Assembly (NCBI GenBank): GCA_036337765.1
Contig: JAYZDP010000104.1
Location: 3,764-67,763 of the forward strand
Length of the DNA: 64,000 nt
Direction of reading: 5' to 3'
Origin: Acidobacteriota bacterium
GTDB lineage: Bacteria; Acidobacteriota; Thermoanaerobaculia; Multivoradales; Multivoraceae
Under the pieces are notes generated by a model. The model did not search any database and was not told the DNA's origin. It saw only the letters and a list, made by a program, of their open reading frames with translations. Both the position numbers and the translations under genes were made by a program. Below are positions 1-64,000 of the stretch, piece after piece; position 1 is the stretch's first letter, and each line of letters opens with the position of its first letter.

Positions 1-33
1 CAGCTCTAGCAGGTAACTCTGTCACCCGCGGGC

Positions 34-1401
34 GTGCTAGCGTGGCGCCTTGGCGACTGGCCTGCGCGTCCCGGTGATCCGACCGTGAACCTGCTGCACG
101 ACCTGCTGCCTCTCCTCGCCCTGGTCGCGGCCTCCCCTGCCGCGGTGGATGACGCCGTCTCGGCCGAGATCGACGTCGTCAAGCAGCACGAGGAGGAGCA
201 CTGCCACGACGAGCGCTGCGAAGGTGGCGGCGGCCAGGGCGGCGTGCCGATCCCGAGCATCGGGCCGCGGCCCTGCGTCAACGGCCGGGCCGGGCGTTTC
301 AGCTGTAGTCAGGTCGACCTATGGTCGTTCGTGTCGATCGAAGATATCGGCGGCGGTGCCGGCAACGACGTCTGGGGCTGGACCGATCCAGCCACCGGGT
401 CCGAGTACGCGATCATGGGGCGCAACACGGGCACGTCGTTCGTGGACATCTCGGTACCCGACCAGCCGGTCTACCTGGGCGATCTGCCCGGGCGCGGGAT
501 CGCGAGCTCCTGGCGCGACATCAAGGTCTACAACGACCACGCCTACATCGTCAGCGAGTCTCCGGGGCACGGTGTGCAGATCTTCGATCTCCGCCGCCTC
601 TCCAGGGTGCGCCAGCCCCCTGTGAAGTTCTCGCAGAGCGCTCGCTGGGGCGGGTTCGGCAACGCGCACAACCTCTTCATCGAAGAGGAGACGGGTTTCG
701 CCTACATCGTCGGCTCGAATCAGTGCGCTGGCGGCCTCCTGATCCTCGACCTCACCCGGCCGCGCAACCCGGAGAGGGTGGGCTGCTTCTCCGAGGACGG
801 CTACACCCACGATATCTATTGCCACTTGTACCACGGTCCGGACACGCGCTACCAGGGCCGCGATATCTGTTACGCGTCCAACGAAGACACCCTGACCGTC
901 ATCGACACGACCGACAAAGCGTCTCCGGTGATGGTCGGGCGGGTGACCTACGAGGGCGTCGGCTACACGCACCAGGCCTGGACGACGACCAACCACCGCT
1001 GGTTGCTCCTCGGAGACGAGACTGACGAGCTCGACGGCGGGCTCGGCACCACGACCTACATCTACCACCTCCGTAACCTCGAAAGGCCTCGGCTCCACGG
1101 CCGCCACGAGTCGCCGTTGGCGTCGATCGATCACAACCAGTACGTGGTGAAGAGGTGGACGTACCAGGCCAACTACACGGCGGGCCTGCGGATTCTGGCC
1201 CTTGACCGCATCTCCCGGGGTCAGCTCTGCGAGGTGGCGCACTTCGACGTCTTCCCCCGCAACAACGGGACGAGTTTCGACGGCGCCTGGAGCGTCTATC
1301 CGTTCTTCGAGAGCGGCAACGTCGTGGTGTCGAGCTTCGAGGGGCTGGCGGTTCTACGACCGCGGATCGGCGGCCGGCTCTGTTCCCAGCCGGGGAACTA
1401 G
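34..1401 (+). CDS. Beta-propeller protein resembling the LVIVD-repeat / choice-of-anchor B family. GTG start at 34. The N-terminus may be different or longer, because an in-frame stop at 7-9 is the only upstream limit.
   Basis: Long ORF with coding-like codon usage. Repeated motifs of the kind seen in LVIVD/choice-of-anchor B beta-propellers: SFVDISVPDQP, HAYIVSESPGHGVQIFDL, FAYIVGSN, CAGGLLILDL. Family assignment from memory of motif style, not from a search. Confidence 0.5.
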   Translation: MLAWRLGDWPARPGDPTVNLLHDLLPLLALVAASPAAVDDAVSAEIDVVKQHEEEHCHDERCEGGGGQGGVPIPSIGPRPCVNGRAGRFSCSQVDLWSFVSIEDIGGGAGNDVWGWTDPATGSEYAIMGRNTGTSFVDISVPDQPVYLGDLPGRGIASSWRDIKVYNDHAYIVSESPGHGVQIFDLRRLSRVRQPPVKFSQSARWGGFGNAHNLFIEEETGFAYIVGSNQCAGGLLILDLTRPRNPERVGCFSEDGYTHDIYCHLYHGPDTRYQGRDICYASNEDTLTVIDTTDKASPVMVGRVTYEGVGYTHQAWTTTNHRWLLLGDETDELDGGLGTTTYIYHLRNLERPRLHGRHESPLASIDHNQYVVKRWTYQANYTAGLRILALDRISRGQLCEVAHFDVFPRNNGTSFDGAWSVYPFFESGNVVVSSFEGLAVLRPRIGGRLCSQPGN

Positions 1402-1438
1402 GCAGACCCCGATCGGCCGATAGACTCTCGCCACCTCC

Positions 1439-1558
1439 ATGGCACTAGCTCCTGGTTCCAAGCTCGGGCCGTACGAAGTCGTCTCTTCTCTCGGTGCGGG
1501 GCCTTGTTCTAAGGTTGGGTTACCTGTCTCCCAGCCAATCCCAAGTTACTGGAAATAG
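1439..1558 (+). pseudogene. Possible remnant of the 5' end of a Ser/Thr protein kinase gene. About 20 codons are retained, then the sequence diverges and reaches a stop.
   Basis: ATG at 1439 encodes MALAPGSKLGPYEVVSSLGAG. This matches the canonical kinase N-terminus up to the glycine loop (LGPYE..LG.GG.G.VY), but the GxGxxG loop and the rest of the domain are absent. It sits in a lower-GC intergenic stretch between convergent genes. Confidence 0.3.
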
Positions 1559-1646
1559 TGCCGTGGCCTCGTCGCTGCCGATGACCGCCGGCTGGACTTC
1601 CTCGCCGCAGGCGGAACAGAAGCGGGCAGCCCGTCGTGGTCGAGGG

Positions 1647-3629
1647 TCAGCGATCACCGCGCGGCAGGGAGAAAACGAACACGTTGTTCCCGGCGCTCGG
1701 CCGGAGCTCCGGCGTGAGGCCCGCGTCCGCCGCGGACGAGGTGCTGCCGGTAGAGGCCACGACGTACTGGCGACCATCGATGCCGTAGCCGATCGGGAAG
1801 CCCGTCACCGGCGAGCCGAGGTTTATCTCCCAGAGCACATCCCCCGTCTCGTGGTCGAGGGCCTTGAATCGGCCGTTGCTGTCGCCGACGAAGACCAGCC
1901 CACCGCCCGTCGCAAAGAGAGACTGCGTCGCCGCGCGCTGCTCGTAGACCCACAGGAACTCGCCGGTCTCAGCCGACACCGCGTAGACCGTGCCCGAGTC
2001 CTCCTTGCCCGGGGTGAGGATGTGCTCGCCGTCGAGAGCATAGCTCGGCAGGCGGCCTTCGCGGTTCGCGCTCATGCGCGCACAGGCGTTGCGCAGCGGG
2101 ACGTACATGGCGTTGGTGACCGGGCTGTATGCGCCGGCCTGCCAATCCTTGCCGCCGAGCCAGGTCGGGCAGACTAGCGCCTTCTGGCCGAGCTCCTGAA
2201 AGACCACCTCGGGGTTCTCGACCACCTCACCGGTCTCGCCGTCGATCTGGATGATGACGTTCTGCTCAACGGTCGGCGTGGCCCACAGGAACTCGCCGGT
2301 CTCGCGGTCGAGCGTGTACACGACGCCGGTCTTGCCGGGAACGCCGGTGACTACCCGGCGGGTCTCGCCCGGCTCGACGGTGGGGTTGATCCACTGCACC
2401 GCCTCGGAGTCGGGAGCCACCACCGTGTCGACGAGCATGCGCTCGAACGGGTGATCGAGGTCCCAGTGGTCGTTGAGGTGCTGGTAGTACCACGCGATCT
2501 CACCGGTATCCGCGACGAGCGCGAGCGTGGAGTTGTGGTACAGGTGCCGGTTCTCTGCTCCGCCGAGTAGGAACTTCGGTGCCGGCGCCGTGACCGAGGT
2601 GCCGATATAGACGAGGTCGAGCTCGGGGTCATAGCTCGGCACCATCCAGGTGCCGACGTGGGCGCGCTCCTCGTATGGCACGTCGCCCCAGGTCTCGTCA
2701 CCAGGCTCGCCCGGCTTGGGGATCGTGTGCCGTCGCCACAGCTCGCGCCCGGTCTTCGGATCGTGAGCGACGATCACGCACGCCTCCGGCCCGCTGCGCG
2801 CCCGGCAGCTGCGGCCCGAGATCACCTTGCCGTTGGCGACGATCGGACCCGAGCCCTGGATCGCCGCCTGGGTCTTGTAGTCGAGGACCTCGGTCTCCCA
2901 CACGAGCTCTCCGGTGCGGGCGTCGAGGGCGAGAATGAAGTCGTCGCCCGAGGTGTGGATGATCAGGTTGTCGTAGATAGCGATGTTGCGGTTGTTCTCC
3001 GACAGCGTGCCCACATACTGGCGGATGTCGTCGGGCAGCTCTCTCCGATACTCCCAGATCAGGTCGCCGGTGGCCGCATCGATCGCCTGGATGACGTCGC
3101 GCGGGTTGGGGAAGTACATGACACCGTCGTAGACCAGTGGCGTTCCCTGCTGGCGGCCTTCGCTGAGACCCCGTGACCACTCGAGCCGCAGCTCCGAGAC
3201 GTTCGATCGATCGATCTGATCCAGCGGACTGAAGGCCCAGCCATCGAGCGTTCGCCGCCACTGCAGCCAGTCGTCGCCCGACGGGCCCTGGAGGATCTCG
3301 TCGGTGACCGCAACGAAGTCCGCCGCGTCCACCTGTCCTGTGATGGGAGCCGCCACGACCGTCGAGGCCACGAGTGCCACGACGATCCCAAAGCGCGTCA
3401 GGCCCAGGACAGCGCCCCGACTGGGAGATGTCGATTCATGGCCGAACCTCGCAAGGACATGGCTCCGGCAGCGACTAACGCGGGCGGGCCGCCATCCTAT
3501 CGTGCTGCCGCTCGCCCATGATGGCCGTCGGCGTCGACACGAGCTCGGGGTTTCAAGCCGACGCTCGGGCCAAGCTCTTTGAGGGCAACTCCGCCAGGTC
3601 CTGCAAGCCGACGTTGGCGTCCATCGCAA
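1647..3629 (-). CDS. PQQ-dependent dehydrogenase (methanol/ethanol quinoprotein family), secreted. The true start is probably downstream of 3629, near 3410-3450.
   Basis: Translation shows typical quinoprotein alcohol dehydrogenase N-terminal region (DWLQWRRTLDGWAFSPLDQIDRSNVSELRLEW, GVMYFPNPRDVIQAIDAATGDLIWEY) and beta-propeller W-rich repeats throughout. A signal-peptide-like segment (RFGIVVALVASTVVAAPITGQVDA) follows an R/S-rich extension that is probably not translated. No in-frame ATG/GTG/TTG lies just upstream of the signal peptide. Confidence 0.8.
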   Translation of the reverse strand: MRWTPTSACRTWRSCPQRAWPERRLETPSSCRRRRPSWASGSTIGWRPARVSRCRSHVLARFGHESTSPSRGAVLGLTRFGIVVALVASTVVAAPITGQVDAADFVAVTDEILQGPSGDDWLQWRRTLDGWAFSPLDQIDRSNVSELRLEWSRGLSEGRQQGTPLVYDGVMYFPNPRDVIQAIDAATGDLIWEYRRELPDDIRQYVGTLSENNRNIAIYDNLIIHTSGDDFILALDARTGELVWETEVLDYKTQAAIQGSGPIVANGKVISGRSCRARSGPEACVIVAHDPKTGRELWRRHTIPKPGEPGDETWGDVPYEERAHVGTWMVPSYDPELDLVYIGTSVTAPAPKFLLGGAENRHLYHNSTLALVADTGEIAWYYQHLNDHWDLDHPFERMLVDTVVAPDSEAVQWINPTVEPGETRRVVTGVPGKTGVVYTLDRETGEFLWATPTVEQNVIIQIDGETGEVVENPEVVFQELGQKALVCPTWLGGKDWQAGAYSPVTNAMYVPLRNACARMSANREGRLPSYALDGEHILTPGKEDSGTVYAVSAETGEFLWVYEQRAATQSLFATGGGLVFVGDSNGRFKALDHETGDVLWEINLGSPVTGFPIGYGIDGRQYVVASTGSTSSAADAGLTPELRPSAGNNVFVFSLPRGDR

Positions 3630-3817
3630 GCGTCAGTGTGAGGATCGACGTCAGCGCGAACGAGGGGCTGGCCACGAGCCGCCGAAGCACGACGCGCCCG
3701 GAGCGCCGCCGGCTGTCTGTCATTGAGCGGCCGGCCCGGCGGTAGACTTCTCCACCTCATGCCGCTTCCGCCAGGTACCGGCGTGGGTTCGTACGAGATC
3801 GGAGTAGAGTCTTCGCC

Positions 3818-5515
<1,698 letters not shown>

Positions 5516-5520
5516 TCGAG

Positions 5521-6108
5521 CTATCCGCCCGGCGGCGATGTTGCGTGTACCTTGCGCATGAAGGCCCTGCAACTGTCGCAGAAGTGCAGACCGCGGGCGT
5601 CGATGACGGAGCGAAGGTAGCCGCGCTCGCCGTGACGATTGAAGTCGCCCTTGCTCATCGGACAGCAGCCACCTTGGTCAACACTGACGAAGGAGTAGTG
5701 ATGCACCAGGCCGAAGTTGTGGCCCAGTTCGTGCAGGCTGATCTTCAAGAGTCTGGCGGCTACGCGCTGAGGGTCGTACATCGAGATCCGACGGGTGGAG
5801 ACGACGGCGACATGATTGCGCCGGTCTTTGCCCCCGAACATGAAGCGAAAGAAATCCGTTCCGGAGTCGTCCACCAGCTCGGCATCCGTGATGCCGAGGA
5901 CGTGCCCGCCCACTTCCAGGTCGAGGACCTGTGTCAGGAGTCCGGCTTCGATGCTGTCGAGGGCCGGCGACTCGTAGTCGAGGAACCGAAGTCGGCGTAT
6001 GACGCCATCGAAGGCCTCTCGGATGGGCTCGAACACGGCCTCTCCGAAGCCACTGTGCATCGCGCTTCCGACGCTGACGACTTTGAGCGTAGAGAGAGTG
6101 TTCTCCAT
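5521..6108 (-). CDS. Archaemetzincin-like zinc metallopeptidase (peptidase M54 family)
   Basis: HELGHNFGLVHH metzincin zinc-binding motif (HExxHxxGxxH). It is followed by the archaemetzincin-style cysteine cluster CCPMSKGDF ... HFCDSCRAFM. About 195 aa, typical for the family. Confidence 0.65.
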   Translation of the reverse strand: MENTLSTLKVVSVGSAMHSGFGEAVFEPIREAFDGVIRRLRFLDYESPALDSIEAGLLTQVLDLEVGGHVLGITDAELVDDSGTDFFRFMFGGKDRRNHVAVVSTRRISMYDPQRVAARLLKISLHELGHNFGLVHHYSFVSVDQGGCCPMSKGDFNRHGERGYLRSVIDARGLHFCDSCRAFMRKVHATSPPGG

Positions 6109-6224
6109 TGTGACGGTGCGATAGGGCCGTCCTATGCCGTGGTCTAGTCCTAGCTAGGCCACCCGAGACAGAACGAGAAGTCAGCAGCAGTTCGCGGCTG
6201 CGAGCGCCAGCTCCAGCGCCAGGG

Positions 6225-6560
6225 CTACACCGTGAAGTTCGAGGTGAAGAGGCTCTCGTACTGCGGGCCACGCGTGCGGAACGCCTCGCACGTGACATCG
6301 CCGCTGTCCGGCTCGACGGTGACCAGAACCGCGGATCGGTTGTTGGCGAATCTCCGCAGCGAGCCGTTGATGGTGTATCCAGGAATACCCCATCCCTGGC
6401 GAGGCTTGAACGCGAGCCTCGGGTTCGGGCCCTTGTTCAATGGGCTTGCCATGACTTCGTGGCAGGTGATCGCTGGGCTGGTGCCCGCTCGCACCGACAC
6501 CGCGCCTTGATACGAGGCGTGCATGTTGCCTATGTACTTGTTGGCAGGCTGGAGAGTCAC
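6225..6560 (-). CDS. Hypothetical 111-aa protein with no recognisable domain, in a locally lower-GC segment
   Basis: Clean ORF on the minus strand between the archaemetzincin gene and a secreted-protein gene. Third-position GC is lower than in the neighbours. No motif recognised. Confidence 0.35.
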   Translation of the reverse strand: MTLQPANKYIGNMHASYQGAVSVRAGTSPAITCHEVMASPLNKGPNPRLAFKPRQGWGIPGYTINGSLRRFANNRSAVLVTVEPDSGDVTCEAFRTRGPQYESLFTSNFTV

Positions 6561-6721
6561 CGTACGCTACCTACGAGTGCCTACCTCGTCGAGGAGACGG
6601 ACCGTAGCTCTCGGGTGGCTCGGCGAGCCCTGTACCCACACGCGAGCGGCCGTATCGCTGACGTGTCCCACGATCAGTTGGAGTGGGGGTGTCGGCACGG
6701 ACCACCGAGAGGCCGCGGCGA

Positions 6722-7414
6722 CTAGAAGGCGAAGTCCTGCTGGATCACAGAGACCCGGTCGTGCACCGGCTGACCGCCGGTCGACCTTTCCTTGGTCTGC
6801 TCGTCGCTGCCGGTGGTGGCGGTAACTACGAGGCTCAGCGGCGCGCCCCAGAGCAGTACCTCGTAGGTGCCGTCCTTCGCCGTCGTGGCCTGAACCGCTA
6901 GCTCGGGGTCGTCTGGAGAGCTCACGGTGACCACGATGTCCCTTATGCCCTTCTTGCCACCCCGGGAGACCTTGCCGCGGAGCATCAGGCTCGGGCGCAT
7001 CGCCGACAGATCCTCACCCGGTTTGGCGAGGATCGGCGACAACTCGGTGTAGGTGTTGACCGGTGCGGCCACCCTGAGGACCAGGGACTCGAAGCCTTCC
7101 GCCTCGAAGGTGAGGCGCAGCATGATGCCGGCCATGTCGCGTTCCGTGAAGAGACGGCCGATTCCGCGCACCAGGTACGCCCCGGTGGCTCTCGACCGGC
7201 CACGTGCCCGGTCGGCCGGCGCGTTGTCGTTCTGAATCCACATCTCGACCTTGGGCATCGGATTGCCCTGGCTGTCGTAGATGACGCCGCCGACCCGCGT
7301 TGAGTCTTGCTGCGCAATGTTGTCGGTGTTGACCTGCGCCGCCAATGGCGGCGTGACCAGCGCGAAGGCCATCCAAGCGATGGCGATCACAAAAGGCGCT
7401 CGGGCTAGGCGCAT
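6722..7414 (-). CDS. Secreted protein with a carboxypeptidase-regulatory-like (CarbopepD_reg / Ig-like) fold, predicted from the signal peptide and beta-rich repeats
   Basis: N-terminal signal peptide MRLARAPFVIAIAWMAFALVTPPLAAQ. Segments such as GGVIYDSQGNPMPKVEMWIQ and GKVSRGGKKGIRDIVVTVSS, DGTYEVLL resemble CarbopepD_reg repeats. Confidence 0.5.
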   Translation of the reverse strand: MRLARAPFVIAIAWMAFALVTPPLAAQVNTDNIAQQDSTRVGGVIYDSQGNPMPKVEMWIQNDNAPADRARGRSRATGAYLVRGIGRLFTERDMAGIMLRLTFEAEGFESLVLRVAAPVNTYTELSPILAKPGEDLSAMRPSLMLRGKVSRGGKKGIRDIVVTVSSPDDPELAVQATTAKDGTYEVLLWGAPLSLVVTATTGSDEQTKERSTGGQPVHDRVSVIQQDFAF

Positions 7415-7647
7415 GGGCGCTTCCTCCAGCTTGTTGTTGAGGCTCTGCTAGCGTACCAGTCTGCACGACCGTCCTCGGGAGTGGGTGATCGTCGCAACCC
7501 ACGACTCTCAGGTCGATGCCCTGTTAGAGCGCTATGGTGGAATGATCGATCGGATCGAGGTCTCGATTCCGGTCGACCACGCGAGCGACCCTCGGAGGTG
7601 CTTTCAGCGGTCGTCTCGAGGATCGCGGCGTCAGCGAAGGAGCAACC

Positions 7648-8055
7648 GTGAGCCAGGTGGGGATGGTGAGCATCGTGGTGGGACTTGTCGCGGTCGGCAT
7701 GCGGCTGCCACAGGCCGTGGCACCGGCTGCCAGCCTGCGGTGGCTTCGGAAGATGGCCCGCTCGGGGGGCCGGACGCGAGCCCTGGGTGCGTTGATGGCG
7801 GCGTTTGGAGCCACGATGGTCTGGGCGGGGGGATCGGAAGACACGACCCTCGCCACTGTCCTTACGGTTGCTGGTTGGGGAATCCTCGGCCTCAGCGTGC
7901 CGGCGCTGATCGTGTTCCCCACGAGCTTCCGAGCCCTCGTCGAATGGTTCTACCCGGAGAGTGCCCCTGGACGTGAAACCTTCCTACAAATGAGAGGCGT
8001 GTTTGGTGTCGTCGTGGGGGCGTTTCTCGTGTGGTTTGGGTGGCAGGCGCTCTGA
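7648..8055 (+). CDS. Small integral membrane protein (4 predicted TM segments), function unknown
   Basis: GTG start preceded by AGGAG. Strongly hydrophobic segments: VSIVVGLVAVGM, LGALMAAFGATMVWAG, LATVLTVAGWGILGLSVPALIVF, VFGVVVGAFLVWFGW. Confidence 0.5.
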   Translation: MSQVGMVSIVVGLVAVGMRLPQAVAPAASLRWLRKMARSGGRTRALGALMAAFGATMVWAGGSEDTTLATVLTVAGWGILGLSVPALIVFPTSFRALVEWFYPESAPGRETFLQMRGVFGVVVGAFLVWFGWQAL

Positions 8056-8070
8056 CCGAGACTCGCTCTT

Positions 8071-8681
8071 CTACGGTTCTTCGACGAAGGCCTTGAGCCT
8101 GGCCAGGGCGGCGTCCCACTGTTCGCACACGCGATCGAGATAGCCGCGTACATCGTCGATCGGATCGAGGGTGAGGGTGAAGTGGCTCTCGCGTCCGACC
8201 CGCCGGCGCTCTCGAGGCAAAACTCGACGAGCGTTCGCGGCACTTCGGCAGCACCGGCGCCCTCGCCTTCGCCTAGCAAGGGCCAGGTCATGGAGAACAG
8301 CCGTTCGGGCTCGATGGTCTCGACCGTCGCTTCCCTGGTCATGTGCTCGTAGCCAGGGGCGGTCACCTTGCCTCGGGTGACTTGGTCGAGCTCGAACGGA
8401 CCCTCAAGATCCACCTGGAACCACTGGCCAACCTCCTTCGAGTCGGTGAGGGCTCGCCATACCCTCGAGACTGGAGCAGCGAGGTCGTTTCCTCCCGACG
8501 AGGACCGGGTCGACGTGACGTATCTCAGTGGCGGCGCGGTCGCGCAGACTCGCCTCGACTGGCGTGTCTTCGATAGCGGCGCCGACCTACTAGAAGGCGC
8601 GGCAGACCCCACCGGGTGATCCAGGATCTGACGGTTCCACTGCGCTACAACGTTGGCGTCGACGAACGGGCGGAGCATCAA
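8071..8681 (-). pseudogene. SRPBCC-superfamily (Aha1/AHSA1-like) protein gene, apparently frameshifted near 8195-8210
   Basis: Frame 1 gives the typical Aha1-like core: VSRVWRALTDSKEVGQWFQ ... ERLFSMTW ... RTLVEFCLESAGG. The expected C-terminus (HFTLTLDPIDDVRGYLDRVCEQWDAALARLKAFVEEP, then stop at 8071) is encoded in the -1 frame. The ORF frame runs on into R/S-rich nonsense. This is either a real frameshift or a sequencing error. Confidence 0.5.
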
Positions 8682-8743
8682 ACGCCGCGCTCGAAGGTGC
8701 TCTTCAATCGGGGCGCGGTCAAAGAGGCAAAGCGGGCGGCGAG

Positions 8744-9019
8744 TTACAGAACCGGTGTGCCCAGGTCCACGGCGGCATTGGCGCTGGCCGACGCGCTGCC
8801 GACCCGTCGCCCGGAAGAGATCACCGCGAAGACGTCGAGCAGCGTCGGCACGGTGCAGCCCATCGATGCCCGCACCCGCGCCGAGGCGATTTGCCCGACC
8901 AGCACCCGCCTCGAGAGGCGGCGGAGGTTGCGACGACGGTCCTCCGGGAGGGCGGCGAGGACCAGTTGAAAGAGGTCGGCATATACACGGTCGCCGACGA
9001 CCGCGTCGTCCAAGAGGAG
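8744..9019 (-). CDS. ArsR/SmtB-family HTH transcriptional regulator (short form), immediately upstream of the SRPBCC gene
   Basis: Translation ...VYADLFQLVLAALPEDRRRNLRRLSRRVLVGQIASARVRASMGCTVPTLLDVFAVISSGRR... aligns by eye to the ArsR consensus (F.ALADPTRRRIL.LL...E..V.EL.....S.P.VS.HL..L...G.V). ArsR-SRPBCC pairs are a common arrangement. Start uncertain (TTG near 9019). Confidence 0.4.
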   Translation of the reverse strand, partial: LLLDDAVVGDRVYADLFQLVLAALPEDRRRNLRRLSRRVLVGQIASARVRASMGCTVPTLLDVFAVISSGRRVGSASASANAAVDLGTPVL

Positions 9020-9057
9020 TTTCTCTACCTCTCGACCTAGCCGGGAGGAGGGAAGGG

Positions 9058-9459
9058 CTACGGCTCTGGTGGCATGCGCCAGAGCCAAACCAGAGCCGTG
9101 GCCGCGATGACCAGACCGAGGAACTCGCGCGAGTCCTCGATGAACTGACGATCCGTCGACATCACGCCGGCGAGGTCGCTGAGCGAGTGGTTCTGGAGCA
9201 GATCCAGGAAGCCCGGGAAGACCGTGGCACCGACGCCGACGTACACGAGGAGAACGAGGCCAATCGTCCAGGGACGGTGCCAGCCCGCGAGAGCGCCGGC
9301 AAAGAGTGCCGCCGCAGCGGCGTAAAGGGCGGCCCAGAGGAAGGAGTCGGGGTCGTTGAACTGGAGCGCGCCGAAGATCGCCATGCCCGCGCCGAGCACG
9401 ACGTAGCCGACGACGCGTTGCAGCGGGGTGGTGGCCTTCACGCGATGCCCCTGCAACAA
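9058..9459 (-). CDS. Small multi-pass membrane protein (TMEM220-like / DUF-type), function unknown
   Basis: 133-aa ORF with four hydrophobic helices (VVGYVVLGAGMAIFGAL, LWAALYAAAAALFAGALAGW, IGLVLLVYVGVGATVF, LGLVIAATALVWLW). Non-ATG (TTG) start. Confidence 0.5.
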   Translation of the reverse strand: MLQGHRVKATTPLQRVVGYVVLGAGMAIFGALQFNDPDSFLWAALYAAAAALFAGALAGWHRPWTIGLVLLVYVGVGATVFPGFLDLLQNHSLSDLAGVMSTDRQFIEDSREFLGLVIAATALVWLWRMPPEP

Positions 9460-9481
9460 TCGGGCGCCATGACACCCATCC

Positions 9482-9988
9482 TTGCACGGATGGGTCGGCC
9501 CCCTCGGTCACGCTTTACAGGACCTCGTGCCACTTCCGCCACAGACTTTTCGCGCCGGTGCCTGCGCCGTCATTGTCGGAGACGACGGCCGGGTGATGGC
9601 GTTCGAGCGTAACCAGACTCCGGTCGGGTCGTGGCAGCTGCCGCAGGGCGGCCTCGAGCCCGGCGAGTCGCCTCGCGAGGCGCTGTTTCGAGAGATCTTG
9701 GAGGAGAGCGGGATCGGTCGCGAGCTCCTGACCCTGGTCACGGAAGAGCCAAGGCTACTTGCCTACGAGCTACCGGAGGGCTTCCGCAAGCGCATCTTCG
9801 GTCGGGGCCAGACGCTCTACTGCTTCGTGCTGCGCTTCTCGGGATCGGAGGACGCCGTGACCCTTGGCGATTGTGAGGAGTTCCGCGCTTGGCGGTGGAT
9901 CGAGATGGCGCAGCTCGCTGAGGAGGTGGTCTTTTTCCGCCGGCCGCTGTATCGCGAAATCGACCGCTGGTTGCGAGAGCTCGCGTAG
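9482..9988 (+). CDS. Nudix hydrolase (RppH-like RNA pyrophosphohydrolase or diadenosine polyphosphate hydrolase type)
   Basis: Perfect Nudix box GGLEPGESPREALFREILEESGI (GX5EX7REUXEEXGU). Confidence 0.85.
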   Translation: MHGWVGPLGHALQDLVPLPPQTFRAGACAVIVGDDGRVMAFERNQTPVGSWQLPQGGLEPGESPREALFREILEESGIGRELLTLVTEEPRLLAYELPEGFRKRIFGRGQTLYCFVLRFSGSEDAVTLGDCEEFRAWRWIEMAQLAEEVVFFRRPLYREIDRWLRELA

Positions 9989-10007
9989 CGCTCAGCGAGC
10001 CGAGCCC

Positions 10008-10288
10008 TCAGCCGTACACGCGCTCGCCGTGCGGGTCGAAGAAGGCGCGCAGCGAGACCTCGGCAGGCGTGAGCGCCAGGGCCATCGTCGTGTCGACTGG
10101 GTTGGTCACGGCGTCCCCGCGCGGCGCTCGCCGCTGCATCGAGCTCGGAGATCTGGACCCCGAAGGCACGCGCCATCGAGGACTACATCGGCGCAGCCGC
10201 GCTTCGTCAGGTGGTAGGCGACGCTGCAACCCACAATGCCGCCGCCAATGACGACCGCGTCGGCTCGCGCGGGCAGGCTCGCCGTCAT
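10008..10288 (-). pseudogene. Remnant of an FAD-dependent oxidoreductase gene (DadA / glycine-oxidase / sarcosine-oxidase-beta-like). Only the N-terminal about 35 codons and a short C-terminal piece survive.
   Basis: ATG at 10288 encodes MTASLPARADAVVIGGGIVGCSVAYHLTKRG, the classic dinucleotide-binding fingerprint of DAO-family enzymes. The reading frame then collapses. A second frame ends ...LRAFFDPHGERVYG-stop at 10008, resembling a C-terminal fragment. It sits directly downstream of the alanine:cation symporter gene, a common dadA/agcS pairing. Confidence 0.5.
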
Positions 10289-10293
10289 TCCCT

Positions 10294-11730
10294 TTAGCGC
10301 CGTGCTGCGACCCGTCGCCAGTAGCCCTCGAGCTCGTCCTTGACCTTGGGCGCGAGCATGTAGAGGCCAAGGACGTTGGCCAGCGCCATGGCGAAGACCA
10401 TCGCGTCTGAAAAATCGATCACTGCCTGCAGCTGGATCGTGCAGCCGAGGACGACGAACAGGCAAAAGACAGTGTTGTAGATCGTCTTCGAGCGCGGCGA
10501 GTGACCGAAGAGGTAGATGAAGCCCTCGAGGCCGTAGTACGACCACGAGATCATCGTCGAGAATGCGAAGAGCATGACGACGACGGCGAGTGGATACGGG
10601 AACCACGAGATCACCGACTCGAAGGCCGACGACGTCAACTCGACGCCGGAGACGGTCACCTCCGCCATGCCCGGCTCCCAGACGGTCAGGGTGATGACCA
10701 GCCCTGTGATCGTGCAGATGACGACGGTGTCGATGAAAGGCTCGAGGACCGCGACTAGCCCTTCGGTGACCGGCTCTTTGGTTCGTACCGCCGAGTGGGC
10801 GATGGAGGCCGAGCCGATCCCGGCCTCGTTGGAGAAGGCGGCTCGCCGGAAGCCCAGGATCAGGACCGCGATCGCTCCGCCCGCGATTCCTTCGGGGCGG
10901 AAGGCGCCGGTGACGATCGCCTCAATGGCGAAGGGCAGCTTCGAGGCGTTGGCGAGGATCACCACTCCCGCGGTCGCCACGTACAACAGCGCCATGAGCG
11001 GCACGAGCTTCGAGGTGACCCGGGCGATCGAGCGGATGCCGCCGATGATGACGAAGGCCACTAGCACGGCGAGGATGAGGCCGAACGCCCAGCCACGCTC
11101 GGCGAAGAAGCTCCCCTCGCCTCCGGTGACGTTGACGAACTGCACGTAGGCCTGGTTCGACTGGAACATGCAGCCGACACCGAGACAGCCGACCATGACG
11201 CAGATCGCGTAGTAGACCGCCAAGCTCTTGCCGAGCCGTGGCAGGCCGAGCTCACGCAGGCCGGCATCGAGGTAGAACATCGGCCCGCCCGAGACCGAGC
11301 CGTCGGCGTGCTCGACGCGGTACTTGACGCCGAGGGTGCACTCGACGAACTTCGAGGACATGCCGAGTAGACCCGCGACGATGAGCCAAAACACCGCCCC
11401 GGGGCCGCCGACCGAGATGGCGATGGCGACGTGGGCGATGTTGCCCACCCCGACCGTGCCCGAAACGGCGGTGGTCAGGGCTTGAAAGTGGGTGACCTCG
11501 CCGGGATCGCTGGGGTCGGCGTCTGCTCCGCTGACCAGGCGAATGGCCTCACGGAAGCCGCGAATGCCGATGAAGCGGAAATAGATGGTGAAAAACGCCG
11601 CGCCGACGACCAGCCAGACCACGATCAGCTGCAGGTCGGAACCGCCGACCGGAATCGAGAAGAAGACGAGGTCGGAGAAGCGCTGAGCCAGAGGCGCAAA
11701 GAGGGCGTTGATGCGCTCGTCGATCGACAC
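10294..11730 (-). CDS. Alanine or glycine:cation (Na+) symporter, AGCS family
   Basis: 478 aa, multi-TM. N-terminal region [42 protein letters not shown] and segment [31 protein letters not shown] are characteristic of AGCS transporters. Confidence 0.9.
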
Positions 11731-12890
11731 CTAGTCGGAGTCCGGAACCTCGAGACGCACTTCGGCCTTCCGCTCGTCGCGCCCGCGGAGGTAGGTGACC
11801 TCGACGCGGTCGCCCTCCTCCTTCCTCTCGAGAAGCAGGGTCAGGTCTTCCCGGCTGCGCACGGGCTCGCCGTCGATCGCAGTGATGATGTCGCCGAGGA
11901 GCACTCGGCCGCGGCGGTCGCGGCGAAGCGGCTGCAGGCCGGCTCGGTCGGCGGGCCCGTCGGGCTCGACGCGTACGAAGATCACTCCCTCGATGCCGGC
12001 GCGCTTCGCGGTGGTGTCGGGACCCGGGTAGATGCCGAGCGCGGGCCGGTGGATCTCGCCGTGCTCGATCAGGTCCGGCACCACCCATCGCACGGTGTCG
12101 ACCGGAATGGCGAAGCCGATGCCGGCCGAGGCGCCGCTCGGGCTGTAGATCTGGGTGTTGACGCCGACGAGGCGGCCGAAGCTATCGAGAAGCGGCCCCC
12201 CCGAGTTGCCGGGGTTGATCGCGGCGTCGGTCTGGATCACGTCCTCGATGCGCGTGCGCTGGGGGTCGAGCGACTGGATCTCACGACCTAGCGCGCTGAT
12301 GACGCCGGTCGTCAAGGTGTGGTCGAGGCCGAACGGGTTGCCGATCGCGAAGACGCTCTGGCCGACCAGGAGATCCGAGGAGCTGCCAACGGGGAGCGCG
12401 GCGACCTGGTTGGCTGGAGCCTCGATCTTGAGCACCGCCAGGTCCTTCTCGCGGGCGACTCCGACCAGGGTCGCGGGCCACGACGACTGATCGCCGAGGG
12501 TCACGTGGGCGCGGTCCGCCCCCTGGATGACGTGGTAGTTGGTAACGATGTGACCCTGGTCGTCCCACACGAAGCCCGAGCCGGCGCCCGAGGGCACCGC
12601 ATAATCGCTCATCGTGAAGTAATCGCGACGCACGTCGACCGTCGTGATGTAGACGACCGAAGGCGAGGCCTCACGGAAGAGATCGACGGTCGCCTGCTCG
12701 GCCGCCTGCAGAGCGCCGCGCGGCGCTACGTCTGGCGTGGCCGCGGCGTTCGAGGCGTCCTCGGTCGGTTCTGTCGGACCCGGCTCCGCCTTGGGAAGCT
12801 CAACCCCGCTGCGCCAGAGCAGACCGGCGTAGAGGAGTAGGGCCACCAGGAGGGCGAAGACGAAGAAACGAGCGGGCGCGTGCTCTCTCA
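11731..12890 (-). CDS. HtrA/DegP-family trypsin-like serine protease with C-terminal PDZ domain. Start taken at MREHAPARFF (ATG 12890), not at the upstream ORF limit 13476.
   Basis: Catalytic triad context TNYHVI (His), DLAVLKI (Asp), GNSGGPLLD (Ser). N-terminal TM/signal FFVFALLVALLLYAGLLW. PDZ-like C-terminus. The upstream in-frame extension to 13476 is low-complexity S/P/R-rich and unlikely to be translated. Confidence 0.85.
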
Positions 12891-12940
12891 TGACGGTGTG
12901 CCGTCGACGGATGTCGTCGGACTGGGGGTAGTCTAGCCCC

Positions 12941-14533
12941 ATGCGCGAGCTTCGTCTCGGGGGTTTGCAGGCTCGGCTCCCGTGTCCGATCGCGTCAGCT
13001 GTCGAGGCCGAGCTCGTGGATTGGGACCGGGTCGACGGCACCCGGAGGCTGCTTGCCGGTGATGCATCGCTGTGGTCGGGCTGCGACGAGGCGGAGTGGC
13101 TCGGTTGGCTCGAGCCCGGTGCCGGCTGCGATACCGAAGCCTTCCGCCAGTGGCGCCACACCGCGGCCGGAGCCGGCTGGTCGAGGGTCGTGCTTCTGGG
13201 AATGGGCGGATCGAGCCTCGGGGCGCGGCTCCTGTGTGAGGGGGCACATTCGGTGCCGGGGCCTCGGGGCGCCGGTGCGCGTACGCTGGTAGTTCTCGAT
13301 ACGACCGATGCGGAAGAGATCGCCAGTGCTCGCGGCGAGCTCGACCTCGAGACCACGCTGTTCGTCGTGGCATCGAAGTCCGGCACCACGGTCGAGACCG
13401 TCTCGCTGGAGGCGTACTTCGTGGCCGAGATGGAATCGTCAGGCCTCGATGTCGGGCCGCGCGTGCTCGCCATCACCGACCCAGGGACCGAGCTCGCGAC
13501 GCGCGCGGTCGAGCGCGGCTATCACCTGCTTTATGGCCGGGCCGATATCGGTGGGCGGTTCTCGGCCCTCAGTCCTTTTGGATTGGGGGTCTTGATAGCG
13601 ATGGGCGTCGAGCCCGATTCTGTGGTCGCGGCCGCCCGACTCGCGCGGTCGGAGCTCGCCGAGGGAGCCGCGGCTGGCAACGATCCGGGGCTCGCGCTGG
13701 GTGCCGTTCTCGGTGCCTTGGCCAAGCTTGGTCACGACCTCGTGGAGATCGTGCCGCCCGCGGCCGTGCCGTCGCTCGCCGATTGGCTCGAGCAGCTTCT
13801 CGCCGAATCGACCGGCAAAGAGGGCGGGGGAATCCTCCCGATACGGTGCGGCGATGGCACTGCCCACGCCGGCCTGGTAGCCGCGTTGTGGAACGGGCGC
13901 CAAGTCGCCGACCGGGTCGGCGAGGTGCGCTCAGACTGGAAGGGCCCCCACTCCGAAGCCCTTGGCCGAGAGATCTTCAGATGGCAGGTCGCGACCGCGG
14001 TAGCCGGCTCGATCCTCGGTGTGAACCCGTTCGACCAGGCCGACGTCGACAGCGCCAAGGTGGCGGCGCACGAGCGTCTCTCGCGGCGCAGGGATCTCTC
14101 GCCGCGGGTCGTGCCGACGACGGATGCGCTCGCACGGCTGGTGGCCGGGAGCTCCGCCTCGCGCCATGTCGGTGTGCTCGCCTACCTGCCGCGCACGGCG
14201 GAGATTGTCGCGGGGGTAGAGAAAGTGCGCAAGGCGATGACCGATGCGACCGGGCGCCCCGTTACCGCGAGCTTTGGGCCACGCTATCTCCATTCCGCCG
14301 GTCAGCTGTTCAAGGGAGGCACTCCCGGGGCGTTCCTCTTCATCACCCGCCGTGGTGCTCCGTGCGTCCTCGTCCCCGGAAGCGGTGTCACCTTCGACCA
14401 GCTGCAGGCGGCGCAGGCTTCGGGCGACCTCGCCGTGCTGGCGGAGCGCGGTCGGCCGGTAGAAGCCATCGAGCTTTCGGGAGAGCTCACGGCCGGCTTG
14501 GACGACATCGCATCCCGCCTGCGCCAGCTCTGA
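12941..14533 (+). CDS. pgi: Glucose-6-phosphate isomerase
   Basis: SIS-domain signature VVLLGMGGSSLGARLL and the PGI signature ADIGGRFSALSPFG. About 530 aa. Confidence 0.8.
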   Translation: MRELRLGGLQARLPCPIASAVEAELVDWDRVDGTRRLLAGDASLWSGCDEAEWLGWLEPGAGCDTEAFRQWRHTAAGAGWSRVVLLGMGGSSLGARLLCEGAHSVPGPRGAGARTLVVLDTTDAEEIASARGELDLETTLFVVASKSGTTVETVSLEAYFVAEMESSGLDVGPRVLAITDPGTELATRAVERGYHLLYGRADIGGRFSALSPFGLGVLIAMGVEPDSVVAAARLARSELAEGAAAGNDPGLALGAVLGALAKLGHDLVEIVPPAAVPSLADWLEQLLAESTGKEGGGILPIRCGDGTAHAGLVAALWNGRQVADRVGEVRSDWKGPHSEALGREIFRWQVATAVAGSILGVNPFDQADVDSAKVAAHERLSRRRDLSPRVVPTTDALARLVAGSSASRHVGVLAYLPRTAEIVAGVEKVRKAMTDATGRPVTASFGPRYLHSAGQLFKGGTPGAFLFITRRGAPCVLVPGSGVTFDQLQAAQASGDLAVLAERGRPVEAIELSGELTAGLDDIASRLRQL

Positions 14534-14611
14534 GTCGGTAGCTGCGGGGGTCGCGCTATGAGCGTTCCACCATCTCGACGCCCTACCCGTCATGACCTAC
14601 CGCGACCCCCG

Positions 14612-16954
14612 CTACCAGAGCTCTAGCTGGGTGTCGTCGCCGATGACCTTTTCGAACTTGAGGCCGAGCAGGTCGAGGAGCGGCGTGGTGATGGGGCGGA
14701 TCTGCTTGTCGACGTAGTGCTCGTAGTCGAACGGCGACTTGCGCTCTCGTGCGGGCTCCGGGCCGTCGCTGGTGATCACGTAGTCGATCAGCGTCCCCGG
14801 GGGCCCCTTCATCTTGCGTGCGGCGGCGACATGGGGTGGAGTGGTGGCCGTGTATTCGCGCAGGTCCTTGCGCAGCGCCTTGCGGTAGACGAGCTGCTCG
14901 TCGAGCTGGCCGGTGCGCACGGCATCGACCGTCGAGCAAAGGTAGTCCTCGAATGGGCGGTCGTGGAAGAAGCGCTCGTAGAGCTCCTTCTGCATCTGTC
15001 GGGCGAGGTCGGTCCAGTCGCGGCGTACCACCTCCATGCCGGTGAAGACCACGCCGTTGTCTTCGGTGAGACCGACGTAGTGCTTCATCGCACCGCCCTC
15101 GCCGTGGCGCTTGCGTGGGAAAAGAATGCGCAGGTACAGGCGTTCGAACTCGAGCTCGAGCCGGCTCGTCACCCCCCACGTGTCGTGAACATGCGCGACG
15201 AGTCGGCGATTGAGGTCCTCGGCGAGGTGACGGCCGAGCTCGTGAGCGGCTTCTGGCGTCGATTCCGCGGAGCGGACAAACAGGCTGTCGGTGTCGCCGT
15301 AGAGCACGTCGAGGCCCTTGTCCTGCACGACGCCTTTCGCCCACATCAGGATCTCGCGCCCGAAGCTGGTGATGGCGGCCGCGAGCTTGGGGTTATAGAA
15401 CCGGCAGACAGGCGTGCCGAGCACGCCATAGAAGGAGTTCATGAGGATCTTGATGGCCTGGCTCGAGACGGCGTCGCCGCGCTCTTTGGCGTCTTCGCGC
15501 TTGACGAAAAGGCCGTCTAGGAGATCCGAGAGAATGCCCTTCTGCTTGCGAAAGATGGCTCCGTTCGGAGCCACTACCACTTCGTCCGATTGTGCGCCCT
15601 CGCCAGAGGGCAGCAGGTCAGAGCCAAGGTAGCCCAGCGGGTCGATCTCGAAGGTGCGAATGATGGACGGATACAGGCTCTTGTAGTCGAACACCAAGAC
15701 GTTGTCGTAGACCCCCGCGTCGGGCTGCAGGACCGTGCCGCCGAAGTCGTCGGATTCGAAGGTCCCGGCTCCGACGCTCGGCGCCGTGCGCCCGCGCCGC
15801 GACAGCTCCGACAGGTAGAGAAAGTCGAACGAAGCGATGGCCGCCGAGACCCGGTCGAGCGGCATGCCGGTCAAAAGGCTGCGCTCCAGCGACAGCGTCA
15901 CCAGGTCGAGCTTGTCGAGGATGTCGAGTACCAGCCTGGCGTCCTTGAGGTTGTACTCCACGAACGCCGCCCGCTCCTCGCGGTACGTGCGCAGGATCTC
16001 GCCGACTCGGTCGCTACCGTGGATGGTCTTGCCCTCGCCGAGCACCTTGTTAGATACCGAGTCGAGGCTGTAGCTCTCCATGCGAATGAAGGCGCCGCGC
16101 AGCAGGCGCACTCCGTCGAGTACGACTCGGCCGGGGATGGTGGCCTGTTCGGCGGCCCGGTCGCGACCGCCGGAGCCCTCACGGGGCACGAACAGGCGCA
16201 CGTCACCTGGCGCTCGTCCGATCTCAAGGCGCACGCCAACCGCACGCGAGCGCTGAACCAGGAAGTGGAGGTCGAAACCGATGACGTTCCAGCCGGTGAT
16301 GATGTCCGGATCCAGCTCTCGGATGCGTACACAGAGCTGGCGCAGGAGGTCCGCTTCGCTACGGTAGCTGGTGCCGAGGCCCGGACCGGCGGGCATCTCG
16401 GGGTCGACCACCATGACCTCTTCCGTGCCGCATCCGCTGAGCGCCGCCGACAGCAGCCGGTTGCGGTATGGGTCGGTCTCGATATCGATCGAGAGGATCG
16501 TCAGCGCGGGACGCGCGATCGCGGGCTCGAGGTCGGGGTTGTGAAACACCAGATCGACACCGGCACCCTCCACCGGCTGTCCGTGGATCGCCACCGCGGA
16601 CCTGATCTGCCGATCGATCAGCGGCCGGAGCGCGAAGCGCACGTCGGCTTCGAGGCACTCGATGCCAGCCCCCACCAGCCGGTCTCGTAGCGGCGGTACG
16701 TCGGATGGTTTCGGGGCCTCGACGCGCAACAGCTTTGCGCCACCCAGATCGACGCGCGGTGTTGGCAGCAGGGACGTGGCCCCGAGCGCACGCGCGCGCG
16801 CGTCGGCGCCGCGGGGGATGAAGAAGTGCGGCCGCTGGCGGTCGTCACGGACCAGGAAGGTCTTACCGCTGTCGAGCTTTCCGAACAGATGAACGACCGG
16901 ACGTTCGTTCTCGATGCGGTAGGTGGGCTGGAGGATCAGGCCGCGCGCGACCAT
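14612..16954 (-). CDS. polB: DNA polymerase II (family B, PolB)
   Basis: 780 aa. Exonuclease region followed by the family-B polymerase motifs DxxSLYPSII and YGDTDSLFV (motif C). The N-terminus (MVARGLILQPTYRIE...) resembles bacterial Pol II. Confidence 0.9.
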   Translation of the reverse strand: MVARGLILQPTYRIENERPVVHLFGKLDSGKTFLVRDDRQRPHFFIPRGADARARALGATSLLPTPRVDLGGAKLLRVEAPKPSDVPPLRDRLVGAGIECLEADVRFALRPLIDRQIRSAVAIHGQPVEGAGVDLVFHNPDLEPAIARPALTILSIDIETDPYRNRLLSAALSGCGTEEVMVVDPEMPAGPGLGTSYRSEADLLRQLCVRIRELDPDIITGWNVIGFDLHFLVQRSRAVGVRLEIGRAPGDVRLFVPREGSGGRDRAAEQATIPGRVVLDGVRLLRGAFIRMESYSLDSVSNKVLGEGKTIHGSDRVGEILRTYREERAAFVEYNLKDARLVLDILDKLDLVTLSLERSLLTGMPLDRVSAAIASFDFLYLSELSRRGRTAPSVGAGTFESDDFGGTVLQPDAGVYDNVLVFDYKSLYPSIIRTFEIDPLGYLGSDLLPSGEGAQSDEVVVAPNGAIFRKQKGILSDLLDGLFVKREDAKERGDAVSSQAIKILMNSFYGVLGTPVCRFYNPKLAAAITSFGREILMWAKGVVQDKGLDVLYGDTDSLFVRSAESTPEAAHELGRHLAEDLNRRLVAHVHDTWGVTSRLELEFERLYLRILFPRKRHGEGGAMKHYVGLTEDNGVVFTGMEVVRRDWTDLARQMQKELYERFFHDRPFEDYLCSTVDAVRTGQLDEQLVYRKALRKDLREYTATTPPHVAAARKMKGPPGTLIDYVITSDGPEPARERKSPFDYEHYVDKQIRPITTPLLDLLGLKFEKVIGDDTQLELW

Positions 16955-17013
16955 GGTCGCATCCTAGCGACTCGCCGCGGACACCGCTCGCCGGGGTCAT
17001 CGTCTAGACCCCG

Positions 17014-17250
17014 CTACGGAAAGTACGATTCCAGATCGCCGCGCCTGCGCACGTCGAGGGTCGCGCAGTGGAACGACCCGCCGAAGGAGTTGGAATTGCG
17101 GAAAGGGCACGGGATCGGCTCGAGGCCCCAGCCGCGCACGTGCTCGACTAGCCGCTGTAGGCAGCGCAGCTGGAAGGCCGCGATCTCGGCCGGCGACCGG
17201 CGAGCGCCGACAAACAAGGTCCACAGAGCAGCGGAGTCAGGGTTGTGCAT
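17014..17250 (-). pseudogene. C-terminal fragment (78 codons) of an amidinotransferase-superfamily gene (glycine/inosamine amidinotransferase-like). The upstream 300 codons are absent.
   Basis: The ORF ends ...NSFGGSFHCATLDVRRRGDLESYFP-stop. This resembles the catalytic-cysteine C-terminus of amidinotransferases (GGxFHCxTxDxRRRG). It starts 16 nt after the TraB gene stop, so there is no room for the rest of a 350-aa enzyme. Confidence 0.4.
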
Positions 17251-17265
17251 GGTCCGCGGGAGCGG

Positions 17266-18456
17266 TCAGAGAGTGCGGGCCGCGATCAGGGTGCCGGCGA
17301 TGAAGGTGCCGAGCGTGCTCCCGAGGTTGGCGAGTACCACGACCAGCAGGATGCGGGTGACATGGTTGCGCCAGAAGCCTCCGAACGAGGTGATCGCCTC
17401 AGGAAGGTCCTCGAGATCCTCGACCGTGGGGTTCTTGATCCAGGCCTGCACCAGGCCGGCCACCCAGCCGGCTGCGATGAAGGGGTTGAGACTCGTGAGC
17501 GGCGCCGCCACGAACGCCGAAACGACGGTGAGGGGGTGACCCAGGGCGAACGCTACTCCGAGTGCCGAAAGCCCGCCGTTGATCAGAACCCACAGGGCGA
17601 GCGACTCCTGCGACTTGTCGGCACCGCCGGTCACGAAGCCCCAGATCATGAGCCCGATGATGGCCGCCGGGATGGCCCACTTCAGGATGCGGGGCGCCAG
17701 CGAAGGCTTTGGCACCAAGTCGAGCGGTCCGAGGTCGCTGTCGCCCAGGATGTGCTCGGTGATTCCCTTCACGTGACCCGCACCCACTACGGCGACCACT
17801 GTTTCCCCTGGTGCATCGCGAATTTTCTGGGCGAGGTAAACGTCGCGCTCGTCGATCAAAGTCGCCTTGGCTTGCGGTAGCTCGTTGGCGAGCATCTGCA
17901 AGGCGTCGGAGAGCCGCTCTTTCTCTTTGAGCTTCTCGATGTCTTCGGCCGAGATGTCCTCGCCGACGAAGAGTCCGGCCAGGAGCTGCGAGAACACCTT
18001 GAGCTTGGTCCAGAAACCGAGGCTTGCTCCGGTACGCCGCAGCGTGATCTCGATCGCGCGGTCGGCGAGCACCAGCTCGGCGCCGAGCTCGCCGGCCTTC
18101 TCGATGCCGGCGACCATCTCGGCGCCGGGGGTGACACCCAGCTTCTTGGCGATCCGGCGCTGAAACGACGCCATGACTAGAGAGCTCAGCAGCAGCGGCG
18201 CCTTGCCCTCCCTCAGTACCTTGAGAATGTTGAGCTTCCGCCAGCTGTCGGGGTCGATCAGGCCCTGGTGCCGCGAGGCACACAGCTCGACACACACCGT
18301 GTTGGGCGCGACCTCGTCTATCGTCTGCTCGACGTCTATGACGCTTTGCTTGGACACGTGGGCAGTGCCCACCAGCAGGATCCGTCGGCCGTCGAGCTCA
18401 AGCTCGGTGACGGTGTCGGGAAGGCTCGTTTGAGACGGGGGGCTCGATTGGACCAT
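17266..18456 (-). CDS. TraB/PrgY (GumN-like) family protein with C-terminal TM region
   Basis: N-terminus VTELELDGRRILLVGTAHVSKQSVIDVEQTIDEVAPNTVCVELCASR is the TraB-family signature (GTAH...VELD/C). C-terminal hydrophobic helices. Confidence 0.75.
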   Translation of the reverse strand: MVQSSPPSQTSLPDTVTELELDGRRILLVGTAHVSKQSVIDVEQTIDEVAPNTVCVELCASRHQGLIDPDSWRKLNILKVLREGKAPLLLSSLVMASFQRRIAKKLGVTPGAEMVAGIEKAGELGAELVLADRAIEITLRRTGASLGFWTKLKVFSQLLAGLFVGEDISAEDIEKLKEKERLSDALQMLANELPQAKATLIDERDVYLAQKIRDAPGETVVAVVGAGHVKGITEHILGDSDLGPLDLVPKPSLAPRILKWAIPAAIIGLMIWGFVTGGADKSQESLALWVLINGGLSALGVAFALGHPLTVVSAFVAAPLTSLNPFIAAGWVAGLVQAWIKNPTVEDLEDLPEAITSFGGFWRNHVTRILLVVVLANLGSTLGTFIAGTLIAARTL

Positions 18457-18526
18457 GACTCATCGCGCGCCAGGGCTTCGGGGACGGCGGCTGGCGATCG
18501 TACCGAAAAGGAGGGGCCGAGGTGCA

Positions 18527-20244
18527 TGGTAAAGTCCGCGCGGCCGCGGGACCTGCCTCAAACCCCTATGAAACGGAGACTTGTCGCTTTCCTGATGACG
18601 GCCGCGGGAGTGGCCGTTCTCTCGGCTGGAGTGCAGGCTCTGGGCGGAACCTGGCTCACCCACGCCGAGGCGCACGAGGCGGTCAGCCGCCTTGTGCTTC
18701 GCGACTGGCAAGAGTCACGCGCCGCGCTCGCCGCGCTTGGCGGGCGTCGGGCTGGCGGGGCCGAAGCGCGCTCGGGGCAGCGCCTTGTTGACGTGCTGGT
18801 GGGCTCGGCGGAGTCCACCGCGGGCCTCGAGCTCGAAGCCGCGGAAGTACGCGGCCTGCCGATCGTCGCTCTGCTGCAACGTGCGCTCTCTGAGGAGCGC
18901 TACGAAGGCTGTCTACGGATGTCGGATCTGCTGGCCGAGATCGGTGCGCCGGACTTCCCGGAGTATCGGGCCGCGGCCCTCGTCGAGCTCGGCAGGGTCG
19001 ACGAGGCACGGGCGATCGAGCTGGCCGAGGAGCCGCGGACCCGCGTTCGCACCCGACTGACCCAGGCATTCTCGACGGACCTCAGTACGCTCCTCGTTCG
19101 TGATCGCAACGGTGAGCTGCTGGGCAAGACGATTCCGCAAGACGGCAGCTTCGTCGCCAACGAGGGGGTTGCCGCCGGCATCGTGCCCGCCGCGGTGTTG
19201 GCCGACGCAGAATCGCTGGGTCCGGCGCGGAGCCTGCGGCTGACCCTCGATCTCGATCTCAGCCGCCTTGCGCAAAAGGCGCTCGGCTCGTATCGCGGCA
19301 GCATGGTGGTTATCAATCCGCAGGACGGCTCGGTCCTCGCCGCCGTCAGCGACAAGCGCACCGCGCGCGACGAGGACTCGGCGGCACTGACCCAGCTCCG
19401 TGAGCCGGCCTCGATCGCCAAGCTGATTACGGTCACGGCGGCGCTTCGTGCTGGCGTCGACGTCGAGAACGTGCTGTCCGACATGGTGTGTCGCGGCTCG
19501 CTCGGCTTCCCACAGGGACCGCTGTACTGTTCCGCGATCAACGGCAAGTTACGTGGCCTCGACCGGGCGATGGCCGTGAGTTGCAACGTCGCGTTCGCCT
19601 ATCTCGGATCGATGGTCGGCCGCGAGGCCATCGTCGACGAGTTCCGGCGCTACGGCTACGACATCGAAGACGCCAACGGCTACTTCGGCCAGGTGCTCCA
19701 GCCCTGGCCTACGGAGCGCGAGCTCGGCGAGCTGTCGATAGGCCTGGAGGCCAGCGCCATCACGCCGATCCATGCGGCGCTGCAGGCGGCCACGGTGGCG
19801 AACGGCGGCTTCATGCACCGGCCCCGGCTGCACCGCGCGGCCGATACTTTCCTCGGCTTCTCCGAGCGTCTGCTGCCCGCCGAAGACGGCTGGCAGGTGA
19901 TCGAGGAGAGCTGGCAGCCGATGCTCGAGAGCGCGATGAAGGCGGTGGTCGAGCCGGGGGGTACCGCCTATCGAGTGGCGCCCAGCGACTTCCCGATCGC
20001 GCTCAAGACCGGCACGGCGTCCGAGCCGAAGACCGGCTTTCATGTCAACTACATCGGCTTCGGGCCGCTGCCAGAGGCACGTTTCGCATTCGCTGTCCGC
20101 ATCACCCACCAGCGCACGTCGCGCCGGGTACGCAACGCGGCCTACGCGGTTACCAAGCGCTTCCTGCGCAGCCTCGCCGGTTGGGACGCGGTGCACTACG
20201 TCGACGTGCCACGACCGGCGCCGGTCGCCTCGTCGGCATCCTGA
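18527..20244 (+). CDS. Penicillin-binding protein (transpeptidase domain) with an atypical helical N-terminal region. Start chosen at ATG 18527 (AGGAGG 10 nt upstream); alternative start at ATG 18569.
   Basis: Transpeptidase motifs: ASIAKLIT (SxxK), AVSCNVAF (SxN), IALKTGTA (KTG). N-terminal signal/TM KRRLVAFLMTAAGVAVLSAG. The region between the TM and the transpeptidase domain does not look like the usual PBP dimerisation domain. Confidence 0.75.
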
Positions 20245-20253
20245 CCCGAACGG

Positions 20254-21231
20254 TTGCAGATGGACATTCGCGACGACATTCTGGGTACGCTCGGCGATAC
20301 GCCACTGGTCCGACTTTCGCGCTTCGCGACCGAGGGGGCTCCGGTGGCGGCGAAGCTCGAGTCGTTCAACCCCGGTGGCAGTGTCAAGGACCGCATCGGG
20401 ATCGCGATGATCGAGGCCGCGGAAGAGGCGGGCGAGCTCGAGCCTGGGCAGATCATCTGTGAACCGACGTCGGGCAACACCGGCCTCGGCCTTGCCATGG
20501 TGGCGGCGCTCAGGGGCTACCCGTTGGTGTGCACGGCGACCGAGAAGATCTCAAGGGAAAAGGTGGCGCTGCTCGAGGCGTACGGCGCCGAAGTGGTGGT
20601 TTGCCCGTTGTCGGTGGAGAAGAAGGATCCACGCTCGTACTACAGCGTCGCTGAGCGCTACCGCGACGAGCAGGGAGCCTTTCTTCCCTACCAGTACTAC
20701 AACCAGGCCAACCCCACGGCCCACTACCGGACCACCGGCCCCGAGATCTGGCGCCAGACCGACGGCACGGTCACCCACTGGGTCGCAGGTGTGGGCACCG
20801 GCGGCACCATCAGCGGTACCGCGCGCTACCTCAAGGAGCAGAATCCCGAAGTCCGTGTCATCGGTGTCGATCCGGTGGGCAGCGTCTACGCCTACTTTCG
20901 CGAGCACGGCGAGCTGCCGCCCGCGGATCAGATCAAGAGCTATCTCATCGACGGCGTCGGCGAGGACTTCCTGCCCGAAACGGTGTGGTGGGACACGATC
21001 GACGAGGTCGTCACCGTCGACGATCGCACGGCCTATCAGGCCGCCCTCGAACTGGCCCGGATCGAGGGCTACCTGGCGGGCTCGTCGGGGGGAATGGCGG
21101 CTGCCGCGGCACGCGAGGTGGCGAAGGAGCTTGCAGCCGACGCGCTGGTAGTGACGCTCCTACCCGACTCGGGTGAGCGCTACCTCTCCAAGCTCGACCC
21201 GTCCTGGCTCGAAGAGCACGGTATCTCCTAA
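20254..21231 (+). CDS. cysK: Cysteine synthase (O-acetylserine sulfhydrylase), PLP-dependent
   Basis: PLP-lysine motif NPGGSVKDRIGIAMIEAAE. Glycine-rich loop GVGTGGTISG. 325 aa without CBS domains. Confidence 0.8.
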   Translation: MQMDIRDDILGTLGDTPLVRLSRFATEGAPVAAKLESFNPGGSVKDRIGIAMIEAAEEAGELEPGQIICEPTSGNTGLGLAMVAALRGYPLVCTATEKISREKVALLEAYGAEVVVCPLSVEKKDPRSYYSVAERYRDEQGAFLPYQYYNQANPTAHYRTTGPEIWRQTDGTVTHWVAGVGTGGTISGTARYLKEQNPEVRVIGVDPVGSVYAYFREHGELPPADQIKSYLIDGVGEDFLPETVWWDTIDEVVTVDDRTAYQAALELARIEGYLAGSSGGMAAAAAREVAKELAADALVVTLLPDSGERYLSKLDPSWLEEHGIS

Positions 21232-21481
21232 GCCCGAGGTGCGCGCTGTAGGACCAAGCGCGGTGAGGTCATCGTGGGGGCCTTCGTCGCTCACGCTCTG
21301 AATGCTCGAGAATTTGCCTCCGCTGCAGCCGGAGAAAAAGGCGGCCGCTCGTGGGTCCATGAAGAGCTACGAAAACGCCGAGCGCGAGTTCTTCGCCGAC
21401 TTGCAACTCCAGCACTGACGGGCTTTTGGCCTCAAGGTCCGGTTCGGACAGAATACACGGCTGGGTGGATCAACGAAGGCG

Positions 21482-24277
21482 ATGGGCAAACGTAGATATG
21501 TACCCGCTGTCGGCCCTCGGCTGAAGAAGCTGCTCTTCGTCGTTCTCGGGTTGTTCTCTCTGCTGGCCGTCAACTCCGCCTACATGGTCGGCGTCTCAAT
21601 CCTCGAGAGCGTGACCGGGCAGACCTACCAGAACTGGTTCTACCTGGTGATGTTCCTGCTCCATCTGGCGCTGGGAGCCCTGATCGTGCTGCCGGTGATC
21701 GTCTTCGGCACGATCCACATCCGAAACGCCCACAATCGGCCGAACCGGCGCGCTGTCGTGGCGGGATTCGCGCTCTTTGGCACGGCGCTGGTTCTCTTGG
21801 CGTCGGGGATTGTGCTGACGCGGGTGGAGGGGTTCGTCGTCATCCGCAACCCGGCGACGCGCTCGATCGCCTACTGGGCGCATGTGCTCAGCCCACTGGT
21901 TGCGGGTTGGCTGTTCGTGCTGCACCGTCTTGCCGGGCGCCGCATCCGTTGGCGGGTGGGCGCGCGTTGGGCGGCGGTGGCCGCCGTCTTCGGTGGCGTG
22001 ATGCTGGTCGTCCAGTACCAGGACCCGCGCAGCTGGAACGTTACAGGCCCGGTCAGCGGCGAGCAGTACTTCTTCCCGTCACTCGCGCGCACCGCGACCG
22101 GCGACTTCATCCCGGAATCCGTGCTCGACAACACCGAGTACTGCCGCGAGTGCCATCCCGACGTCTACGACAGTTGGCGGCACTCGGTGCACCACATCAG
22201 CTCCTTCAACAATCCTCCCTACCTCTTCAGCGTGCGCGAGACGCGCCAGGTCGCCTTCGAGCGTGACGGCGACCTGCAGGCGTCGCGCTTCTGCGCCGGC
22301 TGCCACGACCCGGTGGTCTTTTTCTCGGGTCGCTTCGACGATCCCGAGTTCGATGACGAGAACGATCCCACCGGGCAGGCGGGCATCACCTGCACGGCGT
22401 GTCACGCCATCACGAATATCAACAGCCCTCGCGGAAACTCCGACTACACCCTGGACGAGCCGATCCACTATCCCTTCGCCTTCAGCAAGGACCCGACGCT
22501 GGCATGGATCAACCGCCAGCTCGTCAAGGCCAAGCCGGAGCTGCACAAGAAGACCTTCCTCAAGCCACTGCACACGAGCGCCGAGTTCTGCGGCTCGTGC
22601 CACAAGGTGCATCTGCCAGAGGAGCTGAACAAGTACAAGTTCCTGCGCGGCCAGAATCACTACGACTCATTTCTTCTCTCCGGCGTTTCGGGCCACGGCG
22701 CCCAGAGCTTCTACTACCCCGAGACCGCCCAGGCGGGCTGCAACGGCTGCCACATGCCGACCTTCGAGTCGACCGACTTCGGCGCTCGGGTGCTGGATGA
22801 GAGCGGCGCCCTGAAGGTGCACGACCACCTTTTCCCCTCGGCCAACACCGGGCTCGCCCATCTCAAGGAGATGCCGCCGGAGGTGGTCGAGAGGCACCGC
22901 GAGTTCAGCGAGGGCAGCGTGCGGGTCGATCTGTTCGGTCTGCGCCGCGGTGGGGAGATCCAGGGCGAGCTGATCGCGCCCCTGCGCCCGACGGTGCCCA
23001 CGCTCGAGCCCGGTGAGACCTACCTGCTCGAGACCGTGGTGCGAACGTTGACGCTCGGCCACCACCTCACTCAGGGGACCACTGACTCCAACCAGCTGTG
23101 GATGGACGTCGAGGTGGCGGATGACGCGGGCGCGGTCGTCGGACGCAGCGGCGGCATGGACGGCGTGGGCCGCGTCGATCCGTGGTCGCACTTCGTCAAC
23201 GTGTACATGCTCGACCGCGAGGGACGTCGTGTCGACCGGCGCAACGCGCAGGACATCTTCGTGCCGCTGTACAACCACCAGATCCCACCGGGGGCGGCCG
23301 ACGTCGTCCACTTCCGGCTCGAAGTTCCGCCGGACGCAGTCGGCACCCTGGTGGTGCGTGCGGCCCTGCGCTACCGGAAGTTCGACACCACCTACCTGCG
23401 ACACATCTACGGTGAGGACACCACCAACGACCTGCCGATCATGACGCTGGGTAGCGACGAGATCCGCTTTCCGATCGGGCGCGTCGCTGAGACGACGCGG
23501 GTGGCGGCGAGTGAGATCCCCGAGTGGCAGCGCTGGAACGACTACGGCATCGGCCTGCTGCGCAAGGGCGGCAAGAGCAAGGGCGAGCTGCGCCAGGCCG
23601 AGGTGGCCTTCCGCCGCGTCGAGGAGCTCGGGCGCGCCGACGGCCCTCTGAACTTGGCGCGCGTCTACATCGCACAGGGAACAGTTGAGGATCTAGCCAT
23701 CGGTGCGCTCGAGCGTGCGGCGAGCTTCGATCCGCCGGCGCCGCCCTGGCTGATCGCGTGGTTTACCGGGATCGTCAATAAGCAGAACGGCCGGCTCGAC
23801 GAGGCGATCGCGAGCTTCCGCAGTCTCGCCGAGGGTACCGACGATGAGATGCGCCGCCGGGGCTTCGACTTCAGCCTCGACTATCGCGTCCTCAACGAGC
23901 TCGGCCAGACCCTCTTCGAGCGGGCCAAGGTCGAGCGTGGCGCGAACCGGCGAGCTGCGCGTGAGGCTCTCCTGACGCAGTCTCGCACCGCCCTGAAGCG
24001 CGTGCTCGAGCTCGATCCCGAAAACGTTGCCGCTCACTTCAACCTCAACCTCGTCCTTCGCCAGCTCGGCGACGACGAGCTCGCCGCTGCGCACTTCGAC
24101 GCCTACAACCGCTATCGCGCCGACGACAACGCCCACGACCGGGCGATCGCGGTCGCGCGCGCCGCCGATCCGGCCGCGAACCACGCAGCCGAGGCCATCG
24201 TCATCTACGATCTGCACCGTCAGGGCGCGACCGGCCTCGCAGGCGGCGCGCCGGAGCCCAAGGACCCTTCCGGGTGA
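21482..24277 (+). CDS. Membrane-anchored pentahaem c-type cytochrome with C-terminal TPR repeats
   Basis: N-terminal 4-5 TM helices. Five CxxCH motifs (CRECH, CAGCH, CTACH, CGSCH, CNGCH) in the periplasmic middle section. C-terminal TPR-like repeats (...NLARVYIAQG..., ...AAHFNLNLVLRQLGDDELAAAHFDAYNRY...). Confidence 0.8.
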   Translation: MGKRRYVPAVGPRLKKLLFVVLGLFSLLAVNSAYMVGVSILESVTGQTYQNWFYLVMFLLHLALGALIVLPVIVFGTIHIRNAHNRPNRRAVVAGFALFGTALVLLASGIVLTRVEGFVVIRNPATRSIAYWAHVLSPLVAGWLFVLHRLAGRRIRWRVGARWAAVAAVFGGVMLVVQYQDPRSWNVTGPVSGEQYFFPSLARTATGDFIPESVLDNTEYCRECHPDVYDSWRHSVHHISSFNNPPYLFSVRETRQVAFERDGDLQASRFCAGCHDPVVFFSGRFDDPEFDDENDPTGQAGITCTACHAITNINSPRGNSDYTLDEPIHYPFAFSKDPTLAWINRQLVKAKPELHKKTFLKPLHTSAEFCGSCHKVHLPEELNKYKFLRGQNHYDSFLLSGVSGHGAQSFYYPETAQAGCNGCHMPTFESTDFGARVLDESGALKVHDHLFPSANTGLAHLKEMPPEVVERHREFSEGSVRVDLFGLRRGGEIQGELIAPLRPTVPTLEPGETYLLETVVRTLTLGHHLTQGTTDSNQLWMDVEVADDAGAVVGRSGGMDGVGRVDPWSHFVNVYMLDREGRRVDRRNAQDIFVPLYNHQIPPGAADVVHFRLEVPPDAVGTLVVRAALRYRKFDTTYLRHIYGEDTTNDLPIMTLGSDEIRFPIGRVAETTRVAASEIPEWQRWNDYGIGLLRKGGKSKGELRQAEVAFRRVEELGRADGPLNLARVYIAQGTVEDLAIGALERAASFDPPAPPWLIAWFTGIVNKQNGRLDEAIASFRSLAEGTDDEMRRRGFDFSLDYRVLNELGQTLFERAKVERGANRRAAREALLTQSRTALKRVLELDPENVAAHFNLNLVLRQLGDDELAAAHFDAYNRYRADDNAHDRAIAVARAADPAANHAAEAIVIYDLHRQGATGLAGGAPEPKDPSG

Positions 24278-26112
24278 GAGACGAGCGCGAGCAGACACCG
24301 ACAGACGAGGAGGAGTGGGTACCCGAGGACGACGCCGTCATCGGGCGTGCATTTCGCGGCTCGCTCGTGGCTCTGGTGGCGGTCGCGGTCCTGGTCGGCG
24401 CCTTGCTCGGACTGAATCGAGGCTGTAGCGAGGCTCCGGACGACCATGAGATCGAAGCTTTTGCCCCGGTCGCGGTAACGCGGGCTGCAGAAGCGCCGTC
24501 CGTGCCGTTTGCCGACGTGACCGCCGCGTCGGGCGTGGGCTTCGTCCATCACAACGGCGCCACCGGCGACAAGCTCCTGCCCGAAACCATGGGCGGTGGA
24601 GTGGCGATCGCCGACCTCGACGGCGACGGCGATCTGGATCTGTTCTTCGTCGACTCTTCGCCCTGGGAAGGCCGGCCGGGCCGGGCCGGGACTCCCGTTC
24701 TGTACGACAACGACGGCACCGGCAGTTTCCGCGACGTGAGCGCGCAGCGCGGCCTCGACGTCAGTCTCTACGGCACCGGCGTCGCGGCTGGTGACTTCGA
24801 CAACGACGGTGATGTCGACCTGTTCGTCGCGGCGGTGGGGGAGAACCTGCTACTGCGAAACGACGACGGAGCCTTTGTCGACGTGACCGCCGAGGCGGGC
24901 GTGGCTGGCGATCCGGGCGAGTGGTCGTCGTCCAGCGCGTTCGTCGACATCGATCGAGACGGCGATCTGGATCTGTTCGTTGGCAACTACGTGCGCTGGT
25001 CGAAGGAGATCGACCTCGAGCTCGACTACCGACTGACCGGGGTCGGCCGCGCCTACGGGCCGCCTGTGAACTACGGCGGTACCTTCCCATATCTCTACCG
25101 CAACGACGGCGACGGGCGCTTCACCGACGTATCGGCCTCGAGCGGTGTCCAGGTGCGCAACGTCGCCACCGGCGGCCCGGTCGCCAAGTCGCTCGGCGTC
25201 ACACCGGTCGACGTCGATCGCGACGGCTGGCTCGATCTCTTTGTCGCCAACGACACGGTGCGCAACTTCCTTCTACACAACCGCCAGGACGGGACGTTCG
25301 AAGATGTCGGCGACCGCTACGGCATCGCCTATGGCCGCGACGGCGCGGCGACCGGCGCGATGGGCGTCGATTGGGCCGACTTCCGCAACGACGGCGAGCT
25401 GGGGTTTCTGGTGGCGAACTTCGCCAACGAGATGAGCTCACTGTTCGTCACCCAGGGCGATCCGGAGCTCTACGCAGATGAGTCGATCATTGAGGGAATC
25501 GGCGCCCCGAGTAGGCGCATGCTCAGTTTTGGGGTCTTCTTCTTCGACTACGACCTCGACGGACGACTCGATGTGCTGCAGTCCAACGGCCATCTCGAAG
25601 AGGCCATCAACGTCGTCGATCCGAGCCAGGAGTACCACCAACCGCTGCAGCTGTTCTGGAATGCGGGCGACGCGGGCATGGTCGAGGTCGATGCCGACAA
25701 GATGGACGACCTCGCACAGCGCCTTGTCGGTCGGGCGACCGCCTATGGCGACCTCGACGGCGACGGCGACCTCGACGTCGTGGTGTGTCAGACCGCGGGC
25801 CCAGCGATCGTGTTTCGTAACGATCAGGCCGAGGGCCATCATTGGCTGCGGGTGAAGCTCGAGGGCAACGGTCGGTCCTCGAACCGCGACGCGATCGGCG
25901 CGGTCGTCGAGCTGACCGCCGGTGGAACCCTACAGCGCCGCGGCGTGACGCCGTCTCGCTCCTACCAGGCACAGGTCGAGCTACCGCTGACCTTCGGACT
26001 CGGCGACGCTGGCTCAGTCGAGGGACTCGTGGTGATCTGGCCCGACGGCTCGACCTCATCGCACGAGGTGGCTCAGGTCGATCGGGTGGTCGTGATCCGC
26101 CAAGAGAGCTGA
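24274..26112 (+). CDS. CRTAC1-family protein (FG-GAP/VCBS-type repeats plus ASPIC/UnbV C-terminal domain)
   Basis: Repeated Ca-binding-like DxDxDGDxD motifs (IADLDGDGDLDLFFV, FDNDGDVDLFVAA, VDIDRDGDLDLFVGNY, VDVDRDGWLDLFVAND, DYDLDGRLDVLQSNG, YGDLDGDGDLDVVVCQ). UnbV_ASPIC-like C-terminus. GTG start overlaps the preceding stop. Confidence 0.85.
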   Translation: MRDEREQTPTDEEEWVPEDDAVIGRAFRGSLVALVAVAVLVGALLGLNRGCSEAPDDHEIEAFAPVAVTRAAEAPSVPFADVTAASGVGFVHHNGATGDKLLPETMGGGVAIADLDGDGDLDLFFVDSSPWEGRPGRAGTPVLYDNDGTGSFRDVSAQRGLDVSLYGTGVAAGDFDNDGDVDLFVAAVGENLLLRNDDGAFVDVTAEAGVAGDPGEWSSSSAFVDIDRDGDLDLFVGNYVRWSKEIDLELDYRLTGVGRAYGPPVNYGGTFPYLYRNDGDGRFTDVSASSGVQVRNVATGGPVAKSLGVTPVDVDRDGWLDLFVANDTVRNFLLHNRQDGTFEDVGDRYGIAYGRDGAATGAMGVDWADFRNDGELGFLVANFANEMSSLFVTQGDPELYADESIIEGIGAPSRRMLSFGVFFFDYDLDGRLDVLQSNGHLEEAINVVDPSQEYHQPLQLFWNAGDAGMVEVDADKMDDLAQRLVGRATAYGDLDGDGDLDVVVCQTAGPAIVFRNDQAEGHHWLRVKLEGNGRSSNRDAIGAVVELTAGGTLQRRGVTPSRSYQAQVELPLTFGLGDAGSVEGLVVIWPDGSTSSHEVAQVDRVVVIRQES

Positions 26113-26166
26113 TGCTAAAATGGCGAATCGCGCACGCTGGAGGAAGAGACGAAAGGGCGAACGGAA

Positions 26167-26901
26167 TTGGAGAAGGAAGCCGCCATCGAAACGGAGCCGA
26201 AGGTGCCTGGAGACCAGCCAGGCCCGCAGCAAGAGGACCGCGAGGGTCGCGATCTGGTTGCTGAGCTGCGCCTTGCCGAGGAGCGCATCCGTCTACTCGA
26301 GCGCGACAAGCTCATCGTGCTCAAGGAGGCCGCCGATGCGCGCCTCCCCTTGGAAGAGCAAGCGAAAGCGGCGCAGGCCGCGTTCGCGGTTGCGCAGGCG
26401 CGCATCGGTGAGCTCGAGGGGGAACGTGACGAGATCCGTGCGTTGCTCGAGAAGTTCCTGGCCGAGAACTGGAGCGATCTGAAGGAGCACACCCCGGCCG
26501 CCGGTGTGCCGATCGGATTGACCGACTTTCTCAGCCCGGCCGAATCCGGCCAGCGCGCGGCTGTGGGTGGCGACGAGGAGTCAGAGGTCGCCCCGCCCCC
26601 AGTGCACCGCTCGGCGAGCGCGCCGCCTCCTAAGCCGACGCAGTCCCCGCGCCGGGCTCCGATCGAGAACAAGGAGGATCTGGGCCAGGTCTTGGCGGCC
26701 GGCGCTTCGATCGAGACCACCGAGAACTTCGCCCGGTTCCAGCCGGTGAAGACCTCGCACATCAAGGTCAGCGACTGGCTGCAGCGCGCTCACGACTATG
26801 AAGCTCTTCGGAATCTCGCCCGCGACGAGGTAGCCGAGGAAGAGCTCGTCTCCGTTCTGTTTCTCTTCATGCAGAAGGCATTCATTCGGGTCGAGCGCTG
26901 A
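26167..26901 (+). CDS. Hypothetical coiled-coil protein (no recognisable domain). Non-ATG (TTG) start.
   Basis: Heptad-rich N-terminal half (LVAELRLAEERIRLLERDKLIVLKEAADARLPLEEQAKAAQAAFAVAQARIGELEGERDEIRALLEKFL). Proline-rich linker. Conserved-looking C-terminus. Confidence 0.45.
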   Translation: MEKEAAIETEPKVPGDQPGPQQEDREGRDLVAELRLAEERIRLLERDKLIVLKEAADARLPLEEQAKAAQAAFAVAQARIGELEGERDEIRALLEKFLAENWSDLKEHTPAAGVPIGLTDFLSPAESGQRAAVGGDEESEVAPPPVHRSASAPPPKPTQSPRRAPIENKEDLGQVLAAGASIETTENFARFQPVKTSHIKVSDWLQRAHDYEALRNLARDEVAEEELVSVLFLFMQKAFIRVER

Positions 26902-26914
26902 GCCGGCTGACCGC

Positions 26915-29488
26915 GTGATGCGCTTGCTCTCCTTCTCGTTGACGATCTTCGCCTTGGCGACACCGCTCGGCGGTGGCTCTCCCCTCGAACCACCTTCCAC
27001 GGGTGGCATCGTCGCCCTACACCGCGCCCTGGCGCGACTCGATGTGCACAAGCGGCTGCTGATCATCGGCGCACACCCCGACGATGAGGACACGAGCCTG
27101 CTCGCCCTGGTGAGTCGAGGGATGGGCGGTGAGGCAGCCTATCTCTCGCTGTCGCGCGGCGAGGGCGGCCAGAACCTCATCGGCACCGAGCTCGGCCGTG
27201 ACCTGGGTCTCGTCCGCAGCCAGGAGCTGCTTTCGGCGCGCGGCGTTGACGGTGGCCATCAGTTCTTCACCCGCGCCTTCGACTTCGGCTACACCCGCTC
27301 GCTCGACGAGACCGTCGGCCGGTGGCCTGAGGAAGTGCTGCTCGAAGACGCGGTGCGGGTGGTGCGGCGGTTCAAGCCGCAGATCATTGTGTCGGTGTTT
27401 CCCAACAGTGCGCGTGCGGGCCACGGCCAGCATCAGGCGGCCGGACTGACCGCGGAGCGAGTGTTCGAGGCGGCCGGCGATCCCGCGCAGTTCCCCGAGA
27501 TGGCCGCCGACGGCTTGGCGCCTTGGCAGCCCAGATCGTTTTACAGATCCGCCTTCTTCCGCCCTGTGCCAGGCAACCTGGTGCTCGAGACCGGAGGCAC
27601 CGACCCCGGCTCGGGTAAGACGTACTTCCAACTGGCGATGGCCTCTCGCAGCATGCATCGCTCCCAGGACATGGGGGTGTTGCAGGACACCGGGCCGCGC
27701 AGCACCCGCGTGGTACGCGAGTCGAGCGACAGCGACGATCCCGATCTCTTCGCCGGTGTGGACACCCACCTTGCGGCGATCGCCGACCTGATCGAGGACC
27801 GCGAGGACCGAGATGCGTCGCGGGCGCGGCTGCAGTCGGCGGCGGACCGCGTAGCGGCGTTGCGCCGGGAGGTCGATCCTGGGAATCTCGGGGTCGCGAC
27901 GGCGGCGCTCGGCGCACTCGTCTCGGATCTGAGAGCCGCGCACGCCCAAGCCGGCGCCGCCACCGTGGCTGGTCAGCTGCTGCGGGAGAAGGTGGAGATC
28001 GCGGAGGAGGCATGGACGATCGCGGCGGGTCTCGTTCTCGACGCGACCACCACCGACGATCGACTGGTCGCCGGTCGCCGCACGGAGATTCGCGTCGTCG
28101 TCTACAACAGCGGCAGCGCGGCGGTCGAGGTGGCCCCCGCACTCGACGTGCCGGCAGGCTGGTCCGATCCCGAAGGCCTGGATCCGCAGCAGGTGCCGGC
28201 CGGAGAGTCGAAGACCTGGACGGTCGAACTGTCGGTTCCGGCATCGGCCGAGCCCACCGTTCCGTACTTTCTGGCCGCGCCGCGCCAGGGCGACGTCTAC
28301 GATTGGTCGGGGGTGGCTGTCGACATCAAGGCAGAGCCCTTCGGGCCGCCGCCGCTGAGTGCGCGCTTTCGCCTGACCGCTGGCGGCTTGGAGCTGGAGC
28401 GGAGTCGCGAGGTCGTCCAGCGCTTTCGCGATCAGGCGGTCGGCGAGCGTCGGCGGCCGCTTCGCGTCGTGCCCGTGGTCGAGGTGGCGGTCGATCCCGC
28501 CCGCCTGGTCTGGCCCGTCGGGCAGGCCTCTCGCAGGACCGTTCGGGTAAGCCTCACCAAGAACGTCGGCGAGGCGCTGGATGGCACCATCGAGGTCAGC
28601 AGCCCGCTCGGCTGGCCCAGTGTCGCCGCCGTCGACTTCTCGCTGGAAGCGACTCGCGAGCGACGTACCTACGAGCTCGTCATCGAGCGCCCCGCCGACG
28701 ACAGCCAGGGCGGCGGCACCTTCGCCTTTGCCGCGGCCCTGTCCAGTGGGGTCGAGAGCCGCGCGGCCTATCCGTTGGTCGACTATCCTCACATCCGCGC
28801 CGTGCCGTGCCCTCGGCCCGCCCTCGCTGACATTCAGCTGCTCGATCTTGAGCTCCCCGGTGCCAAGCGCATCGCCTACATCCGGGGCGCTTCCGATCGG
28901 GTACCCGAGAGCCTGCTCGAGGTGGGTCTGCCGATCCAGCTCGTGACCTCGGACCAGCTCCTCGACATGGACGAGACGGAGCTGGCGAGCTTTGACTCCG
29001 TCGTCATCGGCTCGCGTGCCTACGAGACCGACTCCCGTCTCGCCGAAGCCAATCCCAGGCTACGCGAGTACGTCGCCCGAGGTGGGACCCTGCTGGTCCA
29101 GTACCAGCAGTACGCGTTCAGTCGCGGGGGCATGGCACTGCTACCGCTCAGTATCGCGCGGCCGCACGACCGGATCACCGACGAGACGGCGGCGATGAAC
29201 GTCATTGCTCCCGACCACGGTGCCTTCACCTCTCCGAATGCCATCGGCAAGGCCGACTGGCAGGGCTGGGTACAGGAGCGTGGCCTGTATTTCGCCAACG
29301 AGTGGGACGACAGCTACAAGAGCCTGCTGCGCATTTCCGACCCCGGCCGCGACCCGCAGGAGGGGGGTCTCCTGGTCGCACCGATCGGTGAGGGGACCTA
29401 CATCTACACTGGCCTGGCCTTCTTCCGCCAGCTCCCGGCGGGAGTCCCCGGCGCGTTCCGACTGTTCGCCAACCTGCTCAACCTCTAG
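26915..29488 (+). CDS. Large PIG-L/LmbE-family N-acetylglucosaminyl deacetylase with long C-terminal extension (Ig-like region and a GATase1/ThuA-like domain)
   Basis: LmbE/PIG-L motif LLIIGAHPDDEDTSLLALVS near the N-terminus, after a signal peptide MMRLLSFSLTIFALATPLGG. 857 aa. C-terminal segment ...GGTLLVQYQQYAF...LLVAPIGEGTYIYTGLAFFRQL resembles ThuA/DUF4159-type GATase1-like folds. Confidence 0.75.
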   Translation: MMRLLSFSLTIFALATPLGGGSPLEPPSTGGIVALHRALARLDVHKRLLIIGAHPDDEDTSLLALVSRGMGGEAAYLSLSRGEGGQNLIGTELGRDLGLVRSQELLSARGVDGGHQFFTRAFDFGYTRSLDETVGRWPEEVLLEDAVRVVRRFKPQIIVSVFPNSARAGHGQHQAAGLTAERVFEAAGDPAQFPEMAADGLAPWQPRSFYRSAFFRPVPGNLVLETGGTDPGSGKTYFQLAMASRSMHRSQDMGVLQDTGPRSTRVVRESSDSDDPDLFAGVDTHLAAIADLIEDREDRDASRARLQSAADRVAALRREVDPGNLGVATAALGALVSDLRAAHAQAGAATVAGQLLREKVEIAEEAWTIAAGLVLDATTTDDRLVAGRRTEIRVVVYNSGSAAVEVAPALDVPAGWSDPEGLDPQQVPAGESKTWTVELSVPASAEPTVPYFLAAPRQGDVYDWSGVAVDIKAEPFGPPPLSARFRLTAGGLELERSREVVQRFRDQAVGERRRPLRVVPVVEVAVDPARLVWPVGQASRRTVRVSLTKNVGEALDGTIEVSSPLGWPSVAAVDFSLEATRERRTYELVIERPADDSQGGGTFAFAAALSSGVESRAAYPLVDYPHIRAVPCPRPALADIQLLDLELPGAKRIAYIRGASDRVPESLLEVGLPIQLVTSDQLLDMDETELASFDSVVIGSRAYETDSRLAEANPRLREYVARGGTLLVQYQQYAFSRGGMALLPLSIARPHDRITDETAAMNVIAPDHGAFTSPNAIGKADWQGWVQERGLYFANEWDDSYKSLLRISDPGRDPQEGGLLVAPIGEGTYIYTGLAFFRQLPAGVPGAFRLFANLLNL

Positions 29489-29700
29489 CTCGCTGTCGAT
29501 GCCGAGCCGCTGGAGCGAGGAGACCGTGAGCAGGGTGCTGATTTTGGTGGTCGATTGTCTTCAACCGGCGGGGGGACCGAGCAGTCGTAGGCGGTCCTGT
29601 GACGCACTCTGGAGTCACACCGCCACGCATCCCTCGAACGGGATCATCCACGCCGGCGGTTCCGTTTGCGAGCTGTCTGTTCCCCTCGCGGCCGCCACGC

Positions 29701-32079
29701 TCATCCCCGGCGTCGTAGATGGACACCACGCTTGAGCGACAGCTCTCGCCCGGGCCTCCAGCCGCGCCGTCGGCCGTCGCGCAGGGCGCGGACTGCGGTC
29801 GAAAGGACCTGGGCGGCGCCTTCGAGAGCCGAGCCGCCAGGGGACTCTAAATAGCGGCGCAAGTGGCCCCAGCGGGATCGCGGGTCGGGGCGTGCTTCGA
29901 GCTCGGCGAGGACACTGACGCCCTCCCACTCGGGAAGCCGACGCCAGTGTCGGTAGAGGCGGACGGCGACACTGCGGTCGAGGGCCTCGTCGCGGCGCTG
30001 CGGGACGGCGGTCAACCAGGCAGGCTCGGCCGCCAGCCAGCCGAGAGGGCCGGCGAGCGCTCGGGTGACGAGCGCGAGCTCCTCGGCGACATCGCAGCGA
30101 TGGGCGCAGTCGGCCAGGCGGTCGGCGTCGATGAGGTCATCGCGCTCGAGGGCGAGGGCGAGGTCGAGGACGGCGCGCATCGTGACCGCGAGGTCGTGGT
30201 GCAGGAGGTGCCCGAGGGCGAGGATGAGCGCATGCTCGGGCGCCGGGGCTTCGAAGCGCACGCCGCCCGCCTGGCAGGAGGTGGCGTGGTCCCAGGTCTG
30301 CTCGAGCAACCATGGGCGCTCCGACAGCTCGTCCCAGAGATCGAAGTGGAGCTCGATCGAACGACCGGTCTCCGGGTCGTGGCGCTCGACGTGGTGGGGT
30401 GCCGTGCGGCCTCGCTCGGTGTAGCCGAGGGCCTCTAGCTCGCGTTCGAGCGCGCGGAGCTCCGCCGGGCGGCAGAGGAGGTCGAGGTCGACCATCGGAC
30501 GCAGACCGGGGGCACCGTAGAAGCGGGCGATGTCGGCCGGGCCCTTGAAAGCCAGTGGGCGCAACCCGAGTTCGCGGCAGCGCTCGAGGAGGCGGCCGAG
30601 GTCGTCGAGCCGGCGGCCGTTGTGGAGTGCCGTCAGGCAGGAGGCGCCGAACCAGTCGTCGCGCACCGCGGCGTCAACTTGGAAGGGCAGCCGGCCGTCG
30701 TGGGCGAGATGGCTGAGGACGGGCTGCAGCCGGTGCGCCGCCGCGAGGATGACCAGGCGGTCGAGGTCGTCGACCGGTCGGGGCGGTGGCTGGCCTCCGG
30801 TCGCCTTCGAGACGAACTCTCTGCAGGCCCGCTCGAGGAGGGCGATGCACGAGTCGACCGGCGTGGTTTCGAAACGGTCGGCGGCGAGGGGCGGCCGCGA
30901 CCCCGCGGCCTCGACCGCGAACCCCATGCCCTCGGCGAGGCGTCGGCAGACGCGGTCGCTAGCGTAGTCGGACGCCAGCTGGCCGCGCTTGGCGGCGGCG
31001 ATCCGGCGGGCCTCTCCGCGGTGCTCGAAGACCCAGCGCAGCAGCTCGCTCGCGTGGGCTCGGTCGGCTCGGGCCCAGTGCGGGGGACCCGAGGCGGTGC
31101 GGTACTCCTCGTCGGGAGCCTCGACCAGGTCGTAGCGCACCGCGAGCGGCCAGTCATCGCCGAGGTAGTCCTTCTGGCCTCCCCAACCGGTAAGGATCGC
31201 GGGATTGCCGAAGAGCAGCGCCTCGAAGGGGCAGATGCCCCAGCCCTCGCTGCGCGGCAGCCCGAAGAAGCAGTCGCCCCGTGTGTGCAGGCCGTCGATG
31301 GTGCGCGGCGAGACCTCCTCGGCTACGAGATGCACGCGCCCGCGGCCCGGGTACTCCGCCAGGATCTTCGCCACCTGCCACCAGGTCATCTGCTCGTGCG
31401 GCACGGCGCGGCCCACGCGGTCGCCCTCGAGGGCACCGGGCACGATCGAATCGGTCTTGACCACCAGCACTACACGCTCGTCGGCCCGGAAGGTCTCGAG
31501 GTAGGCCCGCAGGGTGTCGCTCATGGACTTGCGCGGGGTCCAGGTGGCGATGGTGTAGAAGACGAAGTCGTCGTTCTCGATCGCCCGCAGCGCGTCGGGC
31601 ACCGGAGCGCGCCGGACCTCCCGCGCGATGTGCGGCACGATCTCGATGGGTCGGGTGATGCCCTCCGACGCCAGCACCGAACGGTTGAACTCACTCGGCA
31701 CGAAGAGGCGCTCGAACCCATTCAGAACGTCGCACCAGCCGTCCGGAAGGCGATCCATCTCCCAGGCGACGTAGGCGTAGGGCGTCAGGTCGAGCGCCTT
31801 GCGCAACCAGTGGGCGTGGGCCCTCGGCGGAGGCACGTCGATCAGCAGGGTGTCGACGTCGAGAGGGCGGTGGTGGAGCCGCAGGACGCGTTCATCGATC
31901 GCCGGGTGCAGGCCCGGTAGCCGGTCGAGCGAGCTGGGCGTGTCGAGCCCCTTCGCGATCGGCCACCACGTCAGGGGGACCCCAAGCCGGTCGAGCCCTG
32001 CCGCGTAGAGCGTGGCGGCGTCGCCGTAGCCGGAGCCCGGCAGCTGGGTGACTAGCTGCAGTCCGCGGGGCGGCGTCAT
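29701..32079 (-). CDS. Fusion protein: GT4-family (GT-B) glycosyltransferase fused to a PF14907-type uncharacterised nucleotidyltransferase domain. The two halves are ordered N-terminal glycosyltransferase, C-terminal nucleotidyltransferase. Start set at ATG 32079 (MTPPRGLQLV), which overlaps the upstream gene stop as ATGA.
   Basis: Glycos_transf_1-like region FVPSEFNRSVL ... GDCFFGLPRSEGWGICPFEALLFGNPAILTGWGGQKDYL. C-terminal half has the NTP_transf_5 pattern: DRLVILAAAHRLQPVL ... LRPLAFKGPADIARFYGAPGLRPMVDLDLLCRPAELRALERELEALGY ... IELHFDLWD. Confidence 0.75.
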   Translation of the reverse strand: MTPPRGLQLVTQLPGSGYGDAATLYAAGLDRLGVPLTWWPIAKGLDTPSSLDRLPGLHPAIDERVLRLHHRPLDVDTLLIDVPPPRAHAHWLRKALDLTPYAYVAWEMDRLPDGWCDVLNGFERLFVPSEFNRSVLASEGITRPIEIVPHIAREVRRAPVPDALRAIENDDFVFYTIATWTPRKSMSDTLRAYLETFRADERVVLVVKTDSIVPGALEGDRVGRAVPHEQMTWWQVAKILAEYPGRGRVHLVAEEVSPRTIDGLHTRGDCFFGLPRSEGWGICPFEALLFGNPAILTGWGGQKDYLGDDWPLAVRYDLVEAPDEEYRTASGPPHWARADRAHASELLRWVFEHRGEARRIAAAKRGQLASDYASDRVCRRLAEGMGFAVEAAGSRPPLAADRFETTPVDSCIALLERACREFVSKATGGQPPPRPVDDLDRLVILAAAHRLQPVLSHLAHDGRLPFQVDAAVRDDWFGASCLTALHNGRRLDDLGRLLERCRELGLRPLAFKGPADIARFYGAPGLRPMVDLDLLCRPAELRALERELEALGYTERGRTAPHHVERHDPETGRSIELHFDLWDELSERPWLLEQTWDHATSCQAGGVRFEAPAPEHALILALGHLLHHDLAVTMRAVLDLALALERDDLIDADRLADCAHRCDVAEELALVTRALAGPLGWLAAEPAWLTAVPQRRDEALDRSVAVRLYRHWRRLPEWEGVSVLAELEARPDPRSRWGHLRRYLESPGGSALEGAAQVLSTAVRALRDGRRRGWRPGRELSLKRGVHLRRRG

Positions 32080-32948
32080 CGAGGCCCGGCCGCGAGCTCG
32101 TGCGGCGTCGGGACGAGGGGCTGCAGCAGGCGGGCGAGCCCACTCGACGAGCGGTGGATGCGCGTGACGGTGAGCTCCTCGGCGTGGTGGGTCGAGAAGT
32201 CGACTCGATCCTCTTCCCACCACATGTGCTGCCACAGGTGGAGCGAGGAGGCCTCGCCGGTGTCCAGCGGCTCTTCGGCGAAGAGCCGTGCGATCCCCTC
32301 CGGCGTCGAGCGCACCGGGAAGAACGTCGCCTCGGGCTCGACGTGGATCTCGTCGGGGAGCTCTTCGCTGAGCTGCTGCGCGAGGAAGCCCGAGTGGTTG
32401 CTCCAGCTGCCGTCGAGGGCACCCTCCATACGTTCACGCCAGGTGCGGGCGAAGAGCGAGCCGGGCTCGGCCATCAGCAGGGCGTTGCAGAGGGACGGCT
32501 TGACGTTGCCGGTGTGTTCGTCGACGACCGGCGGCTCTCGGCCGATGACGAAGCTCTCTTCCCACAGGTGCTCCGGTGGCGGCCGCAGGAAGATCGTGTC
32601 GATGTCGGCGTAGAGACCGCCGTGCTCGATCAGGGCGTCGAGTCGCACGAAGTCGGCCTGGTGGGCATAGCGGTAGGCTTCGGGGACGAGCCGGTCATCG
32701 TAGCGCGCGCGATCGATCTCGACCGGCCGCTCGACACGAACCAACTCCAGGTGCGGCCGGATCTCCTCCCACAGAGCGCCGAACGGCAGCGAATGGTAGT
32801 GCAGCACGATCTTCTCCGGCCGGACGACCTGGCGACACGACTCGATGGCCGCGTAGTGGAGCGGGTGAAAGGTGAGCCGCTGAGGGCGGAGTCCGAAGAC
32901 GAAGTGCGCGATGCGCGGGATCCCGGCCATGGGAGAGGGAAGTGACAT
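32076..32948 (-). CDS. GT32-like glycosyltransferase (Och1/DXD sugar-binding region family)
   Basis: N-terminal IPRIAHFVFG (compare IPKxIHQIW) and ADFVRLDALIEHGGLYADIDTIF (DXD-containing motif of Gly_transf_sug). Start ATG 32948 (alternative ATG 32930). Translationally coupled to the downstream GT-NTase gene. Confidence 0.65.
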   Translation of the reverse strand: MSLPSPMAGIPRIAHFVFGLRPQRLTFHPLHYAAIESCRQVVRPEKIVLHYHSLPFGALWEEIRPHLELVRVERPVEIDRARYDDRLVPEAYRYAHQADFVRLDALIEHGGLYADIDTIFLRPPPEHLWEESFVIGREPPVVDEHTGNVKPSLCNALLMAEPGSLFARTWRERMEGALDGSWSNHSGFLAQQLSEELPDEIHVEPEATFFPVRSTPEGIARLFAEEPLDTGEASSLHLWQHMWWEEDRVDFSTHHAEELTVTRIHRSSSGLARLLQPLVPTPHELAAGPR

Positions 32949-32974
32949 TAGCACGCGACCGCGGGCGGAGCCTG

Positions 32975-34234
32975 ATGCTCGCTCCGCTGGTGCCCGAGCC
33001 GACGGGCAACGGCTTGGCGATGCGGGCGGCGACGTCGCTCGAGGCCTTGGCGCGCCTCGGCGACGTGACACTGGTGGTCGTTCCGGCGGCCGATCCGGAG
33101 GCCGCCCGACGCGACGCTGGCTGGGCGCGCGAGCGGTGCGAGCGGTTGGTGCTCATGGCGCTGCCCTCCGGCCGGGAGGCCGCAGCCGCGTGGCTCGCCT
33201 CGCCCACGGGGCGTCGGATCGCGGCCGCCGCTGGGTCGTTGCCGTCGCTCGCGCGGGGGGTGCCGCCGGTTCTCGGCAGCCGGCTCGCTGCCGAGCTGGG
33301 ACGGGGCTTCGAGCGTATCTTCACGCTTCGGCTTTACCTGTCCGGCGTGGCCCTCGGCTGGCGCGACGCGGAAGCGGCGGGCGCTCCGCAGCTCGTGCTC
33401 GATCTCGACGAGGACGACGCTGCGACGCTCTCGGCAATCGCCCGGCTCGAAGCGGCACGTGGCGTGGGGGATCGCGCCCGGAAGACCCGGGAGGAGGCGG
33501 AGGCCTTCGGCCGCCTCGCGGGCGCTGCTCTACCGAACTTTGACCGTCTGCTGGCGTCGACCGTACTCGAGGCGCAGGGTCTGGCCGCGGCGACTGGCGG
33601 ACGGGAGATCGTCGTAGTGCCGAACGCGGTGCGACGGCCCGGGAACGGTGACAGCCCAGGGAGGCCGCCTGCATCAAGCGCAGGGTCGGCGGCTCCCCGA
33701 CTGCTGCTGGTCGGCAACTACTCCTACCTGCCGAATGTCGATGCAGCCGAACGCCTGGTGCGGGGCATCCTGCCGCGTCTTCGCGAGTCCCGTTCCGAGG
33801 CGGAGGCGCACCTGGTGGGCGGGGGCGGCGGCTCGGTGCTCGAGGCTCTGGCGAGGGAGGATGGAGCGGTCGTCCACGGCTGGGTCGACGACCTCCGGCC
33901 GCACTACGGCGCGGCGGCGGTGGTGGTGGTGCCGCTGCGGGCCGGCGGTGGCAGCCGCCTGAAGATCCTCGAGGCGGCGGCTCACGGCGTGCCGGTGGTC
34001 GCCACTCCGGTAGCCGCTCGGGGGCTCGAGGGGCTACGCGACGGCCGGGAGATCCGCCTGGCCGAGAGCGACGACGAGTTGGCTCTTGCGGTCCGGACGG
34101 TGCTCGACGATCCGGCGGCCGCCGCGGCGGTCGCGGAACGGGCTCGCGATCGGGTGCTTGCGGCGCACGCGGCCGACCGCGTCGCGGCCGATTTGGCGAC
34201 CCTCCTCGAGACTCCCTCGACCGGGCGCCGGTGA
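32975..34234 (+). CDS. GT4-family glycosyltransferase (group 1). Start ATG 32975 (MLAPLVPEP); the ORF could extend to GTG 32942.
   Basis: N-terminal MLAPLVPEPTGNGLAMRA (compare RIL.L.P..P..GG). C-terminal Glycos_transf_1 motifs GGGGGSVLEAL ... GGGSRLKILEAAAHGVPVVATPVAARGL. Confidence 0.8.
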   Translation: MLAPLVPEPTGNGLAMRAATSLEALARLGDVTLVVVPAADPEAARRDAGWARERCERLVLMALPSGREAAAAWLASPTGRRIAAAAGSLPSLARGVPPVLGSRLAAELGRGFERIFTLRLYLSGVALGWRDAEAAGAPQLVLDLDEDDAATLSAIARLEAARGVGDRARKTREEAEAFGRLAGAALPNFDRLLASTVLEAQGLAAATGGREIVVVPNAVRRPGNGDSPGRPPASSAGSAAPRLLLVGNYSYLPNVDAAERLVRGILPRLRESRSEAEAHLVGGGGGSVLEALAREDGAVVHGWVDDLRPHYGAAAVVVVPLRAGGGSRLKILEAAAHGVPVVATPVAARGLEGLRDGREIRLAESDDELALAVRTVLDDPAAAAAVAERARDRVLAAHAADRVAADLATLLETPSTGRR

Positions 34235-34249
34235 TACCGTGCGCGGATT

Positions 34250-34531
34250 GTGAGCGAGTCACCGAAGTACGAGCGGGCGCCGGGCCTGGAGTCGCACGAG
34301 GCCGATGATGGACTGGTGATCTTCGATCCCGCCGTCGACAAGATCCACCACATCAACTCCTCGGCCGGAGTGTTCTTCGAGCTCTGCGACGGCACCCGTG
34401 ACGCCGAGCGCATCGCCGAGGTCGCGACCGGCGTCTTCGGCCCGGACGAATTGCCGGAGGGCGCCGTCGCACAGGCGCTCGAGATGCTGGTGCGCGAGGG
34501 CATCGTACGGCAGGTCGACGGGGACTCTTGA
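34250..34531 (+). CDS. PqqD-family protein (RiPP recognition element, peptide chaperone)
   Basis: 93 aa. DGLVIFDPAVDKIHHINSSAGVFFELCDGTRDAERIAEVATGVFG...AVAQALEMLVREGIV matches the PqqD consensus along its whole length. GTG start 16 nt after the GT4 stop. Confidence 0.8.
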   Translation: MSESPKYERAPGLESHEADDGLVIFDPAVDKIHHINSSAGVFFELCDGTRDAERIAEVATGVFGPDELPEGAVAQALEMLVREGIVRQVDGDS

Positions 34532-35385
34532 TCTCCTTCCAACTGCTCGACACCCGGGTGGAGGTCGTGCGCGACGACCCGGTGATCGACGGCGGGCTGC
34601 GCTACCTGGCGCACGGCGCTTCGAGCGAGGTCGTCGTCCGGCGGACGATACGCTATGCCATCGAGGGCTCGGGGCCGTGGCTGCTGCGCGAGGAGGGCGA
34701 CGCTGTCGACGTCCTGGAAGATCCGGACGACTTGCTCTGGTTCCTCTTTGTGCGTGTACACGGTCGGGTGTGCGAGCGCTATTCGCTGGCGGGCTGGTCG
34801 ACCTTCCACGCCGCCGTCGCGGGCGTGCGAGGCGTGCGGCTGTTGTTCGTCGGACCGTCGAGCGTCGGCAAATCGACTCTCGCTTCGACGCTGCTCTTTG
34901 GGGGGCATTCGGTCGAGGGCGACGAGATGGCCTTCGAGCGCGCTGGCGTCGTGGTGCCGCTGGCGCGCCGCTTTCATCTCAAGGAAGGGATCGAGCGGCA
35001 CGTGTCGGGCCTGGCCCCCTGGATCGACGATCTGCCGGCGGTCAGGCGCGACGGCGCGCCGGTGCGGGCCTTCGACCCGAGCGAGCACGGCTTCGAGTGG
35101 AGGGTGAGGTCGGCGCCGGTCGACGCGGTCGTCTGTCTGCGCGCCGAGCACGGCGGAGAGAGCCGGCTTCGGGAGATAACGACCTTCGAAGCGCTGACGG
35201 GATTGCTGGGCGGTGCTCTGAACTGGGTCCAGTCGCGAAGCGTCCTGGTGGCGGCGGCGACGCGGCTGGCCAGGGCGCGGCGGGTCGAGCTCACCTTGGG
35301 ACGGCCCTCCGAGACCCTGGCGGCGCTCGAGTCCTGGTGCGGCTCGATCGACGGGAAGTTGCCGGACACGGACGGGATCGTCTAG
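34528..35385 (+). CDS. HPr-kinase-like (HprK C-terminal-domain-like) P-loop kinase, of the type found in phosphorylating lasso-peptide clusters
   Basis: Walker A GPSSVGKSTLASTLL in the context LLFVGPSSVGKST...GHSVEGDEMAF. About 285 aa. Start overlaps the PqqD stop (TTGA). Confidence 0.7.
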   Translation: MISFQLLDTRVEVVRDDPVIDGGLRYLAHGASSEVVVRRTIRYAIEGSGPWLLREEGDAVDVLEDPDDLLWFLFVRVHGRVCERYSLAGWSTFHAAVAGVRGVRLLFVGPSSVGKSTLASTLLFGGHSVEGDEMAFERAGVVVPLARRFHLKEGIERHVSGLAPWIDDLPAVRRDGAPVRAFDPSEHGFEWRVRSAPVDAVVCLRAEHGGESRLREITTFEALTGLLGGALNWVQSRSVLVAAATRLARARRVELTLGRPSETLAALESWCGSIDGKLPDTDGIV

Positions 35386-35415
35386 GATGCGCTCGTACAT
35401 CACGGGAGACCACCC

Positions 35416-35580
35416 ATGTCGAAGAGAGAAGAGGCCCTTGAAGAGTTCGACGAGTCGCGACGCGACTTCGTGCGCAAGGCCGGCGTGGCCGGTTTCGTGG
35501 CGCCGGTGGTGGCGTCGTTCACGATGTCCGGTCTGATGGCCCGCCCGGCCGCCGCGCAGGCACCGAACCAGTCGCCATAG
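35416..35580 (+). CDS. 54-aa peptide MSKREEALEEFDESRRDFVRKAGVAGFVAPVVASFTMSGLMARPAAAQAPNQSP. It resembles a twin-arginine (Tat) signal peptide with almost no mature domain, and is the candidate substrate (precursor) of the surrounding PqqD/HprK/NTase/GT cluster.
   Basis: ATG preceded by GGGAGA at -12. Located 30 nt after the kinase gene and 10 nt before the GT2-TPR gene, co-oriented. Contains SRRDFVRK (RRxFLK-like), a hydrophobic h-region and an AQA motif. Ends NQSP with a Ser at the penultimate position. Confidence 0.5.
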   Translation: MSKREEALEEFDESRRDFVRKAGVAGFVAPVVASFTMSGLMARPAAAQAPNQSP

Positions 35581-35589
35581 AGCCCGGCG

Positions 35590-36687
35590 GTGGTGCGCGT
35601 CACCGCTGCCCTCATTGTCCGCGACGAAGCGGAGCATCTGCGCGCTTGCCTACAGGCGGCCGGTCCGCTCGTTGACGAGATCGTCGTCGTCGACACCGGA
35701 TCGGATGACGACAGCCCGGCGGTCGCCGAGGCGGCTGGGGCGCACGTGATCTACGATGCGTGGCGGGACGACTTCGCTCGCCCTCGCAACCTCGGCCTCG
35801 AGGCCGCCACGGGCGACTGGATCCTCTACCTCGACGCCGACGAGAGGGTGGCGGCGGAGCCGGGGTGGCGACAGCGGCTTGAGGCGCCCGATGTCCTGGG
35901 GGCCCGGGTGGCGTTCCGCGCGGCCAGCCACCTGACCCCGTACACCGAGCTCCGCCTCTTCCGTAGCCGCCCGGACCTGCGCTTCCGCGGCGCCATCCAC
36001 GAGACGGTGGTCCCGGACGTCGAGGCAGTCGCGGCCCGCGAGGGCGTGCGGGTGGTCGACGCGCCCGAGGTCTTCGTGGAGCACCTCGGCTACGAGGGTG
36101 ATCGAACGCCCAAGTACCGGCGCGACCTGCCGATCCTGCGCCGGGCTGTCGAGGACGATCCCGATCGTCTCTTTCTCTGGCACGCCCTGGGCGAGGCGGC
36201 GCTCGGGCTGGGGCGGCGCGTCGAGGCGGAGCGGGCGTGGCGGCGCGGCGTCGAGGTTGCCCGGAGGGCCCCGGGGAATGCGATCGGTACCATGTTGTGG
36301 GTCGACCTCATCTCGATGCACTTTGCGTGGGAGACGATCGAGGACGTCGAAGCCCTGGTCGATGAGGCACTGGTCCGGTCCCCCGAGGACCCGGCGGTGC
36401 TCTGGTGGAGCGCACGCTGGTCCGCCGAGGCTGGCGATCCCGTTGGGGCGGAGCGGCGGCTGCGTGCCCTCCTCGAACGGGGAGAGCCGAAAGGGCCCGG
36501 CGCGGTCGGGGTCGACCGGCGGCTCTTCGGCGAGCTCGGCTGGGCCCTGCTGGGGTCGGTGCTGCTGGCCGAGGGGCGTGACGAAGAGGCGCTACGCTAC
36601 CTGAGGCTTGCGGCGGAGCGGCGCCCGGACGACGCCGAGCTGCGGGCGAAGCGAAGCCTCGCCGAGTCCCGCCTGACGTCGGCCTGA
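35590..36687 (+). CDS. GT2-family glycosyltransferase (SpsA-like) with C-terminal TPR repeats
   Basis: N-terminal ALIVRDEAEHLRACLQAAGPLVDEIVVVDTGSDDDS ... WILYLDADERV (GT2 DxD). C-terminal helical repeats (LGEAALGLGRRVEAERAWRRGVEVAR..., LAEGRDEEALRYLRLAAERRPDDAEL). Confidence 0.8.
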   Translation: MVRVTAALIVRDEAEHLRACLQAAGPLVDEIVVVDTGSDDDSPAVAEAAGAHVIYDAWRDDFARPRNLGLEAATGDWILYLDADERVAAEPGWRQRLEAPDVLGARVAFRAASHLTPYTELRLFRSRPDLRFRGAIHETVVPDVEAVAAREGVRVVDAPEVFVEHLGYEGDRTPKYRRDLPILRRAVEDDPDRLFLWHALGEAALGLGRRVEAERAWRRGVEVARRAPGNAIGTMLWVDLISMHFAWETIEDVEALVDEALVRSPEDPAVLWWSARWSAEAGDPVGAERRLRALLERGEPKGPGAVGVDRRLFGELGWALLGSVLLAEGRDEEALRYLRLAAERRPDDAELRAKRSLAESRLTSA

Positions 36688-36867
36688 GTGACCACCAGAT
36701 GGCGGTTCTCCGACCCGTCGGGCGACGCTCATCCCCAGTCCAAGCTGACTCTCAGGCGTCCCCTTCGCGGGTTCATACTGTGTGTCTCCGCGATAGACGT
36801 TGAAAGGCGCCGCCAGGGTCGGACCGCGGAAGTCCTTTCCTGACGAGGCCTTGTAGCTATCAAAGGT

Positions 36868-36944
<77 letters not shown>

Positions 36945-36984
36945 CCAAGGTTCGTTGGCCGCCCTTTCGGGCGAAGGGAGATAG

Positions 36985-38687
<1,703 letters not shown>

Positions 38688-38712
38688 CCGGCCACCCACT
38701 CGCCAGTTCGGT

Positions 38713-40083
38713 TCAGTCGCCCTTCTTCGAATCGCCCCTTGCAAGGGTGATCTTTAGGGCCGGTGGCGTGATGAGGGTGGTGACCATGACCATGATGACG
38801 ACGGCCGAGAAGACCGAGATGTCGATGACCGGCTCGCCGTTGAGCACCAGCGCCGCGCCGATGCCGGCGAAGATCAGGCCGACCTCGCCGCGAGGCACCA
38901 TGCCGACGGCGATGGAGATCCTGTCGAGGCCCTTCTCGAGCACGCCGAGCGCGCAGACCATCTTGCCGATGATGGCCACCAGCGAAAGCAGCGCAGCGAA
39001 ACCCAGAACCTCGACCCGGCCCAGGCTCGATAGATCCACCTTCATACCGGTGACCACAAAAAAGATCGGCACTAGAAAGAGCGTGATCGGGTGCAGCAGC
39101 TCTTCGAGGTCGTGGTCTCCACGATCGAGAAAGTTCTTGTAGTGCAGCTTGTCGAGAATCAGGCCGGCGGAGAACGCTCCTACGATCGGCTCGAGGCCCA
39201 GCACCTTCGCCAGCCATGCGAGAAGGAAGCAGAACGCGAGCGAGAGCGCGATCAGAGTGCCCTGGATGCGCATGCGGAAGGCGGCGCCGAAGAGCTTCGG
39301 TGACAGCCAGCCGCCGATGATGAGCGCTCCGGCGAGAAAGGCGACCGCCTTGAAGATGATCAAGCCGACCTGGAGCAGTTCGAGCTCGGCGCCGGTGTTG
39401 GTGGCCGTGATGATGCCCGACACCACGGCGAGAATGACCAGGCCCAACACGTCATCGATTACCGCGGCGCCGAGGATGATCTTCGATTCGCGCGCCTGGA
39501 TCTTGCCCAGATCAGTGAGGACCCGCGCGGTGATGCCGACGCTGGTTGCGCACAGTGTGGCGCCCACGAAGACGTGGACCAGCGTGTGGTACTCGGGAAG
39601 CATCAGCGCCGAGATACCCCAGCCAAGAAAGAACGGGGCGACGACCCCGAGAAGCGCCACGGCCAGGCTCGACGTGCCGACCGACATCATCTCTTTGACG
39701 CTCGATTCGAGGCCGACCTCGAAGAGCAGCAGGATGACGCCGAGCTCGGCCAGGATCTCGATGCCGACGTTGTGCGAGATGAAGGCTAAACCGTCAAAGC
39801 CGACCAGGACGAGGTTTCCGAGGACGACGCCGGCGATGAGCTCGCCGAGGACGGCGGGCTGGCCGACGCGTTCCATGATCTCGCCGCCGAGCTTGGCCGC
39901 GGCGAGGATCACCACCAGCGCCAGCAGCACCGGCACCACGACGCTCTCGTGGCCGCCTCCCGAGTTGTCCTCGGCGTGCTCGGCCTCGGCCATGGCGGCG
40001 GTCTCGCCGCCGAACGGATCGCCGATGACCGAAAGCGCCAGACAGGCGATCACCAGCAGCAGCAGAATCGATCTGCGACGCAT
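38713..40083 (-). CDS. Cation:proton antiporter (CPA2 / Kef-type Na+/H+ exchanger family membrane protein). Start at MRRRSILLLLV.
   Basis: About 456 aa, 12-13 TM. Signal-like N-terminus. Na_H_Exchanger-like segments (GEIMERVGQPAVLGELIAGVVLG ...). Confidence 0.8.
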   Translation of the reverse strand: MRRRSILLLLVIACLALSVIGDPFGGETAAMAEAEHAEDNSGGGHESVVVPVLLALVVILAAAKLGGEIMERVGQPAVLGELIAGVVLGNLVLVGFDGLAFISHNVGIEILAELGVILLLFEVGLESSVKEMMSVGTSSLAVALLGVVAPFFLGWGISALMLPEYHTLVHVFVGATLCATSVGITARVLTDLGKIQARESKIILGAAVIDDVLGLVILAVVSGIITATNTGAELELLQVGLIIFKAVAFLAGALIIGGWLSPKLFGAAFRMRIQGTLIALSLAFCFLLAWLAKVLGLEPIVGAFSAGLILDKLHYKNFLDRGDHDLEELLHPITLFLVPIFFVVTGMKVDLSSLGRVEVLGFAALLSLVAIIGKMVCALGVLEKGLDRISIAVGMVPRGEVGLIFAGIGAALVLNGEPVIDISVFSAVVIMVMVTTLITPPALKITLARGDSKKGD

Positions 40084-40151
40084 TTTCAGGTCCCTTCTTA
40101 CTCTGCGAGAGTCGGGTATCCTAGCAGTCTGCTTCACGGCGCGAAGCCGCG

Positions 40152-43100
40152 GTGATTCCCCGACCGATGACGATCCGCGAGCCTGAATCCGTCGCTGCGG
40201 CCGGCGTGCTGGACGAGATCGAAGCGCGTCTTACGGGTTCGGCCGAGTTGCAGGCCCTGCTGCGCTGCGAAGGTGCCTTCGGTGGGCTGCCGATCGCGGC
40301 GGCCGCCTGGCTCCTGGAGATCTCGGCGCGAGCGGCCGACCGCCCTCTACTGGTGATCGTGCCGCGTGAGACCGAGGCGCGGGAATGGATGCAGGCGGCG
40401 ATCGGGCTGGGCCGGCGCGATGATGCGGTTTGGTTTCCGGCGCCGTCACTCAGCCCGTACCAGGAGGTGGAAACGCCGCTCTCGGTACGCGCACAGGAGG
40501 TTTCGGCTATCCATCGTGTGCTGTGCGCGGCGCGACCCACGGTGGTCTGTACGCCGCGCGCTCTCTTTCGTCGCCTACCGGCGCTCGACGACTTCCGCCG
40601 CGCCGTCAAGACCATTCACCGCCAGGGAGAGTACCGGGTCGAGGCGCTCGCCGAGTACCTGGTCCGTCAGGGGTACCACCACGCCGACCTGGTCACCGAG
40701 ACCGGCGAATTCGCGGTTCGGGGCGGGGTGATCGACATCTTTCCGCCCAACGAAGTCGAGCCGATCCGGCTCGATCTCTTCGGCGACACGATCGAGTCGA
40801 TCCGGGTGTTCGATCCGATCAGCCAGCGGTCGTCGCGCCACCTCGAACGGGTGGCGATCCTGCCGATGGATCTGTTCGGGTCGGGCCAGGCGGAGATCGA
40901 GCGCCTGGGGGCAGTTCTCTCCGAGCGGATGAGCCCCGACTGGGGGCTCGAAGCCGAGCGGAGGCTGGCGGGGCTGGTCGCCGGCGAGGCTTTTGCCGGT
41001 TGGGATCAGCTGCTTCCTCTGCTCGAAGACGAACCGGGATCGCTCACCGATCTGCTGCCGGGATTCTTGACGGTGGCCTACGACGTGCCGACGCTCAAGG
41101 CCGAGGTCGAGCACTTCGCCGAGCTTCTCGAGGATCAGTTCGAGAGTCGCCGCGAGGCGCGGGCACTGGCAGTGGCGCCGGAAGAGCTCACGTTTCCGCG
41201 CTCTGAGGTCGAAGCGACCCTCGAGGGAGCCGCGATCCGCATCGTCGAGCTCCCCACTGAGCGCGGGGTCGTCGACTTCCGGGGCGCCGCCACCGACGTC
41301 TTCCACAACCAGCTGCCGCGTTTCCCGCGCGAGGTCGAGACCGCTCGTGCACGCGGCGACCGGCTGGTGATCGCCGCTCCCGAGGAGCATCACCCGCGGG
41401 TGCGCGATGCGCTGGAGCCCTACGGCGTGCGCTTCGGCGGTGAGGGCGTCTCACTGATCGCCGGCGAGTTCGCGCGTGGTTTTCGGCTGCCGGCCGCCGG
41501 GGTGGTGCTCTACACCGAGGATCAGCTCTTTCCCCGCCGTCCTGCAGCTCGCCGCAAGAGCGATCGCCTCGGCGCCTTCTTCTCCGGTCTGCGCGACCTG
41601 CGAGTCGGTGACTTCGTCGTCCACTCCGAGCACGGCATCGGGCAGCTGGTCGGCTTGCGCTCTCTCGACGAGGGTGCGAGCGATCCCGCGCTGCCCCCCA
41701 CCCTGGCGGGGCTCGACGACAACGACGAAACTGCCGTCGAGGTGATGGAGATCGCCTATTCCGGCGGCCAGGTACTGCTCCTGCCGCTCAGCCGCCTCGA
41801 TCAGATCCAGCGCTACTCGGGTCTCGAAGGGGTCGACCCGCGTCTCGATCGACTGGGTGGCACGAGCTGGAAGAAGACCCAGAGCCGGGTGCGCTCGAGC
41901 GTACGGATCATGGCCAAGGAGCTCCTGAAGCTCTATGCCGAGCGCCAGCTCGCCGAGGCGCCGGCGATGGAGCCGGACAGTGACATGTTGCGTCAGTTCG
42001 AAGCCGCCTTCGAGTTCGAGGAGACCGAGGATCAGCTTGTGGCTACTGCCGCGATCAAGGAGGATCTCGAGAGCCAGCAGCCGATGGATCGCCTGCTGTG
42101 CGGCGACGTCGGCTTCGGCAAGACCGAGGTCGCCATGCGCGCCGCCTTCAAGGTGGTCGACTCCGGCTTCCAGGTTGCGATACTGGCGCCGACGACGATC
42201 CTCGCCGATCAGCACCTCGAGACCTTCCGGGCGCGGATGGCGCAGTTTCCGGTGAACGTCGAGATGGTGTCGCGCTTTCGGACCGCTGCCGCGGTGCGGG
42301 CCATCGCCAAGGAAGTCTCCCATCAGAAGGTCGACATGCTCGTCGGCACGCACCGGCTGCTGTCGAAGGACATCGAGTTCAAAAAGCTCGGCCTGGTGAT
42401 CATCGACGAGGAGCAGCGCTTCGGGGTGGCCCAGAAAGAGCGCCTCAAGCACCTGCGCCGCAACGTCCACGTGCTCGCCATGTCGGCGACCCCGGTGCCA
42501 CGGACGCTGCAGCTCTCGATCGCCGGCGTGCGCGACCTGTCGCTGATCGAGTCGCCGCCGAAAGACCGGATGGCGATCGAGACCCAGATCCTGCCCTTCT
42601 CGAAGGAGCTGATCCGTGAGGCGATCGAGGCCGAACTCGAGCGCAATGGCCAGGTCTACTACGTCTACAACCAGGTCGAGTCCATCGAACGCATGGCTAC
42701 GACGCTGCGCGAGCTGATTCCGGGGCTGCGTATCACGGTGGGTCACGGGCAGATGGACGAGCGTGAGCTGTCGCAACGAATGCACGCCTTCACTCGCGGC
42801 GAGCACGACGTGCTGGTGGCCTCGACGATCATCGAGAACGGCATCGACATCCCCAACGTCAACACCATGCTGGTGCATCGCGCCGACCGTTTCGGTCTCG
42901 CCCAGCTCTACCAGCTACGCGGTCGGGTCGGGCGCAGCCACCAGCTGGCGTACTGCTACCTGCTGATCCCCGGCGATCGGGTGCTGCCGCGCGACGCCCA
43001 CAAGCGCCTATCGGCGATCCGCGAGTTCACCGAGCTAGGAGCCGGCTTCCGGATCGCTGCCCGCGATCTCGAGATCCGCGGCGCCGGCAACCTCCTCGGC

Positions 43101-43640
43101 GCCGAACAGAGCGGTCACATCGCCGACGTGGGCATCGAGACCTACCTCAAACTGCTCGAGGAGACGATTCGCGAGCTCAAGGGCGAAGAGCCGGTGGCGG
43201 CGCCGTCGACCGCGATCGACCTTCCGCTCGATGTCGCGATCCCCGAAGACTACGTGCAGGACACCAATCTGCGCATGGGCATCTACCGCCGCCTGGGCTC
43301 GGGCACCGCGCCCAGCGGGGAGGTCCTGGAGGAGCTCGAAGATCGCTTCGGCACGGTGCCTGAAAGCGTCGTCCGGTTGGCTGCCCTTGCCGATCTGAAA
43401 CGCCTTGCCGAAGATCTTCGTGTCCAGTCGATCTCGGTCAAGAGGGGACAGGTTGTGCTGCGCTTCCGGCGCGACGCCAGGGTTGATGTCGATGCGCTGG
43501 CGCGTTTCGTCTCCGAGCAGCCGGCGGCGAGCTTCAGCCCGTCGGGTGTGTTGAGCCTGCCGCCCTGTGATCGCTCGGTGTGGCTCTCGGCCGCCCGCGA
43601 GGGCCTTGAGGCGATCGCCGGGGAGGGCGCGCAGCAGTGA
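40152..43640 (+). CDS. mfd: Transcription-repair coupling factor
   Basis: 1162 aa. UvrB-homology N-terminal region. Superfamily-2 helicase motifs (LLCGDVGFGKTEVAMRAAF, DEEQRFGV, HGQMDERELSQRMHAF). TRCF C-terminal domain. Confidence 0.95.
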   Translation: MIPRPMTIREPESVAAAGVLDEIEARLTGSAELQALLRCEGAFGGLPIAAAAWLLEISARAADRPLLVIVPRETEAREWMQAAIGLGRRDDAVWFPAPSLSPYQEVETPLSVRAQEVSAIHRVLCAARPTVVCTPRALFRRLPALDDFRRAVKTIHRQGEYRVEALAEYLVRQGYHHADLVTETGEFAVRGGVIDIFPPNEVEPIRLDLFGDTIESIRVFDPISQRSSRHLERVAILPMDLFGSGQAEIERLGAVLSERMSPDWGLEAERRLAGLVAGEAFAGWDQLLPLLEDEPGSLTDLLPGFLTVAYDVPTLKAEVEHFAELLEDQFESRREARALAVAPEELTFPRSEVEATLEGAAIRIVELPTERGVVDFRGAATDVFHNQLPRFPREVETARARGDRLVIAAPEEHHPRVRDALEPYGVRFGGEGVSLIAGEFARGFRLPAAGVVLYTEDQLFPRRPAARRKSDRLGAFFSGLRDLRVGDFVVHSEHGIGQLVGLRSLDEGASDPALPPTLAGLDDNDETAVEVMEIAYSGGQVLLLPLSRLDQIQRYSGLEGVDPRLDRLGGTSWKKTQSRVRSSVRIMAKELLKLYAERQLAEAPAMEPDSDMLRQFEAAFEFEETEDQLVATAAIKEDLESQQPMDRLLCGDVGFGKTEVAMRAAFKVVDSGFQVAILAPTTILADQHLETFRARMAQFPVNVEMVSRFRTAAAVRAIAKEVSHQKVDMLVGTHRLLSKDIEFKKLGLVIIDEEQRFGVAQKERLKHLRRNVHVLAMSATPVPRTLQLSIAGVRDLSLIESPPKDRMAIETQILPFSKELIREAIEAELERNGQVYYVYNQVESIERMATTLRELIPGLRITVGHGQMDERELSQRMHAFTRGEHDVLVASTIIENGIDIPNVNTMLVHRADRFGLAQLYQLRGRVGRSHQLAYCYLLIPGDRVLPRDAHKRLSAIREFTELGAGFRIAARDLEIRGAGNLLGAEQSGHIADVGIETYLKLLEETIRELKGEEPVAAPSTAIDLPLDVAIPEDYVQDTNLRMGIYRRLGSGTAPSGEVLEELEDRFGTVPESVVRLAALADLKRLAEDLRVQSISVKRGQVVLRFRRDARVDVDALARFVSEQPAASFSPSGVLSLPPCDRSVWLSAAREGLEAIAGEGAQQ

Positions 43641-44452
43641 GGGCGATCTGCGTCGTGGCTCTGGCGCTCTTCTCGTTGGCTGCGCTGAGCTGCGGAGACT
43701 CCGACCGGATCGCAACTGTCGGGGGCGACCCGGCGACATTCAGTGAGTTCGAGACCTTCGTAGCCGAGCGCGCCGGGGGCGAGTGGGCGTCGCTCGAGGA
43801 GACGGTCCTGGCCCGGCTGCTGAGAAGGTTTCTCGACGAGAAGCTGCTCGAACGCTGGGTGCGGGATGCAGGGGAGGTGCGGCGCGCCGAGCTGCCCCTG
43901 GAGGCCGTCGCGCGCCTGGTCGCCGCCCCGGTAGAGGTGAGTGCGGAGGACGTGCGTCGGCACCTTGCCGCGAACCCGGAGCTGCTGGCGCGACCGGAGC
44001 GAATCGAGCTCGGTCAGCTTCTTATTCCCGATCGCGCGATCGCGGCCGAGGTGCGATCTTTGATGGTCACTGGCGCGGGCTTCGCCCCCACGGCCGAGGC
44101 GGCCGGAGAACTGCAGGGGGTGGTGTACGGCGGATACCGGGAACTGGCCCGGGCCGATCTGCCGATCGCCTTCCGCGAGCGCCTCTTCGAGATGCAGGAG
44201 GGCGCCATCTCACCGGTAATCGAGGCGGACTACGGGTTTCACCTCTTTCACGTTGCGCGCCGCCACCCGGCGGAGACCTTGGCGTGGCAGGCGGTCGCGG
44301 AGGTCGTCCGCAAGAGCCTGCGATCCCAGGCGTCGCAGCGCATCGAGCGGGATATGCTCAGCCGAGCGAGCGAACGCTATCGAGTCGAGGTGATGGGCGG
44401 GAATTTGCCGTTTTCGTGGGATGTTGAGGATCGAGATGAAGCGGGTCTGTAG
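43637..44452 (+). CDS. Parvulin-type (PpiC) peptidyl-prolyl isomerase, lipoprotein
   Basis: Lipoprotein signal MRAICVVALALFSLAALSCG. SurA-N-like helical region. C-terminal PpiC segment ...SPVIEADYGFHLFHV.... Confidence 0.6.
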   Translation: MRAICVVALALFSLAALSCGDSDRIATVGGDPATFSEFETFVAERAGGEWASLEETVLARLLRRFLDEKLLERWVRDAGEVRRAELPLEAVARLVAAPVEVSAEDVRRHLAANPELLARPERIELGQLLIPDRAIAAEVRSLMVTGAGFAPTAEAAGELQGVVYGGYRELARADLPIAFRERLFEMQEGAISPVIEADYGFHLFHVARRHPAETLAWQAVAEVVRKSLRSQASQRIERDMLSRASERYRVEVMGGNLPFSWDVEDRDEAGL

Positions 44453-45506
44453 CAGTCTCTTCGCCCTTGCGGCGGTGCTCTTGGCGGTTCCGAGCCGAGC
44501 GGAGGTGGTGAATCGCGTGGTTGCACGGGTCAACGACCGGATCGCGACGTTGTACGACTACGAGACGCGCTTCCAGGACGGCCTGGCGCGTATTCGTGAG
44601 CTGCCGGCGGACCCCGTGGAGCGGGGCGAGTTCTTGGCGCAGCACGCCCGCGACACGATGAAGGCCGTTTTCGAAGAACTGCTGGTGCTGTCGCGGGCCG
44701 ATCAGCTGGGCGTGTTCGTCTCCGATACCGAGGTAGACGATGCCCTGATCGACATGCGCGAGCAGAACGATCTGCAGAACAACGACCAGTTCCGGGCCGC
44801 GCTGGCCGCGTCAGGAATCATCTACGAAGACCTCCTCGAGCAGTACCGGACCCAGCTCATGTTTCAGCGGGTGATGGGGCGCGAGGTCTACTCGCAGATC
44901 GACATCTCCGAGGAGGATCTGCGGCGCTACTACCGCGAGAACGAAGACGAGTTCCGCGAGCCGGAGAGACGCCAGATCAGAGAGATCGTCGTGCTCGACG
45001 CCACCGGTAGCGACAGCGCCGCGGCCGAACTGGCGTCGGTCGTGGTCGGCGCTCTGCGCGCAGGGCGCTCCTTCGAGGACGTTGCTGCCGACTACGACGA
45101 CGAGACCGTGTCATCGGTCATCGACGTGGGCTGGGTCACGCCTGGCGATCTCGACCCGAAGCTCGAGGAGGCGGTCTGGGCTCTTGAGGTGGGGGCCTAC
45201 GGCGACCCGGTGACTGCCCGCGGAGGGCTGCACGTCGCCCGGCTGATCGATCTCGAGGCGTCGGTGGTCAAGCCGTTCAAGGATGTCGAGGACGCCATCC
45301 ACCAGCAGCAACGGATGGCCGCGACCGAAGACCGTATCGACGGCTACCTGGTCGATCTCGAGGAGAACTCTTACCTCTTTCTCGATCCTCCGGAGGCGGC
45401 TGCGGGGTTTCGCACCGCAACCGGCGAAACCCCTTTGAGTGCTGAGTTTCCGATCCTGGACGCGGACCCGGGCTCGGCCGGCGCTGGCGATCCCTCCGAT
45501 CCGTAG
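44436..45506 (+). CDS. SurA-like periplasmic chaperone / parvulin-type peptidyl-prolyl isomerase. Start at MKRVCSS (alternative ATG 44421).
   Basis: Signal peptide MKRVCSSLFALAAVLLAVPSRAE. SurA N-terminal domain (VVARVNDRIATLYDYE...). Parvulin domain (GYRELARADL... / VGWVTPGDLDPKLEEAVWALEVGAYGDPVTARGGLHVARL). Confidence 0.7.
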   Translation: MKRVCSSLFALAAVLLAVPSRAEVVNRVVARVNDRIATLYDYETRFQDGLARIRELPADPVERGEFLAQHARDTMKAVFEELLVLSRADQLGVFVSDTEVDDALIDMREQNDLQNNDQFRAALAASGIIYEDLLEQYRTQLMFQRVMGREVYSQIDISEEDLRRYYRENEDEFREPERRQIREIVVLDATGSDSAAAELASVVVGALRAGRSFEDVAADYDDETVSSVIDVGWVTPGDLDPKLEEAVWALEVGAYGDPVTARGGLHVARLIDLEASVVKPFKDVEDAIHQQQRMAATEDRIDGYLVDLEENSYLFLDPPEAAAGFRTATGETPLSAEFPILDADPGSAGAGDPSDP

Positions 45507-45716
45507 CAGCGCATAAGGCTCGCTACCGGCTGCGGAGGCCGTGGTAGTCAGGGTTGCCGGGGCGTCGAATCTGTGGCGCGCTCATACCGCGACCTCCGCA
45601 GCTGTAGTTGTCCTTCCGGGGGGCGCTCGCCGCGCAGGCCCGGAGGGGACGCTTTCTCGACTCATGCGGCCGTGCCGCGGCGCGCGGTGCGGCGACGGAA
45701 TCGTGTCTTCGAGAAG

Positions 45717-45751
45717 TGGAGTAGGGTGGAAGAGTATGGACAAAAATGGAG
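45717..45751 (+). promoter_or_regulatory. Candidate MraZ operator: four direct repeats of (G/A)TGGA(G/A/C) spaced 9-10 bp, about 70 bp upstream of mraZ
   Basis: GTGGAG at 45717, GTGGAA at 45726, ATGGAC at 45736, ATGGAG at 45746. A perfect 7-bp inverted repeat CTTGTAG-N10-CTACAAG follows at 45763-45786. Local GC drop typical of a promoter region. Confidence 0.5.
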
Positions 45752-45820
45752 TAAGATGTTAGCTTGTAGACCTTAGGCCCTACAAGCAGGGAGTGAATTC
45801 CGTCTCGGGAGAATGGGGGT

Positions 45821-46261
45821 TTGGGCGAGTTTCGTGGCAGCGCTCCGGCAAAGATCGATGATAGGGGCCGCTTCAAGGTCCCGACCGGTTTTTTCCGTGC
45901 GTTCGAGGCCGGTTACGGGCCAGAGGTGTTCGTCACCTCGTTTCGGGGGGACTGTACCCACATATACCCCCTCGAGGTCTGGGACGACATCGAGAAGCAG
46001 CTCGCCAGGCTGCCTCGTACGGCGAGCGGAAAGCGGCGCTTTCTCGAGCGGGTCTCCTACTTCGGGCAAGAGGGTCGGCTCGACAGCCAGGGGCGCATCG
46101 TCATTCCGCCGATTCTCCGAGACAACGCAGGGATGGCGGGAGAAGTAGTGGTTCTGGGGCTTCAGGACCACCTCGAGATCTGGAATCGGGAGCGGTTCGA
46201 GATGCGGATGAAGGACGAGCCGCTCACGGACGACGATCTTGACGGATTGACGCTGCTCTAG
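45821..46261 (+). CDS. mraZ: Division/cell-wall cluster transcriptional regulator MraZ (TTG start)
   Basis: Two MraZ/SpoVT-AbrB repeats: ...KIDDRGRFKVPTGFFRAF... and ...LDSQGRIVIPPILRDNAG...LEIW. Confidence 0.85.
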   Translation: MGEFRGSAPAKIDDRGRFKVPTGFFRAFEAGYGPEVFVTSFRGDCTHIYPLEVWDDIEKQLARLPRTASGKRRFLERVSYFGQEGRLDSQGRIVIPPILRDNAGMAGEVVVLGLQDHLEIWNRERFEMRMKDEPLTDDDLDGLTLL

Positions 46262-46267
46262 GGGGTC

Positions 46268-47221
46268 TTGGACAGCGCCGAAAGCGGATGGAGGGGTTCG
46301 ATTCGGTTTGAGCATCAGCCGGTACTTTTGCAGGAGGTCGCGGGCTTCTGCCGGCCGAACGCCGGTGTGCTCGTCGACTGTACGGTCGGCCTCGGAGGGC
46401 ATGCCGAGCACCTCCTTGCGACCTATCCAGAGCTGCGGCTGGTCGGTATCGACCGCGACCCGGAAGCCTTGGACATCGCGGGACGGAGGCTTGAGCGCTT
46501 CGGCGACCGAGTGCAGCTGGCGGAGGGCCGGTTCTCGGAGCTCGAAGCCGTTCTGGACCGACTGCGAGTTGAGCGCCTCGGTGGGCTGGTTGCCGATCTC
46601 GGGGTCTCGTCTCTACACCTCGACAAGGCGGAGAGGGGCTTCTCGTTTCGCAGAGACGGGCCGCTGGACATGCGGATGGGTCGCGGCGAGCTGACCGCGG
46701 CGGAAATCGTCGATTCCTATTCGGAGGAGGACCTGGTGCGAATCTTCAGACAGTACGGCGAGGAAAGGCAGGCCCGTCGCGTCGCGCGTGCACTCATCCG
46801 GGAGCGGACCCAGGTCGCCGTGGAGACCACTCAGCAGCTGCGCGAGATCGTCTCCGAGGCCAAGACCGGGGGTGCACGGGGCCGCAAGATCGATCCCTCC
46901 ACCCACGTCTTTCAGGCGCTGCGCATGGAAGTCAACGAGGAGCTAGGGGAGCTGGAGGAGGTCCTCGACCAGGGTCTACGCCGGCTCGAGACCGGCGGCT
47001 CGCTGGTCGTCATCTCGTACCACAGCCTCGAGGATCGGATCGTCAAGCACACTCTGCGTGGTGCCGAGCGCGGTGATGTCGATCCGGTCACCGGCCGGTC
47101 GCGCAGCGAGACGCAGGTGCTCGAGGTGCTGACCAAGAAGCCCATCCGACCGTCGAGCGAGGAGGTGTCGCGCAACCCGCGCGCCCGCTCCGCTCGGCTA
47201 CGCGCCGCCCGGAGAATCTAG
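46268..47221 (+). CDS. rsmH: 16S rRNA (cytosine1402-N4)-methyltransferase
   Basis: HQPVLLQEVAGF, GVLVDCTVGLGGHAE, SAM-MTase motifs, C-terminal ...DRIVKH. Confidence 0.9.
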   Translation: MDSAESGWRGSIRFEHQPVLLQEVAGFCRPNAGVLVDCTVGLGGHAEHLLATYPELRLVGIDRDPEALDIAGRRLERFGDRVQLAEGRFSELEAVLDRLRVERLGGLVADLGVSSLHLDKAERGFSFRRDGPLDMRMGRGELTAAEIVDSYSEEDLVRIFRQYGEERQARRVARALIRERTQVAVETTQQLREIVSEAKTGGARGRKIDPSTHVFQALRMEVNEELGELEEVLDQGLRRLETGGSLVVISYHSLEDRIVKHTLRGAERGDVDPVTGRSRSETQVLEVLTKKPIRPSSEEVSRNPRARSARLRAARRI

Positions 47222-47563
47222 TTGGCCAACCCGTACGTCCGCCACCGTCCGGTCGAGAACCTGGTCCTGGTGCGCGAGCGCGACCGGCGGAAGATGCGGG
47301 AGCTCGCTTGGATGGCGGTGGCGGTACTGCCGCTCGCTGTGGTTCTGCTCGGCTACACCTGGGTGCGCCAGGAGATCGTCCAGACTGGCTACGAGGTGCG
47401 AAACCTCGAACGTCGGCTCGAGGAGAGGACGCGCGAAGAGCGCCTCAAGCGGCTCGAGCTGTCGCGGCTGAGCGCGCCCGAGAGGGTGGCCGAGGTGGCG
47501 ACCGGCGAGCTCGGCATGCACTTTCCTCCTATCGAGCAGCTGGTCTACGTGGTGCCGCAATGA
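47222..47563 (+). CDS. ftsL: Cell division protein FtsL
   Basis: 113 aa, single TM (MAVAVLPLAVVLLGYTWV) followed by coiled coil. Position between rsmH and ftsI. Confidence 0.6.
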   Translation: MANPYVRHRPVENLVLVRERDRRKMRELAWMAVAVLPLAVVLLGYTWVRQEIVQTGYEVRNLERRLEERTREERLKRLELSRLSAPERVAEVATGELGMHFPPIEQLVYVVPQ

Positions 47564-49347
47564 AGCTGCGGCTGGTTGTCTTTGCGCTCGTGATCGTCGG
47601 CTGGACCGGCGGGCTAGGAGCACGCCTGTACGAGCTGCAGGTAGATCGTCATCTCGAGTTCAGCGTCAAAGCGGCCAATCAGCAACGGCTGGTAGTCGAG
47701 ATCGGAGCGCTGCGTGGCACGATCTACGACGCCAGAGGTCGCGAACTGGCCGTCTCGGTCGAGGTCGAGTCGGTCTGGGCGGACCCGAAGGAAGTCGACG
47801 ATCTCGAAGCGACTGCCGAGATTCTGGCCGAGATCCTCGGTCTCGACACCGGGAAGCTGGCCGAGCGACTCGACTCGGACAGCGGGTTCGAATGGGTAGC
47901 CCGCAAAGTCGATCCTGAGGCGTCCGCGGCGGTTCGTGCGCTCGATCTCGACGGGATCCACTTCCAGTACGAGAGCCGCCGTTTCTACCCGATGGGGAGC
48001 TCGGCGGCGCACGTGCTCGGCTTCGTCGGCATGGACGGCGGCGGGCTGGCCGGGATCGAGGCTCGCTATCAGAAGGTCGTCGCCGGCAGCTCGGCGAACC
48101 GCATGCTGCTGCGCGACGCCAATCAGCGGGGGCTCGCGGTACCGGAGTATCCGATCGCCGAGCCGACGCCGGGCAGCGACCTCTACCTGACGATTGACTC
48201 GAGTCTGCAGTACCTGGCCGAGACCGAGCTGCGCCGGGCAGTCGAAGAGACCCGGGCAGATGGCGGTGTCGTGGTGCTTCTGGACCCGGCTGACTCGGCG
48301 GTTCTGGCGATGGCGTCGATGCCGACCTTCGATCCGAACCACTTCGCCCGCTTCACGAGCGAGTCGTGGCACAACCGCGCCGTGGAAGAGGTCTTCGAGC
48401 CGGGCTCGACTTTCAAGATGATCACCGCCGCCGCCGCCTTCGAGAGCCTCATGATCTCGCCCGACGACCTGTTCTACTGCGAGGAGGGCGCGATCTTTGT
48501 CGGCAGAACTCGCATTCGCGACCACAAGGCCTTTGGCGAGCTCACCTTTCGCGAGGTAATCGAGAAGTCGTCGAACGTCGGCGTGATCAAGGCCGCCCTG
48601 CAGCTCGGTCAAGAGCGTCTCTACTCGACCATCGGCAACTTCGGCTTCGGGCGCAGGACCGGCATCGATCTTCCCGGCGAGACCGGTGGCATCGTCAACC
48701 CGCTCTCGGCGTGGCGCGAGAACTCGAAGGCGTACGTCTCGTTCGGCCACGAGATCTCCGTCACGCCGATCCAGATGGTCAACGCCTTCGCCGCCCTGGC
48801 CAACGGCGGCACGCTGAACCAGCCCTTCGTGGCCCGCGCAATCGGCCGCGGCGAAGAAATCGAGCCGTTGCCGCGGAATCACTCCCCGACCCGTGCTGTC
48901 GATGCCCATTCCGCGCTCACGCTGGAGCGAGTCCTGGAAGGGGTGGTCGAGAACGGGACGGGGCGTAAGGCACAGGTCCCCGGCTACCGGGTTGCCGGTA
49001 AGACGGGCACCGCCGAAAAGGTGATTCCGGGTGTGGGGTACTCGCCGACGGGCCGAATGGCGAGCTTCATCGGCTTTGTGCCGGCGCGTGAGCCGCGGCT
49101 GGTGGGCCTGGTGATGCTCGATCAGCCGCGCACCCAGACCCACGGTGGCCAGGTCGCGGCACCGGTCTTTCAGGCGATCATGACCAAGGCCCTGCAGTAC
49201 ATGGGCGTTGCTCCCGACCCCGAGGTCTGGCCGCCGCGCGATGAGCCGGAGCCGGTGCCCGAGCTCGAGCCGGTGATCGCCGCGCCGCTTCTCGCGTCTG
49301 GCACCCTGGAGCCAGGCGAGCTGGTTCCTAGTGGGGCCGACACTTGA
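47560..49347 (+). CDS. ftsI: Peptidoglycan D,D-transpeptidase FtsI (PBP3). Start at MKLRLVVFALV; the ORF upstream to 47308 is not used.
   Basis: PBP dimerisation domain then transpeptidase motifs STFKMITA (SxxK), SSN (KSSNVGV), KTGTA. Confidence 0.85.
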   Translation: MKLRLVVFALVIVGWTGGLGARLYELQVDRHLEFSVKAANQQRLVVEIGALRGTIYDARGRELAVSVEVESVWADPKEVDDLEATAEILAEILGLDTGKLAERLDSDSGFEWVARKVDPEASAAVRALDLDGIHFQYESRRFYPMGSSAAHVLGFVGMDGGGLAGIEARYQKVVAGSSANRMLLRDANQRGLAVPEYPIAEPTPGSDLYLTIDSSLQYLAETELRRAVEETRADGGVVVLLDPADSAVLAMASMPTFDPNHFARFTSESWHNRAVEEVFEPGSTFKMITAAAAFESLMISPDDLFYCEEGAIFVGRTRIRDHKAFGELTFREVIEKSSNVGVIKAALQLGQERLYSTIGNFGFGRRTGIDLPGETGGIVNPLSAWRENSKAYVSFGHEISVTPIQMVNAFAALANGGTLNQPFVARAIGRGEEIEPLPRNHSPTRAVDAHSALTLERVLEGVVENGTGRKAQVPGYRVAGKTGTAEKVIPGVGYSPTGRMASFIGFVPAREPRLVGLVMLDQPRTQTHGGQVAAPVFQAIMTKALQYMGVAPDPEVWPPRDEPEPVPELEPVIAAPLLASGTLEPGELVPSGADT

Positions 49348-50852
49348 CCAGCGGCGAGATGGTGCAACTGTCGCGTCTCGTCGAGGGTCTGCCGGTCGCC
49401 TGGGCTGGCGATCCGCAGGTGGGTGAGTCCCTGGACATCTCAGGAATCTCCTACGATTCGCGCCGCGTCGAGTCCGGCGACCTGTTCGTAGCCTGGACCG
49501 GAGAGGAGTTCGACGGCATGCGCTTCGCCGCCGACGCGGCGGGGCGGGGTGCCGTCGCGGTACTGGGCGAGTCGTGTGAGGACGCGCGAGTGCCGTGCCT
49601 GCGGGCCAAAGAGCCGCGCCGCCTCTTGGGACCGCTAGCATCTCGACTGTACGGCCACCCCGACCGCGAACTGCTGTTCGTCGGCGTCACCGGGACGAAC
49701 GGCAAGACGACCGTGGTGTCACTGATCGCGGCGCTGCTGGAGGCGGCAGGTCGGCCCGCGGCCAGTTTCGGCACGCTCGGCTACAGCTTCGGCGAGCTGG
49801 ACTTCGCCGGATATGCCGCGTTCCCCGAGCGCCGCACGACTCCGGAGGCGTCTGATCTTTTCCGCATGCTGCGGGGCGCGCAAGACGCCGGCGCGCGCGC
49901 CGCGGTCATGGAGGTGTCGTCGCACGCTCTGTCTCAGGGCCGAGTCGGGTGTGCGACATACGACCTCGCGGTGTTTCTGAACCTGACCCGCGACCACCTC
50001 GACTTCCACGGCGATCTTGAGCACTACTTCGAGGCCAAGGCAGCCCTCTTTCAGCAGCTCAAGCAGGACGGCCGTGGGGTCATCAACGTCGACGACGAGT
50101 GGGGCCGTCGCCTCGCGCAGCTCCAGCCGCGGGCACTCACCTTCGGGGACTCCGGCGACGTGCGCTACTCGCGTCTCGAACTCTCGGCCCAGGGCATCTC
50201 GGGCACGCTCGAGAGCCCGGCGGGACCGATCGAGTTGGCTTCGCCACTGCTCGGCGAATACAACGCCAGAAACCTTCTCGCCGCGGCCGCCGCCGGCGTC
50301 GCGGCGGGCCTCGATGCGGCACAGATCGGCTCGGGGCTGGCGACGCTCGACCCGCTCCCGGGGCGCATGCAGGCGGTCGATTGCGGCCAGCCGTTCCCGG
50401 TCTTCGTCGACTTCGCCCACACGGATGGTGCGCTGCGCGCTGCCCTCGCCTCGATGCGCAGCTTGGGCGTGCAGCGGGTGGCCGTGGTGGTGGGATGCGG
50501 CGGCGAGCGTGATGCGGGCAAGCGGCAACTGATGGGCGCGGTGGCAGCCGAGCTCGCGGACTACGCGATCCTGACCTCCGACAACCCGCGGCGGGAGGAT
50601 CCCGAGACAATTCTCGAGCAGATGGAGGAGGGCGCCCGGGACGTTCCCGGGGCCCGCTACGAAGTGATCGTCGACCGTCGCGACGCCATCCGTCGCGCCA
50701 TCGCGATCGCGCGGCCCGGCTGGAGCGTTCTGATCGCAGGCAAGGGTCACGAGCGTTGGCAGGACCTCGGCGACCGTCGCGTTGAGTTCGTAGACGCGGA
50801 CGAGGTCGAGAAGGCTCTAGAGGCAGGTTTTGGTTCGGTACCGATTGAGTGA
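49344..50852 (+). CDS. murE: UDP-N-acetylmuramoyl-L-alanyl-D-glutamate--2,6-diaminopimelate ligase
   Basis: Mur ligase P-loop VGVTGTNGKTT, DNPR motif (TSDNPRRED) typical of MurE, position in dcw cluster. Confidence 0.9.
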   Translation: MTSGEMVQLSRLVEGLPVAWAGDPQVGESLDISGISYDSRRVESGDLFVAWTGEEFDGMRFAADAAGRGAVAVLGESCEDARVPCLRAKEPRRLLGPLASRLYGHPDRELLFVGVTGTNGKTTVVSLIAALLEAAGRPAASFGTLGYSFGELDFAGYAAFPERRTTPEASDLFRMLRGAQDAGARAAVMEVSSHALSQGRVGCATYDLAVFLNLTRDHLDFHGDLEHYFEAKAALFQQLKQDGRGVINVDDEWGRRLAQLQPRALTFGDSGDVRYSRLELSAQGISGTLESPAGPIELASPLLGEYNARNLLAAAAAGVAAGLDAAQIGSGLATLDPLPGRMQAVDCGQPFPVFVDFAHTDGALRAALASMRSLGVQRVAVVVGCGGERDAGKRQLMGAVAAELADYAILTSDNPRREDPETILEQMEEGARDVPGARYEVIVDRRDAIRRAIAIARPGWSVLIAGKGHERWQDLGDRRVEFVDADEVEKALEAGFGSVPIE

Positions 50853-52239
50853 AGCGGCGGAGGCCATGCAGGGCGAGCTGGACAGAGTAGATCCCGACGC
50901 CTGCTTCGAGGGTGCGGCTCTCGATTCGCGCCGCATTGCGGGCGGTGAGCTGTTCTTCGCCCTCGAGGGTGAGCAGACCGACGGTCACCGCTTCGTGGCC
51001 GATGCTATCGAATGCGGCGCCGCGGCGGCCGTGGTCGAACGTGGAGTGGATCTCGGCGGGGCGCGGCTGCCTGTGGTGCGCGTCGACGACTGCTTCGAGG
51101 CGCTGCACGAGCTGACACGCCACGTACGGGATCGCGTGCCGGAACGGTTGATCGGCGTGACCGGCTCCGCAGGCAAGACGACCACGAAAGACCTGCTGGC
51201 CGCGATGCTTGCCGAGCGTTTCCGGACCGCCTCGACTCCCGGCAACCTCAACAACCTCTATGGCTTCCCACTGGCGCTGTTGGGAGTGCCCGACGACGCG
51301 GAGTGGATGGTGGCGGAAATGGGGATGTCCGAGCCCGGCGAGCTCGGTCGCGTCAGCCGCCTCGGCCGTCCGAACATCGTGCTCTTGTCGAACATTCGTC
51401 CCGCTCATCTCGGTTCCTTTGACTCGGTCACGGGGGTGGCCGAGGCCAAGGCAGAGATCTTCGAGGGCCTGACCGAGGGTGGGCTGGTGGTAGCGAACGC
51501 CGATGACCCCGAGGTCGTTCGAGTGGCTGAGCGCGAGCGGCAGCGGTCCGGCTGCGAGATCGCGTGGTTCTCTCTCGCGGGCGTGGTGGCCGAGTTTGAG
51601 AGCCCAACGCTGCGAGTATCGGGGCTCGAGTGCCCGGTAGATGGGCGGCCGGGCAGTCGGTTCACGCTGGCCGCCGGCGACGCACGCATCGAGGTCTCGC
51701 TCCTGCTGCCGGGGCGTCACAACGTCGAAAACTTCCTCGCAGCGGCGACTACGGCACATCGTGTCGGCGTAACGCTCGAGGAGATCGCGCGCGCAGTGGA
51801 ATCGGCCGGCCCCGCACCGATGCGCGGCGTCGTTCACTACGTGGGCGGCGACGCACGGGTCTTCGACGACTCGTACAACTCCAACCCTGACGCGTTGACC
51901 AAGACCCTGCAGGCCGCGAGCGAACTACCGGCGCGGCGGCACTGGGCGGTCATCGGCGAGATGCTCGAGCTGGGTCGTCGCGCCCCCGAGTTCCACCGCC
52001 TTGCGGGCGCAGAGGCGGTGCGCCTCGGGTTCGATCCGATCGTCGGCGTGGGCGAGCTTGCACGCGGCCTGGTGGCGGCGGCCAAGGAGGCCGGCGCGGA
52101 CGCCCGCTGGATCGCGACCGCCGACGAGGCGGCTGCCGTGGCGGCGACGGAGCTGGCCGGCGGGGATCTGGTGCTCGTAAAGGGCTCGCGAGGTGTCGGT
52201 CTGGAAGTGGTGGTCGAGCGACTGGTGAGGCCCTCCTGA
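50830..52239 (+). CDS. murF: UDP-N-acetylmuramoyl-tripeptide--D-alanyl-D-alanine ligase
   Basis: Mur ligase P-loop IGVTGSAGKTTTKD, position after murE. Confidence 0.9.
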   Translation: MVRYRLSEAAEAMQGELDRVDPDACFEGAALDSRRIAGGELFFALEGEQTDGHRFVADAIECGAAAAVVERGVDLGGARLPVVRVDDCFEALHELTRHVRDRVPERLIGVTGSAGKTTTKDLLAAMLAERFRTASTPGNLNNLYGFPLALLGVPDDAEWMVAEMGMSEPGELGRVSRLGRPNIVLLSNIRPAHLGSFDSVTGVAEAKAEIFEGLTEGGLVVANADDPEVVRVAERERQRSGCEIAWFSLAGVVAEFESPTLRVSGLECPVDGRPGSRFTLAAGDARIEVSLLLPGRHNVENFLAAATTAHRVGVTLEEIARAVESAGPAPMRGVVHYVGGDARVFDDSYNSNPDALTKTLQAASELPARRHWAVIGEMLELGRRAPEFHRLAGAEAVRLGFDPIVGVGELARGLVAAAKEAGADARWIATADEAAAVAATELAGGDLVLVKGSRGVGLEVVVERLVRPS

Positions 52240-52242
52240 GCC

Positions 52243-53316
52243 ATGCTCTACCACCTCCTGTTTCCGCTTCGCGACTCGATCGCGGCTCTGAACGTCGTTC
52301 GCTACATCACCTTTCGTGCGGCAGGTGCTGCGCTGATGGCGCTTGTCATCGCGCTGATCCTGGGTCCCTGGGCCATTCGCACGTTGCGGCGGCTGTCGGT
52401 GGGCCAGACGATTCGAGAGGAGGGACCTCAGAGCCATCGCGAGAAGGAGGGCACGCCGACCATGGGCGGGCTTCTGATCCTCTTCTCGCTCACCGTGACG
52501 ACGCTTCTGTGGGCGCGTCTGGACAACCCCTACGTATGGTTGACGGTGGGCACAGCGCTTGCCTTCGGCGCGATCGGTTTCGCCGACGACTACCTGAAGG
52601 TGGTGAGGCGGCACAACCGCGGTTTGAGCGCGATGGTAAAGCTCGCGGCACAGGTCGTGGTCGGCGCCGTCTTCGGGTGGGTGCTGTTGAGCGTCGCCTT
52701 CGAGCCGACGCTGACCTTCCCGTTCTTCAAGGACCTGGTGATCGACCTCGGCGTGCTCTACGTGCCGTTCGTGATCCTGATTCTTGCCGGCTTCTCCAAC
52801 GCGGTGAACCTGACCGACGGCCTCGATGGGCTCGCGATCGGCGCGACCCTGATCGCCGCCGCGGCCTACGCGATCTTCACCTATATCGCCGGGCACAGGA
52901 TCGTCTCGGAGTACCTGCAGGTCAGCTATCAGCCGGGAGTCGGGGAGCTGGCAATCTTTTGCAGCGCACTGGTGGGGGCGAGCCTCGGCTTTCTGTGGTT
53001 CAACAGCCACCCGGCGGAGGTCTTTATGGGCGACGTCGGGGCGCTGGCCATCGGCGGCGCGATCGCCGCGGTCGCCATCCTGTCGAAGCAGGAGCTACTG
53101 CTGTTCTTCGTCATGGGGCTCTTCCTGATGGAGCTCGGGTCGGTCGTCATCCAGGTGGCGTCGTTCAAGCTCACTGGCAAGCGTGTCTTCCGCATGGCTC
53201 CGATTCACCATCACTTCGAGCTGGCGGGCTGGAAAGAATCGCAGATCGTGGTGCGGTTCTGGATACTGGCAATCCTCTTCGCCTTGCTCAGCCTCTCGAC
53301 ATTGAAGTTGCGATGA
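52243..53316 (+). CDS. mraY: Phospho-N-acetylmuramoyl-pentapeptide transferase
   Basis: 10-TM protein with MraY motifs (NAVNLTDGLDGLA, HHHFE). Confidence 0.95.
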   Translation: MLYHLLFPLRDSIAALNVVRYITFRAAGAALMALVIALILGPWAIRTLRRLSVGQTIREEGPQSHREKEGTPTMGGLLILFSLTVTTLLWARLDNPYVWLTVGTALAFGAIGFADDYLKVVRRHNRGLSAMVKLAAQVVVGAVFGWVLLSVAFEPTLTFPFFKDLVIDLGVLYVPFVILILAGFSNAVNLTDGLDGLAIGATLIAAAAYAIFTYIAGHRIVSEYLQVSYQPGVGELAIFCSALVGASLGFLWFNSHPAEVFMGDVGALAIGGAIAAVAILSKQELLLFFVMGLFLMELGSVVIQVASFKLTGKRVFRMAPIHHHFELAGWKESQIVVRFWILAILFALLSLSTLKLR

Positions 53317-54689
53317 AGGTGCCCTGGTCCAGCGACGAGTGGCAGCGGGTCGTCGTCTACGGCATGGGTCGATCGGGCCTCGCCGCGGCGCATTTCCTGC
53401 GCTCGCGCGACGTCGAAGTGGTGGCCGTCGACGGACGTGACGACGTCGACCTGGGCGAGCTAGGCGCAGACGCTGGAGTTACCGCCCGCTTCGGCACAGA
53501 GCCCACGGCGCCTGACGTGGGCGTCGACGGCGTGGTTCTCAGCCCAGGCGTGGCGAGCTCGCGGCCGTTCGTTGCGGCGGCGCACAGAGCCGGAATCCCA
53601 GTGATTGGCGAAGTCGAGCTCGCCTTTCCCTTCCTCGAGGGTCCTGTCATCGGCGTCACCGGCTCGAACGGTAAGAGCACGACGGCCAGCCTGGTTGCCG
53701 AGATGCTGCGATGTGCCGAGCTGCCGGGCGTCCTGTGCGGCAACATCGGTGAGCCGCTGACCTCGAAGATCGACGGCGCGGGCGGGCGCATCTTCGTGGT
53801 CGAGCTGTCGAGCTTTCAGCTCGAAACCGTCAAGACCTTCCGGGCGAGAGCAGCGGCGCTGGTCAATGTCTCCCCCGATCATCTCGACCGCTACGCCGGC
53901 CTCGACAGCTACGCCGCGGCCAAGGAGCGGATCTTCGAGCGCCAGACCAGCGACGACACTGCGGTGCTCAACGCCGACGACGAGCTCTCGACACGCGCGG
54001 CCACCCGTGTAGAGGAAGCCCGCGTGCGCTACTTCTCACGTCGCTCGCGCGTCGCCGACGGCTGCTGGACCGATGGCAACACGGTGGTCGAGTCCGAGCC
54101 GGGCACAAGCGCCGAGGAGGTTTTCCGTATCGACGAGATTCGCCTCGAGGGCACCGTCAACCTCGAGAACGCGATGGCGGCTACACTGCTGGCACGCGCC
54201 CTGGGTGCCGACCGTGAGCACGTGCGCCGCGGCGTGGCCGGCTTCGATGGCCTGGCACACCGTCTCGTGCGGATCGCCGATCTCGACGGTGTCTGCTTCT
54301 ACGACGACTCGAAGGGCACCAACGTCGGAGCCACGCGCCAATCGCTGGCCGGTTTCGCGGATAGCAGCGTCCACCTCATCCTTGGCGGCACCTCGAAGGG
54401 CGCCGACTTCGCGCCGCTCGTAGAGACGGTCGAAACCAAGGCACGGTGTGCGTATCTGATCGGTGAGGCGGCGGCTGAGATCGCTGCCACCCTGGCGGGT
54501 CGCGTCGCCATCGACCGGTCCGACACGCTCGAGCGCGCGGTGTGCCGGGCGGCGGAAGCCGCGCGCGCCGGCGAGGCGGTGGTGCTGTCGCCGGCCTGTG
54601 CCAGCTTCGACCAGTTCGCCAATTTCGAGGAGCGCGGCGATCGCTTTCAGGAGCTCGTCTCAGAGCTCGCGGAGGCGCGCCGTGGCTAA
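53313..54689 (+). CDS. murD: UDP-N-acetylmuramoylalanine--D-glutamate ligase. ATG overlaps the mraY stop (ATGA).
   Basis: VVVYGMGRSGLAAAHFL Rossmann N-terminus. P-loop GVTGSNGKSTT. Confidence 0.9.
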   Translation: MKVPWSSDEWQRVVVYGMGRSGLAAAHFLRSRDVEVVAVDGRDDVDLGELGADAGVTARFGTEPTAPDVGVDGVVLSPGVASSRPFVAAAHRAGIPVIGEVELAFPFLEGPVIGVTGSNGKSTTASLVAEMLRCAELPGVLCGNIGEPLTSKIDGAGGRIFVVELSSFQLETVKTFRARAAALVNVSPDHLDRYAGLDSYAAAKERIFERQTSDDTAVLNADDELSTRAATRVEEARVRYFSRRSRVADGCWTDGNTVVESEPGTSAEEVFRIDEIRLEGTVNLENAMAATLLARALGADREHVRRGVAGFDGLAHRLVRIADLDGVCFYDDSKGTNVGATRQSLAGFADSSVHLILGGTSKGADFAPLVETVETKARCAYLIGEAAAEIAATLAGRVAIDRSDTLERAVCRAAEAARAGEAVVLSPACASFDQFANFEERGDRFQELVSELAEARRG

Positions 54690-55776
54690 GAAGCTGGTCT
54701 TCGACAAACCGCTCTTTTTCACCATCACGGTGCTGCTGCTGCTCGGTATCGTCATGGTCTATTCGGCGTCGGTCTTCAACGTCGACCCGACACGGCAGTC
54801 GGCGCTTTCAAATCACCCGTTCCTCAAACAGATCGCCGCAGCGATCCTGGGTCTGGTCGCGATGGTGGTGGCGATGCAGCTCGACTTCCGCCGCCTGCAG
54901 CGGCCTGCCGTTCTGTACACGATCGTTGGTGGCGTCGTGGGCCTTCTTATCCTGGCGCTTCTGTCTCCCGAGGTGAACTCCACCAATCGCTGGATCTTCG
55001 TCGGCGGTGTTTCGATCCAGCCCTCTGAGCTGGCGAAGATCGCCGTGGTGCTTTTCGTCGCGTACCACATTGCGCGCAAGGACGAAGAGGTCAACGAACC
55101 GTCGATGCTCGTGCCGGTGGCTTTGGGGACGAGCTTCTTCGTTGTCCTGATCCTGCTCCAGCCGGACTTCGGGACGGCAGGGATCATCCTCGCGACCGCC
55201 GGCATCATGCTGTTTCTCGCTGGACTGTCGTGGCGCTTCATCGCGCTTTCGGTAGTGGTGGCGCTGCCGGCCCTATGGTTTCTTGTGATCTCGGTGCCGT
55301 ACCGGCGGGCGCGGCTGTTCTCCTTCCTCGAGCCCGAGCTGGATCCTCTCGGTGGCGGCTATCAGGTGGTGCAGTCGATGATCGCAGTCGGTTCGGGGGG
55401 ACCGTGGGGTCTCGGCCTGGGCCAGAGCGTGCAGAAGCTGCACTTTCTGCCCTTCGCCGAGTCGGATTTCATCTACGGAGTCCTGGCCGAGGAGCTGGGG
55501 CTGATCGGCGCCGTCGGTGTGGTCCTGCTCTTCGCGGTGTTCTTCTGGCGCGGCATGCGCGCGGGCCACAAGGTCCGCGAACCGTTCGCGAAGTACATGG
55601 CCTGGGGTTTGTGCACGTCGATCGTGCTCCAGGCTTTCATCAACATCAGCGTGGCGGTCTCACTCCTACCCACCACGGGTACTCCACTGCCGCTCATTTC
55701 CTACGGGGGCTCGTCGCTGGTTTCTACGCTCCTGGCCTGCGGGCTGGTGCTCAACGTCTCGCAGCACGGAACATGA
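54682..55776 (+). CDS. ftsW: Peptidoglycan glycosyltransferase FtsW (SEDS family). GTG start.
   Basis: Multi-TM SEDS protein (VLLLLGIVMVYSAS..., PSELAKIA, LPTTGTPLPLISYGGSSL). Confidence 0.9.
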   Translation: MAKKLVFDKPLFFTITVLLLLGIVMVYSASVFNVDPTRQSALSNHPFLKQIAAAILGLVAMVVAMQLDFRRLQRPAVLYTIVGGVVGLLILALLSPEVNSTNRWIFVGGVSIQPSELAKIAVVLFVAYHIARKDEEVNEPSMLVPVALGTSFFVVLILLQPDFGTAGIILATAGIMLFLAGLSWRFIALSVVVALPALWFLVISVPYRRARLFSFLEPELDPLGGGYQVVQSMIAVGSGGPWGLGLGQSVQKLHFLPFAESDFIYGVLAEELGLIGAVGVVLLFAVFFWRGMRAGHKVREPFAKYMAWGLCTSIVLQAFINISVAVSLLPTTGTPLPLISYGGSSLVSTLLACGLVLNVSQHGT

Positions 55777-55777
55777 G

Positions 55778-56845
55778 GTGGGCAGGCGAGCACTCTTGGC
55801 TGGTGGTGGAAGCGGGGGACACGTGTTCCCTGGGCTCGCCGTTGCCGAAGCCTTGGAGAGGCGAGGATGGCAAGTGAGCTTCGCCGGAACGGCCCAGGGC
55901 ATGGAGGCGCGCCTCGCGCTCTCGCAGGGACTCGAGTTCCACTCGTTACCGGCGAAGCCGCTGCGCGGCCGCAACCCAATCCAGGGTCTGGGCGCGTTGG
56001 CCACCCTGGCGCGCTCCACGGTGAGCGCGGTGGGGTTGATCCGGCGTCTCGGTGCCGACGTGGTGATCGCCACCGGTGGCTATGTCTGTGTCTCGGCGGG
56101 ACTCGCGGCCCGGCTGTGCCGGCTGCCGTTGATCCTGGTGGAGCCGAACGCCGAGCCAGGGCTGGCCAATCGTCTTCTGGGTCGCTTTGCGAGCTCGGCA
56201 GCGGTGGCCTGGCAGAGGACCGCCGATGCGCTGCCCTGCTCCACCGAGCTGACCGGAGTGCCGGTGCGCCGCAGCTTCTTCGAGGTCGATCGACCGGCGC
56301 TCGGCGCTCCCTGGAAGATCCTGGTCCTGGGTGGCAGCCAGGGGGCTCAGAGCCTGAACGTCGAAGTCCCGCCGGTGCTTCATCGGCTGGTCCGCGACGG
56401 GGACCGCGAGCTCGAGGTGGTGCACCAAGCCGGCTCGGGAAAGGAGGCCGCCACCGAGTCGGCCTACATGGCGACCGACGTCAAGGCGACGGTGGTGCCC
56501 TTCATCGACAATGTCGCAGAGGCGATGGCCGACTGCCATCTGGTGCTATCGCGTGCGGGCGCGGTGACACTGGCCGAGATCTGCGCCGCGGGTCGACCCT
56601 CGATTCTGTTTCCGCTGTCGCTCGCCGGAGGCCACCAGGGCCACAACGCGGCGGCACTCCACTCTGCGGGCGCGGCCCGCGTCGTGGATGCGATGGAGAT
56701 CGATCCCGAAAAGCTACGCCTCGTTCTGCTCGATGTGCTCGACGCGCAGCGGCTCGAGGCGATGTCGTCCAGCGCCAGCCAGCTCGCCCGGTCGGACGCC
56801 GCGGAGGCGATCGCAAGCCTCGTCGAGGCGGAGGTGTCGCGGTGA
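55778..56845 (+). CDS. murG: UDP-N-acetylglucosamine--N-acetylmuramyl-(pentapeptide) pyrophosphoryl-undecaprenol N-acetylglucosamine transferase. GTG start.
   Basis: ALLAGGGSGGHVFPGLAVAEAL N-terminus (GGTGGH motif variant). GT28 C-terminal domain. Confidence 0.9.
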   Translation: MGRRALLAGGGSGGHVFPGLAVAEALERRGWQVSFAGTAQGMEARLALSQGLEFHSLPAKPLRGRNPIQGLGALATLARSTVSAVGLIRRLGADVVIATGGYVCVSAGLAARLCRLPLILVEPNAEPGLANRLLGRFASSAAVAWQRTADALPCSTELTGVPVRRSFFEVDRPALGAPWKILVLGGSQGAQSLNVEVPPVLHRLVRDGDRELEVVHQAGSGKEAATESAYMATDVKATVVPFIDNVAEAMADCHLVLSRAGAVTLAEICAAGRPSILFPLSLAGGHQGHNAAALHSAGAARVVDAMEIDPEKLRLVLLDVLDAQRLEAMSSSASQLARSDAAEAIASLVEAEVSR

Positions 56846-58230
56846 TGTTCCGGGATTTCGCCGTTCTGTCGCATGTGCACTTCGTGGGCGTCGGCGGCGC
56901 GGGCATGAGCGGCATTGCCGAGATTCTGCTCGACTACGACCTGCGCGTCAGCGGCTCGGACCTCTCGCTGTCCGACACCACGACCCGGCTTTCGGCTCTG
57001 GGTGTTGCGATCCGGGCGGGGCACGAGGCCGCGAATGTCGAGGGGTCCGATCTGGTCGTCATCTCGTCGGCCGTGCCGCCGGACAACGCCGAAGTGGTTG
57101 CGGCACGCGCGGCTGGGATTCCCGTGGTCCGACGGGCCGAGATGCTCGCCGAGCTCATGCGTCTGAAGTACGGCATTGCCGTCGCGGGCACCCACGGCAA
57201 GACCACGACCACCTCTCTGGTCGGCCTGCTGCTCACCGAAGGCGGCCTCGACCCGACCGTGATCGTCGGCGGGCGCCTCCGCGTGACCGGGACGGGCGCA
57301 CGTCATGGCCGTAGCGACTATCTGGTTGCCGAAGCCGACGAGTTCGACCGAAGCTTCCTGCGCCTTGCGCCGATCATCGCGGTCCTGACTTCGATCGACG
57401 TTGAGCATCTCGACACCTATCGCGACCTCGACGATATTCGCGAGGCTTTCGTGACTTTCGCTCAGAAGGTCCCGTTCTTCGGCCAGGTCATCGTCTGCGT
57501 CGACGACGACAACGTCCGTCAGATTCTGCCTGCCCTCGCCGACAGGCGCGTGGTCACCTACGGCCTCAGCGCCGAGGCCGAGATTCGCGCCACCGACATC
57601 GAGGTCGACGCCGACGGCTCGGCCTTCGTCGCCTCCTCGTCGCGGGAGGGGCGCCTCGGGACGATACGGCTGCCGATCCCTGGTGTGCACAACGTTCAGA
57701 ACGCCCTCGCCGCCCTTGCCGTGGGCCTGGGCGTGGGGCTGGACATCGAAGGTCTCACCGACGCGCTCGCCGGTTTCGGAGGCGTCCATCGGCGCTTCGA
57801 GCGACTCGGCACCTGGCGCGGGGCGACGGTGGTCGACGACTACGCCCACCATCCGACCGAGGTTGCGGCGACGCTCGAGGCGGCGCGCCAGGTGTTCCCT
57901 GAATCGCGGGTTCACGTGGTGTTTCAGCCCCATTTGTTCAGCCGAACCCGGGCCTTCGCCACCGACTTCGGCCGCGCCCTGCTGGCGGCCGACACGGCCG
58001 TAGTCACCGATGTCTACCCGTCGCGCGAGCAGCCCGTCGAGGGCGTGACGGGAGAGCTCGTAGCCAACGCCGCTCGCGAAGCGGGTCACGAGGATGTCCT
58101 CTATTGCGAGGACTGGCGCGACGTTGATGTAGAGCTCGCCAGCCGGATCGAGGAGGGCGACGCCATCCTTACGCTCGGTGCCGGCGATATCTATCAACTG
58201 GCGCGCAGTCTCGCGGAGAGCGACGGTTGA
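56845..58230 (+). CDS. murC: UDP-N-acetylmuramate--L-alanine ligase
   Basis: HFVGVGGAGMSGIAEIL N-terminus. P-loop IAVAGTHGKTTTTS. Confidence 0.9.
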   Translation: MFRDFAVLSHVHFVGVGGAGMSGIAEILLDYDLRVSGSDLSLSDTTTRLSALGVAIRAGHEAANVEGSDLVVISSAVPPDNAEVVAARAAGIPVVRRAEMLAELMRLKYGIAVAGTHGKTTTTSLVGLLLTEGGLDPTVIVGGRLRVTGTGARHGRSDYLVAEADEFDRSFLRLAPIIAVLTSIDVEHLDTYRDLDDIREAFVTFAQKVPFFGQVIVCVDDDNVRQILPALADRRVVTYGLSAEAEIRATDIEVDADGSAFVASSSREGRLGTIRLPIPGVHNVQNALAALAVGLGVGLDIEGLTDALAGFGGVHRRFERLGTWRGATVVDDYAHHPTEVAATLEAARQVFPESRVHVVFQPHLFSRTRAFATDFGRALLAADTAVVTDVYPSREQPVEGVTGELVANAAREAGHEDVLYCEDWRDVDVELASRIEEGDAILTLGAGDIYQLARSLAESDG

Positions 58231-59105
58231 CGACTCCGAGCCGTGCCGTCGCCGGCGAGTTTCTCCGGCCGCGGCATCCGCGGCGCCGCCGGCGCTCGTC
58301 GCCCGCGGTCGCGCTGGTCCGCGTCCTCGCGCGCGCCTTCATGGTGGTCGCGCCGCCATTGGCGGTCGCGTCCTGGCTCGTGCGCAGTGGTGGCTTCGAG
58401 CTCGCGAATCTCGAAGCGCAGGTTACCGGCCGAGTGGCCGAGAGCTGGGTTCGGGCACGGCTCGGTCCGGAGATGGGACAGAATCTGGTGACGCTGCCGC
58501 TCGACAGGGTGCAGGCTCGCCTCGACGGCCATCCCTGGATCGCGAGCGTTGTGGTCGACAAGGCCCTTCCCAACGGGCTACGGGTCTCGATCGAGGAGCG
58601 CGAACCGGCAGCCGTTCTCACGAGCGGCGGCAGTCTGGTCTACGTCGATGTCGCGGGCCAGCGCATCGCGCCTGTGGGTGCGAACGACTCGGTTGCCGGC
58701 CTCCTGCGCGTCCGGCCGAAAGAGACGGACGGTGGACCGCCGACAGCCATGGAATTGGCCGAGACCCAATGCCTGGAGCGCGCGATCGAGCTCGGCCGGA
58801 GTCTCGAAAGCGGGGGCGCGACGCTTCCGATCTGGTTGTCGCAGCTCCACGGTCTCGAGGTGGTGGGAGATGACGATTTCAGACTCTTTTCGAGAGGCCT
58901 CGCGTTTCCGGTTCTGGTGCGCTCCACCGATGGAGCCGAGCGCATACGGGAACTGGCGACTCTCATGGCCCGCATTCGTGAAGACGGTGACTCGGCCGGC
59001 GATCCTTTCAAGATCCGCGAGATCGATCTTCGTTACCGCGGCCAGGTGATCGTGCGGTCTGGCGAGGCAGCGCAGTGGGACCCAAATCAAGGAGACGTTA
59101 CGTAG
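58227..59105 (+). CDS. ftsQ: Cell division protein FtsQ (POTRA domain)
   Basis: Single TM (AFMVVAPPLAVASWLV) then POTRA-like FELANLEAQVTGRVAESWVRARL..., position between murC and ftsA. Confidence 0.8.
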   Translation: MTTPSRAVAGEFLRPRHPRRRRRSSPAVALVRVLARAFMVVAPPLAVASWLVRSGGFELANLEAQVTGRVAESWVRARLGPEMGQNLVTLPLDRVQARLDGHPWIASVVVDKALPNGLRVSIEEREPAAVLTSGGSLVYVDVAGQRIAPVGANDSVAGLLRVRPKETDGGPPTAMELAETQCLERAIELGRSLESGGATLPIWLSQLHGLEVVGDDDFRLFSRGLAFPVLVRSTDGAERIRELATLMARIREDGDSAGDPFKIREIDLRYRGQVIVRSGEAAQWDPNQGDVT

Positions 59106-60344
59106 ATGCCCAACACCGAAGACCACATTGTCGGAATCGACATCGGTTCGTCGAAGGTCGCTGTTCTGATCGGCCAACACGACGAGAACGGGGAGTTGGA
59201 GGTGGTCGGCAAGGGTCTGGCCCCGAACCGCGGAGCCAGGCGCGGCAACATCGTCAACGTCGAGAGCACGGTCGAGGCGCTGAAGCAGGCCTGCGAAGAG
59301 GCAGAAGTGATGGCGGGAGTCGAGATCTCGCGGGCCTACGTTGGCGCCGCCGGCCCCGACGTACGCAGCGTGAACTCGCGAGGCATGGTCTCGGTAGCCC
59401 GCAAGGACCGCGAGATCAACCGCCAGGACATCGATAGAGTGCTGGAGGCCGCCCAGTCGGCGGCGCTGCCGGCCGATCACGAGATCCTCCACGCTATTCC
59501 GCAGGAGTTCATCGTCGACGACCAGGGCGGCATCGCCGATCCCCTTGGAATGCTCGGCGGCCGGCTCGAGGTGCTGGTGCATCTCGTCACCGGTCACGCA
59601 ACGCGGTCGAAGACACTTCTGACCTGCGTCAACAAAGCCGGCATCGAGGTGGTGGGGATCGTCTTCGAGCCTCTCGCCACGGCGATGGCTGTGCTGACGC
59701 CCGACGAGCAGGAACTCGGCGTTTTGCTGGTCGACATCGGATCAGGCACTACAAGCTTTGCCTACTACACCAACTCCGAGGTGCACCACAGCGCGGTACT
59801 GCCGATCGCGGCGGGTCACTTCACCAACGACTTGGCGATGGTGTTGCGGACGCCCTTTGCAGAGGCGGAGGAGATCAAGGCCCGCTACGGCTGCTGCCTT
59901 GCGAGTCTCGTCGACAGCGACGAGGGCATTTCGGTGGGCGCGGTGGGCGGTGGCGGTGCACGGGTCGTCGCGCGGCGCGAGCTCACCGAGATTCTCCAAC
60001 CACGGGCGGAGGAGATCTTTCACCTGATCCGCGAGGAGATGACGAAGTCGGTCGGCGACCTGAACCTGCGTGGCGGGTTGGTGCTGACAGGCGGCGGCGC
60101 CCAGCTCGACGGTCTGGTGGAGATCGCAGAACAGGTTTTTGATGCCAGCGCTCGGGCAGGTCTGCCGAGCGGTCTGGGGGGATTGGTCGACGTCATTCAC
60201 AGCCCGACCTGGTCGACTGCGGCGGGGCTTCTGGTTCACGGTAAGAGTGAAGAAGACGCCCATCCGCGCGTAAGCGGTCGCTCTTTTTTTGGAGTGCGGT
60301 CGCTGATGGGCAGTGTCAAGGGCATGTTCTCGGACCTGCTGTGA
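59106..60344 (+). CDS. ftsA: Cell division protein FtsA
   Basis: Actin-fold: IVGIDIGSSKVAVLIG, DIGSGTTSFAY, C-terminal amphipathic tail. Confidence 0.9.
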   Translation: MPNTEDHIVGIDIGSSKVAVLIGQHDENGELEVVGKGLAPNRGARRGNIVNVESTVEALKQACEEAEVMAGVEISRAYVGAAGPDVRSVNSRGMVSVARKDREINRQDIDRVLEAAQSAALPADHEILHAIPQEFIVDDQGGIADPLGMLGGRLEVLVHLVTGHATRSKTLLTCVNKAGIEVVGIVFEPLATAMAVLTPDEQELGVLLVDIGSGTTSFAYYTNSEVHHSAVLPIAAGHFTNDLAMVLRTPFAEAEEIKARYGCCLASLVDSDEGISVGAVGGGGARVVARRELTEILQPRAEEIFHLIREEMTKSVGDLNLRGGLVLTGGGAQLDGLVEIAEQVFDASARAGLPSGLGGLVDVIHSPTWSTAAGLLVHGKSEEDAHPRVSGRSFFGVRSLMGSVKGMFSDLL

Positions 60345-60392
60345 GGGTCGCGGAACGCGCGGAGAACACAGTAGAGAAAGGGGCCTAGCGAG

Positions 60393-61712
60393 ATGATCTT
60401 TTTTGATGAACAGAAGACGGACGGGGACCTCCCGATCACACTCGAGAATCGCGACCTGCTGCCGGCCAAGATCAAGGTGATCGGTGTCGGCGGCGGTGGT
60501 GGCAATGCGGTCAACCGCATGATCGACGCGCAACTACGCGGCGTCGAGTTCATCGCCGCCAATACCGATCTGCAGGCGTTGGCGAAGTGCCGAGCGCCTA
60601 CCAAGATACAGCTCGGCAAGCTGATCACGCGGGGTCTCGGCGCCGGTGCCGACCCTGATGTCGGCCGTAAGGCGGCATTGGAAGACAGCGACCGGATTCT
60701 CGAGTACATCGAGGGCTCGGACATGATCTTTCTCGCCGCCGGGCTGGGCGGGGGCACGGGTACCGGCGCGATTCCGGTCCTCGCGTCGCTCGCCGCTCAG
60801 GTGGGCGCGTTGACCGTTGCCGTCGTCACCAAGCCGTTCGCGTTCGAGGGCCGGCGGCGCATGCTCCTCGCCGATGCCGGCCTCGACATGCTGCGTGACT
60901 CGGTCGATACGGTAATCGCGATCCCCAACGAGCGCCTGCTCAAGTTCGTCGATCGCGGCACGCCGCTGAGCGAGGCCTTCCTCACCGCCGACGATGTGCT
61001 GCGTCAGGGCGTTCAGGGGATTTCGGACCTCATCACCATTCCCGGCGAGGTCAATGCCGACTTCGCCGACGTGCGGACAATCATGACCGGAATGGGTATG
61101 GCGCTGATGGGCAGTGGCCTCGCCAAGGGTGACAACCGCGCGATCGAAGCGGCTCAGGCTGCCGTGTCGTCGCCGCTACTCGAGGAGACCTCGATCCAGG
61201 GCGCCCAGGGAGTGTTGATCAACATCACCGGAGGTCAGGACCTCACCCTTCATGAGGTAGCCGACGCGGCCAAGGCGATCTCGGATCTGGTCGACGCCGA
61301 CGCCAACATCATCTCGGGTCTCGTTATCGACGAGAACATGGTCGACGAGGTCAAGGTCACGGTCATCGCCACCGGCTTCCGTGAGGGCGTATTCTCGGTC
61401 GACGAGGAGCCCAGCTTCGCGTCGGCCTTCACCCCGCCGCGAGAAGAGGAAGCCGCGGAGCCTTCGGTCTGGTCACACACGGAGGAGGAAGCGCCCTCGG
61501 CGGAACCCGAGCCAGCAGGCCCGGGCCTCGATCAGATGGAGCTCAGTGGGCGCGAGCGCGACGAGGTGGCGGACGAGGAGGAGGAAGAGGTTCCGTTTTA
61601 CAAGAAGGTGCTGGCGCACAATCATCAGAAGGACGAGGGTGGCTTCGGGCCGAATTGGTCTTCGGTCGATGACTACGACATTCCGACCGTGCTGCGTAAG
61701 CAGATGGACTAG
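60393..61712 (+). CDS. ftsZ: Cell division GTPase FtsZ
   Basis: Tubulin signature GGGTGTG ([16 protein letters not shown]), [15 protein letters not shown]7 loop, acidic C-terminal linker. Confidence 0.95.
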
Positions 61713-61769
61713 GGCGAGGGTACGAACGATTCCCGTCGCCTAGGTGAGTCTTCATGGGGTCCCCAGCAC

Positions 61770-61827
61770 GGGAGGGAGCCCGTCGTGCTCGCGCAGACGC
61801 TCCGCGCGACGGGTGCCCACCCTCCCT
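61770..61827. terminator. Long imperfect GC-rich hairpin between convergent ftsZ and argS. Candidate bidirectional terminator.
   Basis: GGGAGGGAGCCCGTCG ... CGACGGGTGCCCACCCTCCC: outer GGGAGGG/CCCTCCC and inner CCCGTCG/CGACGGG arms around a 21-nt loop. No clear U-tract, so intrinsic-terminator status is uncertain. Confidence 0.35.
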
Positions 61828-61924
61828 CAGCCCCATGACGGGCTGTTCGTGCGCTCGCTGGAGGCGGCGCCAGGCCCGCGGAGCTGGAACGTCTCTAGGC
61901 GGGGTTGGAGGGCGGATCGGCCGG

Positions 61925-63850
61925 CTACATGCGCTCGGGGATGGGGATGCCGAGGATGTCGAGGATTTCGGCGAGGCCTTTGCGGAAGACGTCCATGGTG
62001 GCCAGGCGGACGGTTCGGAGGGCCTCGTCTTCTTCTTGGAGGATCGGGTGGCGGTGGTAGATGGCGTGGAACTTTCGCGCCAGGTCGATGGCGTGGCGGG
62101 CAAGGAGTGAGAGTTCGAGTGTGTCGGCGGCCCTTTCGGCGATCTCGGAGGTTTGCGAGACCGTGAGCACGAGGTCCCAAAGGTCGTCTTGCCAGAGCTC
62201 GGGGGGTAGGGCGGCCATCGCGGCGGCGTCGGTGCTCGCCGGCAGATCGGCAGCCTCGAGTCGGCGGCGGATGTTCTGCTCTCGGACCAGCGAGTACTGC
62301 AGGTAGGGACCGGTCTCGCCTTCGAAGTTCAAAGCGTCTTCGAAGTCGAAGGCGATGACGCGGGTGGTCGTGGCCTTGACCATGAGGAAGCGCATCGCCG
62401 CGGTCGCGATCTGAAGGCTCAGACGCTCGAGCTCGGTGGGGTCGAGCTCTCGGTTGCGCTCGGCGATGCCGTTGCTCGCCTTCTCGGTGAGCTGGTCGAG
62501 TAGGTCATCGGCTTTGACGCCGATTCCCTTGCGGCCCGCCATGAGGGTCGCCTTCGAGTCGTCCTCGGTCTCGACACCGAGCTGCGCCGCGGCGGCGGGA
62601 GACAGCGCCACCATCTCGTAGGCGAAGTGGATGCTGCGGTCGGCTTCGACCTCGAAACCGGTCGCTCGCAGGCCGGCGGCGACGATCTTCTGCAGGTAGC
62701 TCTGGCGAGCGTCGATGACGTTGATGACCTGATCGCCGCGCCCGAACACCGGCACATCCCCGGTATCGCCGGCGCCATCGGCTTCGGCGGTCTCCCACAC
62801 CCCCTCCGCGTCCCACTTGCGGTACTGGAAGTCGAGCCCAAGTCGGCCAAACTTCCAAAGCTGATAGGCGATGTCCTTGCCGACGTAGGTGACCGTGCCG
62901 TCGGAGCGGGTGATGACCTTGTCGGCGTCCTCCAGCCCCTCGAACTCGGGATCCTCCGACAACGGCATGACCCAGCAGCCGGCGTTTTTGCCCGACTCCT
63001 CGAGGCGCACGGCGCCCGCCGTCTTGAGGCGCTCGAAGGCGGTTGCGAAGAAGTGCAGGCGAAGGATCTCGCTCTCGCGAGTGATGAGGTCGTAGCCGAT
63101 GGCGAGGCGCTGCATCGTCTGGAGATGGCAGTGCACGATGCGCCGAGCGACTAGGCGCCCGATCTCCGCGCGCTCTCCGGCGTTCGCTTCGAGGGCATGG
63201 AGGGTGTCGCGTCGCAGCTTGCGGCGCTGGGGATCGGCATCGAACCAGTCGCCGACCGCGCTGTAGAGGTCCCAGCAGTAGTAGTCGAACGGCTCCTCGA
63301 CCGCGGCCACAGCCTCCGCATCCATTCCCCGAATGTCGACGAAGCCCACCACGACGTCGGCTACCTGCACGCCGGTGTCGTCAATGTAGTTCTGGACCTC
63401 GACGCGGCGACCCAGGGCCCGCAGCACCGACGCCAGGACGTCTCCCAGAATGGCGTTGCGCAGATGCCCGATGTGCGCCGCCTTATTGGGGTTGATGTTG
63501 GTGTGCTCGACCACGATGCGTTCGGTGGAGTCCGCGGAGCTGAGCAGGTTCCCATCCGCGACCCTCGCGGCGAAGCTGGAGCGTTCGACGAAGAAGTTCA
63601 GGTAACCGGGCCCCTCGACGCTGGCTCGCGCGAGCTCAGGCGGTAGCTGTAGCGCAGCGTGGATCTCGGCCGCGATCTCGCGCGGATTCCGCTTCAACGC
63701 CCGCGCGAGGTGCAGGCCGGCCGGCGCCGCCAGATCGCCCAGCTCACGAGTCGGCGGCACTTCGATCACGGGCGAGTGCTCGATGTCATAGAGCTCTGCG
63801 ATCGTTCTCGCGAGAAGTGTGGCTAGCTGGGTCTTCAGCGCCGCGAGCAT
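61925..63850 (-). CDS. argS: Arginine--tRNA ligase
   Basis: 641 aa. Class I HIGH variant NINPNKAAHIGHLRNAILGD. ArgRS add-1 N-terminal domain. DALR anticodon-binding C-terminus. Confidence 0.9.
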   Translation of the reverse strand: MLAALKTQLATLLARTIAELYDIEHSPVIEVPPTRELGDLAAPAGLHLARALKRNPREIAAEIHAALQLPPELARASVEGPGYLNFFVERSSFAARVADGNLLSSADSTERIVVEHTNINPNKAAHIGHLRNAILGDVLASVLRALGRRVEVQNYIDDTGVQVADVVVGFVDIRGMDAEAVAAVEEPFDYYCWDLYSAVGDWFDADPQRRKLRRDTLHALEANAGERAEIGRLVARRIVHCHLQTMQRLAIGYDLITRESEILRLHFFATAFERLKTAGAVRLEESGKNAGCWVMPLSEDPEFEGLEDADKVITRSDGTVTYVGKDIAYQLWKFGRLGLDFQYRKWDAEGVWETAEADGAGDTGDVPVFGRGDQVINVIDARQSYLQKIVAAGLRATGFEVEADRSIHFAYEMVALSPAAAAQLGVETEDDSKATLMAGRKGIGVKADDLLDQLTEKASNGIAERNRELDPTELERLSLQIATAAMRFLMVKATTTRVIAFDFEDALNFEGETGPYLQYSLVREQNIRRRLEAADLPASTDAAAMAALPPELWQDDLWDLVLTVSQTSEIAERAADTLELSLLARHAIDLARKFHAIYHRHPILQEEDEALRTVRLATMDVFRKGLAEILDILGIPIPERM

Positions 63851-64000
63851 GACCGGCGGAGTGTATATCGCAGCAGATTTGGCAGGCCGGTGAGGACTCG
63901 TCCTCGGAAGGTGACAGTTTGGGCACTTGTAAGGGCCTTGTTTGCAGCGAAATACGATAGAATTCCGCGGTTATGGGGGAGAACCGGATCGCTTTCAAGA

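What the first reader, a model, noticed from the sequence alone, without database searches (positions are those of the whole stretch)
35416..35580. Putative precursor peptide is essentially a Tat signal peptide with a 5-residue tail
The 54-aa ORF between the kinase and GT2-TPR genes has a good Shine-Dalgarno (GGGAGA, 6-nt spacer). Its acidic N-region (EEALEEFDE), SRRDFVRK twin-arginine-like motif, 20-residue hydrophobic core and AAAQA motif give the full n/h/c architecture of a Tat signal peptide. After AQA only PNQSP remains, and Pro at +1 would block signal peptidase I. Two readings follow: a leader that has borrowed Tat-signal features, or a Tat-targeted membrane-anchored micro-peptide whose C-terminal Ser is the modification site. 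Either would be unusual for an RRE-associated peptide.
Basis: seen in the sequence. Interest (0 to 1): 0.75.

Follow-up and report, generated by a model that had tools for sequence, protein, structure and literature searches.

The report
Tat-signal leader peptide for glycosylation
The 54-codon gene is real and is the smallest member of a large, unannotated family of peptides and proteins whose conserved front end looks like a twin-arginine (Tat) export signal and is always encoded beside a peptide-binding chaperone and a peptide glycosyltransferase, which suggests peptides are decorated with sugar or phosphate in the cytoplasm and then exported through Tat.

Summary
The ORF at 35416-35580 (+) exists as described. 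It has a GGGAGA Shine-Dalgarno with a 6-nt spacer. It is conserved under purifying selection (pN 0.21 vs pS 0.75) in 12 non-redundant syntenic loci from Acidobacteriota and from Alpha- and Gammaproteobacteria, always in the order GT4-PqqD-HprK-like kinase-peptide-GT2/TPR.

A profile search of 1.84 billion representative proteins finds 380 relatives, none annotated. They share a roughly 50-residue N-terminal domain with a textbook Tat motif. The second Arg is present in 156/156 members analysed, RR in 143 and KR in 13. A 12-20 residue uncharged core and an A-x-A site follow.

Tails run from 4 to 382 residues. Some carry DUF11 domains or PEP-CTERM/IPTL-CTERM sorting signals, so the N-domain is most likely a true export signal.

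- The conserved cleavage site is AAA|Q, so +1 is Gln rather than Pro and the tail is QAPNQSP.
- The conserved feature is an Asn-centred N-x-S/T motif just after the site, not a C-terminal Ser.

PqqD was beside the precursor in every context where that flank could be read. The SunS/GmaR-like GT2-TPR was there in all but one truncated contig. The kinase and NTP_transf_5 are accessory.

The closest published systems are the LPPs (2026), glycocins and the Sec-signal bufferins. I found no report of a Tat-type RiPP leader.

The parts
35404..35409 (+). Shine-Dalgarno GGGAGA, 6 nt upstream of the ATG
   Evidence: Read directly from the sequence. Homologous genes in other loci also carry GGAGG/GGGAG-type sites before their ATG.
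35416..35580 (+). Precursor gene (54 aa plus stop). It is the minimal member of the Tat-type-leader family.
   Evidence: Translation. Identical to MAG Acidobacteriota VYE73_07425, annotated 'hypothetical protein'. Conserved in 12 non-redundant syntenic loci. pN/pS is 0.21/0.75. It is the only family member in the window.
35455..35478 (+). Twin-arginine motif S14-R-R-D-F-V-R-K21
   Evidence: In the family, RR occurs in 143/156 and KR in 13/156, and the second R in 156/156. F at RR+2 occurs in 132/156, L/V/I/M follows in 156/156, then K/R. The TatP-type regex matches 140/156. TIGR01409 scores 15.5 bits against a cutoff of 16.7.
35479..35541 (+). Uncharged h-region A22-A42, containing the family-invariant block P30..V32..F35-T-M-S-G-L40
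   Evidence: 21 uncharged residues with mean hydropathy 1.61. F35 occurs in 155/156, M37 in 114, G39 in 112 and L40 in 120. This is far more conserved than an ordinary signal peptide needs, so it is probably also a recognition element. That last step is inference.
35542..35556 (+). c-region R43-P-A45-A-A47, the predicted signal peptidase I site A-x-A|Q48
   Evidence: A45 occurs in 127/156 and A47 in 129/156. A-x-A lies within 14 aa of GL in 142/156, at identical spacing in 95. The +1 residue is Q in 52/142 and in 18 of the 20 close homologues. Cleavage itself is inferred.
35557..35577 (+). Predicted mature tail Q48-A-P-N51-Q-S53-P54. N51-Q-S53 (35566-35574) is the conserved N-x-S/T motif and the proposed modification site.
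   Evidence: N-x-S/T is present in 19 of 20 close homologues. In the wider family it occurs in 101/156, against 43.5 +/- 5 in shuffles. An Asn lies within 10 aa of the A-x-A in 127/142. Some relatives carry tandem N-x-T repeats in the tail.
34250..34531 (+). PqqD-family RiPP recognition element (93 aa), the proposed leader-binding chaperone
   Evidence: Pfam PqqD scores 26.4 bits against a gathering threshold of 23.4. A PqqD gene lies beside the precursor in every context where that flank is on the contig.
34528..35385 (+). HprK-like P-loop kinase (285 aa), an accessory tailoring enzyme
   Evidence: TIGR04352 gives E 8e-6, far below its cutoff. A profile of 14 orthologues hits HPr kinase structures (1ko7, E 1e-5). 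All 14 hit TIGR04352. The kinase is absent from related clusters L018 and L022.
35590..36687 (+). GT2 plus TPR peptide/protein glycosyltransferase (365 aa), the proposed primary modifying enzyme
   Evidence: Pfam Glycos_transf_2 at 5.8e-15 plus TPR hits. The best NCBIfam match is SunS S-glycosyltransferase at 3.6e-13, below cutoff. The best PDB matches are GmaR (8e-17), SunS (7msp, 7msn) and 7msk. It is found beside precursors of distant family members.
32942..34234 (+). GT4-type glycosyltransferase (430 aa)
   Evidence: Pfam Glyco_trans_1_4 at 1.5e-23. Syntenic in all loci of the close subfamily that reach that far.
32076..33071 (-). Glycosyltransferase with the DXD sugar-binding region (PF04488), transcribed divergently. 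The true start is probably downstream of the ORF's first GTG.
   Evidence: Pfam Gly_transf_sug at 1e-8. 52-63% identical orthologues sit at the same position in 10 loci.
29701..32235 (-). One continuous ORF. Its N-part resembles a 402-aa GT-B-like protein and its C-part is NTP_transf_5 (PF14907). The probable start is near 32079.
   Evidence: NTP_transf_5 at 4.2e-41, residues 490-725. The N-part is 46% identical to the L001 402-aa protein, with a weak GT-B hit to 3oy2 at E 0.009. The two parts are separate genes in L001 and L002.

Best explanation
The 54-aa product is the substrate (precursor) of the surrounding enzymes.

Residues 1-47 appear to serve two roles:
- They act as a RiPP-style leader. 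The PqqD-type RRE, and probably the TPR domain of the glycosyltransferase, would hold it through the conserved 'h-L-x-x-V/F-D' and 'P-V-V-A-S-F-T-M-S-G-L' blocks.
- They act as a twin-arginine signal peptide (S-R-R-x-F-V-R-K, an uncharged core, and A-x-A).

Proposed sequence of events:
1. In the cytoplasm, the SunS/GmaR-like GT2-TPR enzyme modifies the conserved N51-x-S53 motif that directly follows the cleavage site. Ser/Thr O-glycosylation is the more likely chemistry given the enzyme family, but Asn cannot be excluded.
2. In this subfamily, the HprK-like kinase, NTP_transf_5 and three further glycosyltransferases elaborate the product. By analogy with paeninodin, pseudomycoidin and the LPPs, this would be phospho-Ser plus sugars on the phosphate.
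3. Because the cargo is modified before export, it leaves through Tat rather than Sec.
4. Housekeeping signal peptidase I then cuts after A47 and releases a decorated heptapeptide (Q)APNQSP into the periplasm.

No dedicated exporter or leader peptidase is encoded. The general Tat and LepB machinery would replace them.

Shown: the gene, the family, the synteny, the motif statistics and the enzyme family assignments.
Inferred: the binding partners, which residue is modified, the order of steps, Tat dependence and cleavage.
For: 1. The gene is real. It is conserved in 12 non-redundant loci across two phyla with pN/pS 0.21/0.75.
2. The association is fixed. PqqD lies beside the precursor in every context where that flank is on the contig. 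GT2-TPR lies beside it in all but L021, a contig that ends about 1 kb downstream. This holds for family members only 30-45% identical to the window peptide.
3. The Tat consensus is conserved across 156 members: second Arg 156/156, RR or KR 156/156, F 132/156, and the TatP-type regex 140/156.
4. Tails are extracytoplasmic in type. PEP-CTERM scores above cutoff in P0077 and P0132, and IPTL-CTERM scores above cutoff in P0240. DUF11 domains occur in others. P0240 sits in a PqqD-precursor-GT2TPR cluster.
5. The motif lies just after the A-x-A. N-x-S/T occurs in 101/156 against 43.5 +/- 5 in shuffles. Asn makes up 13.8% of the first 8 mature residues against 4.8% later. Some paralogues carry tandem sequon repeats.
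6. GT2-TPR is nearest to protein and peptide O-/S-glycosyltransferases (GmaR, SunS and 7msk). Its N-terminus reads as soluble, with no signal-peptide-like segment, so modification would have to precede export.
7. No ABC exporter, S26 peptidase or oligosaccharyltransferase is encoded in the conserved clusters.
8. There are precedents for the chemistry: kinase plus nucleotidyltransferase on lasso peptides and LPPs (PMC8498205; PMC13381572).
Against: - The dedicated Tat HMM (TIGR01409) scores 15.5 bits, just under its 16.7 cutoff. Only 8 of 20 close homologues match it at E<=1.
- No Tat predictor (TatP, SignalP 6) was available.
- No tat or lepB genes lie in the window or in the fetched loci. Their presence elsewhere in these genomes was not tested.
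- The core of the leader is far more conserved than export alone requires, so the RR motif might be read by the RRE or the enzymes rather than by TatC.
- A charged D/E occupies leader position 38 in 61/156 members, which shortens the hydrophobic core to about 15 residues.
- 55/156 members lack S/T at N+2. One member has five PNQH repeats with no hydroxyl residue in them, so the acceptor residue is unresolved.
- The kinase assignment rests on sub-threshold matches.
- No product has been observed.
Confidence: 0.55

Rival explanations
1. Uncleaved signal-anchor. The Tat-type sequence inserts into the membrane and stays there. This leaves a 54-aa micro-protein with its N-terminus inside and its modified N-x-S tail displayed on the periplasmic face.
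For: The tail is only 7 residues. Releasing such a small product into the periplasm has no obvious use, whereas a membrane-anchored glycan does. The h-region is unusually conserved, as if it had a lasting structural role. Family members with C-terminal anchors show that membrane attachment is used in this family.
Against: A-x-A is conserved in 142/156 members, at a fixed spacing in 95, with a permissive +1 residue (Q/G/A/S) and never a conserved Pro. That pattern is expected if signal peptidase cuts. Longer members with DUF11 or pentapeptide domains look like ordinary secreted proteins.
Confidence: 0.17
2. Leader only, with no Tat export. The twin-arginine-like block is simply the recognition sequence for the PqqD RRE and the enzymes. 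The product stays in the cytoplasm or leaves by an unlinked route.
For: Leader conservation goes well beyond Tat requirements (invariant F35, PVVASF.M.GL). TIGR01409 is below its cutoff. No tat genes are nearby.
Against: The full n/h/c layout plus A-x-A is kept across 380 relatives. Members carry PEP-CTERM/IPTL-CTERM sorting signals and DUF11 domains, which make sense only outside the cytoplasm. No alternative exporter is encoded in any cluster examined.
Confidence: 0.12
3. Periplasmic N-glycosylation. The peptide is exported unmodified. Its N-x-S/T sequon is then glycosylated en bloc by a PglB-like oligosaccharyltransferase, using a lipid-linked glycan built by the cluster's glycosyltransferases.
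For: The conserved motif is formally the N-glycosylation sequon, and Asn is its most conserved residue. The cluster is rich in glycosyltransferases.
Against: No oligosaccharyltransferase, flippase or initiating phosphoglycosyltransferase is encoded in any conserved cluster. This reading does not explain the invariably linked PqqD chaperone or the soluble SunS/GmaR-type peptide glycosyltransferase. About 40% of members with the Asn lack S/T at +2.
Confidence: 0.06
4. Not a substrate. The small protein is a Tat-targeted or membrane-anchoring partner of the enzyme complex, comparable to small 'Tat target' proteins such as TIGR02811.
For: There is a weak match to TIGR02811, 'formate dehydrogenase region TAT target' (18.7 bits against a cutoff of 48.45). 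Small proteins that are mostly a Tat signal do exist.
Against: That match covers only the generic Tat part. This reading does not explain the conserved N-x-S/T, the tandem sequon repeats, the highly variable tails (4-382 aa), the two tandem precursor copies in L012, or the linkage to a peptide-binding RRE.
Confidence: 0.05

Closest known systems
Linear polyphosphorylated peptides (LPP) of Bacillota (Popov et al. 2026, PMC13381572)
   Same: [quoted passage not shown] In both, the conserved N-terminal leader is followed by highly variable C-termini (35-200 aa in LPP). The modified residue lies within a few residues of the leader cleavage site (Ser3 of the core AQSNWK). Leader removal is by a signal-peptidase-type enzyme. 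The loci are rich in glycosyltransferases and polysaccharide genes.
   Different: LPP clusters encode their own SipW-like peptidase and an MsbA-like exporter, and their leader motif is YxxPxVLxHQxIxFETxxS. Here neither gene is present and the leader is a Tat-type signal. The invariant partner here is a SunS/GmaR-like GT2-TPR, and the kinase is dispensable (absent in L018 and L022). LPPs are reported as restricted to Bacillota. This family occurs in Acidobacteriota and Pseudomonadota.
Glycocins and the SunS/ThuS/GmaR family of GT2 peptide/protein glycosyltransferases
   Same: The glycosyltransferase next to the precursor has the same GT2 catalytic domain followed by a helical repeat domain. Its nearest solved relatives are GmaR, SunS and 7msk. 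A ribosomal peptide would be glycosylated in the cytoplasm.
   Different: SunS equivalog score is 49 bits against a cutoff of 350. The precursor has no Cys, no double-glycine leader and no helix-loop-helix core. There is no C39-peptidase ABC exporter and there are no thiol-disulfide oxidoreductases. As far as I know, an RRE is not part of glycocin systems.
Bufferins/oxazolins and lipoprotein-pathway RiPPs (PMC11626156, PMC12452194, PMC13056109)
   Same: The RiPP precursor carries a general-secretion signal peptide in place of a classical leader. It is modified in the cytoplasm with help from an RRE-type partner, then exported and processed by housekeeping machinery.
   Different: Those use Sec or lipoprotein signals and MNIO chemistry on Cys. 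Here the signal is of the twin-arginine type and the chemistry is glycosyl/phosphoryl transfer at an N-x-S/T motif.
Phosphorylated and phosphoglycosylated lasso peptides (paeninodin, pseudomycoidin)
   Same: An HPr-kinase homologue phosphorylates a Ser of the precursor. A PF14907-type nucleotidyltransferase adds hexoses to the phosphate. A discrete PqqD-like RRE is present.
   Different: There is no lasso cyclase or B2 protease here. In those systems the Ser is strictly C-terminal, whereas here it is penultimate or internal.
Tat signal peptides with dedicated leader-binding chaperones (TorD/DmsD-type proofreading). Cited from general knowledge, not tested here.
   Same: A cytoplasmic protein would bind the Tat leader and hold the substrate until cytoplasmic maturation is complete.
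   Different: The chaperone here is a PqqD/RRE fold rather than a TorD-family protein. Maturation is covalent decoration rather than cofactor insertion.

Membership tests
Twin-arginine (Tat) signal peptide | Consensus S/T-R-R-x-F-L-K at the n/h boundary | tested here: met
   The window has S-R-R-D-F-V-R-K. In the family, the second R occurs in 156/156, RR in 143 and KR in 13, F in 132, then L/V/I/M, then K/R. The TatP-type regex matches 140/156 (the regex was recalled from Bendtsen et al. 2005).
Twin-arginine (Tat) signal peptide | Moderately hydrophobic uncharged h-region, followed by a c-region with small residues at -3 and -1 | tested here: met
   21 uncharged residues with mean hydropathy 1.61. 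The family median is 20 and the minimum 12. A-x-A occurs in 142/156.
Twin-arginine (Tat) signal peptide | Score above the curated cutoff of TIGR01409 | tested here: not met
   15.5 bits against a cutoff of 16.7. Only 8 of 20 close homologues match it at E<=1. This is a near miss on a 29-position model.
Twin-arginine (Tat) signal peptide | TatABC-dependent translocation, with tat genes in the genome | not testable with these tools
Indirect support for export comes from the PEP-CTERM/IPTL-CTERM and DUF11 tails.
RRE-dependent RiPP precursor | Small ORF co-conserved with a PqqD-like RRE and a modifying enzyme | tested here: met
   PqqD scores above the Pfam gathering threshold (26.4 against 23.4). 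It is adjacent to the precursor in every context where that flank is on the contig.
RRE-dependent RiPP precursor | Physical binding of the leader by the RRE, and leader-dependent modification | not testable with these tools
   Complex prediction with sequences from outside the window was not possible. This needs binding assays.
LPP family (PMC13381572) | Core set of SipW-like signal peptidase, discrete RRE, HprK-like kinase, NTP transferase and MsbA-like exporter | tested here: not met
   The RRE, kinase and NTP_transf_5 are present. No S26/SipW-type peptidase and no ABC exporter is encoded in the conserved clusters.
LPP family (PMC13381572) | Leader motif YxxPxVLxHQxIxFETxxS | tested here: not met
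   The motif is absent from the peptide and from the family consensus.
Glycocin system (SunS equivalog TIGR04195) | SunS-family glycosyltransferase scoring above the equivalog cutoff | tested here: not met
   49.2 bits against a cutoff of 350. Homology is confined to the GT2 domain. The PDB matches to SunS and GmaR cover residues 4-140 and the match to 7msk covers 4-193.
Glycocin system (SunS equivalog TIGR04195) | Cys-containing helix-loop-helix core peptide with a double-glycine leader | tested here: not met
   The window peptide has no Cys and no GG motif.
HPr-rel-A system (TIGR04352 kinase A plus TIGR04353 PqqD) | Both proteins score above their equivalog cutoffs | tested here: not met
   The kinase scores 25.2 against 200 and the PqqD 21 against 35. 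All 14 orthologous kinases hit TIGR04352, but far below its cutoff. They are a related but distinct clade.
TIGR02811 'formate dehydrogenase region TAT target' | Score above cutoff | tested here: not met
   18.7 bits against a cutoff of 48.45. The match is limited to the generic Tat-signal part.
Pgl-type periplasmic N-glycosylation | An oligosaccharyltransferase (STT3/PglB) and a flippase in the locus | tested here: not met
   No such Pfam families appear among the genes of the window cluster or of L001, L002, L015, L016, L018 or L022.

The most novel reading that the evidence does not exclude
The family would be a peptide-carrier route for glycan export. A short ribosomal peptide bearing a Tat signal is loaded in the cytoplasm with an oligosaccharide or phospho-oligosaccharide. 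Loading is done by an RRE-guided SunS/GmaR-like enzyme that may act on the invariant Asn, which would make it a new cytoplasmic Asn-glycosyltransferase. The loaded peptide is then carried across the inner membrane by Tat. This would be a lipid-carrier-independent way of moving sugars to the cell envelope, with the PqqD protein acting as a Tat-proofreading chaperone.
Probability: 0.2. Interest if true: 0.92.

Novelty: new variant of a known kind. Interest (0 to 1): 0.8.

Why it matters
RiPP precursors are normally exported by dedicated transporters after a dedicated protease removes the leader. Sec signal peptides on precursors (bufferins) were recently described as highly unusual. I could not find a report of a Tat-type one.

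Tat is the one general pathway that accepts cargo already folded or bulky. A Tat leader on a peptide that soluble, apparently cytoplasmic enzymes glycosylate and phosphorylate would therefore be a mechanistically sensible solution that has not been described.

The family is large and spans at least two phyla. It has 380 representative clusters at 50% identity, and no member retrieved carried a functional annotation. It ranges from 4-residue tails to 380-residue proteins. It may therefore be a general protein and peptide glycosylation system rather than a single natural product.

It also gives a directly testable system for three questions:
- Can Tat carry glycosylated cargo?
- What do PF14907 nucleotidyltransferases and HprK-like kinases do outside Bacillota?
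- Can a GT2-TPR enzyme use an N-x-S/T motif?

Tried and rejected
- **Kinase as search seed.** A word-indexed search with the kinase gave only 2 useful relatives. Syntenic loci therefore had to be found through the peptide. That biases the close-subfamily sample towards peptide conservation. Contexts of distant family members, found through the exhaustive profile search, partly offset this.
- **Family libraries.** Pfam and NCBIfam give nothing above cutoff for the peptide. P0011's precomputed PF27840.1 is not in the local Pfam copy.
- **Does leader position 38 track the kinase?** I asked whether Ser versus Asp/Glu at position 38 tracks presence of the kinase, as a phospho-mimic idea. Rejected: L015 and L016 have Asp there and also have the kinase.
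- **Does S/T at N+2 track the kinase?** No clear correlation in the few contexts available.
- **tat and lepB genes.** No hits for tatA, tatC or lepB in the window or loci.
- **Other family members in the window.** None found.
- **Overlapping ORFs.** ORFs at 35387-35536 (+), 35400-35696 (-) and 33982-35637 (-) were not tested individually. I judge them high-GC artefacts because the conserved reading frame in other loci is that of the 54-aa ORF.
- **Literature.** Searches for twin-arginine or Tat together with RiPP, RRE or glycocin, and for PF14907/TIGR04352, found no description of this family.
- **Structure prediction.** Prediction of the PqqD-leader complex was not attempted.
Full report
**1. 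Observation.**
The ORF at 35416-35580 (+) translates to MSKREEALEEFDESRRDFVRKAGVAGFVAPVVASFTMSGLMARPAAAQAPNQSP. GGGAGA at 35404-35409 lies 6 nt before the ATG. The gene fills the 204-nt gap between a 285-aa gene that stops at 35385 and a 365-aa gene that starts at 35590.

The neighbours on the + strand are:
- a GT4 glycosyltransferase (32942-34234);
- a PqqD-family protein (34250-34531; Pfam 26.4 bits, above the 23.4 threshold);
- an HprK-like P-loop protein (34528-35385);
- the peptide;
- a GT2 plus TPR glycosyltransferase (35590-36687), whose best NCBIfam match is the SunS peptide S-glycosyltransferase.

Transcribed divergently are a PF04488 glycosyltransferase (32076-33071) and one long ORF (29701-32235) that joins a GT-B-like part to an NTP_transf_5 (PF14907) nucleotidyltransferase. 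Enolase, a Na/H exchanger and Mfd follow downstream and are not part of the system.

**2. The gene is real.**
A word-indexed search found the identical protein (MAG Acidobacteriota, 'hypothetical protein') and eight relatives 61-75% identical. Scans of genome and metagenome contigs added further loci.

There are 12 non-redundant loci: L001 to L005 and L007 to L013. They come from Acidobacteriota (including Ca. Multivoradales), Alphaproteobacteria, Halieaceae and other Gammaproteobacteria. All share the order GT4-PqqD-kinase-peptide-GT2/TPR. The PF04488 enzyme and one or two copies of the 402-aa GT-B-like protein are divergent wherever the contig reaches that far.

The peptide is among the best conserved products. 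It is 47-71% identical across the loci, against 28-46% for the kinase and 31-47% for PqqD. Over the RR..GL block, 91 pairwise comparisons give pS 0.75 and pN 0.21. Most homologues have an ATG preceded by a GGAGG or GGGAG-type site. L012 carries two tandem copies.

**3. The family is much larger than the micro-peptide.**
A profile of nine sequences, scored against 1.84 billion representative proteins, returned 380 proteins at E<=1e-3 and 15 at E<=1e-10. Two of the 150 listed were spurious repeat proteins. A second word-indexed search with a broader profile returned 102 proteins. All were 'hypothetical' or unnamed, apart from two evident mis-annotations, and none had a Pfam domain.

All members share an N-terminal domain of about 50 residues, with consensus h-L-x-x-V-D-x-S-R-R-x-F-L-K/R-K-x-x-x-G-x-A-F-x-x-P-V-V-A-S-F-S/T-M-x-G-L-x(4)-A-x-A.

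In 156 members:
- the second Arg is invariant, and the first is R in 143 and K in 13;
- Phe follows at RR+2 in 132;
- the TatP-type pattern RR.[FGAVML][LITMVF] matches 140;
- the longest uncharged run after the motif has a median of 20 residues;
- A-x-A lies within 14 residues of the G-L in 142, at identical spacing in 95.

The region after the A-x-A is 4 to 382 residues long, with a median of 32. It is 12 residues or shorter in 43 of 142. The window peptide is therefore a minimal member, not an oddity.

**4. Is the N-domain an export signal?**
The motif matches the classical Tat consensus (S/T-R-R-x-F-L-K) residue for residue. The generic Tat HMM, however, scores just below its cutoff (15.5 against 16.7 bits), and no dedicated predictor was available.

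Independent support comes from the tails of longer members:
- P0077 and P0132 carry PEP-CTERM domains above the NCBIfam cutoff.
- P0240 carries an IPTL-CTERM domain above cutoff.
- P0123 and P0130 carry DUF11 domains.

These features are known only on exported proteins. P0240 lies in a PqqD-precursor-GT2/TPR cluster (L018), so it belongs to the same system.

The N-termini of GT2-TPR, PqqD and the kinase, as read in the translations, show no signal-peptide-like hydrophobic segment. No signal-peptide or TM predictor was run. Nucleotide-dependent enzymes of these families work in the cytoplasm. Any modification of the tail would therefore have to precede translocation. That fits Tat, which carries pre-folded or bulky cargo, and does not fit Sec.

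No tat or lepB gene lies in the window or in the fetched loci. Whole genomes could not be checked.

**5. What is conserved in the tail.**
In the close subfamily, 19 of 20 peptides have N-x-S/T one or two residues after the conserved A-x-A-Q: NQS, NST, NTT, NQT, NSS, NMS, NGT. This holds although tails range from 4 residues to Pro-rich or His-rich extensions of 20-40 residues.

In the wide family:
- N-x-S/T occurs within 22 residues of the G-L in 101 of 156, against 43.5 +/- 5 in composition-preserving shuffles.
- An Asn lies within 10 residues of the A-x-A in 127 of 142, and S/T is at N+2 in 77 of those.
- Asn makes up 13.8% of the first eight mature residues, against 4.8% further on.

Several longer members repeat the motif in tandem: FPNQT about six times in P0100, GNMT four times in P0114, and others in P0096, P0076 and P0121. 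P0148 has five PNQH repeats without any hydroxyl residue.

The Asn is thus the most conserved residue, with S/T at +2 strongly but not universally present.

The conserved peptidase-type site is A45-A-A47|Q48, so Pro is not at +1. The conserved feature is N51-x-S53, not a C-terminal Ser.

**6. Which enzymes define the system.**
Contexts of distant members were retrieved for ten proteins:

| Precursor | Locus | Arrangement |
|---|---|---|
| P0194 | L015 | NTP_transf_5-PqqD-kinase-precursor-GT2/TPR |
| P0234 | L016 | GT2/TPR-PqqD-kinase-precursor |
| P0240 | L018 | PqqD-precursor-GT2/TPR; no kinase or NTP_transf_5 within 9 kb |
| P0216 | L022 | PqqD-precursor-GT2/TPR; no recognisable kinase |
| P0148 | L020 | GT4 divergent, precursor-GT2/TPR-PqqD |
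| P0048 | L014 | precursor-GT2/TPR; contig starts at the precursor |
| P0154 | no DNA held | GT2/TPR, several GTs, PqqD-precursor |
| P0231 | L021 | GT1/GT61 fusion-PqqD-precursor; contig ends about 1 kb downstream |

The contigs for P0100 and P0123 were under 1.5 kb and uninformative.

The invariant set is therefore precursor plus PqqD plus, nearly always, GT2/TPR. The kinase and NTP_transf_5 are accessory enzymes, found in L015, L016 and every locus of the window's subfamily but absent from L018 and L022.

The nearest solved relatives of GT2/TPR are GmaR (flagellin O-GlcNAc transferase, E 8e-17), SunS (7msp, 7msn) and 7msk. These are enzymes that glycosylate Ser, Thr or Cys of proteins and peptides.

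The kinase is a distinct HprK-like clade. A 14-sequence profile hits HPr kinase structures (1ko7, E 1e-5). All 14 hit TIGR04352, far below its cutoff.

**7. Mechanism proposed.**
- PqqD (an RRE) and probably the TPR domain bind the conserved leader blocks (inferred).
- GT2/TPR modifies the N-x-S/T motif next to the cleavage site. The site is inferred from conservation. Ser/Thr O-linkage is favoured by the enzyme family, and Asn is kept open by the conservation pattern and by the PNQH-repeat member.
- In this subfamily the HprK-like kinase probably phosphorylates Ser53, the only hydroxyl in the tail. NTP_transf_5 and the other glycosyltransferases then extend the product. This is by analogy with paeninodin, pseudomycoidin and the LPPs, where an HPr-kinase homologue (poly)phosphorylates a Ser. 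In pseudomycoidin a nucleotidyltransferase then adds hexoses to the phosphate.
- The decorated precursor is exported by Tat and cut by signal peptidase I after A47, releasing (Q)APNQSP with its decoration (inferred). An N-terminal Gln could cyclise to pyroglutamate (general knowledge).
- No cluster encodes an exporter or a leader peptidase, which fits the use of housekeeping machinery.
- From general knowledge, not tested here: Tat can move short unstructured hydrophilic peptides. Tat leaders can also be held by dedicated chaperones (TorD, DmsD) until maturation is complete. PqqD may play a comparable role.

**8. Rivals.**
- An uncleaved signal-anchor displaying the tail on the periplasmic face of the membrane (0.17). 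The conserved A-x-A argues against it.
- A leader that only mimics a Tat signal, with no export (0.12). The sorting-signal and DUF11 tails argue against it.
- Periplasmic PglB-type N-glycosylation of the sequon (0.06). No oligosaccharyltransferase or flippase is present, and this reading does not explain PqqD or the soluble peptide glycosyltransferase.
- A non-substrate Tat-targeted partner protein (0.05). This does not explain the motif repeats or the variable tails.

**9. Comparison with known systems.**
The closest published system is the LPP family (PMC13381572). Shared features are:
- an RRE, an HprK-like kinase and an NTP transferase;
- a conserved leader followed by variable C-termini;
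- a modified residue a few positions after the cut site;
- cleavage by a signal-peptidase-type enzyme;
- polysaccharide-rich loci.

LPPs differ in having their own SipW-like peptidase and ABC exporter and a YxxP-type leader. They are reported as restricted to Bacillota. They also lack the GT2/TPR enzyme that is the constant partner here.

Glycocins share the SunS-type enzyme, but not the leader, the core architecture or the export genes. As far as I know they also lack an RRE.

Bufferins, oxazolins and the lipoprotein-pathway RiPPs set the precedent that a general-secretion signal can stand in for a leader, but only for Sec and lipoprotein signals. Even that is called 'highly unusual'.

Haft's HPr-rel-A models (TIGR04352, TIGR04353) and TIGR02811 are hit only far below their cutoffs.

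Full-text searches found no paper that links twin-arginine or Tat signals with RiPPs, RREs or glycocins, and none on PF14907/TIGR04352 in this context.

**10. Verdict.**
- The finding opens onto a widespread, unannotated family that joins a Tat-type signal, an RRE and a peptide glycosyltransferase.
- I rate it a new variant of known kinds (RRE-guided peptide glycosylation and phosphorylation; signal-peptide-bearing RiPP precursors), with high interest.
- The main uncertainties are actual Tat dependence, whether the leader is cleaved, and whether Asn or Ser/Thr is the acceptor.

Noticed in passing
window 29701-32235 (-): A single uninterrupted ORF joins a 402-aa GT-B-like protein to an NTP_transf_5 (PF14907) nucleotidyltransferase. 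These are separate genes in L001 and L002 (with an extra 264-aa gene between them in L001). The window may hold a true fusion, which would suggest the two enzymes work together, or it may reflect an assembly error.
   Followed up: partly
L012 about 4258-4428 and 4578-4745: Two tandem precursor genes in a Halieaceae MAG. Their leaders are nearly identical and their tails differ slightly (ANMSVG and ANMSF). Both appear to start with GTG.
   Followed up: partly
L013 7974-8246: The most divergent syntenic homologue has G-K-R in place of S-R-R. After its NTT motif it carries a 36-residue His-rich tail (HGHHHHKQHKHHEHHHHHHHKHHEHEHHHHHHHG), which suggests metal binding. L004 and L011 have Pro/Ala-rich tails instead.
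   Followed up: no
P0100, P0114, P0148, P0096, P0076, P0121 (family members): The tails are built from tandem repeats of the motif (FPNQT, GNMT, PNQH, FPNVT, GNIT). The PNQH repeats contain no Ser, Thr or Cys, which points to Asn rather than a hydroxyl residue as the recognised or modified residue. P0148 lies next to GT2-TPR and PqqD (L020).
   Followed up: partly
L003, L004, L009, L011 tails, compared with the LPP core in PMC13381572: Several family members read A-A-Q-S-N-x-S after the leader. The experimentally polyphosphorylated LPP core begins A-Q-S*-N-W-K. The shared Q-S-N could reflect a common HprK-like kinase preference or could be coincidence. The window peptide has Pro, not Ser, before the Asn.
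   Followed up: no
L014 2741-5053 and L015 4238-6559: A protein of about 770 aa with HEAT-type repeats and no other annotation is conserved between two distant clusters of the family (46% identity over 600 residues). It may be a further accessory component.
   Followed up: no
L001 1-1021 and 9323-15704: The Multivoradales cluster is flanked by a bifunctional ATP-sulfurylase/APS-kinase, a GT10 fucosyltransferase, a type I phosphomannose isomerase and a GDP-mannose-dehydratase-like epimerase. These hint at fucose or mannose, and possibly sulfate, in the decoration. Sulfotransferases also accompany some paeninodin-type clusters.
   Followed up: no
leader position 38 (window S38; 35527-35529): In 61 of 156 family members this position, inside what would be the hydrophobic core of the signal peptide, is Asp or Glu (SFSMDGL, SFSMEGL). 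That is unusual for a signal peptide. It does not track presence or absence of the kinase in the few contexts seen.
   Followed up: partly
P0178 and P0246: JGI names two of these 34-56-aa family members 'Na+/H+-dicarboxylate symporter'. This is an evident mis-annotation of a short hydrophobic peptide.
   Followed up: no
L021 4749-7655; L022 9523-10317: Some clusters of the family carry a Glyco_transf_61 domain. In L021 it is fused to a GT1/GT4 domain directly upstream of PqqD. From memory, the GT61 family includes eukaryotic EGF-domain O-GlcNAc transferase. In these clusters it may replace or supplement GT2-TPR.
   Followed up: no
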